From contig CAWGRW010000009.1 of NCBI GenBank assembly GCA_963825135.1, positions 1,792,001 to 1,856,000 on the forward strand: 64,000 nt of DNA, in the 5' to 3' direction. The stretch comes from an uncultured bacterium (GTDB lineage: Bacteria; Desulfobacterota_D; UBA1144; Nemesobacterales; UBA2774). The notes beneath the pieces are model-generated. The model did not search any database and was not told the DNA's origin. It saw nothing but the letters and a program-made list of their open reading frames with translations. Below are positions 1-64,000 of the stretch, one piece after another (position 1 is the stretch's first letter; the number at the start of each line of letters is the position of its first letter). Both the position numbers and the translations under genes were made by a program.

Positions 1-1
1 T

Positions 2-1036
2 AGGGGGGAGAAGAATATATATTACAAGGCTATTGCGTCGGGAGAGGCCCAGATCGTTATCGGGACTCATGCTTTGCTTCAGGAAAAGGTGGACTTCAAG
101 AACCTCGGGTTCGTTGTCATTGACGAGCAGCACAGGTTCGGCGTGATACAGAGGGCCGTGCTCATGGGCAAGGGCGGAAACCCCGATGTTCTCGTGATGA
201 CGGCGACCCCTATACCGCGCACTCTGGCCCTTACGGTCTACGGCGATCTCGACGTTTCCGTGCTCGACGAGCTCCCGCCGGGAAGGAAGGAAATAGGGAC
301 GAAGGTGTATTACGACCAGAAGGGCTCCCGTGAACGGGCGTACGAAGCCGTCAGGAGGGAGGTGGAAAAGGGGAGGCAGGCCTATGTCGTCTATCCGATG
401 ATAGAAGAGTCCGAAAAACCCGATTTTAAGGACCTGAAATATGCGACGCGGATGGCGGAGGAGCTGAAAAACGAGATATTCCCCGAATTCAGGGTGGGAC
501 TGCTCCACGGCAGGATGAAGACCGAGGAGAAAGAAGCCGTGATGAAGAGGTTCATTTCTCACCATATCGACATACTCGTCTCCACGACGGTGATAGAAGT
601 AGGCGTGGACGTCCCGAACGCGACCGTTATGGTCGTGGAAAACGCCGAGAGGTTCGGGCTTACACAGCTCCATCAGCTGAGAGGGAGGGTGGGGAGGGGA
701 GGACATGATTCGTTTTGCATTCTGATTTCGAGCTTCAAGAGGTCGGAGGACGCGGAGAAGAGGCTTTCAATAATGGAGCAGACGACGGACGGGTTCAGAA
801 TAGCCGACGCCGATCTCATGATCAGGGGCCCGGGGGATTTTCTTGGGACGAAGCAGTCGGGACTCCCTCAATTCAGATTCGCCGACCTCCTGAGAGACTC
901 GCGGATACTGGAGGAAGCGAGAGAAGACGCGTTCCTCATCGTGAAAAAAGACCCTCAGCTGGAAAACTATCCGGAGCTAATGAGAGAGGTCAGGAAAAGG
1001 TATGGGGAAGTATTTGAGTTGGGAGGAATATCATAA
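2..1036 (+). CDS. recG: ATP-dependent DNA helicase RecG (5'-truncated by the window edge)
   Basis: Frame is open from base 2 (..IVIGTHALLQE..). Motifs DEQHRFGV, MTATPIPRTL, TTVIEVGVDVPNAT, QLHQLRGRVGRG and the TRG motif RGPGDFLGTKQSG are present. Confidence 0.97.
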   Translation, partial: RGEKNIYYKAIASGEAQIVIGTHALLQEKVDFKNLGFVVIDEQHRFGVIQRAVLMGKGGNPDVLVMTATPIPRTLALTVYGDLDVSVLDELPPGRKEIGTKVYYDQKGSRERAYEAVRREVEKGRQAYVVYPMIEESEKPDFKDLKYATRMAEELKNEIFPEFRVGLLHGRMKTEEKEAVMKRFISHHIDILVSTTVIEVGVDVPNATVMVVENAERFGLTQLHQLRGRVGRGGHDSFCILISSFKRSEDAEKRLSIMEQTTDGFRIADADLMIRGPGDFLGTKQSGLPQFRFADLLRDSRILEEAREDAFLIVKKDPQLENYPELMREVRKRYGEVFELGGIS

Positions 1037-1078
1037 TTGTATGTGTTTCAATATTTCCCGTGGACTTCCCCTTGACTA

Positions 1079-2341
1079 TTAGCCCTCGAGGAGGAGCGAT
1101 TCCGGGTCCTCAATCAGCTCTTTAACCCTCACGAGGAACTGGACGGCTTCGCGCCCGTCGACAATTCTGTGGTCATAGCTCAGAGCGACGTACATCATGG
1201 GACGAATCACCACCGCCCCGCTGACGGCGACGGCCCTGTCCTCGATCTTGTGAAGTCCGAGAATCCCCGATTGCGGCGGGTTGAGTATGGGGGTGCTCAT
1301 AAGCGAGCCGAATACCCCGCCGTTTGTTATCGTAAAGGTGCCTCCCATAATCTCGTTCAGTGTAAGCGTGTTGTCCTCGGCCCTCAGCGCGTAGTCCTTG
1401 ATCGATTTCTCTATTACGGCAAACGACATACTGTCTGCATTTCTAAGCACCGGGACTACCAGTCCTTCTGTCGCCCCTATGGCTACCCCTATATCGTAGT
1501 AGTGCTTAATGATCATTTCGTCGCCGTCGATCTCCCCGTTTACCTGCGGGAATTCCTTAAGGGCCCCAATGGCGGCTTTAACGAAAAACGAATTTAACCC
1601 CAGGCCGACCCCGTATTTTTCCTTGAAGGACTCCTTCCTGCGCTTGCGGAGCTCCATGACCGCGCCCATGTCGATCTCGTTGAAGGTCGTGAGCATAGCC
1701 GTCGACTGGGTAGCCTCAAGCATACGGCGTGCTATAGTCCGTCTCCTCCGTGACATCTTGATCCGCTCCTCCCTAGCGTCCCGTGAAATGCGGAGCACCG
1801 TCGCTTCTTTCGCTTCGACCAACGCGGGAGATTTGCTCTTGAGAGGCTCTACCCTGGGTATTTCGGCATGAGCGGGCTCTTCGGCTGTTTTCTCGATATG
1901 TATTTCGACGTCTTCTTTTGTAATACGGCCGCTGGGCCCGGTGCCCTCGACATTGTCGAGATCGACCCCTTTTTCTTCTGCAATCCGTCTCGCTACCGGG
2001 GTCACTCTTTCCTCTGCGGGCTCGGGTCCTTTTATTTTTTCTTCTTTCGCCTCCGCCGGCGCTTGTTTCGGGCCTTCCTTCGGTCTGGCCGGTTCCTCGG
2101 TCTTGCCTTCTTCTATCACACAGAGAACATCCCCGACCTCGACGTCCTCACCGTCCTTTTTCCTGATGCTGCCCAGTATCCCTTCCTTCTCCGCCGCGAC
2201 CTCGAAATTCGCTTTTTCCGTCTCGAGCTCTACAAGCGGCTCCCCGATCTTCACCGGGTCTCCTTCCGACTTGAACCATCTAACGACAGTTGCTTCTACG
2301 ACGGATTCTCCCAATTCGGGCACGGTTACGTTAATTGACAT
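1079..2341 (-). CDS. sucB: 2-oxoglutarate dehydrogenase E2, dihydrolipoyl succinyltransferase
   Basis: N-terminal lipoyl domain (PELGESV..ETEKA), E3-binding domain ([12 protein letters not shown]), catalytic YDHRIVDG; directly downstream of sucA. Confidence 0.95.
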
Positions 2342-2357
2342 GATATTTCTCCGGTGT

Positions 2358-5171
2358 TTAGACGTTTTTTACCCATGTAATACCTAATTCGTCGATATTG
2401 GGAAGCACTTTGCCGAGCAGGAATGCCTGCCTGATGAGCGCTTCCTGGTTCACCTTGTGCATCGAAGCGGTTCCTTCGGCCGGGCTCGAATTCCGGCGCC
2501 TTCCCATGTAGTGAAGTGCGACGCGTCCCTTTATCAGTTTCCTCAGGAACGGGTATATGAACATCCAGGCCCCCATGTTTTCGGGTTCTTCCTGGAGCCA
2601 GATTACTTCCTTGAGCTTGGGATACCTGTTCAATACTTTCTGGAGCAGCGTCGTCGGGACCGGATACAGCTGTTCGAGCCTCGCGATTGCAACATCCCTG
2701 GAACCTTTTTTTCTTAACTCGCTGGCTATGAGGTCTATATACACTTTACCGCTGCAGAGGATCAGCCTCTTGACTGATTTCGCCTGACTGTCGTTCATTC
2801 CGTCATCGATTACTGGCTGCCACGTCCCCTCCGCGAGGTCCCTTAATGAAGAGAAAACAAGCGGGTTCCGGAGAAGGCTTTTGGGCGTCATTATTATTAG
2901 AGGCAGCGGGTCGATATCGAGCACGCCGGCCTGTCTTCTCAGGAGATGGAAATACTGTGCGGAGGTGGTACAGTTCGCAATTCTCATGTTCACTTCCCCC
3001 GCGGAATCCAGAAACCTTCCCAGCCGGCCGCTCGAATGGTCCGGGCCCTGGCCTTCATAAGCGTGCGGAAGGAGCAGGACGAGAGAAGGCGTCTGTCCCC
3101 ATTTCGCCCTGGCCGATACGACGTATTCATCGATTATCGTCTGCGCGCCGTTGATAAAATCCCCATACTGCGCTTCCCAAATGACCAAACGGTCGGGCGC
3201 CTGAATGTTATATCCGTATTCGAACCCGATGCAGGCGTTTTCCGTAAGCGGGCTGTTCAAAATTTCAAAAGATGCTTTTGACTGAGGCAGTTCCTGTAAC
3301 GGCGTGTATATCCTGCCGGTATTGAAATCATGAAGAACCGCGTGCCTGTGGCTGAATGTACCGCGCTCGGCGTCCTGTCCCGTGAAGCGTATGGACGTTC
3401 CATCGGCGAGTATTGACGCAAATGCTAAATCTTCGGCCATACCCCAGTCTATTGTCCTCTCGTCTATGTTGGAGAGAGCTTGCTCCTTCCGTTCCCTCCC
3501 CCGTTTCAGCTTGGGGTTGATCGTGAACCACTCGGGGAGCTTCAGGAGAGAAGCATTCAGTTCTCTCAGTGCTTCTGCCGGGACGGAGGTTAGGGTTTTT
3601 TGAGCTGCCCCTGCGGGCGGTCTTTCGGAAAGGGATTCTTCCGGTATGTCCTGAGGGGTCAGGGATTCGAAGTCTTTGTGAAGAATTTCGTTGTACTTGT
3701 TTACCAAGTCATCGGCTTCGTCCTTATCTATAATATTCCGTTTTACCAGTGTGCCCGCCCAAATTTCCCTCACGGTCGGGTGGTCGTCAATTATCTTGTA
3801 CATATCGGGCTGTGTGAAAGCGGGCTCGTCCGCTTCGTTGTGGCCGTGTCGTCTGTAACCTACAAGATCTATCAGGAAATCCTTACCGAACCTCCTCAGG
3901 TAAGCGATTGCGAGCCGCGCGCATTCGATGCACGCCTCGGGGTCGTCGGCGTTAACATGGACTATCGGGATCTCGAACCCCTTGGCGAGATCGCTTGCAT
4001 AGAGCGTACTGCGGCTCTCGCTTGGTAAGGCCGTGTAACCGAGCTGGTTGTTGGTAATAACGTGAATTGTACCGCCCGTATTGTAACCTGGCAGCCTGCA
4101 CATGTTGAGGGTTTCGGAAACAATGCCCTGGCCCGGAAAAGCCGCGTCGCCGTGTACGATGATCGGAAGCGACACCCCCTGGTCGAATTTCGGCGCTCCG
4201 CCGTTATTGACCGCTGTGCCCGCGGCGCGCGCCATACCCTCTACGACCGGATTCACCGATTCGAGGTGGCTGGGGTTCGGGGCCAGCGTGATCTGCATCT
4301 CTATCGCTCTTCCGTTTTTTATTGCGTAGCGCGCGCCCTCGTGGTATTTAACATCGCCGGTCCAGCCCATGTAATCCCTGAAATCCCTTTCCAGTATAGG
4401 GTCCTTGAATTTAATTAACGTCCCCTTGTATGTCTTCGTCATTACATGATGCATGACGTTCAAGCGGCCCCTGTGGGCCATGCCCATAAAAATATTGTTT
4501 ATGCCTTCCTCAGCCGCTATGCCCACGATCTCATTTAAAACGGGGACGAGCATGTCCACGCCTTCGATTGAAAAGCGGAACTTGCCGGGGAATATGCGAT
4601 GGAGGAATTTCTCCAGCACCTCTACTTTGGTAAGGCTTTCGAGGAGCAGCTTTTCGTTAATCGGGTCCGTAGGGGGCCTGAAACTGCCTGTTTCGGCGGC
4701 TTCCCGGAGCCATTTCCTCTCTTCGAGCGAGTTAATATGATAATAATCGTAGCCCACCCTGGAAGAGTAGATCTTACGGAGTTCCTGTATCCCGTCATAG
4801 GCGTTGGCCGTCTTCTCGGATACGGGCTTGCCCACCAGACTCGACGGCAGCTGGACGAGGTCTTCCGGGGTCAGGCCGTGGGTCGAGAGTTCGAGAGACG
4901 GGTCCCCGGGGGGATTACTGCCAAGTGGGTCTAAATCGGCGTCGAGATGGCCGAAGGCACGGATCGCCTGAGCGAGGTTTGCCGTTGCAACTATTTTATC
5001 AATTTCGAGCTGGGTAATCTCGGAGGGACTCTCTTCGTAAATCTCCGGATGCATCTTGTCGAATACAGCTCTTGTGGCTGAATCGACCGAGCCCGGATCC
5101 TTGAGATAACGCTCATATAGCTCAAGAACATAACCTGAATTAGGTCCGTGAAAAATATGCGAAATATCCAT
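2358..5171 (-). CDS. sucA: 2-oxoglutarate dehydrogenase E1
   Basis: [24 protein letters not shown] motif [33 protein letters not shown]. Confidence 0.97.
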
Positions 5172-5245
5172 GTTTTCTTGCCCTTTTGAATCGAATCGTC
5201 AGTTATATGGTCGGATTGGTATTAAAGTCTCGATTTTCAGTATGT

Positions 5246-5273
5246 ATATTAGCACAGCTATATTTTTGTGCAA
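5246..5273 (-). promoter_or_regulatory. Candidate sigma70 promoter for sucAB with a dyad in its spacer
   Basis: Minus strand reads TTGCAC-16 nt-TAATAT with a TGn extension. A GCACA-N10-TGTGC inverted repeat lies at 5252-5271. Confidence 0.3.
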
Positions 5274-5436
5274 TCTCTGGCTTCCTAATTCTCTGTCATT
5301 GCATGGTATTTTGTTTTGCCTCCCGGATCATGCAAATTAGGACGCTGAAGAGTTATATGAACAGTATTATCTAAATAAGGCGATCCTCCTGCGATTTTTG
5401 CCGGTTATGTAAATTCGCCCCGCGTAAGCTCTGATT

Positions 5437-6315
5437 CTATCCCGTGTACGAATTGATGAACTTCTCGTAATGGGCCCTGTGGTCCTGGCGTCCGATTTGC
5501 TGCTGAGCGGGCGGAAGCTCGGTCTTATTCAGGATAATCGATTCGAGGGAAGCGTGCTCTCCCTTGAATATTCTCCCGATCGGAATCTTCCCCTCCTCTT
5601 TCAGCTGGAGCGATCTCTGGAAGGCCATCCCGCGGTTAGTCGGGTCATAACCTTCTTCCTCGTCTATATTATAGACCCTGGCTCTCCATTCCCGGTGAGT
5701 ATCATAGTACGTTACGCATGGGGAAAGCACTTCGAGGAAAGCGAACCCCTTCTTGGACTGGGTATGATCGAGAGCCGCTTCCATCAGTTTCTCCAGCTGC
5801 TCGGGGTTGCCGCTGAAACCCCGCGCCAGGAATGTAGCCGACGGGAAGCTTAGGCCTAGCAGGATCGAATCCAGACCGGATTCGGCGTTGTCACGATAAC
5901 CGGTAGGGCTGGTTGGGGATATCTGACCTTTCGTCAGACCGTAATTGCTGTTGTTCATTACAATATAGGTAATGCTAGGGTTGCTCTTGAAGGTATGTAC
6001 GAGGTGGCCCGCTCCTATGGCATAGCCGTCGCCGTCCCCTCCCGCCGCGATTACGGTCAGGTCGGGGTTGGCCAGCTTGGCTCCTATTGCGGCGGGCAGT
6101 ACCCTCCCGTGCAGCGCGTGGTATCCGAAGCAGGGCAGGTTGTTTTGTATCGTTCCCGAGCACCCGATTCCGGCCAGCATCATAAGCTTGTACGGAGGTA
6201 TGCCCATCTTGTTCAAGGCCTTTTCAAGGACGCCCTGTACTGCGAAGTCTCCGCATCCGGCGCACCATATCGGTCTTGCCGGCGTAAAGGTTTTTGTACG
6301 GGTTTCTGTCGTCAC
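5437..6315 (-). CDS. korB: 2-oxoacid:ferredoxin oxidoreductase beta subunit (KorB-like)
   Basis: WCAGCG, GIGCSG, HGR, TPP motif GGDGD..NN..YGLTKGQISPT, SPC. GTG start overlaps the korA stop (GTGA), with GGAGG upstream. Confidence 0.9.
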   Translation of the reverse strand: MTTETRTKTFTPARPIWCAGCGDFAVQGVLEKALNKMGIPPYKLMMLAGIGCSGTIQNNLPCFGYHALHGRVLPAAIGAKLANPDLTVIAAGGDGDGYAIGAGHLVHTFKSNPSITYIVMNNSNYGLTKGQISPTSPTGYRDNAESGLDSILLGLSFPSATFLARGFSGNPEQLEKLMEAALDHTQSKKGFAFLEVLSPCVTYYDTHREWRARVYNIDEEEGYDPTNRGMAFQRSLQLKEEGKIPIGRIFKGEHASLESIILNKTELPPAQQQIGRQDHRAHYEKFINSYTG

Positions 6316-8114
6316 TGTAGCTTAGCCTCCTTTTTTCTCTTCTTTACTACGCTGCTTTCCCCTTCGAGGACCCTTCTTACCAGATCCACCGGCCTGAAAG
6401 GAATTCCGTCGTATCTCAAAATATTATTTATTTTATCCGGGTCCGCTCCCTGGTGAATCAGTATATGCGCCAGCTGGCCCTGCGCATTGAGCTCGACCAC
6501 ATAGACCCTGGTGCATTTGTCGATAAAGCCGAGTATGTCGTCAAGCACCGGCCAAATGGTTCTGGGCTGTAAATATCGGGTCTTGATGCCTTCTTTTTTC
6601 AGGTCTTCCATCGCATCTTGTATGACCCCGAATAAAGATCCGATCCCGATGAAACCGATCTTGGCGCTCGGGTCGCCGAAATGACGGGCCCCGGGCAATT
6701 CGTTTTTCGCGCCTTCGATCTTCCCCATACGCTTATCCATCATTTTTACGCGGTTTGTCGGGTCGGTGGAAACGAGTCCCCATTCATTATGCTCGTTCCC
6801 CGTGACCAGCGATAACCCTCCGGGCGTACCGGGCGCGGCGAACGGCGATATATTGTCATCCGTGAATTCGTATCGTTTGTAGAATCCGAGCTTTTCAATT
6901 TCTGCCGCTTCGACCCGCTTGCCCGGAACCGCGCTTACTCCGTCGAGGTCAAACGGTTTGACTGTCGCGACGTTCTGAGACAGCGCCTGGTCCATCGCCA
7001 GGAAAACAGGGCATTGATATTTATCCGCCAGGTTCGTGGCCTCCGCAGCCAGGTAAAAGCAGTCATCGGGGTGTCCCGGGGTAAGGACTATTCGCGGAAA
7101 GTCCCCGTGACCCCCGAAGACCATCAGGTTCAGGTCGCTCTGCTCGGGCTTAGTCGGCATACCCGTGCTCGGTCCCGAACGCTGACAGTCGACTATCACT
7201 AGCGGTATTTCTCCCGAACCGCAGTGCCCGACTCCCTCCTGCATCAGAGAGAAGCCGGGACCGGACGTGGCTACCATAGCCCTTGTTCCGGTGAGCGCCG
7301 CTCCGATAGCCATGTTAATTCCGGCCAGCTCGTCCTCGGTCTGTCTGGCGACTCCTCCACACCTCGGGAGCCACTTCTGGAGCGTCTCCAGTATCTCTGA
7401 AGAAGGGGTTATGGGGTAGCCGCAAAAGAACCTGCCCCCCGCAACCATGAATCCGAATGAGACCGATTCGTTGCCGGTGATCAAAAGGCGCGGCTCGGGT
7501 GTTGTCTTGTTTATTTTATATAGTCCTTCTCCTTCGTGTATGCCCATCTCGTCAGCGAGATGGAAGCCCAGGGCGAGCGCCTCGAGGTTGTATTCGAGAA
7601 TAACCTGTCCCATTCTCTGAAAGTGATTAACGAATGTCTCGCGCAGGGTTTCGTCTTCGAGGCCGAGCAGTCTCCCCACGACACCGAAAGCAATACTGTT
7701 CTTGTAGAGCTCTCTCCTCATCGTACGCATGGCTATCCTGTTGAACGGCGCGGAATATACCTTCGTGTCCTTAGGAAGAACGGACGGTACGGGGCCTCCG
7801 GAGTCGTCGTAGACCACTATGCTGTTCGAATCGAGCTGCCGCGCGTTTTTTTCAACGGCCTCTTCGTCCAGCGCGACCAGGAGGTTTATGTTGCTTCCTA
7901 TACAGTACCTCTCGCTGGCGGACGCCCTCATAGTCGCCGCCGCGTGTCCTCCCCTGATTCTCGATAAAACGTCTCTTTCCGTGTAAACGTTGAGCCCGTT
8001 CATACGAAGCATCTCTGCCAGCATCGTAATAACGGTTAGCGAACCATCCCCTCCCTGGCCCGCTACTATAACATTTACGTCCTCTAAAATAGGCCGGCTG
8101 TTGCTGGAACTCAT
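6312..8114 (-). CDS. korA: 2-oxoacid:ferredoxin oxidoreductase alpha subunit (gamma-alpha fusion, KorA-like)
   Basis: N-terminal gamma domain (AGQGGDG..SRIRGG), GNE, YPITPSS, EDE, TSGPGFSLM, QRSGPSTGMPT. Substrate specificity is not determined from sequence. Confidence 0.9.
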   Translation of the reverse strand: MSSSNSRPILEDVNVIVAGQGGDGSLTVITMLAEMLRMNGLNVYTERDVLSRIRGGHAAATMRASASERYCIGSNINLLVALDEEAVEKNARQLDSNSIVVYDDSGGPVPSVLPKDTKVYSAPFNRIAMRTMRRELYKNSIAFGVVGRLLGLEDETLRETFVNHFQRMGQVILEYNLEALALGFHLADEMGIHEGEGLYKINKTTPEPRLLITGNESVSFGFMVAGGRFFCGYPITPSSEILETLQKWLPRCGGVARQTEDELAGINMAIGAALTGTRAMVATSGPGFSLMQEGVGHCGSGEIPLVIVDCQRSGPSTGMPTKPEQSDLNLMVFGGHGDFPRIVLTPGHPDDCFYLAAEATNLADKYQCPVFLAMDQALSQNVATVKPFDLDGVSAVPGKRVEAAEIEKLGFYKRYEFTDDNISPFAAPGTPGGLSLVTGNEHNEWGLVSTDPTNRVKMMDKRMGKIEGAKNELPGARHFGDPSAKIGFIGIGSLFGVIQDAMEDLKKEGIKTRYLQPRTIWPVLDDILGFIDKCTRVYVVELNAQGQLAHILIHQGADPDKINNILRYDGIPFRPVDLVRRVLEGESSVVKKRKKEAKLQ

Positions 8115-9391
8115 GTGGATGCTTTACCTCCGTTCGTGGGGTTATAGTCCTTATAGAGAGTCTTCGGATTGGTGTTTCCCATCTCGATTCTTTCCTGCAG
8201 CGTCGGCATCAGTGCCGGCAGGGGCTTATTTCTCTTCATGTTGCAAAGCCTTATTAAAAGATCCTTTGCCCGCGGTTCCGATTCGACCGGCACGATCTCG
8301 AACAGCCCGTCGTCGACCGCCGCCTGAAATGCCTTGTGTCCCGCCTCGGTCCTGACGGCGACGAAGGTCCACCCGTCGAGGCCTATTCCTCCGACCCCGA
8401 TGTCGGCGTGTTCCGCGGAGTAATCGAGGCAGTATAGGCATGCTGGCCGTGCGAACTGGTGAAAATCCTTTAATTTCATAATGATCTCTCGCCCGTCTCT
8501 GAGATTTATTATTACCTTTCCCTTTACATTCACATTCACTATGTCTATAGGCTCGACGTTAAGGGTCTCGGCTATGAATTTTATATGTTCGTGGGTGAAG
8601 CTCTCCGAGCAGAAAAGCCCTATTACGAGCGTTACGTTCTTCTGATACCACTTCGCCACTTCCAGACGGATGCTGCTGTACTGCTGCTGTCTGATACCGT
8701 CTACCTGGCACGGAACGCCCACAACGGCGATAGGATGTATGTCTTTTCTCATCGCCTCCGTGAGTGCGACGGTATTTGGCGAATAGGTATATCGGGAGCC
8801 GCTGCAGGAAATGATTTCCTCGGGCGTGGTAGCAAGCTTCTGAACGCCAATCTGAGGGTTTTCGGGCAGCACGTCGCCAAGCACGGCTCCCTTTATCGTC
8901 CCTTTTTTCAATGCATGTACCAGGAGCGCACTAGTAACCCCTCCGTCCTGTCCCCGTTTCAGAAGCTCGGTGTCTTTTGCCCTCGCAATCACGGCATAAT
9001 TATACGATCCGAATCCCTCGTCCAGCACAGGCTTTTTGAATCCGAGAAGCGTGTTAAGGTCTTTGTCCAGAGGACGCAGTACCGGGCATACGTCCGCGCA
9101 AAGCTCGCAGAACACGCAGGCGTCGTTTCTGGTGTCGACAGGGTGTTCGTCTTTATAGTCGAAAACGTCCGTAGGGCAGATCGTTACGCACGCCGCGCAG
9201 CCTACGCATTTGCCCGTGTCCACTATCTCGCGCATCAAGAAATCGACCGCCTTAAACCCTCCGCGGTTGATTTCCGATCTCCAGGCATAGGCCCACTCGA
9301 ACGGATCCACTCCCTCCTCCAGCATATGGTGGTATCGCTCCTGAACCGCTCGTACCAGCTTCTCATCTCTGCTGAATTCTTCATTGCTCAT
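8111..9391 (-). CDS. Ferredoxin-domain FrhB/FdhB-family flavo-iron-sulfur protein (FpoF/FqoF-like architecture)
   Basis: Two 4Fe-4S motifs (CVGCAACVTICP, CVFCELCADVCP), then FrhB motifs GQDGGVTSALL, GSRY, VGVPCQ, IGLFC, ACLYCLDY, ADIGVGG. ATG 9391 preferred because GTG 9400 overlaps the GGGAG RBS. Stop overlaps the korA start (ATGA). Confidence 0.88.
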   Translation of the reverse strand: MSNEEFSRDEKLVRAVQERYHHMLEEGVDPFEWAYAWRSEINRGGFKAVDFLMREIVDTGKCVGCAACVTICPTDVFDYKDEHPVDTRNDACVFCELCADVCPVLRPLDKDLNTLLGFKKPVLDEGFGSYNYAVIARAKDTELLKRGQDGGVTSALLVHALKKGTIKGAVLGDVLPENPQIGVQKLATTPEEIISCSGSRYTYSPNTVALTEAMRKDIHPIAVVGVPCQVDGIRQQQYSSIRLEVAKWYQKNVTLVIGLFCSESFTHEHIKFIAETLNVEPIDIVNVNVKGKVIINLRDGREIIMKLKDFHQFARPACLYCLDYSAEHADIGVGGIGLDGWTFVAVRTEAGHKAFQAAVDDGLFEIVPVESEPRAKDLLIRLCNMKRNKPLPALMPTLQERIEMGNTNPKTLYKDYNPTNGGKAST

Positions 9392-9770
9392 AATCGACAC
9401 TCCCTGTTAGATTATTTAGCAGAATTATCATGTATAGTTATTGTTAAATATTATATTCGGCTGTACTGATCCTATCACATTTTTTCTTAGCTTTAATGAT
9501 GCTGCGAGAACGCCGTTCTTAATAAAAAACTGATACATATTCTTAAATGATTCCTGTCACTTTACCCTTAATTCTTATAGTATATCAGTTTATTAGCATA
9601 GTAAATATACTTAGTCAATGTATAAATCAACCCGATCGATCTATGACCGGCAACCCCGTATTTCCTCCTTATTGGCAAATTGTTTGGAATAGAATTGCCT
9701 GGCGGTTATTCTATTCCCTGAAGTCGACCCCAAAAGACAAAAGGGATCCTGATCCGGGGACTGTTTTAAC

Positions 9771-10697
9771 ATGGTATACGTACACAACCTGACTAAGCGT
9801 TACGGCAGTCTCGTCGCGGTGGAAAACCTGTCATTTCAACTCGATAGGGGAGACGTTCTGGGTTTTCTCGGCCCGAATGGGGCCGGGAAAACGACGACCA
9901 TGCGCATTATTACGGGTTACATGCCCCCCACGAAGGGAACGGTCCACATCGAAGGCGTGGACATTTTCGACGACCCTATCCGGGCAAAAAAACTTATCGG
10001 GTATCTCCCGGAAAACCCGCCCCTTTATAACGATATGACAGTAGCCGAATACCTGGATTTCGTTGCCGATATAAAGCAGGTGAAGAGGAAGGAGAAGAAG
10101 AGCAAAATATTTTATGTCCTTGAAAAATGCGGTCTTTCCGAGGTGCGGAAACGTATAATAGGCCATCTCTCCAAGGGGTACAGGCAACGTGTCGGAATAG
10201 CGCAGGCGCTCGTCAACAACCCGTCGGTGCTTGTCCTCGATGAGCCCACGATCGGGCTCGATCCGGTGCAGATTATAGAGATAAGGGATCTGATAAAGAG
10301 CCTATCGGGCGAACGCACAGTCATACTGAGCACTCACATACTGCCTGAGGTCACGATGATATGCAGCAAGGTCGTGATAATCAACGAAGGAAAGATGGTG
10401 CTTGAGGAGTCGCTTCAAAACCTGTCCGAGGGTCTCAGGAATAGCCGGGAACTTTTACTCAGGGTCAGACAAAGCGGCGAAACTGTAAAAGAGAAGATTA
10501 TGTCGTTAAAAGGCGTCTCGGGGGTGAGGATGGGCTATTCGGGTGAATTCATCGTCACGCCGTCTGAAGGCAGGGAGATAAGGGAAGATATCGTAAGGAT
10601 CGTCATTGAAAACGATTTCGGTCTTCTCGAGTTGAGACCTCTGGTCAACACGCTTGAAGAGATATTTTTAAAAGTGATATCCTCTGAAGGAAGTTAG
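9771..10697 (+). CDS. ABC transporter ATP-binding protein (GldA-like)
   Basis: Walker A GPNGAGKTT, signature LSKGYRQR, LDEPT, STHIL. Confidence 0.93.
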   Translation: MVYVHNLTKRYGSLVAVENLSFQLDRGDVLGFLGPNGAGKTTTMRIITGYMPPTKGTVHIEGVDIFDDPIRAKKLIGYLPENPPLYNDMTVAEYLDFVADIKQVKRKEKKSKIFYVLEKCGLSEVRKRIIGHLSKGYRQRVGIAQALVNNPSVLVLDEPTIGLDPVQIIEIRDLIKSLSGERTVILSTHILPEVTMICSKVVIINEGKMVLEESLQNLSEGLRNSRELLLRVRQSGETVKEKIMSLKGVSGVRMGYSGEFIVTPSEGREIREDIVRIVIENDFGLLELRPLVNTLEEIFLKVISSEGS

Positions 10698-11450
10698 ATG
10701 AAGGCGCTTTATACAATCGTAAAAAGGGAGATGAGGTCTTATTTCGCCTCACCGCTCGCGTATATAATCCTCGTCGTTTTTCAGGTTATTTCGGCAAGGT
10801 TCTTTTTCCTGTACCTCCAGGGGTTCCTGCTGTTCGAGCTCGATCCGAGCTACCAGCAGCAAACGGGCGAGCTTAATCTCAACAACCTCGTCGTGCTCCC
10901 GTACTTCGGGACCATAAGCATCGTTCTCCTCATGATAGTTCCGCTGATTACCATGAGACTGATAGCCGACGAGAAAAAGAACTATACCGCGGAGCTGCTT
11001 TTTACTTCGCCGGTGAGGATGAGCACGATAGTATTCGGGAAATACATCGCTTCCCTTATTCTTCTCATAATCATGCTCCTGCTATCGTCTGTTAATATCT
11101 TCGTATTGATGGTCCATGGGAATCCCGACTTCGGAGCTGTTCTCTCGGGCTATATTGGGCTGTTTCTGCTCGGCGCCTCGTTCCTGTCGGTCGGCATATT
11201 CGCTTCCTCTCTCACGGAGAACCAGCTCATTGCGGGCGTTATAAGTTTCGGCGTCCTCCTGCTTCTCTGGCTCGTGGGCGCGTTATCCGACGCCGAGAGT
11301 TCGGTGCTCGGGTACATATCGGTGATCAATCATTACGAGGACTTCAGCAAAGGATTAATAGAGCTGAAGGACGTCGTTTATTATCTGTCGTTGATTTTCC
11401 TCGGCCTCTTTCTCACCTACACGTCTCTTGAGTCGGAGAGGTGGAGATGA
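10698..11450 (+). CDS. ABC-2 permease (GldF-like)
   Basis: About 6 TM segments with REMRSYFASPLAY, PLITMRLIADEK..ELLFTSP, SSLTENQ and a C-terminal ESERWR. Confidence 0.88.
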   Translation: MKALYTIVKREMRSYFASPLAYIILVVFQVISARFFFLYLQGFLLFELDPSYQQQTGELNLNNLVVLPYFGTISIVLLMIVPLITMRLIADEKKNYTAELLFTSPVRMSTIVFGKYIASLILLIIMLLLSSVNIFVLMVHGNPDFGAVLSGYIGLFLLGASFLSVGIFASSLTENQLIAGVISFGVLLLLWLVGALSDAESSVLGYISVINHYEDFSKGLIELKDVVYYLSLIFLGLFLTYTSLESERWR

Positions 11451-12808
11451 AAAAAAGGAAGCTTATTTACGGTACGAACGCTTTAATTTCCGTGTTAAGC
11501 GTCTGCGGGATTCTAATCATACTGAATTTTATATTCTTCAAATCGGACGTCAGGATCGATATGACCGAAGGCAAACTCTACACTGTCTCGGAACATACGG
11601 TCGGCGTTATCGAGAATGTCGACGGAGATGTCGAGGTCATGGCGTTCTTTAAGGATGTCGGCATGGACAGGAGCGAATTTCAGGACCTTATCAAGGAATA
11701 CACGAGGAGGTCCGGGAAGATAAAAGTCAGATACGTCAATCCGGACAAGGAACCGGGCATCGCCAAAAAGTATGATATCAAGGAATACGGCACTATCGTG
11801 CTCATCGACGGAGAACAGACGATAAAATTGAGACTGGCGGACCATATCTCCGGAGGGATTTTAAAGAACGCGGAGGAAGAGATTACGAACGCGCTCTTTA
11901 AGCTCAACAGGGTAGTGCATAAGACGGTTTATTTCCTCACGGGGCACGGTGAGCGCGATATTAACGACGAATTGGAGCCCGAGGGTTTGGGGTCGCTCAA
12001 AGGTGCTCTCAGGGACGAGGGTTATGAAATTAAGGAGTTCCTTTTGCTGAGAGGGGATCCGCTGCCTAAAAAAGATAGCGTTCTCATCGTGTCGGCTCCT
12101 AAGCAAGCGCTGTCTCTGAAAGAAATAAGCGACATCAAGGACTATCTCGATAAGGGGGGGAAAGCGATTTTCCTTATCGAGCCCAGGTCGGGGGGAGAGC
12201 TTGCTTCGATGCTAAAGAGCTACGGTTTTGCAATATCGAATGATATAATAATCGATCCCAGCTCCAAGCTTGAGGGGGGAGGGGACATAGCTCCGATAGT
12301 CGCCCAGTATGCGCATCACGATATCACCGAGGGCTTCAGGTTCGCTACAATATTCCCGTATTCAAGAAGCATTGACGTCGTAGACCAGAACGATATCGAC
12401 CTGACCGTGCTGGCGCATACCGGCGAATACAGCTGGTCGGAATCAAATTTCGAGCTTTTCGATCAGGGCGTTGCGCAGCAAGAAGAAGGGGATAAGAAAG
12501 GACCGCTGGGAGTGGCTGCGGTCGAAGAAGACGAACATAATTCCAGAATTGCTGTTTTCGGAAGCGTGGATTTCGTTTCAAATATTTTTATTGATTTTTC
12601 GGGCAACAGGGACTTCTTCCTCAATACCGTTAACTGGGTATCGGGCGATGAGAATCTGATCTCAATAAGGCCGAGAGCGGCTAAAGAAGGGAAATTAACG
12701 ATTACGAAGAAGCAGACTAATGTTATATTTTTCTTTACCGTGGTATTGATACCAGCCGTCATCTTTTTTTCCGGTATCGGCATCTGGTGGAAGAGGAGAA
12801 GGCTGTAA
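11447..12808 (+). CDS. GldG-like ABC accessory protein (GIFT/IFT52-like domain, N- and C-terminal TM)
   Basis: RIDMTEGKLYTVS, VYFLTGHGE, GNRDFFLNTVNW, C-terminal TM ending WWKRRRL. ATGA overlap with the permease stop. Confidence 0.85.
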   Translation: MKKRKLIYGTNALISVLSVCGILIILNFIFFKSDVRIDMTEGKLYTVSEHTVGVIENVDGDVEVMAFFKDVGMDRSEFQDLIKEYTRRSGKIKVRYVNPDKEPGIAKKYDIKEYGTIVLIDGEQTIKLRLADHISGGILKNAEEEITNALFKLNRVVHKTVYFLTGHGERDINDELEPEGLGSLKGALRDEGYEIKEFLLLRGDPLPKKDSVLIVSAPKQALSLKEISDIKDYLDKGGKAIFLIEPRSGGELASMLKSYGFAISNDIIIDPSSKLEGGGDIAPIVAQYAHHDITEGFRFATIFPYSRSIDVVDQNDIDLTVLAHTGEYSWSESNFELFDQGVAQQEEGDKKGPLGVAAVEEDEHNSRIAVFGSVDFVSNIFIDFSGNRDFFLNTVNWVSGDENLISIRPRAAKEGKLTITKKQTNVIFFFTVVLIPAVIFFSGIGIWWKRRRL

Positions 12809-12876
12809 AACTTTTCTCAATCGGTATCTGCTTTCCGTTGAATGCCTGTGATAACAGAGGGAGTTGAGCCTATAAA

Positions 12877-13815
12877 TTGATCACCTATTTAAAGAGATTC
12901 GCGGGCACGGTAATCGCATTAGTCATCTTCCTGATCCTTCTCGGATCGGTCCTGCTCTTCAACAGGGACAAACAAACCGAAAATAATCTGGAAAAGGTCT
13001 TCCCCGGCATAAAATCGGAGGAGATTACATCGATCGACATAAAGTCCGCCGGCTCCGAATTCTCGCTTGAAAAAAACGATAGCGGCTGGCTCCTTAAAAG
13101 CGGCTCTAAACGGCTCAAAGCCGACACTGTCGCGGTCGAAAATCTGATCCGGGATATAAAGGAGATGGAGGTTGAGAAACTCGTCTCGCGTGAATCGAAT
13201 AACCTGAATGAATACGGGATGGTGGAGTCGGAGTCTGAATTCTCTTTCCATACGAAGGACAAGGAATATCCCGTGATTGTTGGCGACAAGAGTCCGGTCG
13301 GATCGGGAATATATATATACGACCTGGGCGAGGGCAGGGTGCTCATCGTCAAAGACCGGTATCTTTGGGGATTCCTCGATAAAAAGCCGGGCGATTTCAG
13401 GGAAAGGAAATTACTGGCGATGGATAAGGACACGGTCACCCGGGTATCTGTTAAAGTCGGCAATTTGAATATGGAGATGGTCAGGAAAGAAGGTAGGTGG
13501 CTGGAAGTAACGGACAATAGCAGCCACTTAGTTGATCAAAAGAAAGTAGGAGTGCTGCTCGACTCGTTTTCGGAGCTTAAGGCTGAAGGGTTTGAAGACG
13601 ACGAGCCTGCAGATTTAAACAAGTACGGATTGCTCGATCCGACTGCCGAAATTGTGTTTTATGCCGAAGGACGGGAAGAGGGCGTCGTATTCGGAAAAAG
13701 AAAGGATGAAGTGGACTACTATATTAAACTCCGGAATGAAGCCCCCGTTTTTTCCGTTTCAAAAGATTATTTCAAGATACTGCCGAAGAACGGCGAAGAG
13801 TTTTTGATTCGATAA
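12877..13815 (+). CDS. DUF4340-type membrane-anchored protein of the Gld-like ABC system
   Basis: N-terminal TM and two internal repeats (LNEYGM/LNKYGL, DFRERKL); usual fourth gene of this cluster type. TTG start. Confidence 0.7.
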   Translation: MITYLKRFAGTVIALVIFLILLGSVLLFNRDKQTENNLEKVFPGIKSEEITSIDIKSAGSEFSLEKNDSGWLLKSGSKRLKADTVAVENLIRDIKEMEVEKLVSRESNNLNEYGMVESESEFSFHTKDKEYPVIVGDKSPVGSGIYIYDLGEGRVLIVKDRYLWGFLDKKPGDFRERKLLAMDKDTVTRVSVKVGNLNMEMVRKEGRWLEVTDNSSHLVDQKKVGVLLDSFSELKAEGFEDDEPADLNKYGLLDPTAEIVFYAEGREEGVVFGKRKDEVDYYIKLRNEAPVFSVSKDYFKILPKNGEEFLIR

Positions 13816-13904
13816 GGCTGTTCTTGGGGGCATTTCAACACCTGAGGCCGTCAATGATCGTTAATTTGGATTCTTTTGCCCTCCGGTCGGCAGCCCGGCA
13901 CGGA

Positions 13905-15713
13905 TTAGCCGTCCTGTTTTTTATCCTTATTTTTAATATCGAGCTTTAATCCCAGCTCGAGGAGCTGGCCCGGTTCAACCGCGGACGGAGCTTCGGTGAG
14001 AGGGCATACCCCTTTCTGTGTCTTCGGGAACGCGATTACGTCCCTTATGGAGCTTGCGCCGGTAATAAGCATCACGATCCTGTCGAGTCCGAGAGCGATT
14101 CCTCCGTGGGGAGGAGCGCCAAATTCGAGCGCTTCGAGGAGGAACCCGAATTTCTCCCTGGCCTGCTCCGCGGTGAGGCCTATCGTGTGGAAGAGTTTCT
14201 CCTGTATGTCCTTCTGGAAAATTCTAATGCTCCCCCCGCCTATTTCGACCCCGTTCAGCACGACGTCGTATGCCCTCGACCTGATCTTTCCCTTTTCCGA
14301 ATCGAGCAGATCAATGTCTTCCTCCCTGGGAGACGTGAACGGGTGGTGCATGGCGACGTATCGTTTTTCCGTGTGGTCGAAATCGAGAAGCGGGAAATCC
14401 TCCACCCATAGGAAATCTAACCTCTCTCGGTCAATCATACCGAGCCTTTCCCCGAGCTCAAGCCTAAGGTGGGAAAGCACCATGTTTACCAAATACGGCG
14501 TATCCGCCGCGAAAAAAACTATATCGCCTTCTCCGAGGCTGAGTTTTTTTTGTAAATCCTCTTTTTCCTTGTCGCTCAGGAATTTAATGATCGGGGACTG
14601 CCATTCGTCTCCCGAAACTCGAATCCACGCGAGACCCTTCGCTCCGAGAGACTTCGCTGTATCTCCGAGGTCGTCAATCTCCTTTCTCGAAAGCTCGCCC
14701 GCCTTCCCGGCGAGCTTGAGGGCTTTAATAATGCCGCCCTTTTTTATCGCCCCGCTGAATACCTGGAACCCGGAGTCCCTGAATATCTCGGTCAGCTCCT
14801 CGAGCTCGAGCCCGAACCTCGTATCCGGCTTGTCGGACCCGTATCTGAGCATCGCTTCTTCGTGCTTCATTCGTTTAAACGGTACGGGAATGTCCACTCC
14901 TTTTGCTTCCCTGAATATCGCTTTGAGTATGCCTTCTACTACCGACATGATATCGTTCTCGTCCGCGTACGACATTTCGAGGTCTATCTGTGTAAATTCC
15001 GGCTGGCGGTCGGCCCTCAGGTCTTCGTCCCGGAAGCAGCGCACTATCTGGTAATACCTGTCGAGCCCCGATATCATGAGAGTCTGCTTCAGCAGCTGCG
15101 GGGATTGCGGCAGTGCATAGAACTCACCCGGGTTGAGCCTGCTGGGAACGAGGAAGTCCCTCGCCCCTTCTGGCGTCGACCTTGTAAGATAAGGCGTTTC
15201 CACCTCTATAAACCCCTCACTGTTCAGGTAATTTCTCGTAGCGGCGGCCGCCTTGTGCCGCGTTACGATATTATCCTTCATATTGGGGCGTCTGAGGTCG
15301 AGGTACCTGTGTTTTAATCTCAGCAATTCGTCTACCTTTACTTCGTTCTCTATGAGAAACGGCAGGGGCTTCGAAGTGTTGAGTATCCTGAGGTCGCTCG
15401 CTATTATCTCGATCTCACCCGTCGGCAGATTCGGGTTGATCGTCTCGGCGGGGCGGCTCGTTACCTTTCCCGTGACGGCGATGACCCATTCGTCGCGGAG
15501 CGCGGAGGCCTTTTCATGTATTTCCCTGTTGGTCTGAGGATTGAATACGATCTGTACCAATCCTTCCCTGTCCCTCAAATCGATGAATATAACGCCGCCG
15601 TGGTCCCTGTTCGATTGGACCCAGCCCATGAGCACGACATCGCGGCCGATATCCTTGGCCCTCAGTACTCCGCAATAGTCCGTTCTCTTCCAATCTCCCA
15701 TATGTTCAAGCAT
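13905..15713 (-). CDS. aspS: Aspartate--tRNA ligase (possibly non-discriminating Asp/Asn)
   Basis: RDHGGVIFIDLRD, PEGARDF, LPQSPQ, FRDEDLRADRQPEFTQ, GAPPHGGIALGLDR. The His in RDHGG is a non-discriminating-type feature. Confidence 0.97.
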   Translation of the reverse strand: MLEHMGDWKRTDYCGVLRAKDIGRDVVLMGWVQSNRDHGGVIFIDLRDREGLVQIVFNPQTNREIHEKASALRDEWVIAVTGKVTSRPAETINPNLPTGEIEIIASDLRILNTSKPLPFLIENEVKVDELLRLKHRYLDLRRPNMKDNIVTRHKAAAATRNYLNSEGFIEVETPYLTRSTPEGARDFLVPSRLNPGEFYALPQSPQLLKQTLMISGLDRYYQIVRCFRDEDLRADRQPEFTQIDLEMSYADENDIMSVVEGILKAIFREAKGVDIPVPFKRMKHEEAMLRYGSDKPDTRFGLELEELTEIFRDSGFQVFSGAIKKGGIIKALKLAGKAGELSRKEIDDLGDTAKSLGAKGLAWIRVSGDEWQSPIIKFLSDKEKEDLQKKLSLGEGDIVFFAADTPYLVNMVLSHLRLELGERLGMIDRERLDFLWVEDFPLLDFDHTEKRYVAMHHPFTSPREEDIDLLDSEKGKIRSRAYDVVLNGVEIGGGSIRIFQKDIQEKLFHTIGLTAEQAREKFGFLLEALEFGAPPHGGIALGLDRIVMLITGASSIRDVIAFPKTQKGVCPLTEAPSAVEPGQLLELGLKLDIKNKDKKQDG

Positions 15714-15937
15714 TTGAAAAGCTCCTTTAAAACGTATGTGCCTCTAATGACCAGAAATCTTAACCTTTGTGAAGGATTTGGCAAGAATGTGAGAGTCGGT
15801 GCTTCATGGGAATAGTTTTCGGGTCGGGAAGGCTAAATTCAGGTCCCTGGCTAAGACAGGCAAGTGGGTTTACTATTGTAGGGTGCGGAGCAATCATAGT
15901 GATCTTACATAAATGATCTTCAGGAGATGACCATACG

Positions 15938-17428
15938 ATGACTGTCAATCAGCTTGCCGCCCCGGCAGCCGTCCGTAACTATATCAGAAGCAATCTTCCG
16001 CTATTATTGATTTTCTTGCTTGGATTGTTCCTGAGGATTTATCATCTCGGCACCGAGAGCATGTGGCTTGACGAGATCTACTCGGTTGACATGTCCCGTC
16101 TCGGCCCAATAAGCATCGTAAAAGAAATACTACGCCAGGGTGAAAGTTCTCCCCCTTTATATTATGCGCTTCTCCATTACTGGGTAATTGTTTTTGGTGA
16201 CTCTGAATTCGCTTCGAGATTGTTCTCGGTCATACCGGGGTCACTTTCGGTGCTTCTGATATATAAATTCAGCAAGGAGCTTTTTAACAGGAACGCCGGC
16301 TTGATGGCTGCGTTAATTATGGCCGTCTCGGTTTACCAAATCAAATACTCCCAGGAAGCGCGGACCTATTCGCTAATCGTTTTCCTGATGCTGCTCAGTA
16401 ATTATTTGTTCCTGAGATTATTAAGCGGTTATAGATTCAAATACGCTCTGGGTTATATCTTCGTCACCGCGGCCCTCATATACGCTCACTATTACTCGGT
16501 GTTTTATGTTGCGGCTCAGAATATTTATATGTTCACGAAGCTGATCCTGAACCCGAGGGGGGAATGGCCGGCATTTAAGCGGTGGATAGCATTGCAACTT
16601 ATGCTTTTTGTAGTTTTGCTGCCGGAGCTAATGCTGTTAAGAAGGGCGGACGCAATACACGAAGGATTCTGGCGCGCAAGACCGAGTATACACACTGTCA
16701 TATACACTATTGTGCAGTTCTCCGGTTCTCTCCCGCTCCTGATTCTCTTTTTCGTACTGTCTGTGTATACGGTGGTAAGCGCAATCAGGGCCGATTATAA
16801 AAATACGCTCGCAGAGCCCGTTGGCCGCACAGGCGGCCCTACCAAAGACTCGCCTTTTTCCAATAAAATAGACAGGATTTACTTTTTGATCGTTCTGCTA
16901 TTCGCCCCTATTATACTTGCCTATATCGTTTCCATGATTTTTAACCCGATTTTTGGCGACCGCTATTTAATTGGTGCTTCCCCAGCCCTGTATATTCTGG
17001 TCGCGGCGGGGATCGACAATCTGGGGTTCAGGAAGCTTAAAGTTCTTGCCGTTGTTTTAGTGGTATGTCTCTCCCTTTTCCGAATTTATCGATATTATCT
17101 AACCGTCGATAAGCATCAGTGGAGGGAGGCAGTCCATTATATAGAGGAGAATGCATCCCCCGGAGATATGGTTATGGTTTCCCCGGATTTCGAGCTGATC
17201 TCTCTGGAATATTATTTAAAAAGAAATGATCTCAAGGCAGTTGCGTTGTCCGAGCAATCTAGTCTCGATTTCGGTCTGAAAAGCGGGAAGGTCTGGGTTG
17301 TCTGCCCTTATCACGGTGGTCAGGATGCTCCGGTAGACGAGGACAGCCTAAAACAATATAATAAGCTCCTCTCCGAAAAAGATTTTAACAAAATAAAGGT
17401 ATATCTTTTGACCGGGAAATCTGATTAA
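15938..17428 (+). CDS. GT-C superfamily (PMT/GT39/GT83-like) membrane glycosyltransferase, paralog 1
   Basis: ESMWLDE, PPLYY, GDSEFASR, YSQEARTYSL, HYY, many TM segments, C-terminal KHQWREA domain. Confidence 0.85.
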   Translation: MTVNQLAAPAAVRNYIRSNLPLLLIFLLGLFLRIYHLGTESMWLDEIYSVDMSRLGPISIVKEILRQGESSPPLYYALLHYWVIVFGDSEFASRLFSVIPGSLSVLLIYKFSKELFNRNAGLMAALIMAVSVYQIKYSQEARTYSLIVFLMLLSNYLFLRLLSGYRFKYALGYIFVTAALIYAHYYSVFYVAAQNIYMFTKLILNPRGEWPAFKRWIALQLMLFVVLLPELMLLRRADAIHEGFWRARPSIHTVIYTIVQFSGSLPLLILFFVLSVYTVVSAIRADYKNTLAEPVGRTGGPTKDSPFSNKIDRIYFLIVLLFAPIILAYIVSMIFNPIFGDRYLIGASPALYILVAAGIDNLGFRKLKVLAVVLVVCLSLFRIYRYYLTVDKHQWREAVHYIEENASPGDMVMVSPDFELISLEYYLKRNDLKAVALSEQSSLDFGLKSGKVWVVCPYHGGQDAPVDEDSLKQYNKLLSEKDFNKIKVYLLTGKSD

Positions 17429-17545
17429 AATCGGGAATCTCTCGGATCGGGATGAGTGCTCGCCTAATGCGCGGCGTTCTAAATTTATGCATATGGGATA
17501 AATATAAAGATGGCCGCGGTTCGAAAGGCCGGACTCTAACGAATA

Positions 17546-19042
17546 ATGAAAATACAGCCACTGGATGGGCCGGTTTCCGGTTTCATAAGAAATAATCCTC
17601 TTTTATTTGTGATATTTCTTCTGGGTTTGTTTCTCAGGCTTTATAATCTCGGCGCTGAAAGCGTATGGTTCGATGAAGCGGTTTCTATCGCGGCGGCGAA
17701 GCTCGGGTTTCTCGATCAGATAAGATGGAGCTTAGCCGAGAGTGATAAGAATCCCCCTTTTTACTATGCCTTTCTCCGCGTATGGGTTCTCATGTTCGGC
17801 GACTCCGAATTCTCCGTCAGGCTCCCCTCGGCTATTTTCGGTTCGTGCAGCATACTGTTTATTTACAAAGTCGTCAGGCTGCTCTACACCAGAAAGGCGG
17901 CCTTGCTCGCGGCGCTCGTCCTTGCCGTTTCCGTATTTCACATCCGGTTCTCTCAGGAAGGAAGGGCGTATAGTCTATCGGCACTTCTCACTCTCCTTTC
18001 CTTTTATTTCTTTTTAAAGAGCGCCTCAGAGAGAAAGCGGATCAATTCAATAGGATATGTCATATCGAGCGCGCTCTTGATTTACACCCACTATTACGGC
18101 CTTTTCATTATCCTTTCTCAAAACATCTTCTGCGCGTGGCAATATTTAGCGCGCCGGGAATCCGTAGTGCCCGACTTTAAAAAATGGATGGCTCTTCAGT
18201 TTATTCTTGGGATTTTGTATATCCCGGGACTATATATCTTGTATCGGCATTCGATCGGAATTCAAAAAGGGTTCTGGCTCTCCCCTCCCACTTTAAAGGT
18301 CTTATACGACTGCTTCGTGTTGTATTCGGGATCGACGTATCTGCTGATATTGCTCGCCGCGCTCTCAATATTGGCCTTTGTCAATATCAGGGGGGCGAGC
18401 ATCTCCGGGTATTTTAGAGGGGTCTCCGAAGCCTCGGCTCACAAACCGGAGGAAAGCGGCGCATCATATGGAAGAAGCGTGATTCTCCTCCTTCTATGGT
18501 TGATAGTTCCACTGGCCGTGCCTTTCCTGATATCGCTTGTTTCGACTCCGATTTTTTTCTACAGATACACGATCGTCGGGTCTCTCGCATTCTATATCCT
18601 CGCTTCAGTCGGGACGGTAAGGACGGGCGGCAAGAGGTTCCTTCTTCTCGCTGCGGGATTAGTTCTAATTTTTTCTTCCGTTAATATTTTCGGATATTAT
18701 GAACTGGTGGATAAGCCCGACTGGAGGTCCGGCATAGGCTATATCGAATCCAGGGCCGGCGCAGGAGATGTTATAGTTTCATACCCATGGTACGAAACGG
18801 AAGCGGCCGGTTACTATGCGGCACGAGGCGATTTGGCGATAATACCGCTCACGGACGAATTTTACTCCCCCGCCGATACGGGGGACAATGAATTCTGGCT
18901 CGTATTGTGCGACCGCTGGAAGGACGACGTAGGAAACAATAAGGGGATTATCGAAAAGAGAATCGGGGAGAGCTACGACGTTCTGGAGATGAAAGAATTC
19001 CCGTACCTCTACATCTATCGTCTCAGGTATAAAAAAGAATGA
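17546..19042 (+). CDS. GT-C superfamily membrane glycosyltransferase, paralog 2
   Basis: ESVWFDE, NPPFYY, GDSEFSVR, FSQEGRAYSL, THYYG, KPDWR. Confidence 0.85.
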   Translation: MKIQPLDGPVSGFIRNNPLLFVIFLLGLFLRLYNLGAESVWFDEAVSIAAAKLGFLDQIRWSLAESDKNPPFYYAFLRVWVLMFGDSEFSVRLPSAIFGSCSILFIYKVVRLLYTRKAALLAALVLAVSVFHIRFSQEGRAYSLSALLTLLSFYFFLKSASERKRINSIGYVISSALLIYTHYYGLFIILSQNIFCAWQYLARRESVVPDFKKWMALQFILGILYIPGLYILYRHSIGIQKGFWLSPPTLKVLYDCFVLYSGSTYLLILLAALSILAFVNIRGASISGYFRGVSEASAHKPEESGASYGRSVILLLLWLIVPLAVPFLISLVSTPIFFYRYTIVGSLAFYILASVGTVRTGGKRFLLLAAGLVLIFSSVNIFGYYELVDKPDWRSGIGYIESRAGAGDVIVSYPWYETEAAGYYAARGDLAIIPLTDEFYSPADTGDNEFWLVLCDRWKDDVGNNKGIIEKRIGESYDVLEMKEFPYLYIYRLRYKKE

Positions 19043-19089
19043 ATAGACGGGCGTGAAAATACATTTTATTTCCAGAGGGTGATCGGTTT

Positions 19090-19986
19090 ATGGCAAACGA
19101 AATTAAGTTCAGGTCGGGTTTCATAACGGTAGTCGGACGGCCCAACGTGGGTAAGTCGACACTGATTAACGCGGTTACGGGCATGAAAATAGCGGCCGTA
19201 TCTGATAAGCCCAATACGACGAGGAATAGAATACTCGGAATCAAGACGCTCCCGGACGCGCAACTCGTATTTATCGATACCCCGGGAATACATAAAGCCA
19301 GGGGAAAACTGGGCAAGGCAATGGTTCATACCGCAATGGCTGCGATCGAAGAAGCGGACGTGATTTTGATGATGATCGAAGTCAAGGAACCTTTCGGGAG
19401 AGGGGATCGCTTCATCATCGAGAATCTCCCGAAACCCTCCATCCTGATTCTAAATAAGATCGATACCGTAAATAAAAGCGAGATACTGGGAATAATCGAC
19501 GAATCGAGGAGATTTGAAGGAAAATTCCTTGAGGTTATCCCCATTTCGGCGAGAAATTCGGACGGCATCGACGATCTCTTGGCGACGATTGTAAAATACA
19601 TGCCCGAGGGGCCTAAATATTTCCCCGAAGATATGGTAACGGACCAGCCCGAAAGGTTTCTGGCCGCGGAGTTTATCAGGGAGAAGATTTTCCAATTAAC
19701 GAAACAGGAGATACCTTACAAAACCGCTGTAGTTATCGAGGAATTTAAAGACGAGCCCGAGAAGGGACTCGTCCGGATATCGGCCGTTATATATGTCGAG
19801 AGGAACAACCATAAGGGGATCATCATTGGAAAGAAGGGAGAGATGCTGAAGGAGATAGGCAGCCTTGCGCGCGGGGACATGGAAAGAGTGCTCGGGGCGA
19901 GGGTCTTCCTCGAGCTCTGGGTGAAGGTAAGTGAAGGATGGACGGAAAGGGAGAACCTGATTAAGGATTACGGATACGGCGTCTGA
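19090..19986 (+). CDS. era: GTPase Era
   Basis: GRPNVGKST, NTTR, DTPG, NKID, KH domain IIIGKKG, VFLELWVKV. Confidence 0.97.
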   Translation: MANEIKFRSGFITVVGRPNVGKSTLINAVTGMKIAAVSDKPNTTRNRILGIKTLPDAQLVFIDTPGIHKARGKLGKAMVHTAMAAIEEADVILMMIEVKEPFGRGDRFIIENLPKPSILILNKIDTVNKSEILGIIDESRRFEGKFLEVIPISARNSDGIDDLLATIVKYMPEGPKYFPEDMVTDQPERFLAAEFIREKIFQLTKQEIPYKTAVVIEEFKDEPEKGLVRISAVIYVERNNHKGIIIGKKGEMLKEIGSLARGDMERVLGARVFLELWVKVSEGWTERENLIKDYGYGV

Positions 19987-19989
19987 TAC

Positions 19990-21462
19990 ATGAAGAAAGA
20001 ATCGGTTCTCGGAGTTCTCAAAGAAAATTATTTAATAATCCTGATTTGTATTCTTGGCGTCATACCAAGGTTTTACGCTCTCGGCAAGGAGAGTATATGG
20101 TATGACGAAGCAGTCTCGATCGTTGCCTCCAAGATGGGATTTGCGGATATCATTGCATGGATATACAAGGATGCCGCGGAGGCAAACCCGCCATTTTATT
20201 ATCTGTTGATGAGTGTATGGATACCCGTTTTCGGTGATACCGAATTCATTACGCGGGTGCCCGCGGCTGTTTTCGGCTCATTTTCTGTCTTCGCTATATA
20301 CGCTGTCGGCAAGCTCCTCTATGATAAAAAGACGGGGCTTATAGCTGCACTCATTCTTGCAGTTTCCGTCTTTCACATCAGATACGCGCAGGAAGTCAGG
20401 GGATATACCCTGATGGTTTTCCTCATACTCGTTTCGTTCTACTCTTTTCTGCAGCTTTCGATTAAAAGGAGAACGTTATATGAAATTACCTATATAGCTT
20501 CGACAGTTCTCCTGGTCTGCACGCATTATTACGGAGTCTTGATTGTCCTGTCTCAAAACATCTTCTGTTTTACTTTGATTCTGAAGAATAAGAGGATCGG
20601 GGAGCTCGGCATCGGCGGGTGGCTAAAACTCCAGTTGATATCCGGCATATTGCTTCTGCCCTGCATATTTCTTCTTGCCGTTACAATATTCAGGATACGG
20701 AAGGGATTCTGGATCGCCGAGCCGACGTCTGAATATATATGGCAATATTTCGAGATCTATTCCGGATCGATCTATCTCTTAATTCTATTTCTGGGATTTT
20801 CGTTGTATGCGGTATACGGCGCTAGAAAAGTTAAAGGCAGAAAACAAAGGAGTAAGTCCGGAACATTCAACGAAGAGCGCCCGGACGCGCCCGGGATATC
20901 GGGAAGGGAGAAAATCTATTTGCTCCTTTTGTGGCTGCTCGTGCCCGTCCTAATTCCGTTTTTGATCTCCTTTGTTTTTACACCGATACTCGTATTCCGC
21001 TATACTATCGGGGCTTCGCTCGCCTTTTATCTGCTGGTGTCCAAAGGGATCGGGAATTTGAATAACAAGTGGCTGATTCTGGCTGCGGCGGGACTCATCG
21101 TCATCTTATCTTGTGTCAAGATAGGCGCCTATTATAAAGTCGTCGGCAAGCATCAGTGGAGAGAGGTGATGAGCTATATAGAATCCAAAGCGCTGCCCGG
21201 TGACGTAATAATTGTTTCGCCCATATATGAGAGGATTACCGCCAGGTACTATAAGAAGAGGAATGATATACAACTACTTCCGCTCGAGAAGAAATTCCCT
21301 GTATTCAAGGATTTGGGGAATGGAAACATTTGGTTTGTTTTTCACGCCCATCCTGATAGCCGGGCCAATTCCAGGGCGGGGCTCGGCGGAAGGTATGACA
21401 TTACCGAGAAGCACTATTACAAGCTCGATTTGTTCCAGCTAAGGGAAAAACGAACGAATTAA
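19990..21462 (+). CDS. GT-C superfamily membrane glycosyltransferase, paralog 3
   Basis: ESIWYDE, NPPFYY, GDTEFITR, YAQEVRGYTL, THYYG, KHQWRE. Confidence 0.85.
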   Translation: MKKESVLGVLKENYLIILICILGVIPRFYALGKESIWYDEAVSIVASKMGFADIIAWIYKDAAEANPPFYYLLMSVWIPVFGDTEFITRVPAAVFGSFSVFAIYAVGKLLYDKKTGLIAALILAVSVFHIRYAQEVRGYTLMVFLILVSFYSFLQLSIKRRTLYEITYIASTVLLVCTHYYGVLIVLSQNIFCFTLILKNKRIGELGIGGWLKLQLISGILLLPCIFLLAVTIFRIRKGFWIAEPTSEYIWQYFEIYSGSIYLLILFLGFSLYAVYGARKVKGRKQRSKSGTFNEERPDAPGISGREKIYLLLLWLLVPVLIPFLISFVFTPILVFRYTIGASLAFYLLVSKGIGNLNNKWLILAAAGLIVILSCVKIGAYYKVVGKHQWREVMSYIESKALPGDVIIVSPIYERITARYYKKRNDIQLLPLEKKFPVFKDLGNGNIWFVFHAHPDSRANSRAGLGGRYDITEKHYYKLDLFQLREKRTN

Positions 21463-21498
21463 CGAGAAGCTGTCTGGTTTCTTGTCGGTTGGTGTTTC

Positions 21499-22290
21499 TT
21501 ATCTCCCCTTAAACACAGGCTTCCTCTTCTCGGCAAACGATCTCTGCCCCTCCTTGTAGTCCTCGCTTTCCTGTACGGTCAGGGTCAGATTCCTTAAAAG
21601 CTCTTCGTCGTCTCCGCTGATTACCTGATTCCTCTGCCATATGTTTACCATCTCCTTGAGCGCTTTAAGGGAGAGGGGGGCGTTCTCGGTTATTTCTCCT
21701 GTTATTTCGCTCGTGAATTTTTCGAGCTCGGAACCGGGCACCGTGAAGTTGACCAGTCCGATTCTCTCCGCCCTCTCGGAATCGATCGGCCTTCCTGTCA
21801 GGAAGAGTTCCTTAGTGTATCCCGGTCCGATGAGGTTGAGGAACCTCCGTACGCCCCTGTAAGAGTATATGACTCCGAGCTTGGCAGGAGGCATGCCGAA
21901 CATACACCCCCTGACGGCGATCCGTATGTCGCATGTGGCGGCGATCTCGAGGCCGGCCCCGAAAGCGTGGCCGTTCATCATTGCCACTACCGGATATGGG
22001 AAATTCTCTATTGCTTTGACCGCTTTAGGGAGGGGATTATCTCCTGCATGGTTCTTCACCATGTCATCTTTGCCGATCGAGCTTATGTCGTAACCTGAGG
22101 AAAAAGCCTTGTCCCCGGCCCCCCTGATGACGACGCACCGGGTTCTGTCCTCATCCTTTAATCTCTCAAGCTCCGATTTCAGGCCCAGGAGCATAGCGGG
22201 AGTAAGGAGGTTCCTTTTTTCCGGCCTGTTGAAAGCAATACTGCAGACCACGCCCCTTTCCTCTACAATAAGCTCATTTCTATCAGGCAA
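21499..22290 (-). CDS. Enoyl-CoA hydratase/isomerase (crotonase) family protein
   Basis: NRPEKRN, AFSSGYD, GHAFGAGLEIA..CDIR, GMPPAKLG, SEDYKEG..EKRKPVFKGR. TTG start with GGAGG RBS. Confidence 0.92.
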   Translation of the reverse strand: MPDRNELIVEERGVVCSIAFNRPEKRNLLTPAMLLGLKSELERLKDEDRTRCVVIRGAGDKAFSSGYDISSIGKDDMVKNHAGDNPLPKAVKAIENFPYPVVAMMNGHAFGAGLEIAATCDIRIAVRGCMFGMPPAKLGVIYSYRGVRRFLNLIGPGYTKELFLTGRPIDSERAERIGLVNFTVPGSELEKFTSEITGEITENAPLSLKALKEMVNIWQRNQVISGDDEELLRNLTLTVQESEDYKEGQRSFAEKRKPVFKGR

Positions 22291-22388
22291 GGGAGCCTCC
22301 GTGCTCGGCAGCCATGGTTAACATCTTAGTATCGACACTGGGGATGCTTTGTCAAATTGCGGGCCGGGTGTCAAGAAGGGGCTGGAGC

Positions 22389-22420
22389 AATTTGCAAATT
22401 TTGGTTACTATTAGTAACTT
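22389..22420 (+). promoter_or_regulatory. Candidate promoter with overlapping operator palindromes upstream of the zinc-ribbon gene pair
   Basis: TTGCAA(22392)-17 nt-TAACTT(22415); perfect palindromes AATTTGCAAATT (22389-22400) and GTTACTA-T-TAGTAAC (22404-22418). Confidence 0.5.
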
Positions 22421-22442
22421 ATTAGAAACAGGGAGTGATAAA

Positions 22443-22946
22443 ATGCCATTATTCGAATATGAGTGTGATAAGTGTATGGATCAATATAATAGGGATATAG
22501 ACGCACTGGTTGCCAAACTCAATAAAGCCAATGCGGCAAAGATTAAAAAGGAAAATCCAGGTTTCCTATATATTGAGGTCAAGGACGGCGACAATGACCA
22601 GTTGCTCTTCGCTCTCGGTGACAGGAGCAATAGCAGGAGCGTAAGAAGGTTTCGCTACAAGCTGGATAAGAATAAAATGCTCTACCTCGAGCTCAAAAAT
22701 TTCAGGTTTAGCTCTCTCGTGTATGAAAAAGAAGAGGAAAAGGATCTGACCTGCCCTCTCTGCGGGTCAAAGGGATCCCGCAGGGTGTTCTCGACTTTCA
22801 AGGCTATATTCGAGGATAAGAGCAAGAGAGCGCCTCGGCGCGGAGATGAGCTCAGGTGGCATCTCGAATATAAAGAGCAGAAAGACGAGGAAATGAGGAA
22901 CGACTGGGTAGGGCAGGAGCACTTGAATCAGTATTTCAACAGATAA
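22443..22946 (+). CDS. FmdB-family zinc-ribbon protein with a 74-aa inserted domain, copy 1
   Basis: MPLFEYECDKC..[74 aa]..NFRFSSLV..CPLCGS..RRVFSTF. GGGAG RBS supports ATG 22443 rather than 22314. Confidence 0.75.
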   Translation: MPLFEYECDKCMDQYNRDIDALVAKLNKANAAKIKKENPGFLYIEVKDGDNDQLLFALGDRSNSRSVRRFRYKLDKNKMLYLELKNFRFSSLVYEKEEEKDLTCPLCGSKGSRRVFSTFKAIFEDKSKRAPRRGDELRWHLEYKEQKDEEMRNDWVGQEHLNQYFNR

Positions 22947-22967
22947 TATACCGGGAGAGTGAATTAG

Positions 22968-23453
22968 ATGCCGCTTTATGAGTATGAATGCATTCCGTGC
23001 AGGAAGAACGTGGAAGACTCCTTAAAGGCTCTTAATAACGGAGTCACCAAAAAGATGGTATCGGAGCTGGTAAAGAAGCATGACAATATCAACCATATCG
23101 GGGTCCTCGATCTGGAAAAGGAAGAGGTTTTGGCCGAGCATGGAAAGCGCGACAGGGACGCTTCGGATTTGAATTTTTATCTCAATGACGGCACTACGCT
23201 GGTAATTTTCAATCTAAAAAAGAATTACCGTTTTTCCGAGCTCATATACGAGCCCGGGGACGAGAAAAAGCTCAAGTGCCTGCTTTGCGGAACGAAGAAA
23301 GTCGAGAAAGTGGTATCGAGCTTCGCCTTTACAAGCGATCTTTCAACTGATATGCCCAAACCCGACCTTGGCAACCTGCCCCCGTCCGTCAGGAACAGGA
23401 CATTCCTGGGCGAGTACATAGAAGAAAAAGACAGGCCTAAGAAAAATCGATGA
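22968..23453 (+). CDS. FmdB-family zinc-ribbon protein with a 74-aa inserted domain, copy 2
   Basis: MPLYEYECIPC..[74 aa]..NYRFSELI..CLLCGT..EKVVSSF; RBS GGGAG. Confidence 0.75.
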   Translation: MPLYEYECIPCRKNVEDSLKALNNGVTKKMVSELVKKHDNINHIGVLDLEKEEVLAEHGKRDRDASDLNFYLNDGTTLVIFNLKKNYRFSELIYEPGDEKKLKCLLCGTKKVEKVVSSFAFTSDLSTDMPKPDLGNLPPSVRNRTFLGEYIEEKDRPKKNR

Positions 23454-23648
23454 TTGCTGTTACTGGCGGATAGTTTGACGGAGCGTTGTTGGAGGTGCGC
23501 ACGGTCGTGTTCAGCCCGGTCGCATCCCGGCTCATTGCATAACCTCTTGGTATTATTTAATATATTATTTTTTATCGTTTGGTCGATTAGTATGTGCAGC
23601 TAAGTATGTAGATGAGTCTTGTGTGTGTTATACTCCGCAGGGGTAAAT

Positions 23649-23681
23649 TAATTATAGCGCGTTGAAATGCGGTTATAATTA
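23649..23681. promoter_or_regulatory. Inverted repeat upstream of the arylsulfotransferase, possible operator or hairpin
   Basis: TAATTATA(23649)-17 nt-TATAATTA(23681) with further internal pairing; the right arm contains TATAAT. Confidence 0.3.
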
Positions 23682-23738
23682 TCGAAGGAATAAATTCGTA
23701 GTGACAAAACATAAAATATTCGAGGATCGGAGGCTCCT

Positions 23739-25469
23739 ATGAATGTTCTGAAACGACAAATTGTCTGGGATGCTTTATCCCGTAAATACCGCAGTCTGTT
23801 TTATTCATTTTTGCTTTTGTCCTGTTTCGTCGTATCGGGATGCGATGACAATGGCAACGTCCTCTCCACCGACCCTGACGACAACGATCCGCCCGGGGTC
23901 GTAACGGGACCGACGGTGGCACTTTCTCAGAACGCTCCTTTGGCGGCGCTCCTCAGATTGACAACAGACGAGCCGGCCGAAGTTACGGTCGACGTCACGA
24001 GCAACTCCGCTGAGGCCAGCTCTGTAACCGACACGTCTCGCGACTTTTCTGTTCATAGCGACGGTTTCACGACCGAGCACGCGATAACGCTGCTGGGGTT
24101 TCATCCCGCGGCATCCTATGACATTCGCGTCACATTGACGGACGAAGAGGGTAACGACACCGTCCTGGACGACGCCCTCGGTGTTACTACGGCGCCGTTG
24201 CCCGTCGGCTTTCCTCCTATTCACGTGGAGAGCACGCCTGAGCTCATGGAGCCGGGGGTCACTCTTTTCCCCGTAAGAGCCTCAGGCGCTAACCTCGCCT
24301 TCGGCAGTGTATTCGTGGCTGTGGACGAGTCGGGAGAAGTTGTGTGGTACAGGAGATTCGACAACATAGGGTACGGCGACATAAGACGCATATCGAACGG
24401 GGACCTGCTGTTCATACGCGACGACGCCACAATTACGGAGATCAACATGCTCGGGGATATAGTGAGGGAGTGGCACACTACCAAGAAGCAAGATCCCGCG
24501 CCCGGCAGCATTCCCGTCAACATTCCCGTTTTTCACCACGAAGTCTTCGAGATGGATAACGGTGATTTCCTCGTTTTGAGCATTGATCTGCGGGAATTTG
24601 AAAATTATCCGACGAGCGATTCTGACCCCGCGGCACCCTTGGGGACGGCCGTCCTGGCCGGCGATATGGTCGTCGAATTCTCCCCCGCGGACGGAGCGGT
24701 CGTGAACGAGTGGCGGCTTCTCGACCTGCTCGACCCTTACAGGATAGGCTATGATTCTCTCGGCGGCTTCTGGAACACCGTATTCTCCGAAATTGAAGGA
24801 GGTGTCAAGGATTGGGGTCACGCGAACGCCGTGATACAGGACCCATCGGATGACTCTATTATTGTTTCGCTTCGCCACCAGGATGCTGTCGTAAAGTTCA
24901 GCAGACAGACCGGTCAGCTTATCTGGATATTGGGGACACACAATAACTGGGACCCGGTTCGGTTCGGGAGTTTTTTGCTCGACCCTGTCGGAGATCCGTT
25001 CCTCTTTCAATACCATCAGCACGCCCCGGAAGTTACAGAGGCAGGAACTATATTACTCTATGACAACGGTAACTATAAAGCAACCCCGTTCGATGTGAAA
25101 TTGCCGGCGACCGAGAACTTCAGCCGCGCCGCCGAATTTTCCATAAACGAAGATACCAAACAAGTTACCCAGGTATGGGAGTTCGGCGAGTTTGACGATC
25201 CCGTGCGTTACGCCCCGTTCATCGGAGATGCCGATATGCAGCCTCTTACCGGGAACGTGCTCATAACACACGGCGGGGTTACAACGGACGCAGAAGGTTT
25301 ACCCACGGATAATATTTTTGCGGCAAAGACCTCGGTTTATTTAATTGAAGTCACGCATACGACGCCGGGTGAAAAGGTGTTCGAGCTTTCGATAGTCGAT
25401 CCGACGCCTGAAACGGCAAACGGGTGGACTACTTACCGGGCCGAAAGATTGCCGAGCCTTTACCCCTAA
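23739..25469 (+). CDS. Arylsulfotransferase (ASST family) lipoprotein
   Basis: Signal peptide with lipobox VSGC, N-terminal NAPLAA Ig-like domain, ASST motifs FHHE, DWGHANA, SLRHQ, QHAPE, YDNG, YRAER. Confidence 0.88.
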   Translation: MNVLKRQIVWDALSRKYRSLFYSFLLLSCFVVSGCDDNGNVLSTDPDDNDPPGVVTGPTVALSQNAPLAALLRLTTDEPAEVTVDVTSNSAEASSVTDTSRDFSVHSDGFTTEHAITLLGFHPAASYDIRVTLTDEEGNDTVLDDALGVTTAPLPVGFPPIHVESTPELMEPGVTLFPVRASGANLAFGSVFVAVDESGEVVWYRRFDNIGYGDIRRISNGDLLFIRDDATITEINMLGDIVREWHTTKKQDPAPGSIPVNIPVFHHEVFEMDNGDFLVLSIDLREFENYPTSDSDPAAPLGTAVLAGDMVVEFSPADGAVVNEWRLLDLLDPYRIGYDSLGGFWNTVFSEIEGGVKDWGHANAVIQDPSDDSIIVSLRHQDAVVKFSRQTGQLIWILGTHNNWDPVRFGSFLLDPVGDPFLFQYHQHAPEVTEAGTILLYDNGNYKATPFDVKLPATENFSRAAEFSINEDTKQVTQVWEFGEFDDPVRYAPFIGDADMQPLTGNVLITHGGVTTDAEGLPTDNIFAAKTSVYLIEVTHTTPGEKVFELSIVDPTPETANGWTTYRAERLPSLYP

Positions 25470-25484
25470 ATGCGGGGCGGAGTA

Positions 25485-26153
25485 TTAACCCTTGTTTCGG
25501 TATGACTCCTTGGGTTTCCCGAACCTCTTGCCGAGTTCGCGGTAAATGTCCTCCGGGGTTATACCGAAATAAGAAAGCGCTATGAGCGAGTGGAACCAGA
25601 GGTCCGCCGTTTCGTATACTATTTCGTCCCTATCACCGTTCTTGGCCCCGATTATGGTTTCTCCCGCTTCCTCGCCCACCTTTTTCAGTATTTTATCGAG
25701 TCCTTTCTCGAAAAGTCCGCTGACGTAGGAACCTTCGCGCGGATTCCTCTTCCTGTCTTCGATTACACCGAACACCTCATCCAGCGTTCTATCCGTTCTT
25801 TCAGAGCCGAACGAAGGCGAGCTCTTTTCACTTCCGTCGGCCGAGCTGAAGAAGAAGCAGCTTCTTCTGCCCGTGTGGCAGGCGACCCCGGTCTGATGTA
25901 CGAGCATGAGTACCGTGTCGGCGTCACAGTCAAAGTACATGTCTTTCACTTCCTGCACGTTCCCCGACTCCTCGCCCTTCATCCAGAGTTTCCGCCTGGA
26001 CCTGCTCCAGAAATGGGTCTTTTTCGATTCGATAGTCATTTTCAGGGACTCTCTATTGGCATACGCAAACATGAGCACCTGACCGTTCTCTGCGTCCTGA
26101 ACGATTACTGGCACTAGCCCGTTCTCATCATATTTTATATCGTCCAAATCCAT
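25485..26153 (-). CDS. hisIE: Bifunctional phosphoribosyl-AMP cyclohydrolase / phosphoribosyl-ATP pyrophosphatase
   Basis: [44 protein letters not shown]. Confidence 0.96.
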
Positions 26154-26295
26154 ATTTTTGCCTCCAAACCCTTAATTTTAACCAATTAACGCCTGAATTC
26201 CGAGGGGCCTCCGGCCGCGCGGCTTTACATCCTTATTTTATTTGCATATAGTTATATATTCAATTTGGAGCTTTTTTCCTGAGGGGGTAATTTTA

Positions 26296-26505
26296 ATGGC
26301 GAGAGTAACTATTGAAGACTGTCTTGAAAAGGTCGTAAACAGGTTCGCATTATCCGTCGCGGCCATGAAAAGGGCCAGACTGCTTGTCAAAGGTGCGATA
26401 CCCCTGTCGGAAGAAACAGGAAACAAGTTTGTCGTAACCGCTCTCCGGGAAATTGCCGAAGAAAAAGTAAAGGTCATATACCCCGTCGGTCAGGACGAAT
26501 ACTAG
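26296..26505 (+). CDS. rpoZ: RNA polymerase omega subunit
   Basis: [41 protein letters not shown] before ATG 26296. Confidence 0.95.
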
Positions 26506-26693
26506 AGTCTGTGCTTATGACATATGCCTGATTGAACTCTACGTCTGCGCGCGTCTATACCCTCTATCATCTTCGTTTCGAGTCTAACTGATCGGATGTT
26601 GCCGTCTCCCTAAGCATAGGATATGTTTTGAACCGCATCCTTATTGAATCATAATCTGGTAATTCCTTTACCCTCAAGGGGGACATGATTTGA

Positions 26694-28654
26694 ATGATCA
26701 GGATAGGAATCGATACCGGCGGAACATTTACGGATTTCGTATTCTTCGACGGTAAAGAAATTCATACATACAAGGTTCCCTCTACCCCCGAAGATCCTTC
26801 GGTTGCAATAGTCTCAGGGTTGGTCCACAAGCTCGGCGCTGACCTCGATGGCGTCGAGATCGTTCACGGGACCACGGTCGCCACGAACACCCTCCTCGAG
26901 CGTAAAGGAGCCCGCATAGCCTTGATAACGACCGCGGGGTTTGAGGACGTCATAGAGATAGGCAGGCAGAACAGGGGGGAACTCTATAATCTGTTTTGGG
27001 ATTCGCCCGGGCCTCTCGTGGAGAGGGGACTCAGGTTGGGGGTGACCGAGCGCACCTTGTTCACAGGCGAAATACTGAAAAAGATCAAGAGGGCTGATCT
27101 CGAACGATTACTGGCGAAGCTTAGGAGAATTAAACCCGAGGGTATCGCCGTCTCATTTCTTCATTCCTATAAGAACCCGGAGAACGAAAATAAGGCGGCG
27201 AATTACCTGAGCGTTCTCGGAATCCCGATCTCCGTATCGTCCGTAATCCTCCCCGAGTTCAGGGAATACGAAAGAACCTCCACCGTAGTCGCGAACGCGT
27301 ATCTGCTTCCAAAAGTAAAATCCTATATGAGGGCACTATCGAAAGGCATCTCGACCAGGGGGGCGCCGAGGACTGTATATACGTTATGCAATCAAGCGGA
27401 GGAATCATTTCCCCTGAGCAGGCCGGGGAGGAGCCGGTAAGGGTTCTTCTGTCCGGGCCGGCCGGTGGCGTGGTGGGAGCTTTCAATATATCCCGGCTGA
27501 TGGGTTACAGGAAGGTCATTACGTACGACATGGGCGGTACATCGACGGATGTCGCGTTATGTGAGGGAGGCCCGAAATTCAGCACCGAAACGAGCATAGA
27601 CGGGATCCCGGTGAGAATGCCCATGATAGATGTGATGACCATCGGTGCGGGCGGAGGGTCCATAGCCCATATCGATACGGGCGGCGCGTTGAAGGTGGGT
27701 CCCCGCAGCTCAGGCGCCGACCCCGGACCAGCGTGTTACGGCAAGGGCGTAGAGCCCGCCGTAACCGATGCAAACCTTGTTCTTGGCAGAATTGATCCCG
27801 CCCGCTTTCTTGGCGGAAGGATGAAGCTCCGTTCCGAAAGGTCGGGGGCCGCACTCGGGGGCCTCGCTAAGAAGATGCAGCTCTCCGTCCCGGATCTCGC
27901 GGAAGGGATAATCAGCGTCGCGAACGCCAATATGGAACGTGCTCTCCGCGTTATTTCCATGGGTAAGGGATACGACCCGAGGGATTTTGCACTTGTCTCT
28001 TTCGGAGGCGCGGGCGGGCTCCACGCATGCGAGCTTGCACGCGGAATGGAGATGAAAACAGTTATTTTCCCGAGAGACCCCGGTGTCCTTTCGGCCCTGG
28101 GGATGCTAATGGCGGATACGTTTAAGGATTACGGACTGACGGTATTCCTGAGCGGGAAAGAAATGAAGACTCCCGGGATTGAGGAGGGGTTCAGGCTGTT
28201 GGAGGAGAGGTCCAATGCCGATTTTCGCGGCTCAGAAATTAAATTCGAGAGATTCCTGGACGCGCGTTACAGGAGACAGGCGCATGAGATCACTATTCCC
28301 TACAAAAAGGAATTCATAAAAGAATTCCACCGCACTCATAAAAAAATGTACGGATACATGAAGCCTGAGGGAGAGGTGGAAGTCGTAACCTTGAGATTAA
28401 GGACCATAGCGAAAAGAAGAAATCTCAAACTCCCCCTGCTGGAAAAAAAGAAATCTTCTGTTCGGTCAGCCAGGCAAAATGTAATATTGCGGGGAAAGGA
28501 GGTAGGCGTAAACGCCTTCGAGAGAGAAAGCTTCAATCCGGGTTTCAAATTCTCGGGGCCCGCGCTCGTGTTCGAGGACACCTCCACGCTCTTTATTACG
28601 CCCGGATACAGGTGCGAAGTGGACGGCTGGGGGAACATAGTTGCACGATACTGA
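26694..28654 (+). pseudogene. Hydantoinase A / 5-oxoprolinase A family protein split by a one-base frameshift (true pseudogene or assembly indel)
   Basis: ORF1 has DTGGTFTD, HGTTVATN and EFREYERTST. ORF2 has MQSSGG, SGPAGG, DMGGTSTD, GAGGGS and FGGAGGLH. One extra G in the G6 run at 27358-27363 joins the frames. Confidence 0.85.
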
Positions 28655-28796
28655 ATCGCGAATATCCGGCGGATCGCAATTCCCGGCGCCCGGGCAATAA
28701 ATAGGGAGCGCGTGCGAAAACCCGGCACGGCATTGATTTTTACTATTGATATGTAAGTATAGAGAGTTCATAACAAAAAGGAGCGTTCTTACTAAC

Positions 28797-30113
28797 ATGA
28801 AAAATTCCGGAAACTTTATACTCGGGGGCGGGATTACGGGTTTGTCGGCGGGCATGGTATCAGGCCTTCCCGTATATGAATCAGAATCGGTTCCGGGCGG
28901 CATTTGCTCGTCTTATTATCTGACTCCTGGTAGCGGGGACCGCAAGTTCAAATCGCCCGAAGACGGGGAGGCATACCGCTTCGAGATCGGGGGAGGACAC
29001 TGGATATTCGGAGGAGACCCGGCTGTGCTTCATTTTATCAAGTCCCTCGTCCCGGTGAAATCGTATAAGAGGAAGTCGTCGGTTTACTTCAGCAAGCTCG
29101 GGCTTTATGTCCCTTACCCGATACAGAACCACCTGGGCGTTCTCGGCAAGGATATTGCGACAAAAGCGATAAACGAGATAATAAACGCCCCCGAGGGCAC
29201 TCCGGGGACAATGGCCGACTGGCTCGAGATGAGCTTCGGAAAAACCCTCCTCGAGCTTTTTTTCGCCCCTTTTCATGAGCTCTACACGGCCGGGTTGTGG
29301 ACAAGGATCGCCCCTCAGGATTCCTATAAGTCACCAGTGAACCTCTCCGTCGCCCTGCAGGGAGCAATCGATAAAGCGCCTCCCCCGGTCGGGTATAACG
29401 TCACATACGTTTACCCCAGGGAGGGATTGAATACGCTTGCGCAGAGAATGGCGAGAAACTGCGATCTTCGCTACGATAAACGCGTCGCGAGGATAAGCGT
29501 AAAGAAAAAAGAAGTCTTTTTTTCAGACGGCTCGGGCGCGAAATATGAGAATTTGATCTCCACTCTGCCCCTCAACAAGGCCCTCCAGATGGCAGGCCTG
29601 AGGGTTGATGAGAGACCCTCCAGCTATACATCGGTGCTCGTGTTGAATATCGGCGCCACGCGCGGAAAGAAGTGTCCCGAAGATCACTGGCTCTATATAC
29701 CGGACAGCGATTCCCGTTTCCACAGGGTGGGGTTCTACAGCAACGTGGACGTCTCGTTCATGCCGAAATCCTCCCGTAAGGAGAACGAACGCGTGAGTAT
29801 CTACGTTGAAAAGGCTTATCAGAACGGAAAGAAGCCTGCCGACAAGGAGATACAGCGTTATTCGGATTCCGTGGTGAAAGAGCTCAAGTCATGGGGGTTC
29901 ATCTCCAGGGCGGAGACAGTAGACCCGACCTGGATAGACGTCGCGTATACATGGTCGATGCCGGGCTCGAGATGGAAGGAGCGGGCCATAAGCGAGCTCG
30001 AGAAACACGGGATTTACCAGATCGGCCGTTACGGGCGCTGGGTTTTCCAGGGCATAGCCGAATCGATCAAGGACGGTTTCTTCATAGGCGGGGCCCTGGG
30101 TAATAAGCGGTGA
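28797..30113 (+). CDS. FAD-dependent oxidoreductase, UDP-galactopyranose mutase-like / protoporphyrinogen oxidase-like
   Basis: GGGITGL dinucleotide fold, PGGICSS, FEIGGGHW, YPIQ, ISTLPL, FHRV, GRYGRW; AAGGAG RBS before ATG 28797. Confidence 0.7.
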   Translation: MKNSGNFILGGGITGLSAGMVSGLPVYESESVPGGICSSYYLTPGSGDRKFKSPEDGEAYRFEIGGGHWIFGGDPAVLHFIKSLVPVKSYKRKSSVYFSKLGLYVPYPIQNHLGVLGKDIATKAINEIINAPEGTPGTMADWLEMSFGKTLLELFFAPFHELYTAGLWTRIAPQDSYKSPVNLSVALQGAIDKAPPPVGYNVTYVYPREGLNTLAQRMARNCDLRYDKRVARISVKKKEVFFSDGSGAKYENLISTLPLNKALQMAGLRVDERPSSYTSVLVLNIGATRGKKCPEDHWLYIPDSDSRFHRVGFYSNVDVSFMPKSSRKENERVSIYVEKAYQNGKKPADKEIQRYSDSVVKELKSWGFISRAETVDPTWIDVAYTWSMPGSRWKERAISELEKHGIYQIGRYGRWVFQGIAESIKDGFFIGGALGNKR

Positions 30114-30156
30114 GCGGGATTCTCTTTTGTTAGATAGTCGGTGTTCGTGAGAGAGT

Positions 30157-31101
30157 ATGATTGAAAGAATCAACTCCGGGCTGAAATCAGCCATCAGTCG
30201 AATTCTCATCGTGTCAGGACTGCAAACAAAGCCCGATCCCACACCTCCGGGAGCGCTCCTGGTAGCCGGTAGGAACCTGCCTGTTTATATTGATAAAAAT
30301 CTACATCCGTGTTTTAAGCTCAATCGGGCGCCTGTCCCGCAGCGCGTATTTATTCTCACCGTCCCGAAATCCGGGACCTATCTTGTCGCAAAAGTCCTCG
30401 AGAATTTAGGAATCGTCGATTGCGGCGTGCATATTGCGGTCGACCATATCCAGGATAATAGGTTTGCCGATGAAAAGATCCTTAGACTCGAGGCATGGAG
30501 ATACTTCGTTCCCATACCCTTCAAAGTATCCACCAGGCTGATTAAAAACGGGCAGTTCTCATTCGGTCACATCCCTTATTATCCCGAAGGGGAGCGCCTG
30601 CTTGGGGGCTTTAAAAAAGTCTTCTCATTCAGGGAGTTGCGGGATGTAATTATCTCTCTGGTGAGATATTATGATTCTCGTGAACAAAATTACGCAAAAC
30701 CTGAACGGATAAGGCTCTATAATAATTTTAGAGAAACCCCCATGGGGAACGAGAAATTTAAGGCCTGGTACGCGATGTGGGGAAAAGAATTTGCCGATCT
30801 GATTAGGAACATGTTCCCCTGGAAAGATCGCAGTGATATATTTCAGGTAAAGTTCGAAACCCTCCTGGGCGACGACGGAAGGGAAGCGCAGTTATCGCTG
30901 CTGAGGGATTTGGGCGGATTCCTGGGTCTACATATTACAGACGTCGAGATAGATAAGGCTTTGAATGACTCTCTGGGCGCTGAGACGCTGACCTTCTCCG
31001 GCAAACGCAGCTCATATGCCGAATGGTGGAACGAGGAGCTCGAGGATTTATTCACACAGTACGGATTTAAAGAACTTAACATGCTATACGGTTACGATTA
31101 G
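30157..31101 (+). CDS. PAPS-dependent sulfotransferase family protein
   Basis: 5'-PSB-like TVPKSGT, 3'-PB-like FRELRDVIIS, VKFETL. Confidence 0.7.
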   Translation: MIERINSGLKSAISRILIVSGLQTKPDPTPPGALLVAGRNLPVYIDKNLHPCFKLNRAPVPQRVFILTVPKSGTYLVAKVLENLGIVDCGVHIAVDHIQDNRFADEKILRLEAWRYFVPIPFKVSTRLIKNGQFSFGHIPYYPEGERLLGGFKKVFSFRELRDVIISLVRYYDSREQNYAKPERIRLYNNFRETPMGNEKFKAWYAMWGKEFADLIRNMFPWKDRSDIFQVKFETLLGDDGREAQLSLLRDLGGFLGLHITDVEIDKALNDSLGAETLTFSGKRSSYAEWWNEELEDLFTQYGFKELNMLYGYD

Positions 31102-31147
31102 CCCGTCGGCTTGGTCAATACTAATCTTAAGCTTTGTAGAGTGATAC

Positions 31148-32059
31148 TTAACTAAGCCATCCCGAAAGGTCGCGGCTTATTAAATTCTCCAGCTTTAAGA
31201 TGTCGTCCCTATAAATTTCGATTAGATGCTTTCTAGTCTCATGTTTCATGCTGAGCGCGTTCTTGTGCATAAAGTAGTTGACGAGGGCTTCGGTGTATCT
31301 TTTTCCGATGGTGTTTAGCAGCATGGGGCGGAGCGCTTTTTTGACCGGATGATCGTATTTAACGAGAAAATCCTCAAACGACTTATTATGCACCGATGGG
31401 CCGACATTATACTTGACAGCCGTATTGGGAGTAAAATCCTCATCTACACCAAGGAATTTATAGATGCCCTTCGTAACATTTAACGGGTTTTCAGCAAAAT
31501 CATCATAAAGGCAGATTTTCACATTTCCCCTTCCGAATGAATCGATATAATGCCTAACCTGTTCATAATAAAATCCCACGTCTCTGTAATACCATATGAA
31601 TTCGTAGTTCTTTTTCCTCCTCGAGTCTTCGGATTTAAGGGCTTTCTCGAACGAGAGATTTTCTCTTTTGTCCATTATCATATGACGATACGCCGAATAT
31701 GCCCTGTCGACTGGGTTCCTGAGCATTATTAATATCTTTGCCTGTGGGCAGAACGTTTTGATCTGCGGGATAACAGAATTATGGAAATACAGATAATCCG
31801 CGGAAGATTCGCCGATAACTTTCTCGCTACTCGCATCTTTAAACAGGTTCAGGTACTCCTCTCTGGACTTGATTATTCTGTCGTCGACTCTTTTGTCTCC
31901 CGGGCCGTTATGGGGGAATTTATTTGCGGGTATCGATAGATATTTCGGTTCTTTCTGGAAACTCATATAGATTTCCGGATGTTGAAAAAGATAGACATGC
32001 GCTGTGGTAGTTCCCGATTTGGCAGCTCCCACCAAGAAAAAATTCGGCAGTTTCAACAC
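31148..32059 (-). CDS. PAPS-dependent sulfotransferase
   Basis: PNFFLVGAAKSGTT, HPEI, KEP, GESS..YL, LRNPVDRAYS; GTG start. Confidence 0.9.
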   Translation of the reverse strand: MLKLPNFFLVGAAKSGTTTAHVYLFQHPEIYMSFQKEPKYLSIPANKFPHNGPGDKRVDDRIIKSREEYLNLFKDASSEKVIGESSADYLYFHNSVIPQIKTFCPQAKILIMLRNPVDRAYSAYRHMIMDKRENLSFEKALKSEDSRRKKNYEFIWYYRDVGFYYEQVRHYIDSFGRGNVKICLYDDFAENPLNVTKGIYKFLGVDEDFTPNTAVKYNVGPSVHNKSFEDFLVKYDHPVKKALRPMLLNTIGKRYTEALVNYFMHKNALSMKHETRKHLIEIYRDDILKLENLISRDLSGWLS

Positions 32060-32108
32060 CGTAACCCCGGTTATCCTTATCTCCGTGGATCGTTTGATCG
32101 ATTATTGC

Positions 32109-32945
32109 TCAGGAACGGCGCAGATAGGGGATTGCAGTCCTTTCACCCACAAACCACCCTTTGAACTCGTTCTCGAACGTCAATTCAGGGCCTTCGTCGG
32201 ATTTTTTTCTCACGACCGTCATTCCCGGGCATCTCGAATTCGCCAGGTGGCTTTTCCTCGGAGTGTCAAGTGTAAGGACCTCAAAGCGCGGATTGTCGTA
32301 TAGCTGCTTTACCGCTGCCCCAACTCCGTCGAAAAACAGGCTGTCGTGCATTAGAATATGACCGCCCTCATTCAGTAATTTCTCGAAGTTAATCAATTCC
32401 CACATGGCTGTGTCGTAACTGTGATCGGAATCCAGCACCAGCAGGTCTAATTTCTTATCTTTCAGCAGATCAAGAGATTCTTGAGATATTTTAGGGATCC
32501 AGCTGATAAGATGTGCGATTTCTGTGTTTTCCCATAGATGGTAAGTCTGCATGGGATCTATGCAGTATATGTGACCGTTGTTATTGAGGAGTTTTAGCGC
32601 GCTTGCCATGTTGCATGTCGAGTACCCCTTGTAAACGCCGGTTTCCAATATAGTTTTGGGTTGAGTCAGAAGCACAAAGGCATAAAAAAATCTACCCACT
32701 TCCAGCTCGACGCTCGCATAATCGTATTGATCAGCGGAATCCGGCGTATGCCACCCGCCCGTATTCCAATCGTACAGAGTTTCGTAACCCAGAACTGGTG
32801 TTGGCTCCCATCCGTAGTCCGAGGCTTTGAATTCCTTGTGGAGAGTCGATGAAATCAGGCTTATTGCGGCCAATTTCCTTTCATCGTCTGGGAACCTCAT
32901 TAGAAAGCTTAAGCATTTCTTTGCTATCCTGTCTATGAGCGTCAT
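32109..32945 (-). CDS. Class I SAM-dependent methyltransferase (Methyltransf_24-like)
   Basis: LETGVYKGYST, CIDP, LDSDHSY, GGHILMHD. Confidence 0.82.
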   Translation of the reverse strand: MTLIDRIAKKCLSFLMRFPDDERKLAAISLISSTLHKEFKASDYGWEPTPVLGYETLYDWNTGGWHTPDSADQYDYASVELEVGRFFYAFVLLTQPKTILETGVYKGYSTCNMASALKLLNNNGHIYCIDPMQTYHLWENTEIAHLISWIPKISQESLDLLKDKKLDLLVLDSDHSYDTAMWELINFEKLLNEGGHILMHDSLFFDGVGAAVKQLYDNPRFEVLTLDTPRKSHLANSRCPGMTVVRKKSDEGPELTFENEFKGWFVGERTAIPYLRRS

Positions 32946-33362
32946 ATCGGTCTCTACTCCTTATTGCGTAATTCTCTCTCGCCTCATATCGATATGATAC
33001 ATATTGTCGGGTATACGATCGGCATGAGTTGATATGCGAGCAATTACCATTTGGAAAAGAGCTTAAAGCTAGCCGCAAAGCATATTAATTCCAGCTTCTT
33101 TCGGTGAGTTATCTCTAGTCCGGCCGTAAAGATAACATTTTTTAAGCTCGTAAGAAAACGGCGGCGCCGGGAGACTCGGGCTGATGAAAAGATTGTAATC
33201 GGAATTCAGCCTATTTATTAGAAATCTCTTTGATAAGATTATTGATTATCAGGGGACTTCTATTTCTAATGAAAGACTGTCAGGAGATATTTCAAAGGCT
33301 CGCCGTTACAGTTATCAAGATATATCTTGCGGTCCGTAACGCAGGGTAAATCCGGGTAGGCA

Positions 33363-34151
33363 TCAGTTTAGCAGCCTGAAAGACCCTATCCCGTCGATGT
33401 GTACTCCAAAAGATTTGAATATTGCCCTATCGATGTTTCCGTAAATATTTACTTCCGCCTCGTCATGATACTTGACCTTTATTTCCTTGACCGCTCGGTT
33501 CACCCCCATCCAGCTCAGGGCATCATGGAAGGCTATGGTGCCCCTGTTGTTTAGTATCCCGATCGCTGTCTCGAAGTTATTCATCACCGATTCGTATGCA
33601 TGGTTGCCGTCGATGAAGATGAAATCAAATTTCCTGTTCCAGGCCTCGTCAATAATAACCCTTCTGTTTATCAGCTCATCCACCGCTTTGCGCTCTATCT
33701 TCGGCTCGTAATGCTCGTAGTCGTGGTACACACTGTCGTCATAAGTACCGAAAAACCCGGTAACAATTTCAAGCCGTTCCGGATAGAACTGCGAATTCAG
33801 TCTTTCAACAACGGAACGCGGCTCGTCGAAGACCCTATGGCGCAAATTTGGGTCTATTGCGGTTATTTTAGGGGTCCAGCCTTTTGTAATTTCCAGAAGC
33901 CAGCGTGTGGAGAATCCCAAAAAGCTGCCGACTTCGAGTATCGTAGCCGGTTTGTATTTGTGGAGTATCTGTTTCATCACATATGCGTCCGTGAATTTTA
34001 TGCTCCCCTCCCTCGCATCGCTCCATCTGAGTTCGAAGGGGTACTTGCTATCGGTATGGGAGACTAAATCGTAGAGGTGTTGCTTTAATTCGTTGAACAA
34101 TCGGTAATGCCTGTACACGTCTAAGGGGTTGAAAGAAGTAACAAGATCCAA
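33363..34151 (-). CDS. Class I SAM-dependent methyltransferase (Methyltransf_24-like)
   Basis: LEVGSFLGFST, AIDP, FDFIFIDGNHAY, IAFHD; TTG start. Confidence 0.82.
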   Translation of the reverse strand: MDLVTSFNPLDVYRHYRLFNELKQHLYDLVSHTDSKYPFELRWSDAREGSIKFTDAYVMKQILHKYKPATILEVGSFLGFSTRWLLEITKGWTPKITAIDPNLRHRVFDEPRSVVERLNSQFYPERLEIVTGFFGTYDDSVYHDYEHYEPKIERKAVDELINRRVIIDEAWNRKFDFIFIDGNHAYESVMNNFETAIGILNNRGTIAFHDALSWMGVNRAVKEIKVKYHDEAEVNIYGNIDRAIFKSFGVHIDGIGSFRLLN

Positions 34152-34217
34152 TGATATAAAACCTCGGAAAGGACTCTACAAAAAAAACCGCCGGGTTACA
34201 CTTGTATTATTATACCA

Positions 34218-35636
34218 TTATGTCCTTTGGTATTTTAGGCTCGATGCCCACAATATAGGCAATAAAAGTATGCTCATCATCTCACCTAATATCGTGGACA
34301 GAATAAGCTTCCAGACATTGTGGAAATTGCTGTCAATTTCGTTAAAGTTTCTTGTGTTGAGCTGAAAACTATAGCTCTTCACAGCCGCGTATGAAAACGG
34401 GGAGCTGTTCTTAAAACTTACGGCTATATCAAATTTCTTGAAAAGCATTTTTATGAATATCGGAATCAAGTAAATCAGGCTATACGGCTTTGTTGTTTTG
34501 ATTGTTATTAGATTCTGGAAACCCTTATCGAAAAAGTCGGTTCTGTCGTCCGTAATCAGGAGTGTAAAATTGGCGTTGGGGTATGCGCTTGATAAAAAAT
34601 TGTACGCATTATAAATTTCATCCTTATCTCCGTCGTTTAAAATCAAAACATTCTTCACGCTTTTTGGAAAATCGGTCGACTTGTTTAGCGCCTCGTTGGT
34701 TGTATTGTTGTTAATTTTTTTTCCCCATCTACCGACCACGAAATCCAGGATGCCCTCGAAGCCTAGCTTCATCGTGTCTTCTCTGCCGTTCAGTCCCAAA
34801 AATACGAGTGAAGTGCATTTGTGCCTAAGGTATCTGTAAAATATCGATATCCTGTTGCTCAAGCCTATGTGTTTTGTATAAGTTAACAGGGAATTCCTGT
34901 TTCCATAATAATAATCGGCCATTATCCCTCTCTTCTCGGTAAAAGCGGGATGATACACTATCGAGCTCAGAACTGAAACTACTTTGAACCCGTTCTCCTT
35001 AAATCGCAGTCCCCAGTCCATGTCGTCCCAGAAAAAGAAATACCTTTCGTCCATCAGGCCCACGTCTTCCAACGCGCTCGCCCGGGCCAGAGCCGAGCAA
35101 ATTGCGACGTAATCAACCTCCATGATCCTGGCTTCGATATTTAGATTCCTGATGTTCCTGTATAACGGCTGGACGCCGATAGAGTCCCGTTTGAGAAAAG
35201 CCCCTGCTTCGACCGTGATGTCTCTTCTGTCGGAGTCGATGATCCTTGAACCCGCGATTCCGATCGTCTCGTCCTGTTCGAGCGCATCCACTAGTTCTCT
35301 AAGCGTGTTTGATTTGACTTCCGCATCGTTATCCAGGAGCCAGATATATTTGTAATGCCGATTTCTCAGTGCGTGCCTCATGCCGGAATTAAAGCCGCCC
35401 GTGCCGCCGAGGTTATCTGTGTTTATTACGAGTTCGATATCTGGGAACTGCTTTCTTATGGTTTCTGCCGAGTCGTCGGTGGAGGCGTTATCGACGACGA
35501 CTATATCATGATTGTGGTAGTCCAGGCTTTCGAGCGACCTCAACAGCTTCAGGGTGTCTTCCCTCTTGTTCCAATTGAGGATGATTACTGCAACTTTGGG
35601 ATTGGTGCCCGCATGCTCGCGTTCCAATTCGTTCAT
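34218..35636 (-). CDS. Glycosyltransferase family 2 with an extra C-terminal domain
   Basis: VIILNWN, VVDNASTD, NLGGTGGFN, LLDND, DERYFFFWDDMD; paralog of 40145-41554. Confidence 0.88.
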   Translation of the reverse strand: MNELEREHAGTNPKVAVIILNWNKREDTLKLLRSLESLDYHNHDIVVVDNASTDDSAETIRKQFPDIELVINTDNLGGTGGFNSGMRHALRNRHYKYIWLLDNDAEVKSNTLRELVDALEQDETIGIAGSRIIDSDRRDITVEAGAFLKRDSIGVQPLYRNIRNLNIEARIMEVDYVAICSALARASALEDVGLMDERYFFFWDDMDWGLRFKENGFKVVSVLSSIVYHPAFTEKRGIMADYYYGNRNSLLTYTKHIGLSNRISIFYRYLRHKCTSLVFLGLNGREDTMKLGFEGILDFVVGRWGKKINNNTTNEALNKSTDFPKSVKNVLILNDGDKDEIYNAYNFLSSAYPNANFTLLITDDRTDFFDKGFQNLITIKTTKPYSLIYLIPIFIKMLFKKFDIAVSFKNSSPFSYAAVKSYSFQLNTRNFNEIDSNFHNVWKLILSTILGEMMSILLLPILWASSLKYQRT

Positions 35637-35832
35637 CTTGAACTCCTGTATGGATGTTATAATTATACACCCGTTATTAAAAAAATATCCGCGCCTGTTA
35701 TATTAAATAAGCGTGAGATTATGGGGAGTTAGCCGCATGAATGATTTCGTTCGCTTATTTTAGTATTCGGGAGCTTGGTCGTATCGAACCGTGCTTACAA
35801 CCTTTAGTATGATTGTTCTTTAAGTTGTTGGT

Positions 35833-36882
35833 TTAATTCTCAAATTCAGCTATGTCTATTATTTTCTTCATCCTGTCAATTAGTGTGTGGTCTTTTTTAA
35901 CTCGGTTACAACCTGCTTGGGCAATCTGTTCTCTTTTCTCGGGATTCTCAAGATAATATTCGACCTTTCTTCTTAAGTCGTCTTTATCTTTGAATGTAAC
36001 GACTTCTTTTTCGACTTCGAAGTATTTACCAATATCCCGCTTCTCATCGACGATCTGAAACGCGCTACAGGCGGGTATCTCGAAAAGCCTGTAATTCCCC
36101 CCGCTAACTTCGAAATCCCTGTGTAGGTTGAGGACAATTTTCGAAGATTTGAAAACCTTTATTAAGCTTTCACCATAGGCTATTCCCCGGTGAAAATCTT
36201 TTAAGTTTGTATCATATTCTCCCATATTCCAGCTCCAGATTCCCAGGTTAAAATCGGAGAGCGCTTGTAAGTACTCTTCTCTGTACTCATCGAATAGACC
36301 CACGAAAGCTATGTCCGCGCTGTTTTCCTCGATGAAGCGCTGATCCGGGACAATGCTTTCGTAGTAGTCCGTATCGCATCCGAGCGGGACTATGCGGAGG
36401 TTATGGATCCCCAGTTCCTGGTTATAGAACTCAATGTAAGAAGGATCATAAATCAGGGTAAAGTCCGAGGCGCGTAAGAGCTTATGTATCCCCGGGGATA
36501 CCTGAGAGGGATGAATCCCTAACCATACTAAAACACGCGTGCCCCTTTGTCTGATTTTCTTGATTATTAACGGGAGATAGTATGTATCAAGCGGGTGTAT
36601 AAATAATAAATCGGGTTTGTAATCCCTGACCTCCTGATATAGTTGATTGATCAACAGTAAATCGTGTGGTATGTCTGCAAGCCACTTTCGCCGTCTTCTG
36701 AATTCAAGAAATATATTTTCTACAAACCTCCACATTATAGGGTTATAGATGCTTTCTGTCGTTTGTACCAGTCGAACTTCGTGGCCGAGGGTTTTTGCGG
36801 CTTTGGCTAAACCGGAAACGTACTGGCTTATAAAAAATGAGTATTTATGGAATGTAACTGGCGCTGCAAAGAGAATTTTCAT
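35833..36882 (-). CDS. CgeB-like glycosyltransferase (GT-B, Glyco_trans_1_2)
   Basis: DIAFVG..R, SKIVLN, NYRLFEIPAC, E..KVEYYL..REQIA..G..HT...RM. Confidence 0.82.
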   Translation of the reverse strand: MKILFAAPVTFHKYSFFISQYVSGLAKAAKTLGHEVRLVQTTESIYNPIMWRFVENIFLEFRRRRKWLADIPHDLLLINQLYQEVRDYKPDLLFIHPLDTYYLPLIIKKIRQRGTRVLVWLGIHPSQVSPGIHKLLRASDFTLIYDPSYIEFYNQELGIHNLRIVPLGCDTDYYESIVPDQRFIEENSADIAFVGLFDEYREEYLQALSDFNLGIWSWNMGEYDTNLKDFHRGIAYGESLIKVFKSSKIVLNLHRDFEVSGGNYRLFEIPACSAFQIVDEKRDIGKYFEVEKEVVTFKDKDDLRRKVEYYLENPEKREQIAQAGCNRVKKDHTLIDRMKKIIDIAEFEN

Positions 36883-37214
36883 TTTATATCGATCTTCTTA
36901 AGCCTTTTTCCGTTTATGATGGAAAATACGGAATAAAAAGTATGATATAAAAGAAAAATCAGGAGAGAAATATATAGGAAGATGAATTTAAGTTTTTCAG
37001 TGATGCAGTCGACAATACGTTTGATGTTCATGTTGATAATTAGTTATCTGTTTGAGTTGTTAGATATTCTTACTGCATTTATATTTACTATTATTTATAA
37101 AGATTTTCAAGTTAATTGCTTGAAATGGTTTGACTCGGGGCGGCACGAGGCCGAATCATTTTTGCATACATTTTTGGGATGTACACACAATGGGTTATTG
37201 AATTACGCTATATC

Positions 37215-38153
37215 TCAAAAATAAACTGTAATATTGTTTGCTTCCCTTATGCTTGTGCGTTTCATCCTTTTCATATGTCGATCCTTTGATATTACTGCTG
37301 TTAATAGAGTGATATAGTTGTCGTTATCTTTCGGATTTGCTGCAATTGATTGTAGGTAATACTTTAGGCTCGTGAGCATATCATTATTCAGATAATACAG
37401 GAAACCCAATCGTTGAAGCAAATAACTCGCCGTCTTGGGATTCTTGCATATTAACTTCCTGTACTTCTTGAATAATAATTCCCTAACTTTAATCGTGCTA
37501 TTGATATTGGTAGAGGTTTGCTCCCCATGAGTATAAACTTTTGCGAGTGGTTCGTCGACGTAATCAAATTTAAATTTATCCGAAATTCGAATCCACATAT
37601 CCCAGTCATCGTAACTGGGCAGAGAATCGTCGAAGAGTCCGCAGGTATCGAAACACTCCTTTCTTATCAGGGCAGTCGGGCTTCCAATGCAATTGTGCAT
37701 TAATAAGGTTTCAAAAAGATCTCCTTTTAATTTGGGCTGAACCTGACCATGGATCGTATCCGGCTCATATACTATCAAATACCCACAATAAACGACGCCA
37801 ACTTCTTTAGGCAATTCTCGGACTTTATTAATTTGCAGTTCCAGTTTATTTGGCAGATATTCGTCATCGGAATCGAGTAATGAAATGTATAATCCTTTGG
37901 CAGCATCTATTCCTATGTTTCTTGCTCCTGCCGGGCCTCTGTTGGATTCTAGTTTGATATATTTGATTCTATTATCATCGATGCTCTTAACAACTTGTTC
38001 GGTATTATCTTTTGAGCAGTCATCCACTATAATCATTTCAAAGTTTGTAAATGTTTGGTTGAGCACGCTGGATATCGCTCTTTTCAAAAACGAGGCTCTG
38101 TTATAAGTAGGCGTAATAATAGTGATGTCCGGTCTCGTGTTTTTGTTGATCAT
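37215..38153 (-). CDS. Glycosyltransferase family 2
   Basis: IITPTYNR, VDDCSKD, GPAGARN, LLDSDD, DDWDMW. Confidence 0.9.
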   Translation of the reverse strand: MINKNTRPDITIITPTYNRASFLKRAISSVLNQTFTNFEMIIVDDCSKDNTEQVVKSIDDNRIKYIKLESNRGPAGARNIGIDAAKGLYISLLDSDDEYLPNKLELQINKVRELPKEVGVVYCGYLIVYEPDTIHGQVQPKLKGDLFETLLMHNCIGSPTALIRKECFDTCGLFDDSLPSYDDWDMWIRISDKFKFDYVDEPLAKVYTHGEQTSTNINSTIKVRELLFKKYRKLICKNPKTASYLLQRLGFLYYLNNDMLTSLKYYLQSIAANPKDNDNYITLLTAVISKDRHMKRMKRTSIREANNITVYF

Positions 38154-38160
38154 TTCAATA

Positions 38161-39096
38161 TCAATTGTTTGGTTTTAGTCGTTTATTGTAACATCGAAAA
38201 GTCTGGAAATGAGTATGCAACCTTAATACCAATCTGCATAACGCTCTGATTGATACAATCTTCGTTTTCGTTAAACAGTCAAGGTCTCTGTAGCTTCTAG
38301 AAATGTTATGACTATATGATTGGTAGAATTCAATTAGATCGAGATGGTCTTTGCTGATGTACTTCCAATGATTTCTATGTCTGATTTCTTTATTTAGGAA
38401 ATGGAGTAATGATTTTGAATAATCATGATAAATAATCGCCTTTGGATAATATATAATTGAATTTGGATTCATGGTTTTGGCTATAATTCTCTTTGATATT
38501 TCTAATCCCTCGTGACCTCCTGCACCCTCTAATGCGGTACTGAATCCACCGACCTCGAGTAAAATATTTTTATTAAACGAGGAATTGCCCTCGAGGTTGA
38601 CAAGGTAAGGAATGGTATCATTCCCCAAATCATAATGTAATGCAAAATGATTAAAAATCGATTTTGTTCTTGGGAGGCATTTACCTCGTAAAGCTGAGAT
38701 GTTATTAATTTGGTGTGCATTGATGTGTTCATCAATAAAATTCTCCCCTGGTATTGCATCATCATCCAGGAAAATCAGAATTTTACCTTTTGAATAACTG
38801 ATACCAACGTTTCTTCCAACAGTTAAACCGCAGTTGTGTTTAAGTTTGATATAATTTATATATGTACCAGAAATGAGTTGCTGTAAATGATAGGATTCTC
38901 CGCCATTGTCGATTATGAGTATTTCGTAAGAACTTAAGGTTTTATCTACCAAAGATTCGATGGTTTGTTTGAATAATGTGATGTTTGGATTATAAGTGAC
39001 AATAATTACCGATGCTGTGGGAATCTTTGTTTTGTTATGAATTATTGTTTTTTCGATTAAATTGCCAATAGCATGTTTATCTAATAAATCTTTCAT
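38161..39096 (-). CDS. Glycosyltransferase family 2 (AT-rich gene)
   Basis: SVIIVTYN, IIDNG, GRNVG, FLDDD, VGGF..GHEG. Confidence 0.85.
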   Translation of the reverse strand: MKDLLDKHAIGNLIEKTIIHNKTKIPTASVIIVTYNPNITLFKQTIESLVDKTLSSYEILIIDNGGESYHLQQLISGTYINYIKLKHNCGLTVGRNVGISYSKGKILIFLDDDAIPGENFIDEHINAHQINNISALRGKCLPRTKSIFNHFALHYDLGNDTIPYLVNLEGNSSFNKNILLEVGGFSTALEGAGGHEGLEISKRIIAKTMNPNSIIYYPKAIIYHDYSKSLLHFLNKEIRHRNHWKYISKDHLDLIEFYQSYSHNISRSYRDLDCLTKTKIVSIRALCRLVLRLHTHFQTFRCYNKRLKPNN

Positions 39097-39339
39097 CTTC
39101 TTTTAACTGAATCCTCAACATTATTTACAGATATGGCTTGGATACGATCATTTGTGAATAATTTCAAGAAATCTGTCTAAAACATATAAAACGTTCACGA
39201 TCTATGTTGTTCCATCGCCTTCCAGGTTTGCGAAACATCCGAAATTAGAATTCGTTGCGGATGCGCGTAAGAACATTTAGATCGTTGACTTGAGGGGTGG
39301 TATGTCATCGGCGGTTTTAGTTTATTGAAAGTTAAAATT

Positions 39340-40117
39340 TTAGCTCTGTTTTCTCCCAATCAATAATTTGATATTGTTTCCCTTCAGCCATTTCTGTTTG
39401 GTAAGTATATAATCAAAAATGAATAATAAAGGTGAGCTGAGATTATTGATTGTATAGGGTAAGACGCGGAGTCTCCTGTTCATAAGGAAATAGATCGGTA
39501 TTATCTCTAAAATTTGTATTCCATTATCGTCCAGAGTCTTATATCTGTTGAGTCCCCTCAGTTTTGTGTTGGAAGCGGGAAAGATGTCTTTATCGCCAAA
39601 ATAATCTGAAATAAGCAGGTATCCGCCTACTTTCAAACAAACGGCCAGATTATAAAGCGCTCTTTCGAATTTTACATCATCGACGATATGAAATACTACG
39701 TTCAGCATATTGATTATATCGAATTGGTTCTCTAAATATGTCTTGTTTGCGGCAAGGTCCGCGGATATATCCATGGTAATGAATTTTCCGTCAGGCATTG
39801 ACCGCCGGAGGGACTCAATCGAAGTCGTAGTGATGTCGATACCCGTGACTTGAGCTGAGTTGTTGAGATAAAATTTGGAAAAAAATCCTGTGCCGCAGCC
39901 TACATCGAGGACCCTTTTCCCATTTAAGCGATATGTCGTGTCTTCTCAGAGCATCTTTTAAAACAAGCAGCTGCAGTTTGTACAAGTATTCGTTGTACAT
40001 ATGGTTGAACGTAGGGTGTCCCACGGCAACGATATCGAATCCTGATTTGAACCTGTTTTCCCAATACTTCCGGGGATCGTACGGGTTCAGATATTCCGGA
40101 TTATTTTTATCGCTCAT
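39340..40117 (-). pseudogene. Class I SAM-dependent methyltransferase split by a one-base insertion
   Basis: The upstream ORF (MSDKNN..YWENRF..RRHDISL) continues in the +1 frame as GKRVLDVGCGTGFFS..GIDIT..MPDGKF..FDII..VVFHIVDD..LKVGG. The junction is near 39915-39943. Confidence 0.82.
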
Positions 40118-40144
40118 AACTAATCCTTTATACGGCTGCATCCA

Positions 40145-41554
40145 TTATTGGTGGGCCAGGCTCTTCAGATAAACAAAGGGCATTAGGATTAAGGCGAGCA
40201 GTTCGCCCCCGAAGAACGAGACGAATAATTTCCAGGAAGCGTATATGTCCTCATTGCTCTTAACGAAGTAATTTCTTTTGTGGTCGTAAAGATAGTATTT
40301 TTTTACCGCATATGAGAATGGAAGCAGGGAGCGGCTCGGACTGATGCAGATATCGTAGTTGGATTCGAGTATCTCTTTTAAGACAGAAAGCGTTTGGATC
40401 GTCGATTGTCTGTACCCCTCGAATACGATAAAACGGTCGATTTCGAGGTCTTTAAAAAGCTCATATCTGTCGGCCTGAATCAGGAGTGTAATATGGCAAT
40501 TCTGACTCACTTCCGTCAGCCTCTCCGCCATACTCTTTATTACTGAATAGCTTGCGTTAGGCAAAATGATCACTTTGGATTCCTTGCCGATTCTAAGGCC
40601 CTCAAAAGGAATGATCAACGATACGGGATCGGGAGTTTCGTCCGTCTTTACCGACAGGCTCGATTTATAGAATTTGCCGCGTATAAAATCCAGCGGTCCA
40701 TAAATAAGCAGTTTCGAGGTTGTATGCAGACCGCTTAATAATGTGTATACGACACCTTTCCCCGTGCCGCGCAGCATATTGAGTATGTATAGAAATCTTT
40801 TTGCTCCGCTCTGGTGCTTTGTGATCGTCAGGAGCCCGTTTCTGATATCGTAATATGAAATGAGCGGGTTGACGGGTTTGTCTTCCAGCCCGTGATAAGC
40901 TTTGGACCTTGGGGATGCCATCACCTTATAACCCGCCTGCTTTGCCCTAAGCGCGAGGTCGATGTCGTCCCAGTGTATGAAGTACCTCTCGTCCATTACG
41001 CCGATTTTGTAAAGCGCCTCGTTTCTGACAAGGGACGAACAAGCAGCCACGTAATCCACTTCTGTAGGTCCGACGTCCTTCATTGCGCTTAGTCTGTTAT
41101 TCCTGTAATTAGGTTTCCACGTCCCTATTGACCACGACACAAATGCGCCGAGCTCGACTATCATGTCCATATCGGGTTCCATTATAACGGACCCCGTTAT
41201 ACCCACTTTATCGTCCTGCTCCATTACCTTTACGAGCTCAATAAGTGTTTCACTCTCGACTACGGCGTCATTATCCAGGAGCCATGTGTATTTATAACCG
41301 CCTTTCTGAAGCACGTATCTGAGCCCCGTGTTGAACCCTCCTGTGCCGCCGAGATTCTCGGAATTCTCTATCAGGTTCACATTGGGGAACTGTTCCCTGA
41401 TTGCCTGGGACGTGTCGTCGGTAGAAGCGTTGTCGACCACTATGATTTCGTGGTTATCGTAATCGATATTGCTGAGCGACGTCAGAAGCTCCATGACGTA
41501 GCTTTTTTTGTTCCATGTCACTATAACTATTGCAACTTTCGGATTTTCACTCAT
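40145..41554 (-). CDS. Glycosyltransferase family 2 with an extra C-terminal domain
   Basis: VIVTWN, VVDNASTD, NLGGTGGFN, LLDND, DERYFIHWDDID; paralog of 34218-35636. Confidence 0.88.
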   Translation of the reverse strand: MSENPKVAIVIVTWNKKSYVMELLTSLSNIDYDNHEIIVVDNASTDDTSQAIREQFPNVNLIENSENLGGTGGFNTGLRYVLQKGGYKYTWLLDNDAVVESETLIELVKVMEQDDKVGITGSVIMEPDMDMIVELGAFVSWSIGTWKPNYRNNRLSAMKDVGPTEVDYVAACSSLVRNEALYKIGVMDERYFIHWDDIDLALRAKQAGYKVMASPRSKAYHGLEDKPVNPLISYYDIRNGLLTITKHQSGAKRFLYILNMLRGTGKGVVYTLLSGLHTTSKLLIYGPLDFIRGKFYKSSLSVKTDETPDPVSLIIPFEGLRIGKESKVIILPNASYSVIKSMAERLTEVSQNCHITLLIQADRYELFKDLEIDRFIVFEGYRQSTIQTLSVLKEILESNYDICISPSRSLLPFSYAVKKYYLYDHKRNYFVKSNEDIYASWKLFVSFFGGELLALILMPFVYLKSLAHQ

Positions 41555-41612
41555 TAGATTTCAATTTGTACGTTGCCGACTCCGATTTCTATTATAGCCT
41601 AAAATCTGATGT

Positions 41613-42323
41613 TTACGAATTAATTATCTCGCCGCTTTTTATCAACAATATTCTGTCCGTCAGCTCTTCCATCTTTTTCCTGTTGTGGGAGACGATCAAT
41701 ACGGTCTTATCATTTTTTTTGAGATCCTTGATTTTGTGGATGCACTTCTCCTGGAATGATTCGTCCCCCACGGCCAGTATCTCGTCTATCAATATTATAT
41801 CCGCGCTGCTGTGAACGGCTATCGAAAAGCCGAGCCTTGCATTCATTCCATTGGAATATTTCTTGACGGGCATGTCCATAAATTTTTGTTCTATTTCCGA
41901 AAAGTCGATTATGCTACTGATTTTCTCCCTGATTTCTCTGATTGACATGCCGATTATCGTGCCGTTGGTGTAGATGTTCTCCCTCCCGGTCAGGTCCGGG
42001 TGAAACCCGGCGCCGACCGATATCAACGGCGCCACCCTGCCGCAGACCGCGACCCCGCCCAGGTTGGGGTATGTAACGGAGGCTATCAGCTTCAGCACGG
42101 TCGTCTTGCCGGCTCCGTTCGGACCGAATAGTCCCACGCACTCCCCTTTTTGCACGCGGATATTTATCCCCTTTAATGCCCAGAACTCCCCCTCCGAAAG
42201 ATTCCCCCGCGGGCCTTTCCTGAAAAGATCGGAGATCTCTTCCCTGAGGGACTTATGGAATATGTCCCTGGTCGAATATTTCTTCCATACATCGTTGAAT
42301 ACTATGATTCCGTCAGATGACAT
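41613..42323 (-). CDS. wzt: Polysaccharide ABC exporter ATP-binding subunit (Wzt/TagH-like), no C-terminal carbohydrate-binding domain
   Basis: FWALKGI, GPNGAGKTT, GFHPDLTGREN, PVKKYSNGM, DEILAVGDE, VSH; 236 aa. Confidence 0.9.
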   Translation of the reverse strand: MSSDGIIVFNDVWKKYSTRDIFHKSLREEISDLFRKGPRGNLSEGEFWALKGINIRVQKGECVGLFGPNGAGKTTVLKLIASVTYPNLGGVAVCGRVAPLISVGAGFHPDLTGRENIYTNGTIIGMSIREIREKISSIIDFSEIEQKFMDMPVKKYSNGMNARLGFSIAVHSSADIILIDEILAVGDESFQEKCIHKIKDLKKNDKTVLIVSHNRKKMEELTDRILLIKSGEIINS

Positions 42324-43086
42324 CCGCGAAGTCCCGTTCGGTTTTTATAAAAAACCTGTGACAGAGATAATAAAAGACCGACACTATCACGCTCACGAAG
42401 ATAAACTGCCACAATACTACTCCCCGCCCCTCGATGAGACACCTCCTCATGTTCTCGATAATAAAAGTCAGAGGATTGAAAAAAAGTATGAGCTTGAATT
42501 TCAGGCTCAGGTCGTCAATGGAGTAAAGTACGGGCGAGGCGAAGAAGAGAAGCTGTATTAGGAACCCGGTCGCGAGCTTGACGTCCCTGTAATAGACGTT
42601 AAGGCTCGAAAGAAGAAGGCTCACCGAAATGGTAAACGCGAACAGGAGCACGAGGAGCGGCAGCATCCATAGTATGTAATATGTGACGTGTATATGATAG
42701 ATAAACAGCATTGGTATAAAAATCACCGATGCGATTACATAGTCGAGAAACGCCAGGACTATCCCCGAGAGGGGGAGTATCTCCCTCGGAAAGTATATCT
42801 TGGTGATGAGGTAGTAATTCCCGGTCAGGCTCGTGAGGGAATAGTTCACCGATGACGCGAAAAAGGTCCACGGCAGGAGGCCCGAGTAAAAAAATATGGT
42901 CTTCGGGTAATCCGATACCGCCGCCTTGATGAGATACGTAAAAACGAACGTAAAGAGAAGCATCATGCTCAAGGGCTGAATCACGGCCCATAGAGCCCCG
43001 ATATAGGATTGGCGGTACCTTATACTGAGCTCCCGCCACACATAGACGAAAAAAAGGTCTCTATATGGTAATAGTCTTTTAAGCAT
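42313..43086 (-). CDS. wzm: Polysaccharide ABC exporter permease (Wzm/TagG-like)
   Basis: RYRQSYIGALWAVIQP, KIYFPRE, YYRDV, SPVLY, NPL, ERDFADVI. Confidence 0.9.
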   Translation of the reverse strand: MLKRLLPYRDLFFVYVWRELSIRYRQSYIGALWAVIQPLSMMLLFTFVFTYLIKAAVSDYPKTIFFYSGLLPWTFFASSVNYSLTSLTGNYYLITKIYFPREILPLSGIVLAFLDYVIASVIFIPMLFIYHIHVTYYILWMLPLLVLLFAFTISVSLLLSSLNVYYRDVKLATGFLIQLLFFASPVLYSIDDLSLKFKLILFFNPLTFIIENMRRCLIEGRGVVLWQFIFVSVIVSVFYYLCHRFFIKTERDFADVI

Positions 43087-43121
43087 GGATTATCTAAACC
43101 CTCATAGGGTCAGGCCGGGTC

Positions 43122-44027
43122 TTAATTATACTCTAATTTTCTGCCCGTTACCGAATACAGGATGCCCAATACGAAGCCGAGGCCGAATTTTCCCTGCATC
43201 CTGTATTTTGTGCTGAAGGGGAATAAGAGCTTCGGAAGATGCCTCGACCCGTTAAGTAACAGCATGAGCCATATTATGAAGGGGTACCTCTTTTTAAGCT
43301 TCGCGAAGGACGCCCCGACGGCGGCCGCTTTATTCATGCTGCCCATAAGCAGAGGAGGGTGCATATAGCTTACGACATTCGAGCGCCTGAGCGTTTTTTT
43401 CGCGGCCGTCAGCCTCACTGCGAATTCGACATCCTCCTGACCGATCATCTCATCCACGAATCCGCCGAGCTCCCGCAAGGTCTCCCTCCTGTAAGCCATA
43501 CACCTGTTGGTGGGAAAATACGGCTCGTGGTAGCTGTATCTGTTCTTGATCAGACAATAGCTGGCGTTGCCGCGGGGAATAACCGCGTCCGCGTCCCAGT
43601 TCCCGAACTCGCCCGCCAATTTAGCGATGAATTCCCTGTCCGTTATGACCGTATCGTCATCCAGAAAGAGCAAGTACTTCCCGTTGGACTTGCCGAGACC
43701 GAAGTTTCTCGCGTAACCCATTACCCCGAAATTCTTGTCGATAGTGAAATATTGTAAATTTAGTAAGGGTTTGTATTCTCTGAATATAGCTCCTCCGTCC
43801 GCAGTCCCCCCTCTATCCTCAACCAGGACGACCTCGAACCTGCTTTTGTCATAATTCTGCTCGGCCAGGCTCGTAAGAATTCCCCTCAGGAGGTTGACTC
43901 TCCCGTAGAAGTTAATGATGCAGGAAACCTCACAGTACGGATCTCCGTCCCCGACAACGGCGTCGCCCTTCAGCGGGAAAGGGAATTTGTTGAAAGCGGC
44001 GGATAGTATCCTTGATCTAATATCCAT
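43122..44027 (-). CDS. Glycosyltransferase family 2
   Basis: EVVLVED, GYARNFG, LFLDDD, LGGF..EDVE. Start placed at ATG 44027 to avoid overlap with the divergent macro-domain gene. Confidence 0.82.
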   Translation of the reverse strand: MDIRSRILSAAFNKFPFPLKGDAVVGDGDPYCEVSCIINFYGRVNLLRGILTSLAEQNYDKSRFEVVLVEDRGGTADGGAIFREYKPLLNLQYFTIDKNFGVMGYARNFGLGKSNGKYLLFLDDDTVITDREFIAKLAGEFGNWDADAVIPRGNASYCLIKNRYSYHEPYFPTNRCMAYRRETLRELGGFVDEMIGQEDVEFAVRLTAAKKTLRRSNVVSYMHPPLLMGSMNKAAAVGASFAKLKKRYPFIIWLMLLLNGSRHLPKLLFPFSTKYRMQGKFGLGFVLGILYSVTGRKLEYN

Positions 44028-44103
44028 TCGATTGTTGAGGCATTCGAGGTTATAGATTAAATTAGTAATTTTATCGATACAAAAGTCAAGGGTTATATCT
44101 AGC

Positions 44104-44631
44104 ATGGGTAAGTGCGGGAAGATAGAGGTCATAATGGGCGATATTACCGATATGGACGCAGGCGCAATAGTGAACGCCGCCAACACAGAGTTGATATTGG
44201 GGAGCGGCGTTGCCGGGGCCATAAGGAATAAAGGGGGGCCCGTGATTCAGGAAGAGTGTTATCGTATCGGACCGATACCGCTGGGCGAGGCTGCGGTTAC
44301 AGGCGGCGGGGCGCTTAAAGCCCGTTACGTCATACACGCGGCAGGCATGCGCCCGGGCGGCGGAGTCGGCAGGGAATCGCTGGTTAACGCGACCAGGAAC
44401 AGTCTGCGCAGGGCTGACGAGAGACGGATCGCGACGGTTGCGTTTCCCGCCATAGGAACGGGCGCAGGCGGCTTTCCGGTCAAAGAGTGCGCCCGGATAA
44501 TGACTGAAACCGTTTCGGACTATCTGGAACGGGAAAACAGTTCGATTGAAAAAGTATTCTTCGTCCTGTTCGACGAGTCTGCATTCAGGGTCTTCGAAAA
44601 GGTGTTATCTGGCAAACAGGTCGTTTCATAA
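44104..44631 (+). CDS. Macro domain protein (ADP-ribose binding / O-acetyl-ADP-ribose deacetylase family)
   Basis: GDIT..AIVNAAN..GSGVAGAI, GEAAVT.GG.L.A.YVIHA, AFPAIGTG.GGF. Confidence 0.92.
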   Translation: MGKCGKIEVIMGDITDMDAGAIVNAANTELILGSGVAGAIRNKGGPVIQEECYRIGPIPLGEAAVTGGGALKARYVIHAAGMRPGGGVGRESLVNATRNSLRRADERRIATVAFPAIGTGAGGFPVKECARIMTETVSDYLERENSSIEKVFFVLFDESAFRVFEKVLSGKQVVS

Positions 44632-44634
44632 CGC

Positions 44635-45240
44635 ATGCAAATTCAATCGCTGGACAATACTGTTAGTGAGCTAGAGCGGCTCTTACAATCCGAGCGTCCC
44701 GTAAAGATAACCGGAGAGGGAGATCTTGTGCACGCCGCCGTCATGATAATTCTGAGTGAAAGCCCGGATGGCCTCTCTATGCTCTTCATCAAAAGGCCTG
44801 AGAGTGAAATTGATGCCTTCTCCGGCCACATGGCGTTCCCGGGAGGGAAGATGAAGGAGGGGGATGAAAACAAGCTCGCTACGGCTATGCGGGAGACCCT
44901 GGAGGAGATAGGGATCGATCTCTATACGAGCGGCCGGGTAATAGGGGAGCTCGATGACGTTAATCCGAATAACCCGAGGGCGAGCAACTTTATAGTTACC
45001 CCCTATATCTCCTTGCTTGAGGAAGAGGTTCCGTTGAGGCTTAACCTCCTCGAGGTGGAAGCCGCTGTCTGGGTGCCCATGAAGCATCTGACCGATGACA
45101 GGTTTTTTAAAGTGCGGTTCAGGGAGAAGAACGGAATATTGGTCGAAGACTATGTATACAGCTTTGAGCGCTACGTGATATGGGGGATGACGGGCAGGAT
45201 ACTACACAGGTTCCTTTCATTTTCTGCGCATCTTTTCTGA
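44635..45240 (+). CDS. Nudix hydrolase, CoA pyrophosphatase (NudL/Nudt7-like)
   Basis: [37 protein letters not shown]. Confidence 0.88.
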
Positions 45241-45310
45241 ATTCTGGATTTTAACAGCCGCAAATGATAGAATTCCGGATAAGATATATAATATATACAG
45301 GGAGATAATA

Positions 45311-45742
45311 ATGCGGGGAGTAAATAAAGTAATTTTAATCGGCAACTTGGGGCGGGATCCCGAAATAAGATATACGACGAGCGGCCAGGCGGTTGCGAAT
45401 TTCACGATAGCGACGACAGAAGGGCGTTCGAACAAGGAAGGGGAGAAGCAGGAATATACCGAATGGCACCGCATAGTTGCCTGGGGGAGACTCGCCGAGA
45501 TTTGCGGCGAGTACCTGTCAAAGGGAAAAATGATTTACGTCGAAGGCTCAATAAGGACGCGCTCCTGGGAGGACAAGGAAGGCAAAACCAGGTGGACAAC
45601 AGAGATTGTGGCAAAGAGTATGCAGATGCTGAGTCCGGCCGGCGGTAAGGCGGAGCCTGCTTCGGGGCGCGAAGACCGTGTGCCGGATGACTTCGATATC
45701 GACGAGGATTCATTCAGCTCCGAGGATGATATCCCGTTTTAA
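45311..45742 (+). CDS. ssb: Single-stranded DNA-binding protein
   Basis: [21 protein letters not shown]-terminal DDIPF. Confidence 0.97.
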
Positions 45743-45835
45743 TTTCGCTACTCAAGTCGGCTGGTTGATAACACTGTCCGTCTCAATTCTCACAGCCGTT
45801 CGAATTCGGTCTCTATATCGGAATCTGAGAATCCA

Positions 45836-46192
45836 ATGAAGAACACAAATATAAAAAGAGTTGAAAAACCGTGGGGTTATGAGTTATGGTGGGCCCAAAC
45901 GGACAAATACGTCGGGAAGATACTCCACATAAATAAGGGGGAGAGCCTGAGTTACCAGTATCACAAAATAAAAGACGAATCCCTTTATGTCAACAGTGGG
46001 AAAATGGAGCTGGAATATCAGGAAGAGGGTGGGGAGAAGGAAACCCTGACGCTCTCGGCCGGGAGTTCCGTCAGAATCAGGCCATATACCAAACACAGGA
46101 TGACCGCACTTGAGGACTGTGATGTGTTCGAAGTCTCAACCCCCGAAATCGATGATATAGTTAGGATCGAGGACAGATACGGGAGGTCATGA
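45836..46192 (+). CDS. Cupin protein (mannose-6-phosphate isomerase type II C-terminal-like)
   Basis: VEKPWGYE, LSYQYH..KDE, HRM..EVSTPE.DD.VR.ED.YGR. Confidence 0.8.
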   Translation: MKNTNIKRVEKPWGYELWWAQTDKYVGKILHINKGESLSYQYHKIKDESLYVNSGKMELEYQEEGGEKETLTLSAGSSVRIRPYTKHRMTALEDCDVFEVSTPEIDDIVRIEDRYGRS

Positions 46193-47586
46193 CCCAGGAT
46201 ATGAGTGTAGCGGCGGTCGTTCTTGCAGCCGGTAACGGAAAGAGAATGAAATCGAGGGTTCCCAAGGTGCTGCACCCGGTCTTGGGAAGGCCCATGCTGA
46301 GCTATGTCATAAACGCGGTCAGGGGCATTTCACCGAAAAAAATAATCGTGGTCGTGGGTCAAGACGGGGGTGACGTAAGAGAATCGGTCAGCGCAAAGGA
46401 TGTTCGCTTTGCCGAGCAGAAGGTTCAGCTCGGGACCGGTCATGCCGCGAGCTGCGCCCGAAAAGAGCTCGAAGGGTTTAGAGGGAATATTATAATTTTG
46501 AACGGTGATTTCCCGCTTATAACTACTAAATCCCTTAAACACCTAATCAGGAGACACGAAAACGAAAGGGCCGATGTCTCGTTTCTAACCGCCGAAATTG
46601 ATAGCCCTTCGGGATACGGAAGGGTCTTCAGGAACCGGAAGGGAGAAGTAGAGAGAATTATCGAGGAAAAGGATGCTTCGCCCGCCGATAAGAAAATAAC
46701 GGAGATTAACTCGGGGACTTATTGTGTTAAATCCGGTTTTCTCTGGGAAGCGCTGAACGGCGTACGTCCGGGGAACAGACAAAAGGAATTTTATCTGACC
46801 GATATAATCGAAATAGCGAAAAAAGGCTCCCGCAAAATTCAGGGAGTGCTGTCGCGTGACGGAAGCGAGGCCTTGGGGGTAAACGACCGGGTCCAGTTGT
46901 CGGAGGTCGAGGCTTTGCTCAAGAAGAGGGTCAACGATTCTCTTATGCGCGCGGGAGTGTCGCTGGTCGATCCCGGGACGACGTTTATCTCGCCTGACGT
47001 CGAAATCGGCGCTGACTCCGTGATATACCCGAATACATATATTTACGGGAAAACCGTCATAGGCAGGGGTTCCAGCATCGGTCCCGGCGTGTGGATCGAA
47101 GACTCGATTCTCGGAAACGGCGTAACCGTAAGGATGTCAACTTACATTTCGAAAGCCCTCATCAGGGACAAGGTAACCATAGGCCCATTCGCCCACATTC
47201 GCCCCGAGGCCGAACTCATGGACGGCGCGAAGATAGGGAATTTCGTAGAGATTAAGAAGTCCAGGATCGGCAGCGGCTCTAAGGTCCCGCATCTCTCCTA
47301 TGTGGGGGACGCGGTCATCGGGAAGGACGTAAATATAGGGGCAGGGTCCATTACCTGCAACTACGACGGGTTCCTCAAGCACGAGACCGTCATCGACGAC
47401 GATGTATTCATCGGAAGCGACACGATGCTTGTCGCGCCGGTCAGGATCGGCAAAGGCGCTACGACCGGGGCGGGCTCTACGATTACAAAGGACGTCCCCG
47501 AAGGGGCTCTCGCTATCGGCAGAGCCAAACAGACTGTAATAGAGAGCTGGAACAGAAAACCCAGGGAAGAGAAGGCTAAGAAATAA
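46189..47586 (+). CDS. glmU: Bifunctional UDP-GlcNAc pyrophosphorylase / glucosamine-1-phosphate acetyltransferase
   Basis: LAAGNGKRMKS..PKVLH, QLGTGHA, EFYLTD, GNFVEIK, HLSYVGD, CNYDG, hexapeptide repeats. Confidence 0.96.
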   Translation: MTQDMSVAAVVLAAGNGKRMKSRVPKVLHPVLGRPMLSYVINAVRGISPKKIIVVVGQDGGDVRESVSAKDVRFAEQKVQLGTGHAASCARKELEGFRGNIIILNGDFPLITTKSLKHLIRRHENERADVSFLTAEIDSPSGYGRVFRNRKGEVERIIEEKDASPADKKITEINSGTYCVKSGFLWEALNGVRPGNRQKEFYLTDIIEIAKKGSRKIQGVLSRDGSEALGVNDRVQLSEVEALLKKRVNDSLMRAGVSLVDPGTTFISPDVEIGADSVIYPNTYIYGKTVIGRGSSIGPGVWIEDSILGNGVTVRMSTYISKALIRDKVTIGPFAHIRPEAELMDGAKIGNFVEIKKSRIGSGSKVPHLSYVGDAVIGKDVNIGAGSITCNYDGFLKHETVIDDDVFIGSDTMLVAPVRIGKGATTGAGSTITKDVPEGALAIGRAKQTVIESWNRKPREEKAKK

Positions 47587-49419
47587 ATGTGCGGAATAGT
47601 AGGCTACGTCGGTAATCAGCAAAAAACGGTCAATGTCTTATTAGAAGGCCTCACACGGCTCGAATACAGGGGGTACGATTCGTCCGGGATCGCGCTCATG
47701 GAAGGGGGCCATCCCAAGGTATTCAAATGCACCGGAAAGCTCGCCAACCTTAAAAAAAAGATCGGGAAGCAGCACCTTCAGGGGTTACTCGGGATAGGGC
47801 ATACGAGGTGGGCGACTCACGGTGAAGCGACCGAGAAGAACGCGCATCCTCATGTTTCCGGGGGGACCTCGGTAGTACATAACGGAATCATAGAAAATTA
47901 TTCGGAGCTTAAAACGGAGCTCCTGAAAAAGGGTTATAAATTTTATTCCGACACTGATACCGAAGTCCTGGCGCATCTCATCGAGAGCTATTGTGATCTC
48001 GATATCTCGTTTGAAGACGCCGTCAGGGCGGCGTTCAGAAGGGTGGAAGGCTCGTATGCGGTGGCGGTCATTTCTGACAGGGCCCCCGATAAAGTTATCG
48101 CGACTAGGAAATTCTCGCCGCTTATCGTAGCTGTCGGTGATCACGAGAATTATCTGGCGTCCGACGTTCCGGCGATTCTGCCTTATTGCAGGAACGTTAT
48201 ATATCTGGAGGACGGGGACGTCGCCGTGCTCGAAAGGGACTCCGTCATTATTACTGACCTTTACGGCAACAAGATCGAGAGGAGCCAGCAGACCATTAAC
48301 TGGGACCCTGTTTCTGCCGAAAAGTGCGGGTACCGCCATTTCATGATTAAGGAAATCCATGAGCAGCCCCAGGCGGTGCTCGATACGCTCAGGGGCAGAT
48401 TCTCCGAAGAGACCGGCGAGGTATTCTTCGAGGGGTTCGAGGACCATCTCTATAAAGATATAAACCGGATTATCGCCCTTGCCTGCGGTACGTCCTATCA
48501 CGCGTCCCTTATCGGCAAGTATATGATCGAGGCCGTATCCAGGGTCCCCGTTCAGGTCGATATCGCGTCAGAATTTCGTTACCGGGATCCGATTCTGGAC
48601 GAGAACACCCTGGCAATTGCCGTCTCCCAATCGGGTGAGACTGCGGATACATCGGAGGCTCTCACAGAAGCCAGATCGGGCGGGGCAAAGACCCTCGGTA
48701 TAACGAATGTACATATGAGCAAGATTGCCCGGGACGCCGAAAATGTCATCTATACTCACGCGGGTCCCGAGATCGGAGTCGCGTCCACAAAGGCCTTTAC
48801 GACTCAGCTCATCGCCTTTTACCTGTTATCGATTTATCTCGGCAGGATAAAAAAGCGGATAGACGCGAAAAGGTCGTTGGAGCTTATCAGAGACGCTATC
48901 AGGATACCTCAGCTCATTGAAATGACGCTCAGGCTGGATGACGAAATAAAGGACCTCGCGAAGGAATTTTTTCAATACCGGAACTTCCTCTACCTGGGGC
49001 GCGGAATCAACTACCCGGTCGCGTTCGAAGGTGCGTTAAAACTCAAGGAAGTTTCGTATATACACGCGGAAGGCTATGCGGCGGGCGAGATGAAGCACGG
49101 GCCTATAGCCCTGATCGACGATGAAATGCCCGTGGTCCTTATAGCCCCGAACGACGGTATCACGTACAGGAAGATACTCGGGAACTTGCAGGAGGTGAGG
49201 GCCCGGAACGGCAAGGTGATATTCCTCACCTCCGAGACCTCTCTGGACGATGTAAGGGGCAACGTCGACCGTATTATAGAAATCCCTCCGTGTAACTATC
49301 TCTTAAGTCCCGTAATCTCCGTAATCCCGCTTCAGCTCCTCGCCTACCATATAGCCGTGTTGAAGGGGACCGATGTGGATCAGCCGAGGAACCTGGCGAA
49401 GGTCGTCACTGTCGAGTAG
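47587..49419 (+). CDS. glmS: Glutamine--fructose-6-phosphate transaminase
   Basis: MCGIVG, LEYRGYDS, HTRWATHG, SQSGET, EGALKLKE, PRNLAKVVTVE. Confidence 0.97.
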   Translation: MCGIVGYVGNQQKTVNVLLEGLTRLEYRGYDSSGIALMEGGHPKVFKCTGKLANLKKKIGKQHLQGLLGIGHTRWATHGEATEKNAHPHVSGGTSVVHNGIIENYSELKTELLKKGYKFYSDTDTEVLAHLIESYCDLDISFEDAVRAAFRRVEGSYAVAVISDRAPDKVIATRKFSPLIVAVGDHENYLASDVPAILPYCRNVIYLEDGDVAVLERDSVIITDLYGNKIERSQQTINWDPVSAEKCGYRHFMIKEIHEQPQAVLDTLRGRFSEETGEVFFEGFEDHLYKDINRIIALACGTSYHASLIGKYMIEAVSRVPVQVDIASEFRYRDPILDENTLAIAVSQSGETADTSEALTEARSGGAKTLGITNVHMSKIARDAENVIYTHAGPEIGVASTKAFTTQLIAFYLLSIYLGRIKKRIDAKRSLELIRDAIRIPQLIEMTLRLDDEIKDLAKEFFQYRNFLYLGRGINYPVAFEGALKLKEVSYIHAEGYAAGEMKHGPIALIDDEMPVVLIAPNDGITYRKILGNLQEVRARNGKVIFLTSETSLDDVRGNVDRIIEIPPCNYLLSPVISVIPLQLLAYHIAVLKGTDVDQPRNLAKVVTVE

Positions 49420-49580
49420 CGGGTCTTATGTGCGATACTTCTGTGTAAATCTAAATAATCATCGATACACCCTCACGCCCGGATCCGATTAAACACTCCT
49501 CATTTCCAAACGCTATAATATCTGGTAAATTTACGGGCTTCTCGCAGTATTAAACCGAAAATTAAGGGGTTACCATTACA

Positions 49581-50897
49581 ATGAAAGTGCTTGTTGTCGG
49601 GTCCGGCGGCAGGGAACATGCCCTGTGCTGGAAAATAAGGCAGAGCCCGTTAGTGAAGACTCTTTACTGCGCCCCGGGCAATCCCGGGATTTCCAGGAGC
49701 GCCAAGTGTGTGGACATCAAGGTCTCCGATATCGAGGGTCTTCTCAGGTTTGCAAGGGCCGAAGAAGTCGATCTCACGGTGGTCGGGCCCGAGTTCCCGC
49801 TCTCTCTAGGTATCGCCGACAGGTTCAACGAAGAGGGACTCGCGGTTTTTGGTCCGACGAAAGCCGCTTCCGAGATCGAGACGAGCAAGGTCTACTCAAA
49901 GAACCTGATGAGGAAATACGGCATACCGACCGCCTTTTTCTCCACGTTCGAGGATTTTGAGATGGCGGTGGAGTGGGTAAAAGAGGTAAAACCCCCACTC
50001 GTAATTAAGGCCGACGGCCTGGCCTCGGGTAAAGGCGTATTCATTTGCCGGACGGAGAAGGACGCATACGAGGTTCTGGACGATATAATGAGGCGGAAAA
50101 TCTTCGGCGATTCGGGCGACAGGGTGGTCATCGAGGAATTCCTTTCAGGCGAGGAAGCTTCGTTTTTCGCTGTCACGGACGGGACGAATGTATTGCCTCT
50201 CGAATCGTGCCAGGACCATAAAGCCCTCCTCGACGGAGACCAGGGGCCCAATACCGGGGGCATGGGCGCGTATTCGCCCGCTCCCATTATCACTCCCGGG
50301 ATGTCGGAAGTGATTATGAGCAGGATAATAATCCCGACCGTTAGAGCGCTAAAAGAAGAAGGCAGGGAATATAAGGGGGTTCTGTACGCGGGCCTTATGA
50401 TCGAGGGTACGGAGTCAAGAGTCCTGGAATATAACTGCAGATTCGGAGACCCGGAGACCCAGCCCCTCATGATGAGGATGGTTTCGGACATTATACCGCT
50501 GCTGAGCGCGGTTGCGGGGCGGGGTCTTTCGGATGAAAAGGTCGAATGGAAGGACGAGGCTTCCGTGTGCGTGGTCATGGCTTCGAAGGGGTACCCCGGG
50601 GATTACAAGAAGGGGGCCCTGATAACCGGTCTCGACAGGGTGGAGGGTATGGAAAACGTAGTTGCATTCCATTCCGGCACCTCCGCGAGTAACGGAAATA
50701 TACTGACCGACGGCGGGAGAGTCCTCGGTATTACGGCCCTCGGGCGGACGATTCCCGACGCCATAAACCTTGCATACCAAGCGGTTGGGAAGGTAAACTG
50801 TGATTCTCTCTGCTACAGAACCGACATAGGAGAAAAAGCGCTTCGGCACGTTTTGTTTACGGATCAAGAAGGCGACATGAAGAGGAAGGAGTCATAA
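49581..50897 (+). CDS. purD: Phosphoribosylamine--glycine ligase
   Basis: GSGGREHA, APGNPG, KADGLASGKGV, GPNTGGMGAY, RFGDPETQ, GGRVL. Confidence 0.97.
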   Translation: MKVLVVGSGGREHALCWKIRQSPLVKTLYCAPGNPGISRSAKCVDIKVSDIEGLLRFARAEEVDLTVVGPEFPLSLGIADRFNEEGLAVFGPTKAASEIETSKVYSKNLMRKYGIPTAFFSTFEDFEMAVEWVKEVKPPLVIKADGLASGKGVFICRTEKDAYEVLDDIMRRKIFGDSGDRVVIEEFLSGEEASFFAVTDGTNVLPLESCQDHKALLDGDQGPNTGGMGAYSPAPIITPGMSEVIMSRIIIPTVRALKEEGREYKGVLYAGLMIEGTESRVLEYNCRFGDPETQPLMMRMVSDIIPLLSAVAGRGLSDEKVEWKDEASVCVVMASKGYPGDYKKGALITGLDRVEGMENVVAFHSGTSASNGNILTDGGRVLGITALGRTIPDAINLAYQAVGKVNCDSLCYRTDIGEKALRHVLFTDQEGDMKRKES

Positions 50898-50898
50898 C

Positions 50899-51213
50899 AT
50901 GGCTGAAATCTGGTATTTACCTATTGATACTGAATCACTCGAGGGCCTGGAGGCCCAGTACGAGCGGGATTTTCGCGACGGTATTGAGCTCCTTGAGCTC
51001 ACGCCCGCAAAATGGCAGTGCGAGCCCGAGGGATTCCCCAAGCTCAAGACCGGGGATCCGCTTGTGGACGACAGCGGGTACGTTCATGTGATGATGAGAG
51101 TGACCGGGGAAGAGGTCGACAAGTACGAGGATAAGAGGTGGAAGCCAGGATGGTATAAGTCCTCTCTCACCTTAGTCGGGTTTGAAAAAAATCTAAGGAA
51201 AAAACCTAAATAA
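50899..51213 (+). CDS. Hypothetical protein
   Basis: AAGGAG RBS within the purD 3' end, start 1 nt after the purD stop, fills the gap to the rpsL promoter, host-like codon use. No family recognised. Confidence 0.7.
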   Translation: MAEIWYLPIDTESLEGLEAQYERDFRDGIELLELTPAKWQCEPEGFPKLKTGDPLVDDSGYVHVMMRVTGEEVDKYEDKRWKPGWYKSSLTLVGFEKNLRKKPK

Positions 51214-51227
51214 TTGGTCTTTTTGTC

Positions 51228-51257
51228 TTGACAGCAGTTTTCTTTTCGGGATATATT
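51228..51257 (+). promoter_or_regulatory. Sigma70 promoter of the str-S10-spc cluster
   Basis: TTGACA(51228)-18 nt-TATATT(51252), ending about 33 nt before rpsL. Confidence 0.65.
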
Positions 51258-51290
51258 AATTGGATTACCTTTTTATGGAGATAAGTATTC

Positions 51291-51662
51291 GTGCCTACAA
51301 TCAGTCAGCTGGTAAAAGATGGGAGAAGAAGGGCTAAAAAGAAGAGTAAAGCCCCGGCTTTACAGAATTGTCCTCAGAGGAGAGGGGTCTGCGTCAGGGT
51401 TTACACCACCACCCCGAAAAAGCCTAATTCGGCGCTTAGAAAAGTAGCCCGTATCAGGCTGACAAACGGTATCGAAGTAACCGGTTACATACCGGGGGAA
51501 GGGCATACGCTTCAGGAACACTCCGTAATACTGGTAAGGGGCGGAAGGGTGAAGGACTTGCCGGGTGTGAGGTATCACATCGTAAGAGGCACACTCGACT
51601 CGACCGGAGTGGCTAACAGAAGGCAGAGCCGTTCTAAATACGGGGCTAAAAAACCCAAATAA
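51291..51662 (+). CDS. rpsL: 30S ribosomal protein S12
   Basis: [28 protein letters not shown] start. Confidence 0.98.
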
Positions 51663-51680
51663 TCAAAGGGAACAACAGAT

Positions 51681-63346: not shown

Positions 63347-63871
63347 TTGCAAAAAGAAAAAATTGACCCGAGCGAATTTGAGTTAAAAGAAAAGGTCGTT
63401 CACATAAGGCGTGTGGCCAAAGTAACCAAGGGCGGAAAAAGGTTTCATTTCACCGCTCTTGCGGTGGTAGGTAACGCCAGAGGCATTATCGGCGTAGGCC
63501 TGGGCAAATCGAACGAGGTGCCGGACGCTATTCGCAAGGCTATAGAGAAAGCCAAGAAGGGCCTTATACGGGTTCCCATTCAGGGAAGCACGATACCGCA
63601 CGAGGTACTCGGCGAGCACGTATCGAGCAGAGTTATGTTAAGACCTGCCGCACCCGGAACGGGAGTAATAGCCGGAGGGGCTGTGAGGGCGGTTGTCGAG
63701 CTTGCCGGAATTCATGACATACTCTCAAAGGTGGTGGGATCCACCAACCCTCTTAACGTAGTCAAGGCGGCGATCAACGGACTCTCCACGCTGAGGATGC
63801 CGGAAGAAGTCGCGCGGGTCAGGGGGAAAGACATTAGAGAATTGGATCTGCCGAAATCTTTTTTATACTGA
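63347..63871 (+). CDS. rpsE: 30S ribosomal protein S5
   Basis: [41 protein letters not shown] 63347 follows GGAGG; ATG 63335 is an alternative start. Confidence 0.97.
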
Positions 63872-63872
63872 A

Positions 63873-63946
63873 GTTGTCAATTGGTAACAACCCCCCACGC
63901 AGCGGAATAATCGCCGAGGGGGAATTTGAAAAATTTTTGTAATTCA
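63873..63946 (+). other. Structured rpsE-rplO spacer (candidate hairpins) at the position normally holding rpmD
   Basis: GTTGTC-AATT-GGTAAC, then CCCCC..GCGG-AATAA-TCGC..GGGGG, then GAATT..AATTC. Confidence 0.35.
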
Positions 63947-63960
63947 GAGGGTCAACAATA

Positions 63961-64000
63961 ATGCTTAATAAGTTATCTCCCCAACCGGGTTCGAAAAAAC
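63961..64000 (+). CDS. rplO: 50S ribosomal protein L15 (N-terminal 13 codons only)
   Basis: ATG 63961 reads MLNKLSPQPGSKK, matching the L15 N-terminal LxPxxGS motif; AGAGGG RBS upstream. Confidence 0.8.
   Translation, partial: MLNKLSPQPGSKK

Follow-up and report, generated by a model that had tools for sequence, protein, structure and literature searches.

Three overlapping genes in the window (the whole 64,000-nucleotide stretch of DNA analysed, whose nearest relatives are Ca. Dadabacteria) probably encode a single enzyme, a predicted 2-oxoacid:F420 oxidoreductase that would oxidise pyruvate or a comparable small keto acid. The three genes, henceforth referred to as the triad, specify the subunits of a KorAB-type oxidoreductase and a ferredoxin-FrhB flavoprotein, and the fused ferredoxin domain of the latter is best read as standing in for free ferredoxin in the predicted complex. 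The genes travel together and the flavoprotein has the shape of archaeal F420 modules; the triad is therefore likely to be a bacterial route for loading electrons onto F420.

All three genes lie on the minus strand, with the ferredoxin-FrhB fusion first, korA second and korB last. The fusion gene (8111..9391) encodes 426 amino acids from its ATG, and an in-frame GTG at 9400 would lengthen the product by 3 amino acids. The KorA-type alpha subunit (6312..8114, 600 amino acids) scores over the cut-off of TIGR03710, and the KorB-type beta subunit (5437..6315, 292 amino acids) passed TPP_enzyme_C and PFO_beta_C. Both 4-nt stop/start overlaps described in the first-pass annotation were read in the sequence (ATGA at 8111-8114 and GTGA at 6312-6315), and its statement that the block holds no KorD or other ferredoxin, hydrogenase or formate dehydrogenase gene was borne out by the flanking ORFs, among which none is evident. 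These ORFs comprise ABC-transporter-like genes, labelled by reading the sequence, and sucA-sucB (1079..5171, minus strand), which score over cut-off as E1 and E2 of an NAD-linked 2-oxoglutarate dehydrogenase and are context rather than part of the enzyme. In Dadabacteria, most loci have the sucAB pair after the triad, and it was not seen beside the triad in distant loci; a functional tie was rejected because the neighbourhood is not kept outside Dadabacteria. Upstream of the fusion gene, a sigma-70-like site (9450..9478, minus strand, 10/12 matches) is weak evidence for a promoter, and scans for promoters and terminators gave no excess over shuffles (10 sigma-70-like sites versus 6.3 +/- 2.7 shuffled).

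The fusion protein is the predicted F420-reductase subunit and is expected to carry three [4Fe-4S] clusters and FAD. Fer4, FrhB_FdhB_N (PF04422) and FrhB_FdhB_C (PF04432) were all over the Pfam cut-off, and each motif previously claimed for the protein is present, namely two CxxCxxCxxxCP motifs (C62-C65-C68-C72-P73 and C92-C95-C98-C102-P103) and the FrhB motifs Q148DGG, G225VPCQ, G258LFC, C318xxC321xD323 and A329DIGVG. Residues 8-50 (9242..9370, minus strand) form a clade-specific N-terminal extension, helical in the structure model, with 14/43 columns invariant in 34 relatives; profile matches spanning it were limited to its own clade and a few sister clusters, and it is a candidate docking element. 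The 2x[4Fe-4S] ferredoxin domain that bears the two cysteine motifs (residues 51-106; 9074..9241, minus strand) is the most conserved segment of the protein (29/56 columns invariant in 34 sequences) and is acidic, with a net charge of -3 to -9 across the same number of sequences. The FrhB domain (residues 126-388; 8228..9016, minus strand) aligns to M. marburgensis FrhB and contains the FAD loops QDGG, GSRY and FCSE, assigned via loops 23-30, 71-77 and 131-138 as given for that protein in PMC3930138, together with the cluster ligands C228, C261, C318 and C321. A conserved C-terminal tail follows (residues 389-414; 8150..8227, minus strand; 8/26 columns invariant). Structural alignment of the fusion protein with 8RIU_B, the zeta subunit discussed below, reaches the end of both chains, and a dimerisation extension is described at the C-terminal end of zeta (PMC11493965).

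The structure model of the fusion protein reached a pLDDT of 94.2; a first model, built from 34 close relatives, reached 67.9 and was not used. The best fold match was 8RIU_B (Z 43.8, rmsd 3.0, 353 aligned), the second was 8RJA_E (Z 38.7, rmsd 2.3, 331 aligned), and HCAR matched more weakly (Z 27.4). Fold and gene context together suggest that the fusion protein binds FAD and carries out F420 redox chemistry. Identification as the FrhB subunit belonging to F420-reducing hydrogenase (TIGR03289) was rejected at 188 vs 331.5 bits, no hydrogenase genes being present in the block, as was identification as the FpoF-type complex I input module (NF040616) at 137 vs 475 bits, the genome having a NuoF-family gene (PF01512, over cut-off). 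These shortfalls, and the fact that HCAR has the same fold, would suit a real complex that passes hydride to NAD(P)+, to FO or, in the manner of HCAR and BciB, to an organic substrate. HCAR is not known to use F420. Such an acceptor is nevertheless improbable, given that the nearest structures are F420 reductases and that Pfam detected no NAD-binding domain in the protein.

The genomic setting also points to F420 as the acceptor. A search of the source genome for F420 synthesis, as suggested in the first-pass annotation, found cofC, cofD, cofE, cofG and cofH over curated cut-offs. The co-occurrence of triad and F420 synthesis, proposed there as a test, came out in favour of its reading: the source genome has the complete pathway and 26/80 metagenome loci carry F420 biosynthesis genes in the same locus as the triad, often as immediate neighbours. 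In two incomplete carriers, however, the genes sought were not found (cofG, cofE, cofD and cofC in the 1.3 Mb genome G203; cofG, cofD and cofC in G015, cofE lying outside the search), which counts in favour of another acceptor. Against it, the triad is repeatedly joined to F420 biosynthesis operons in several arrangements, and within the samples searched carriers occur only in F420-rich lineages. In one metagenome locus (L074), the korB stop is followed at the very next base by the start of cofE, with overlapping cofD, cofC and fbiC further along. No cof gene was found in the fetched flanks of this window, of 26/26 genome loci or of 18/18 gammaproteobacterial-order loci. Nearly every genome of the two carrier lineages has F420 genes (cofG in 118/120 phylum genomes and 77/81 genomes of the gammaproteobacterial order), so that co-occurrence within them tests little. 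At class level, cofE was present in 75/81 genomes of the carrier order vs 14/300 scored genomes drawn from the class, and the centre genome was the sole member of this class sample in which the FrhB-like gene was found. The triad is missing from most F420 makers.

The source genome further encodes 13 luciferase-like proteins and Fno. None of the 13 matched an Fgd model at E 1e-35, and since the genome is 94% complete Fgd is recorded only as not found. The genome also has PDH and 2-oxoglutarate dehydrogenase, so that the triad was rejected as the sole oxidiser of pyruvate or 2-oxoglutarate and, with Fno present as well, an F420 route is not obviously needed.

Conservation of the linkage, on which the first-pass annotation had made its proposal depend, was observed across phyla in both genome and metagenome loci. 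The FrhB-like gene is followed by korA in 26/26 genome loci and by korB in all 25 with room; in metagenome loci with room, korA follows in 55/56 and korB in 44/44. The linkage likewise held in 18/18 close carriers fetched from the gammaproteobacterial order. Among 120 genomes of the phylum, a close FrhB-like gene was found in 28, a close KorB in 27 and both in 27; among 81 genomes of the gammaproteobacterial order the counts were 33, 33 and 32, and the two exceptions in this order sit at contig ends. In two lineages, presence of the FrhB-like gene thus goes with presence of its KorB type and absence with absence, and the linkage of the triad is far beyond chance. Across 65 loci the pairwise identities of one protein track those of the other two with correlations of 0.92-0.95, which was not counted as evidence because shared ancestry gives the same result. 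One carrier (G199) has in-frame stops in two of the triad's genes. In 301 class and 401 phylum genomes sampled around G026, the FrhB-like gene was found in the centre genome only; the plasmid search returned 8 haloarchaeal records at 27-29% identity, none of the triad's clade, and no cultured carrier occurred among the matches listed. The triad is carried by many uncultured F420-making bacteria.

This linkage bears on whether the three proteins form a complex at all. The same net chemistry would result if KorAB reduced free ferredoxin and the FrhB-like protein acted as a soluble ferredoxin:F420 oxidoreductase, an activity that soluble FpoF of Methanosarcina mazei is described as having (PMC9012536). 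A stand-alone ferredoxin is encoded elsewhere in the genome (C9:211291-210947), and other Dadabacteria have a distinct clade of FrhB-like genes, located immediately behind cofH or close to a four-subunit korDABC with its own ferredoxin. This arrangement without a stable complex is unlikely, however: the three genes overlap and occur or are missing as a unit, the neighbours include no recurring ferredoxin gene (ORFs >=80 aa, a size limit that small ferredoxins could escape), and the fused domain is both acidic like free ferredoxin and the most conserved segment of the protein.

KorA and KorB have the features of a two-subunit OFOR. KorA scores 598 bits against TIGR03710 (cut-off 483), is a domain III-I-II fusion with YPITP and R312 intact, and has 6N2N_A as its best PDB sequence match. 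KorB, at 230 bits, is below the TIGR02177 cut-off of 262 and retains the GDG ThDP motif and four cluster cysteines (C18, C21, C52 and C200). The KorAB label points to 2-oxoglutarate, but the pocket residues in the sequence suggest otherwise. A basic residue at beta K49/R63 marks 2-oxoglutarate-using OFORs, and T55 of KorB occupies the place of Sulfolobus K49 and Magnetococcus R63; R63 has this role in the Magnetococcus enzyme, and its position comes from the alignment. Threonine or serine is found at this place in 72/72 close KorBs (T 52, S 20) and in 18/18 further KorBs from the gammaproteobacterial order, followed by an invariant Q57-N58, and three ordinary korB genes of other Dadabacteria encode R there. 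In KorA, N440 occupies the place of Sulfolobus D468 (37/37 in that column). The StOFOR1 variants K49I and D468A are reported to lose 2-oxoglutarate activity while keeping pyruvate activity (PMC5020499). Since both 2-oxoglutarate pocket residues are replaced family-wide, pyruvate-like substrates are likelier. The argument is weakened by the KorAB of H. thermophilus, which according to the same source is 2-oxoglutarate-specific without the K49 position, so that K49 is not strictly required. Pyruvate or 2-oxobutyrate was accordingly given an even chance of being the substrate, another neutral or polar 2-oxoacid is a less probable choice, and 2-oxoglutarate is doubtful.

In the proposed mechanism, KorAB, whose motifs are intact, would decarboxylate the 2-oxoacid on thiamine diphosphate to an acyl-CoA and pass single electrons to the KorB [4Fe-4S] cluster, for which the ligands are present. 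The acidic ferredoxin domain of the fusion protein would occupy the domain III/VI pocket modelled for free ferredoxin; an open ferredoxin pocket is described for two-subunit OFORs (PMC5020499). By analogy with the zeta and FwdI structures, electrons would run from the two ferredoxin clusters to the FrhB cluster and on to FAD, and, as fold and gene context suggest, hydride would move from FAD to F420. The product, F420H2, would feed the many luciferase-like F420 enzymes or give NADPH via Fno. The reaction would be one-way, at about -31 kJ/mol for pyruvate, a value calculated from -500 and -340 mV (potentials per PMC9012536). Operation in reverse, with F420H2 driving reductive carboxylation of acyl-CoA or ferredoxin reduction, would be uphill by the same amount, and the block has no bifurcating partner. 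The closest solved alpha subunit does belong to the CO2-fixing Magnetococcus OGOR (6N2N), and F420-linked pyruvate and 2-oxoglutarate synthases appear among old reports (table, PMC3012119), but those activities were later ascribed to ferredoxin (PMC9012536), and reverse running is highly improbable.

The first-pass annotation knew of no characterised bacterial complex of this form, and literature searches, conducted largely outside subscription journals, found no bacterial description. For ANME-1 archaea the idea has been published before; only the bacterial, two-subunit-OFOR form had no counterpart in those searches. A 2021 review describes the role of F420 in bacterial makers outside Actinobacteria as lacking experimental study (PMC8498797), a 2021 classification restricts F420 enzymes of the FrhB fold to archaea (PMC8518648), and F420 and FrhB are absent from the main text of a 2026 PFOR review (PMC13768988). 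The triad is a concrete, expressible three-gene candidate for F420 recharging outside Actinobacteria. More tentatively, and at somewhat less than even chances, it may be a widespread dedicated complex and the first bacterial FrhB-fold F420 enzyme, a main F420H2 source in Fgd-less uncultured marine and soil bacteria, tying central carbon breakdown irreversibly to F420 with possibly a new specificity set by T-x-Q-N. If the proposed enzyme is real, the plug-in F420-reductase principle would reach 2-oxoacid oxidoreductases and bacteria, beyond CO and formylmethanofuran dehydrogenases; the 2022 ANME-1 proposal would be settled by analogy, and a near-irreversible F420H2 regeneration system would be available for biocatalysis.

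The closest published concept is that of Chadwick et al. 2022, in which FrhB6 is clustered with pyruvate:ferredoxin oxidoreductase (PFOR) in ANME-1 archaea and was proposed to carry pyruvate electrons to F420 by a dedicated route that runs in the oxidative direction only (PMC9012536). In both cases an FrhB paralogue lies beside a 2-oxoacid oxidoreductase and the function is a proposal. Unlike the PFOR clusters of these anaerobic archaea, the triad is bacterial, encodes a two-subunit III-I-II enzyme and has a fixed, overlapping gene order often joined to F420 biosynthesis genes; the FrhB-family tree, built by FastTree, contained no labelled FrhB6 sequence. Two complexes of Ca. Ethanoperedens thermophilum, its F420-reducing CO dehydrogenase (zeta, 8RIU) and its formylmethanofuran dehydrogenase (FwdI, 8RJA), are described as reducing F420 (Lemaire et al. 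2024, PMC11493965). Like the triad protein, zeta and FwdI combine an N-terminal 2x[4Fe-4S] domain and an F420-reductase domain in one fold, encoded in the same operon as the oxidising enzyme, so that an F420-reductase module is added to an enzyme otherwise reducing ferredoxin. The triad differs in its catalytic partner, in its 26-30% identity to these proteins and in its extra N-terminal helices, and whereas activity and complex are reported as demonstrated for zeta and FwdI, the triad is known from sequence and predicted fold. Its KorAB shares with Magnetococcus OGOR (6N2N) and Sulfolobus tokodaii StOFOR1/2 (5B46, 5B48) the III-I-II plus VI architecture, YPITP, Arg, four cluster cysteines and the lack of an internal ferredoxin domain, but differs in the fixed third gene and in the replacement of K49/R63 by T/S and of D468 by N. 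Finally, FpoF/FqoF and FrhB have the same FAD loops and cluster ligands as the fusion protein, and FpoF too has a ferredoxin fusion; unlike FpoF/FqoF, the triad has no Fpo genes beside it.

The three reading frames, the two 4-base overlaps and all of the motifs named in the first-pass annotation are each present as described. The genes lie on the minus strand and comprise a ferredoxin-FrhB fusion gene (9391-8111), korA (8114-6312) and korB (6315-5437), henceforth referred to as the triad. In the first protein (426 aa), a pair of ferredoxin motifs is joined to the two FrhB Pfam domains; the protein scores under the curated cut-offs of FrhB and of FpoF. KorA, an alpha subunit with fused domains III-I-II, is over the TIGR03710 cut-off and has 6N2N_A as its closest solved structure, and KorB is a beta subunit closest to 5B46_B. 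Each gene is single-copy by BLAST against the genome's ORFs, and a gap of 265 bases separates korB from sucA and sucB, which come next in the same orientation. The closest records (93–96% identity) are in several cases titled Ca. Dadabacteria, the rest being Thermodesulfobacteriota or unclassified. These bacteria are probably aerobes. Elsewhere in the window, 15938-21462 encodes three similar ~490-aa membrane proteins, labelled glycosyltransferase-like by reading the sequence; two are in tandem and one lies behind an era-like gene.

The three genes were tightly linked. The korA gene was next after the frhB-like gene in 26/26 genome loci, and korB was present in all 25 with room. Among the metagenome loci, the best 80 of 234 confirmed and partly redundant, korA was next in 55 of 56 with room (the exception, L090, has 407 bases of room) and korB was present in 44/44. 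Of all 120 phylum genomes searched, 42 matched the FrhB-like protein, 28 closely (at least 79% identity, one a fragment) and 14 distantly (33–36%); the close KorB type (at least 69%) was found in 27, every one of which also carries the close FrhB-like gene. Both were absent from all seven genomes of genus g5, in the same family. The 81 genomes of the gammaproteobacterial order centred on G026 gave 33 with the close FrhB-like gene, 33 with a close KorB (at least 48%, a threshold of our choosing; the next match was 44%) and 32 with both; the contigs of genomes G174 and G213 end within korA. All 18 carriers fetched from the 33 in this order showed the ordered triad, with a split gene in two. The triad is a real, tightly conserved system. 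In-frame stops occur in two triad genes of G199:C201, and korA or korB frames are split in L147 and in L053, L067, L102, L112, L121 and L161; either decay or assembly error may account for these cases. A divergent TetR-family regulator precedes the triad in several gammaproteobacterial genomes (L144:5494-6078, L147:11184-11816 and L149:4800-5369; two Pfam-checked).

By source names, the family includes members from Acidimicrobiia, Gammaproteobacteria (Arenicellales), Alphaproteobacteria (Rhodospirillales) and, by an incomplete name, Bipolaricaulota. An 87-row FastTree tree placed the triad-type FrhB-like proteins in one clade (29 rows, support 100). Five sister proteins (P0123-P0126 and P0131), two of them in clusters named Thaumarchaeota and Caldiarchaeum, have an N-terminal extension and lack the C-terminal tail. 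A ~480-aa FrhB-like paralogue without korAB (L158:6078-7520, L159:6036-7466) adjoins a gene whose product has a twin-arginine-like leader.

F420 capacity was established for the window genome, in which cofC, cofD, cofE, cofG and cofH, the biosynthesis genes that the earlier reading had called for, are all over NCBIfam cut-offs and lie at a distance from the triad. Fno is present, as are 13 luciferase-like proteins, four over an F420-specific cut-off. Of the 26 genomes that supplied the genome loci, 23 had cofG over cut-off, as did 118/120 phylum genomes. The gammaproteobacterial order had cofG matches in 77/81 and cofE in 75/81, with at least one in 32 of 33 triad carriers; an evenly drawn class sample had cofE in 14 of its 300 scored genomes, and its centre genome alone carried the FrhB-like gene. 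The suggested co-occurrence of triad and F420 biosynthesis across taxa thus held insofar as carriers belong to lineages rich in F420, but the near-universal occurrence of F420 genes in these makes a test inside a lineage a weak one. Two carriers count against the link to F420: G203 (1.3 Mb) showed none of four cof genes searched and G015 none of three. The G015 triad sits on a 5-kb contig and is 81% identical to the window; its bin is titled Gammaproteobacteria, a group in which other members of the family are at ~63%, which suggests misbinning. Nineteen very small Dadabacteria genomes (family f9, G127-G145; 0.8–1.1 Mb) all kept cofG, and the FrhB-like gene was not found in any.

The joining of cof genes into triad operons is stronger F420 evidence than lineage co-occurrence. 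Such genes occurred in 26 of the best 80 of 234 metagenome loci, that is in 26/69 distant ones and 12 of the 25 distant ones of at least 10 kb, downstream on the same strand or divergent and in several orders; the 26 genome loci and the 18 from the gammaproteobacterial order had no cof gene close to the triad, which counts against the link. Metagenome locus L074 reads F420-type LLM, frhB-like, korA, korB, cofE, cofD, cofC and fbiC, with cofE beginning at the nucleotide that directly follows the korB stop; all five flanking F420 genes are over cut-offs. Downstream of another triad, L108:13778-16795 is one 1005-aa frame fusing CofC to FbiC (CofG-CofH).

Dadabacteria families f2 and f3 have a second FrhB-like clade (~32% identity), whose gene directly follows cofE-cofG-cofH as the last gene of an F420 biosynthesis run (L032:7420-12937, L033:3752-8207, L037:3374-8843 and L040:2504-8343; cofD in three of four). 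The second-clade gene follows korD-korA-korB-korC-gltA (citrate synthase) at L035:7636-13234 and lies near korDABC in L036 and L039; L038 was grouped with these. KorBs of these korDABC loci retain the basic residue. These loci may pair an FrhB module independently with a 2-oxoglutarate enzyme.

That basic residue, K49 in StOFOR1 (Sulfolobus tokodaii) and R63 in the Magnetococcus enzyme, aligns to T55 of the triad KorB, and StOFOR D468 to N440 of KorA. The former position is T or S in 72/72 and 18/18 close KorBs and the latter N in 37/37. K49I and D468A each abolish 2-oxoglutarate activity of StOFOR1 with pyruvate activity retained, yet H. thermophilus KorAB has no K49 position and is 2-oxoglutarate-specific (PMC5020499). 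Q57 and N58, invariant in 41/41, may define another substrate. The window genome encodes an AceE-type PDH; its only E1_dh-family member found was sucA, and since no branched-chain dehydrogenase of that family was found, branched-chain 2-oxoacids remain candidate substrates.

The FrhB-like protein was modelled from a 146-sequence alignment (pLDDT 94.2, pTM 0.93). Its top fold match was 8RIU_B, the zeta subunit of an F420-reducing CO dehydrogenase (Z 43.8, rmsd 3.0, 353 aligned), followed by 8RJA_E (FwdI; 38.7), Fsr (36), FrhB (32–35), HCAR (27.4) and FdhB (26.4). The first two, from Ca. Ethanoperedens, combine a ferredoxin domain with an F420-reductase domain and dock via the former, and they make their partner enzymes F420-reducing (PMC11493965). 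Two-subunit OFORs lack domain V, and ferredoxin has been modelled into the pocket between domains III and VI (PMC5020499). The ferredoxin domain of the FrhB-like protein is acidic in 34/34 aligned sequences and is their most conserved segment, a figure inflated by its cysteines. Gene layout, motifs, fold, linkage and F420 capacity are established, and we infer that the protein would bind KorAB and pass electrons to F420, the triad most likely being a 2-oxoacid:F420 oxidoreductase. Pyruvate oxidation by F420 would yield ~-31 kJ/mol from potentials of -500 and -340 mV (PMC9012536), so the enzyme would be one-way.

The literature searched yielded no bacterial description of such a system (related work: PMC8498797, PMC13768988, PMC8518648, PMC3930138, PMC3012119). 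Chadwick et al. 2022 described FrhB6 within ANME-1 PFOR gene clusters and suggested that it gives ANME-1 a dedicated path, oxidative in direction, to F420 (PMC9012536). The same authors recount that the pyruvate synthase activity first linked to F420 has since been attributed to ferredoxin. That pairing, compared here by its published description of FrhB6, is archaeal and proposed, whereas the triad is bacterial. The triad would extend to bacteria, in a new form, a principle that two archaeal enzymes demonstrate and that has been suggested for archaeal PFOR.

Follow-up and report, generated by a model that had tools for sequence, protein, structure and literature searches.

FmdB/Ruc-type zinc ribbons are among the commonest small proteins of bacteria, and almost none of their biology is known. 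The locus described here, part of a 64,000-nt stretch of DNA from an uncultured bacterium (the window, to which all positions refer), raises the question of what two such ribbons might do when they are encoded side by side and each has a further segment of 74 residues placed between its two halves.

A tandem pair of split zinc-ribbon proteins

The two genes, A and B, proved to be as the earlier note had described them, down to the base: tandem open reading frames of the FmdB pattern, 21 nt apart, each with its own ribosome-binding site and a 74-residue insert (Table 1). Both products begin MPL(F/Y)EYEC..C, and the N(F/Y)RFS strand follows only after residues 12–85. GGGAG-type sites lie before both genes (at 22431–22435 for A). 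Given this close spacing and the absence of any terminator-like site from the scan of the A–B spacer, the two genes are probably co-transcribed.

Table 1. Features of the A–B locus in window coordinates
Feature	Position	Strand	Basis
Crotonase-family gene (ECH_1), divergent from A, conserved neighbour	21499..22290	-	Pfam; adjacency in 10/13 loci
Intergenic region with back-to-back promoter-like elements (predicted)	22291..22442	.	Consensus scan; comparison of 32 upstream regions
Gene A, split FmdB-type zinc-ribbon protein, 167 aa, Cys 8, 11, 104, 107	22443..22946	+	ORF call, Pfam/TIGR02605, alignment, model
A insert, residues 12–85, two helices and four-stranded sheet, basic	22476..22697	+	AF2 model, charge, insert-only profile
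A second ribbon half, residues 86–120, NFRFS strand, CPLC knuckle, RRVFS strand	22698..22802	+	TIGR02605 positions 15–46, alignment
A tail, residues 121–167, acidic, strongly conserved, W-V-G-x-x-H-L-N-Q-Y-F motif at end	22803..22943	+	Alignment, majority fraction
A–B spacer, 21 nt, with gene B ribosome-binding site GGGAGAG at 22953–22959	22947..22967	+	Sequence inspection, scan
Gene B, split FmdB-type zinc-ribbon protein, 161 aa, Cys 8, 11, 104, 107	22968..23453	+	ORF call, Pfam/TIGR02605, alignment, model
B insert, residues 12–85, topology as in A insert, charge near-neutral	23001..23222	+	AF2 model, VIA-align, charge
B second ribbon half, residues 86–120	23223..23327	+	Alignment, TIGR02605 match in two stretches
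B tail, residues 121–161, most conserved segment, predicted disordered	23328..23450	+	Alignment, majority fraction, pLDDT

Pfam Zn_ribbon_8 (PF09723) and TIGR02605 each match A and B in two pieces, the N-terminal knuckle and approximately residues 89–119. A scores below both curated cut-offs (Pfam 30.1 against 34.4; TIGR02605 29.4 against 31.3), and B exceeds that of TIGR02605 only (32.5 against 31.3; Pfam 25.9 against 34.4). With the FmdB family both proteins share the knuckle MPxYEYxCxxC starting at the initiator methionine (profile positions 1–14/16), the F-x-E-L strand, the second C-P-x-C-G knuckle, the V-x-R-x-x-S strand and a hydrophilic tail; the first knuckle is invariant among 28 + 28 aligned relatives, as are the four cysteines in the aligned relatives of both. 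Ribbon strands are predicted at residues 3–8, 88–92 and 112–115 in both models; together with the invariant cysteines they are an indirect sign that the four cysteines may bind a single zinc ion. Cys11 and Cys104 are 92 residues apart in both proteins, against ~18 between the cysteine pairs of the family, because the 74-residue insert separates the first knuckle from the second strand; the compact spacing, with the second CxxC ~17–19 residues past the first, occurs in neither. Unlike those of the family, the tails are conserved and paralogue-specific, and the genes form a fixed tandem pair. Conversely, ordinary FmdB ribbons of 60–90 aa match the A + B profile in two stretches, with the insert skipped. 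Four ordinary FmdB ribbons, all above the Pfam cut-off, are encoded in the same genome.

By BLASTP, A and B share 35% of their residues along 133 aa (E 9e-20) and are paralogues. Their inserts had been said to align without gaps; they are indeed of equal length and colinear, and a profile comparison of the inserts alone keeps them in register (hhalign probability 82%, E 1e-5), but the best alignments place two compensating one-residue gaps. The tails, as the earlier note had held, are unrelated, giving no profile match (hhalign E 0.12), and no further copies of either insert or either tail were found in the source genome. The suggestion that this architecture lies outside any described family also stands, in that Pfam, NCBIfam and protein and PDB sequence searches returned none that has it. 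The A and B family profiles found nothing better than E = 1 in the PDB, and the PADLOC and PHROGs searches reached at best E = 0.006, over a 19-residue stretch only. In the ESM Atlas, whole B retrieved nothing beyond its own cluster and clusters of ordinary Zn_ribbon_8 proteins, and the B tail gave no usable match. No fused or longer forms of A or B occurred among the 64 matches of a length-unlimited search; a 726-aa repeat protein at E 6.6e-4 in that search is unrelated. Kinship with DUF1178 was considered (E 0.12 for A, and 1e-4 for an A orthologue without an insert, that of L032) and rejected, the weak DUF1178 matches genome-wide falling on another FmdB paralogue.

The nested domain

In the AF2 models the insert forms two helices and a four-stranded sheet in both proteins, with pLDDT of ~80–85 in A and ~90–93 in B. 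It is thus predicted to fold as a small alpha/beta domain, PDC-like in its core but lid-less, nested directly past the first zinc knuckle. Its closest structural counterparts by VIA-align are, for B, CqsR (9nia; Z 9.2, rmsd 2.4 over 71 aa), the dCache domain of TlpC (5wbf; Z 8.4) and 4onx (Z 8.2) and, for A, TlpC (Z 7.4, rmsd 2.3 over 77 aa), followed by matches at Z 7.1 and 7.0, all values at or just above the range that the program itself rates as common among unrelated models. PDC/Cache matches as a whole span Z 9.2–7.1 for B and 7.4–6.5 for A, with rmsd 2.3–3.9 over 66–87 residues. As in CqsR, TlpC and KinD (4jgo), N-terminal helices pack on an antiparallel sheet of the same strand order. 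Unlike PDC/Cache domains, however, the inserts are about half the size, they belong to cytoplasmic proteins without a transmembrane anchor or transmitter domain, and the fifth strand of their sheet comes from the zinc ribbon itself. The A insert is basic (family mean net charge +7.1, pI 9.8), and that of B is near-neutral.

The earlier note had seen PDC/Cache/PAS-like modules in these inserts and had proposed a heterodimeric cytoplasmic sensor, in which they would bind a small ligand, possibly related to acyl-CoA, and signal via the ribbon or the tail. At the level of fold the likeness holds, as nothing else in the PDB resembles either insert more than PDC/Cache domains do; at the level of sequence it does not, since a Pfam search of A and B gave no Cache, PAS or other sensor family at E ≤ 1, and Foldseek with either model gave nothing at E ≤ 0.001 (best E 0.016–0.05). 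The ligand fares worse. In Cache domains the segment between strands 2 and 3 forms the ligand pocket. In both models strand 2 (53/54–59) and strand 3 (66/67–72/74, by DSSP) are joined by a loop of only 6–7 residues; the pocket-closing helical segment is absent from both, and no enclosed pocket is expected. An output domain is likewise missing. A diverged tandem pair with both inserts, carried by 104 of 120 genomes of the phylum, and a divergently adjacent crotonase gene would suit a sensor, yet the models and the distribution described below lead us to regard this reading as very unlikely.

Distribution, insert-less orthologues and conserved tails

The neighbourhood survey found A and B together in all 13 loci compared, and the pair was matched in 115 of the 120 genomes of the phylum (92 of the 94 of high quality), an uncultured group named Dadabacteria/Thermodesulfobacteriota in the match records. 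In the five genomes lacking the pair the neighbouring HisIE gene was not found either, so the locus is probably unassembled there. No full-length relative outside the phylum was present among 1.84 billion representative proteins. A and B therefore make up a tandem pair of FmdB/Ruc-type four-cysteine zinc-ribbon proteins that is confined to this phylum and belongs to its core genes. The pair is conserved far beyond chance, and the earlier view of a domain nested in an FmdB ribbon and kept as a diverged pair is borne out by the split profile matches as well as by the phylum-wide conservation. The pair is present even in the streamlined genomes of family f9 (~0.8–1.1 Mb). Genomes of ~1 Mb usually shed regulators, and this retention argues against a sensor.

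The inserts, by contrast with the earlier picture of two modules obligate as a pair, can be absent. In seven genomes (G002–G004, G009, G013–G015) an insert-bearing A is followed, in an unchanged gene slot, by a plain B of 87 aa, and the A insert is fully conserved there (best E 1e-21 to 2e-30); in one further genome (G016) both proteins are plain. Loss of one insert with strong conservation of the other, and a genome with neither, are difficult to reconcile with a two-subunit sensor. In the plain orthologues (L032, L033, L119–L124) the CxxC spacing is 18, and those of both genes give one contiguous match above both cut-offs (PF09723 50–51 bits, TIGR02605 50–57 bits), a natural version of the search with the insert removed. 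In a tree of Era, crotonase and HisIE (779 columns), the plain-B genomes fall in a clade with three insert-B genomes (99/98), which is sister to family f1 (95/96). This nesting of plain-B lineages among insert-bearing ones indicates that the B insert was lost secondarily. The A-protein tree (33 rows, L025 and L031 being omitted as duplicates of L018 and L006) left f2 unresolved and was not used for polarity; the plain A of L032, used as a query for homologues, retrieved itself alone. The insert is accordingly an accessory, and the ribbon and tail, both of which the insert-less orthologues keep (the plain B carries the usual B tail), are the core and would carry the indispensable function.

It is indeed the tails, not the inserts, that are the best conserved parts of the proteins, a feature that the earlier note had missed. 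The majority fraction is 0.81 for the A tail against 0.69 for the A insert, and 0.89 for the B tail. In their length of 41–47 residues, their hydrophilicity and, for B, their low pLDDT (41–66, modelled as disordered), they fit the variable, disordered C-terminal region of ~7–61 residues of the Ruc-type proteins discussed below; in their conservation they do not, and the A tail is modelled as helices at low confidence. Two motifs stand out in the B tail, D-L-S-T-D-M-P-K-P-D-L-S and Y-I-E-E-K-D-R-P-K. Third codon positions are near saturation (identity 0.36–0.54), while first and second positions are kept (0.61–0.89), tails included, a pattern that points to purifying selection on the tails. Because A and B are core genes throughout an uncultured phylum, and combine a folded domain inside a zinc knuckle, invariant tails that look like docking peptides and natural versions without the insert, they offer a clean comparative system for the separate roles of ribbon, tail and insert.

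Neighbourhood and candidate functions

The gene order Era, crotonase, A, B, HisIE, RpoZ is phylum-wide, and the neighbours in the 13 loci comprise these genes, a hydantoinase and others. A and B have a promoter-like region of their own. The consensus scan, which yields no more promoters and terminators than shuffled sequence does, places a minus-strand TTGACA, a putative element of the crotonase gene, at 22350–22355; a conserved, putative -10-like element lies at ~22402–22413 ahead of A, and TTTGTCAAAT and tTTGTTAnTATT recur upstream in families f1–f3 among the 32 loci compared. The palindrome GTTACTATTAGTAAC (22404–22418) was considered as an operator upstream of A and discarded, a counterpart being present in only one of 31 other loci (L015). 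Rfam gave no match at E ≤ 0.1 over 18000–28000.

The divergent crotonase had suggested a link to acyl-CoA metabolism, and A and B might likewise be accessory or regulatory subunits of this enzyme. In 10 of 13 loci the gene directly adjoins A and the promoter-like elements lie back to back, which is also so in L032 and L033; it adjoins A in all four ~1 Mb f9 loci examined as well. In the remaining three of the 13, however (L026, L027 and L028), the crotonase is separated from an intact A–B pair, and since the whole Era-to-RpoZ block is conserved as a unit, the linkage is inseparable from general synteny. The crotonase also stays below every NCBIfam cut-off, so that no specific assignment is reached, and the parallel idea of the hydantoinase as partner fails, this gene being absent from our findings in four of the five pair-bearing f9 genomes (92–94% complete). 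A role as crotonase subunits is accordingly highly improbable. The acyl-CoA link of the sensor reading, which leaned on one gene in a phylum-wide order, is not supported.

Era and rpoZ in the same neighbourhood could instead suggest that A and B are small factors that bind nucleic acids or are associated with a machine such as the ribosome or RNA polymerase; the ribbon and the basic insert of A would then touch RNA or DNA, and the tails would touch the machine. The strong positive charge of the A insert, the core status of both genes in streamlined genomes, the recurrence of the uS3 C-terminal domain among the structural matches (Z ~6) and the name 'RPC12/RpoP' given to B by some sources are all in keeping with this. 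Yet the B insert is neutral, the uS3 and Roadblock matches are weaker than those to Cache and do not rise above the generic range, the names in those sources derive from the ribbon only, the PDB search offers no sequence relative with a solved structure, and a neighbourhood of such mixed functions (HisIE, crotonase, hydantoinase) carries little information. We consider this explanation unlikely.

To our knowledge, the sole characterised protein built as a ribbon plus a hydrophilic tail is Ruc, which we take to be a member of TIGR02605; neither FmdB nor TIGR02605 is mentioned in PMC7448276. Ruc (Rv0991c of Mycobacterium tuberculosis) is described as a redox-regulated holdase chaperone of a family widespread in bacteria, with a ribbon of ~50 aa whose four cysteines bind zinc close to 1:1 and a disordered hydrophilic tail; oxidation leads to holdase activity, and the protein co-purifies with DnaK (PMC7448276). 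A table in PMC8770471 also gives an FmdB-family domain of Burkholderia cenocepacia as putatively essential. Like Ruc as described in PMC7448276, A and B are small and combine a four-cysteine zinc ribbon with a hydrophilic C-terminal part, which is modelled as disordered in B. Unlike them, Ruc has an uninterrupted ribbon (CxxC-N17-CxxC); PMC7448276 reports its tails as highly variable, whereas those of A and B are nearly invariant, and its genes as often standing beside chaperone genes, whereas the pair sits amid Era, crotonase, HisIE and RpoZ. Among the Pfam-identified clusters of the 13 loci there was no chaperone gene near the pair.

Our best guess, weakly held and made by analogy, is that A and B may be a Ruc-like zinc/redox-switched adaptor or holdase pair. 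The Cys4-zinc site would act as the zinc/redox switch, as in Ruc, and the tails would be peptides that dock on client proteins or on some conserved partner in the cell. The first helix of the insert starts at the first knuckle, so that the binding or loss of zinc could be mechanically coupled to the insert. The insert would then offer a further interaction surface particular to the lineage, which would be basic in A and neutral in B. Two further observations count against the Ruc-like reading: the four ordinary FmdB ribbons of the genome could be the true Ruc equivalents, and no heat-shock-type operator is conserved upstream, neither this type nor a CIRCE-like one being seen ahead of A in the 32 loci compared. 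A bolder version, which we hold to be distinctly unlikely, is an essential phylum-specific two-protein switch, in which a lid-less PDC-like module clamped by the Cys4-zinc knuckle would respond to zinc/redox state, or to whatever binds its exposed sheet, by causing the two invariant tails to be released or captured; the tails would dock on a core machine such as DnaK, the ribosome or RNA polymerase. If true, it would be a new wiring of a sensor-type fold into a zinc ribbon, for which the insert-less orthologues are ready-made controls.

The annotation of A itself deserves a remark. Among the 120 A-family clusters listed, eight start at Met12, an error that cuts off the first zinc knuckle and with it the Pfam label; one of these eight is the source genome's own gene call for A.

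Two split zinc ribbons in tandem

The two genes described here, A and B, form a core, phylum-restricted tandem pair encoding FmdB-type zinc ribbons, each interrupted by a lid-less PDC-like domain and ending in a conserved, paralogue-specific C-terminal tail. Both lie on the plus strand, at the positions and with the 21-nt spacing that the earlier note gave, and the ribosome-binding site noted there ahead of each gene is of GGGAG type.

Features of the locus, with positions in the window
Feature	Position	Strand	Length
PMT_2 gene, Era gene and second PMT_2 gene	17546-21462		
Palindrome GTTACTATTAGTAAC	22404-22418		
Gene A	22443-22946	+	167 aa
Gene B	22968-23453	+	161 aa
Arylsulfotransferase gene with its leader region, between B and HisIE	23454-25469		576 aa (gene product)
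Hydantoinase/oxoprolinase A gene	26694-28654		
First open reading frame of this gene	26694-27440		248 aa
Second open reading frame of this gene	27386-28654		422 aa

Both proteins begin with MPL(F/Y)EYEC..C and have cysteines at positions 8, 11, 104 and 107, so that residues 12–85 separate the first CxxC from the N(F/Y)RFS strand, which confirms the 74-residue insert in each. A and B are 35% identical over 133 residues (BLASTP, E 9e-20). Pfam Zn_ribbon_8 and NCBIfam TIGR02605 (FmdB family) match each of them as two separate pieces, and only the TIGR02605 score of B passes the curated cut-off. The inserts had been said to align without gaps; they are indeed colinear and of equal length, yet in the best alignments two single-residue gaps occur that offset each other. 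Insert-only family profiles of A and B match in register (hhalign probability 82%, E 1e-5), and the tail profiles do not match each other (E 0.12), in keeping with the claim that the tails are unrelated. The source genome's own call for A (P0003, 156 aa) starts at Met12 and omits the first CxxC knuckle; among the matches listed, 8 of 120 A-family clusters, this call included, are 155–156 aa long without a PF09723 label, and one, starting upstream, has 200 aa.

The AF2 models of A (mean pLDDT 71.9, core about 80–85) and B (79.0, core about 90–93) share one topology: strand 3–8, helices 9–24 and 28–37, four strands between 41 and 85, ribbon strand 88–92, a short helix, strand 112–115 and a poorly modelled tail. 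Compared with 48,161 PDB representatives by VIA-align, both models retrieved mostly PDC/Cache/PAS-like sensor domains, the best being CqsR (Z 9.2, rmsd 2.4, 71 aa), TlpC (Z 8.4) and 4onx (Z 8.2) for B and TlpC (Z 7.4, rmsd 2.3, 77 aa) for A, followed at Z 5–6 by the C-terminal domain of ribosomal protein uS3 and by Roadblock proteins. These Z values are at, or only just above, the common range for the tool, so the likeness of the modelled insert to PDC/Cache would be one of fold and nothing more; Foldseek returned no match for either model at E <= 0.001. The resemblance could be read as that of a ligand sensor, an unlikely reading. However, in Cache/PDC domains helices between strands 2 and 3 close the ligand pocket, whereas in the models of A and B these strands are joined by a loop of only 6–7 residues. 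The PDC/Cache/PAS-like character proposed earlier thus holds for the fold but not for these helices. The A insert is basic (mean net charge +7.1, pI 9.8) and the B insert neutral; a nucleic-acid or machine-associated factor is another, less probable reading of the pair.

Distribution, conservation and insert-less orthologues

Word-indexed searches retrieved 167 relatives of A and 210 of B, nearly all of 160–168 aa and either nameless or named after the ribbon only; the taxon, where stated, was Candidatus Dadabacteria or Thermodesulfobacteriota. Scored with a profile built from 55 sequences of A and B, 1.84 billion representative proteins yielded no more than 64 matches (E <= 0.001). Only P0015, P0242, P0243 and perhaps P0244 (157 aa, deviating tail) were clusters without clear truncation; the other strong matches were fragments, and the weaker ones ordinary FmdB ribbons of 60–90 aa, matched in two stretches with the insert skipped. 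Within the phylum, A/B was matched in 115 of 120 genomes (92/94 of high quality) and 31 of 32 genera, with the two genes nearly always side by side and A first, also in the roughly 0.8–1.1 Mb genomes of family f9; 104 of the 120 gave two insert-only matches. The five genomes that gave no match yielded no neighbouring HisIE gene either, so that the locus is probably unassembled there, although an empty answer alone proves nothing.

Codon-position identity in every segment, tails included, is 0.36–0.54 at third versus 0.61–0.89 at first and second positions, indicative of purifying selection throughout both genes. Conservation is highest in the tails (majority fraction 0.81 versus 0.69 for the insert in A, 0.89 versus 0.68 in B). 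No second copy of either tail or either insert was found in the source genome, where four ordinary genes of the Zn_ribbon_8 family also score above the cut-off.

Some lineages do without the insert. P0254, an 87-aa representative (E 3.5e-19), combines a plain FmdB ribbon with a B-type tail, and its relatives occupy B's gene slot. The locus of Bacterium HR37 (L033, genome G009) reads Era, crotonase (-), insert-bearing A, plain 87-aa B, HisIE (-), RpoZ; six other genomes (G002–G004 and G013–G015) have a plain 87-aa B behind an A that keeps its insert (167–170 aa), and in all B is plain in 7 of 15 genomes of family f2. At L032 (genome G016) both genes are plain (A 85 aa, B 87 aa). The plain forms score above both family cut-offs with one uninterrupted match each (PF09723 50–51 bits, TIGR02605 50–57 bits). 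In them 18 residues separate the cysteine pairs, so what sets them apart from A and B of the window is exactly the 74 residues. Where B is plain, in seven genomes, the A insert reaches scores as good as in any other (best E 1e-21 to 2e-30), and so it does not depend on that of B. The L032 locus has 61% G+C (30–52% in the other loci checked), and its B is 77% identical to P0254, whose NCBI source record names a Caldarchaeum bin, a name that probably stems from the binning. Loss of the insert may possibly be linked to habitat.

In a tree of concatenated Era, crotonase and HisIE (25 genomes, 779 columns; L026/G012 left out, with too few columns filled), rooted on f9, another order by kinship labels, the five plain-B genomes and three insert-B genomes form a clade (support 99/98) that is sister to family f1 (95/96). 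The B insert has thus been lost secondarily, in one to three events. G016 branches within the ingroup (83/92), its polarity hinging on the root; composition is deviant in f9 and G016, and family f6 is on a long branch. Inserts of A and B are 14–21% identical and A inserts 41–62% among themselves, f9 included, which fits an insert older than the radiation.

Comparison with Ruc

Our literature search found no paper treating Dadabacteria together with zinc ribbons or FmdB, and no description of this architecture in work on FmdB, PF09723, TIGR02605 or zinc ribbons with domain insertions. Ruc (Rv0991c) is described as a ribbon that binds zinc and carries a disordered tail; upon oxidation it becomes a holdase, and it co-purifies with DnaK (PMC7448276). 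It resembles A and B in joining a zinc ribbon to a C-terminal tail, and no other characterised protein of this build is known. By analogy we infer that A and B may be a pair of adaptors or holdases under a zinc/redox switch; their tails would dock on a conserved partner, and their inserts would provide a further surface in mechanical contact with the first zinc knuckle. The invariant tails, the lack of chaperone genes nearby and the four ordinary FmdB paralogues in the genome speak against such a Ruc-like role. For Burkholderia cenocepacia, a domain of the FmdB family appears in a list of putatively essential ones (PMC8770471), which agrees with a housekeeping function in at least part of the family.

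Gene neighbourhood and upstream region

Among 13 loci from seven families, with genes named from Pfam, A and B are adjacent in all, HisIE lies just downstream in 12, a divergent crotonase directly upstream in 10 and Era further upstream in 10. A further, improbable reading is that A and B are subunits of the crotonase, and a tie to acyl-CoA metabolism had been proposed through it. That tie is weakened: the crotonase adjoins the pair in 10 of 13 loci only, it reaches no specific NCBIfam cut-off, and the neighbours are of unrelated function, so that the conserved order is not evidence for a pathway.

A link to the hydantoinase was rejected, as this gene was not found in four of five f9 genomes that keep the pair. 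Here the hydantoinase/oxoprolinase A gene consists of two overlapping open reading frames in different frames, and its relatives of one of 638–670 aa; the split near 27386-27440 is a frameshift or sequencing error.

Common to the upstream regions are a TTGACA on the minus strand, belonging to the crotonase, and, ahead of A, a -10-like element; no conserved operator was seen upstream of A in those compared, and no Rfam family matched at the locus. The perfect 7-1-7 palindrome overlapping the -10-like element is probably not a conserved operator, a similar one being present in locus L015 only. The arylsulfotransferase (ASST) gene, with its AT-rich 285-nt leader region, occupies its position in the source genome only among the 13 loci, as if it had been inserted into the conserved block in this lineage alone. 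The two PMT_2 (GT39-like) membrane glycosyltransferase genes flanking Era are paralogous, and locus L031 alone has one at a matching place, in one copy. In the f9 loci (L020–L023) a small conserved open reading frame (75–98 aa, minus strand), absent from other families, lies between B and HisIE, and A and B are extended at the C-terminus by 12–20 residues.
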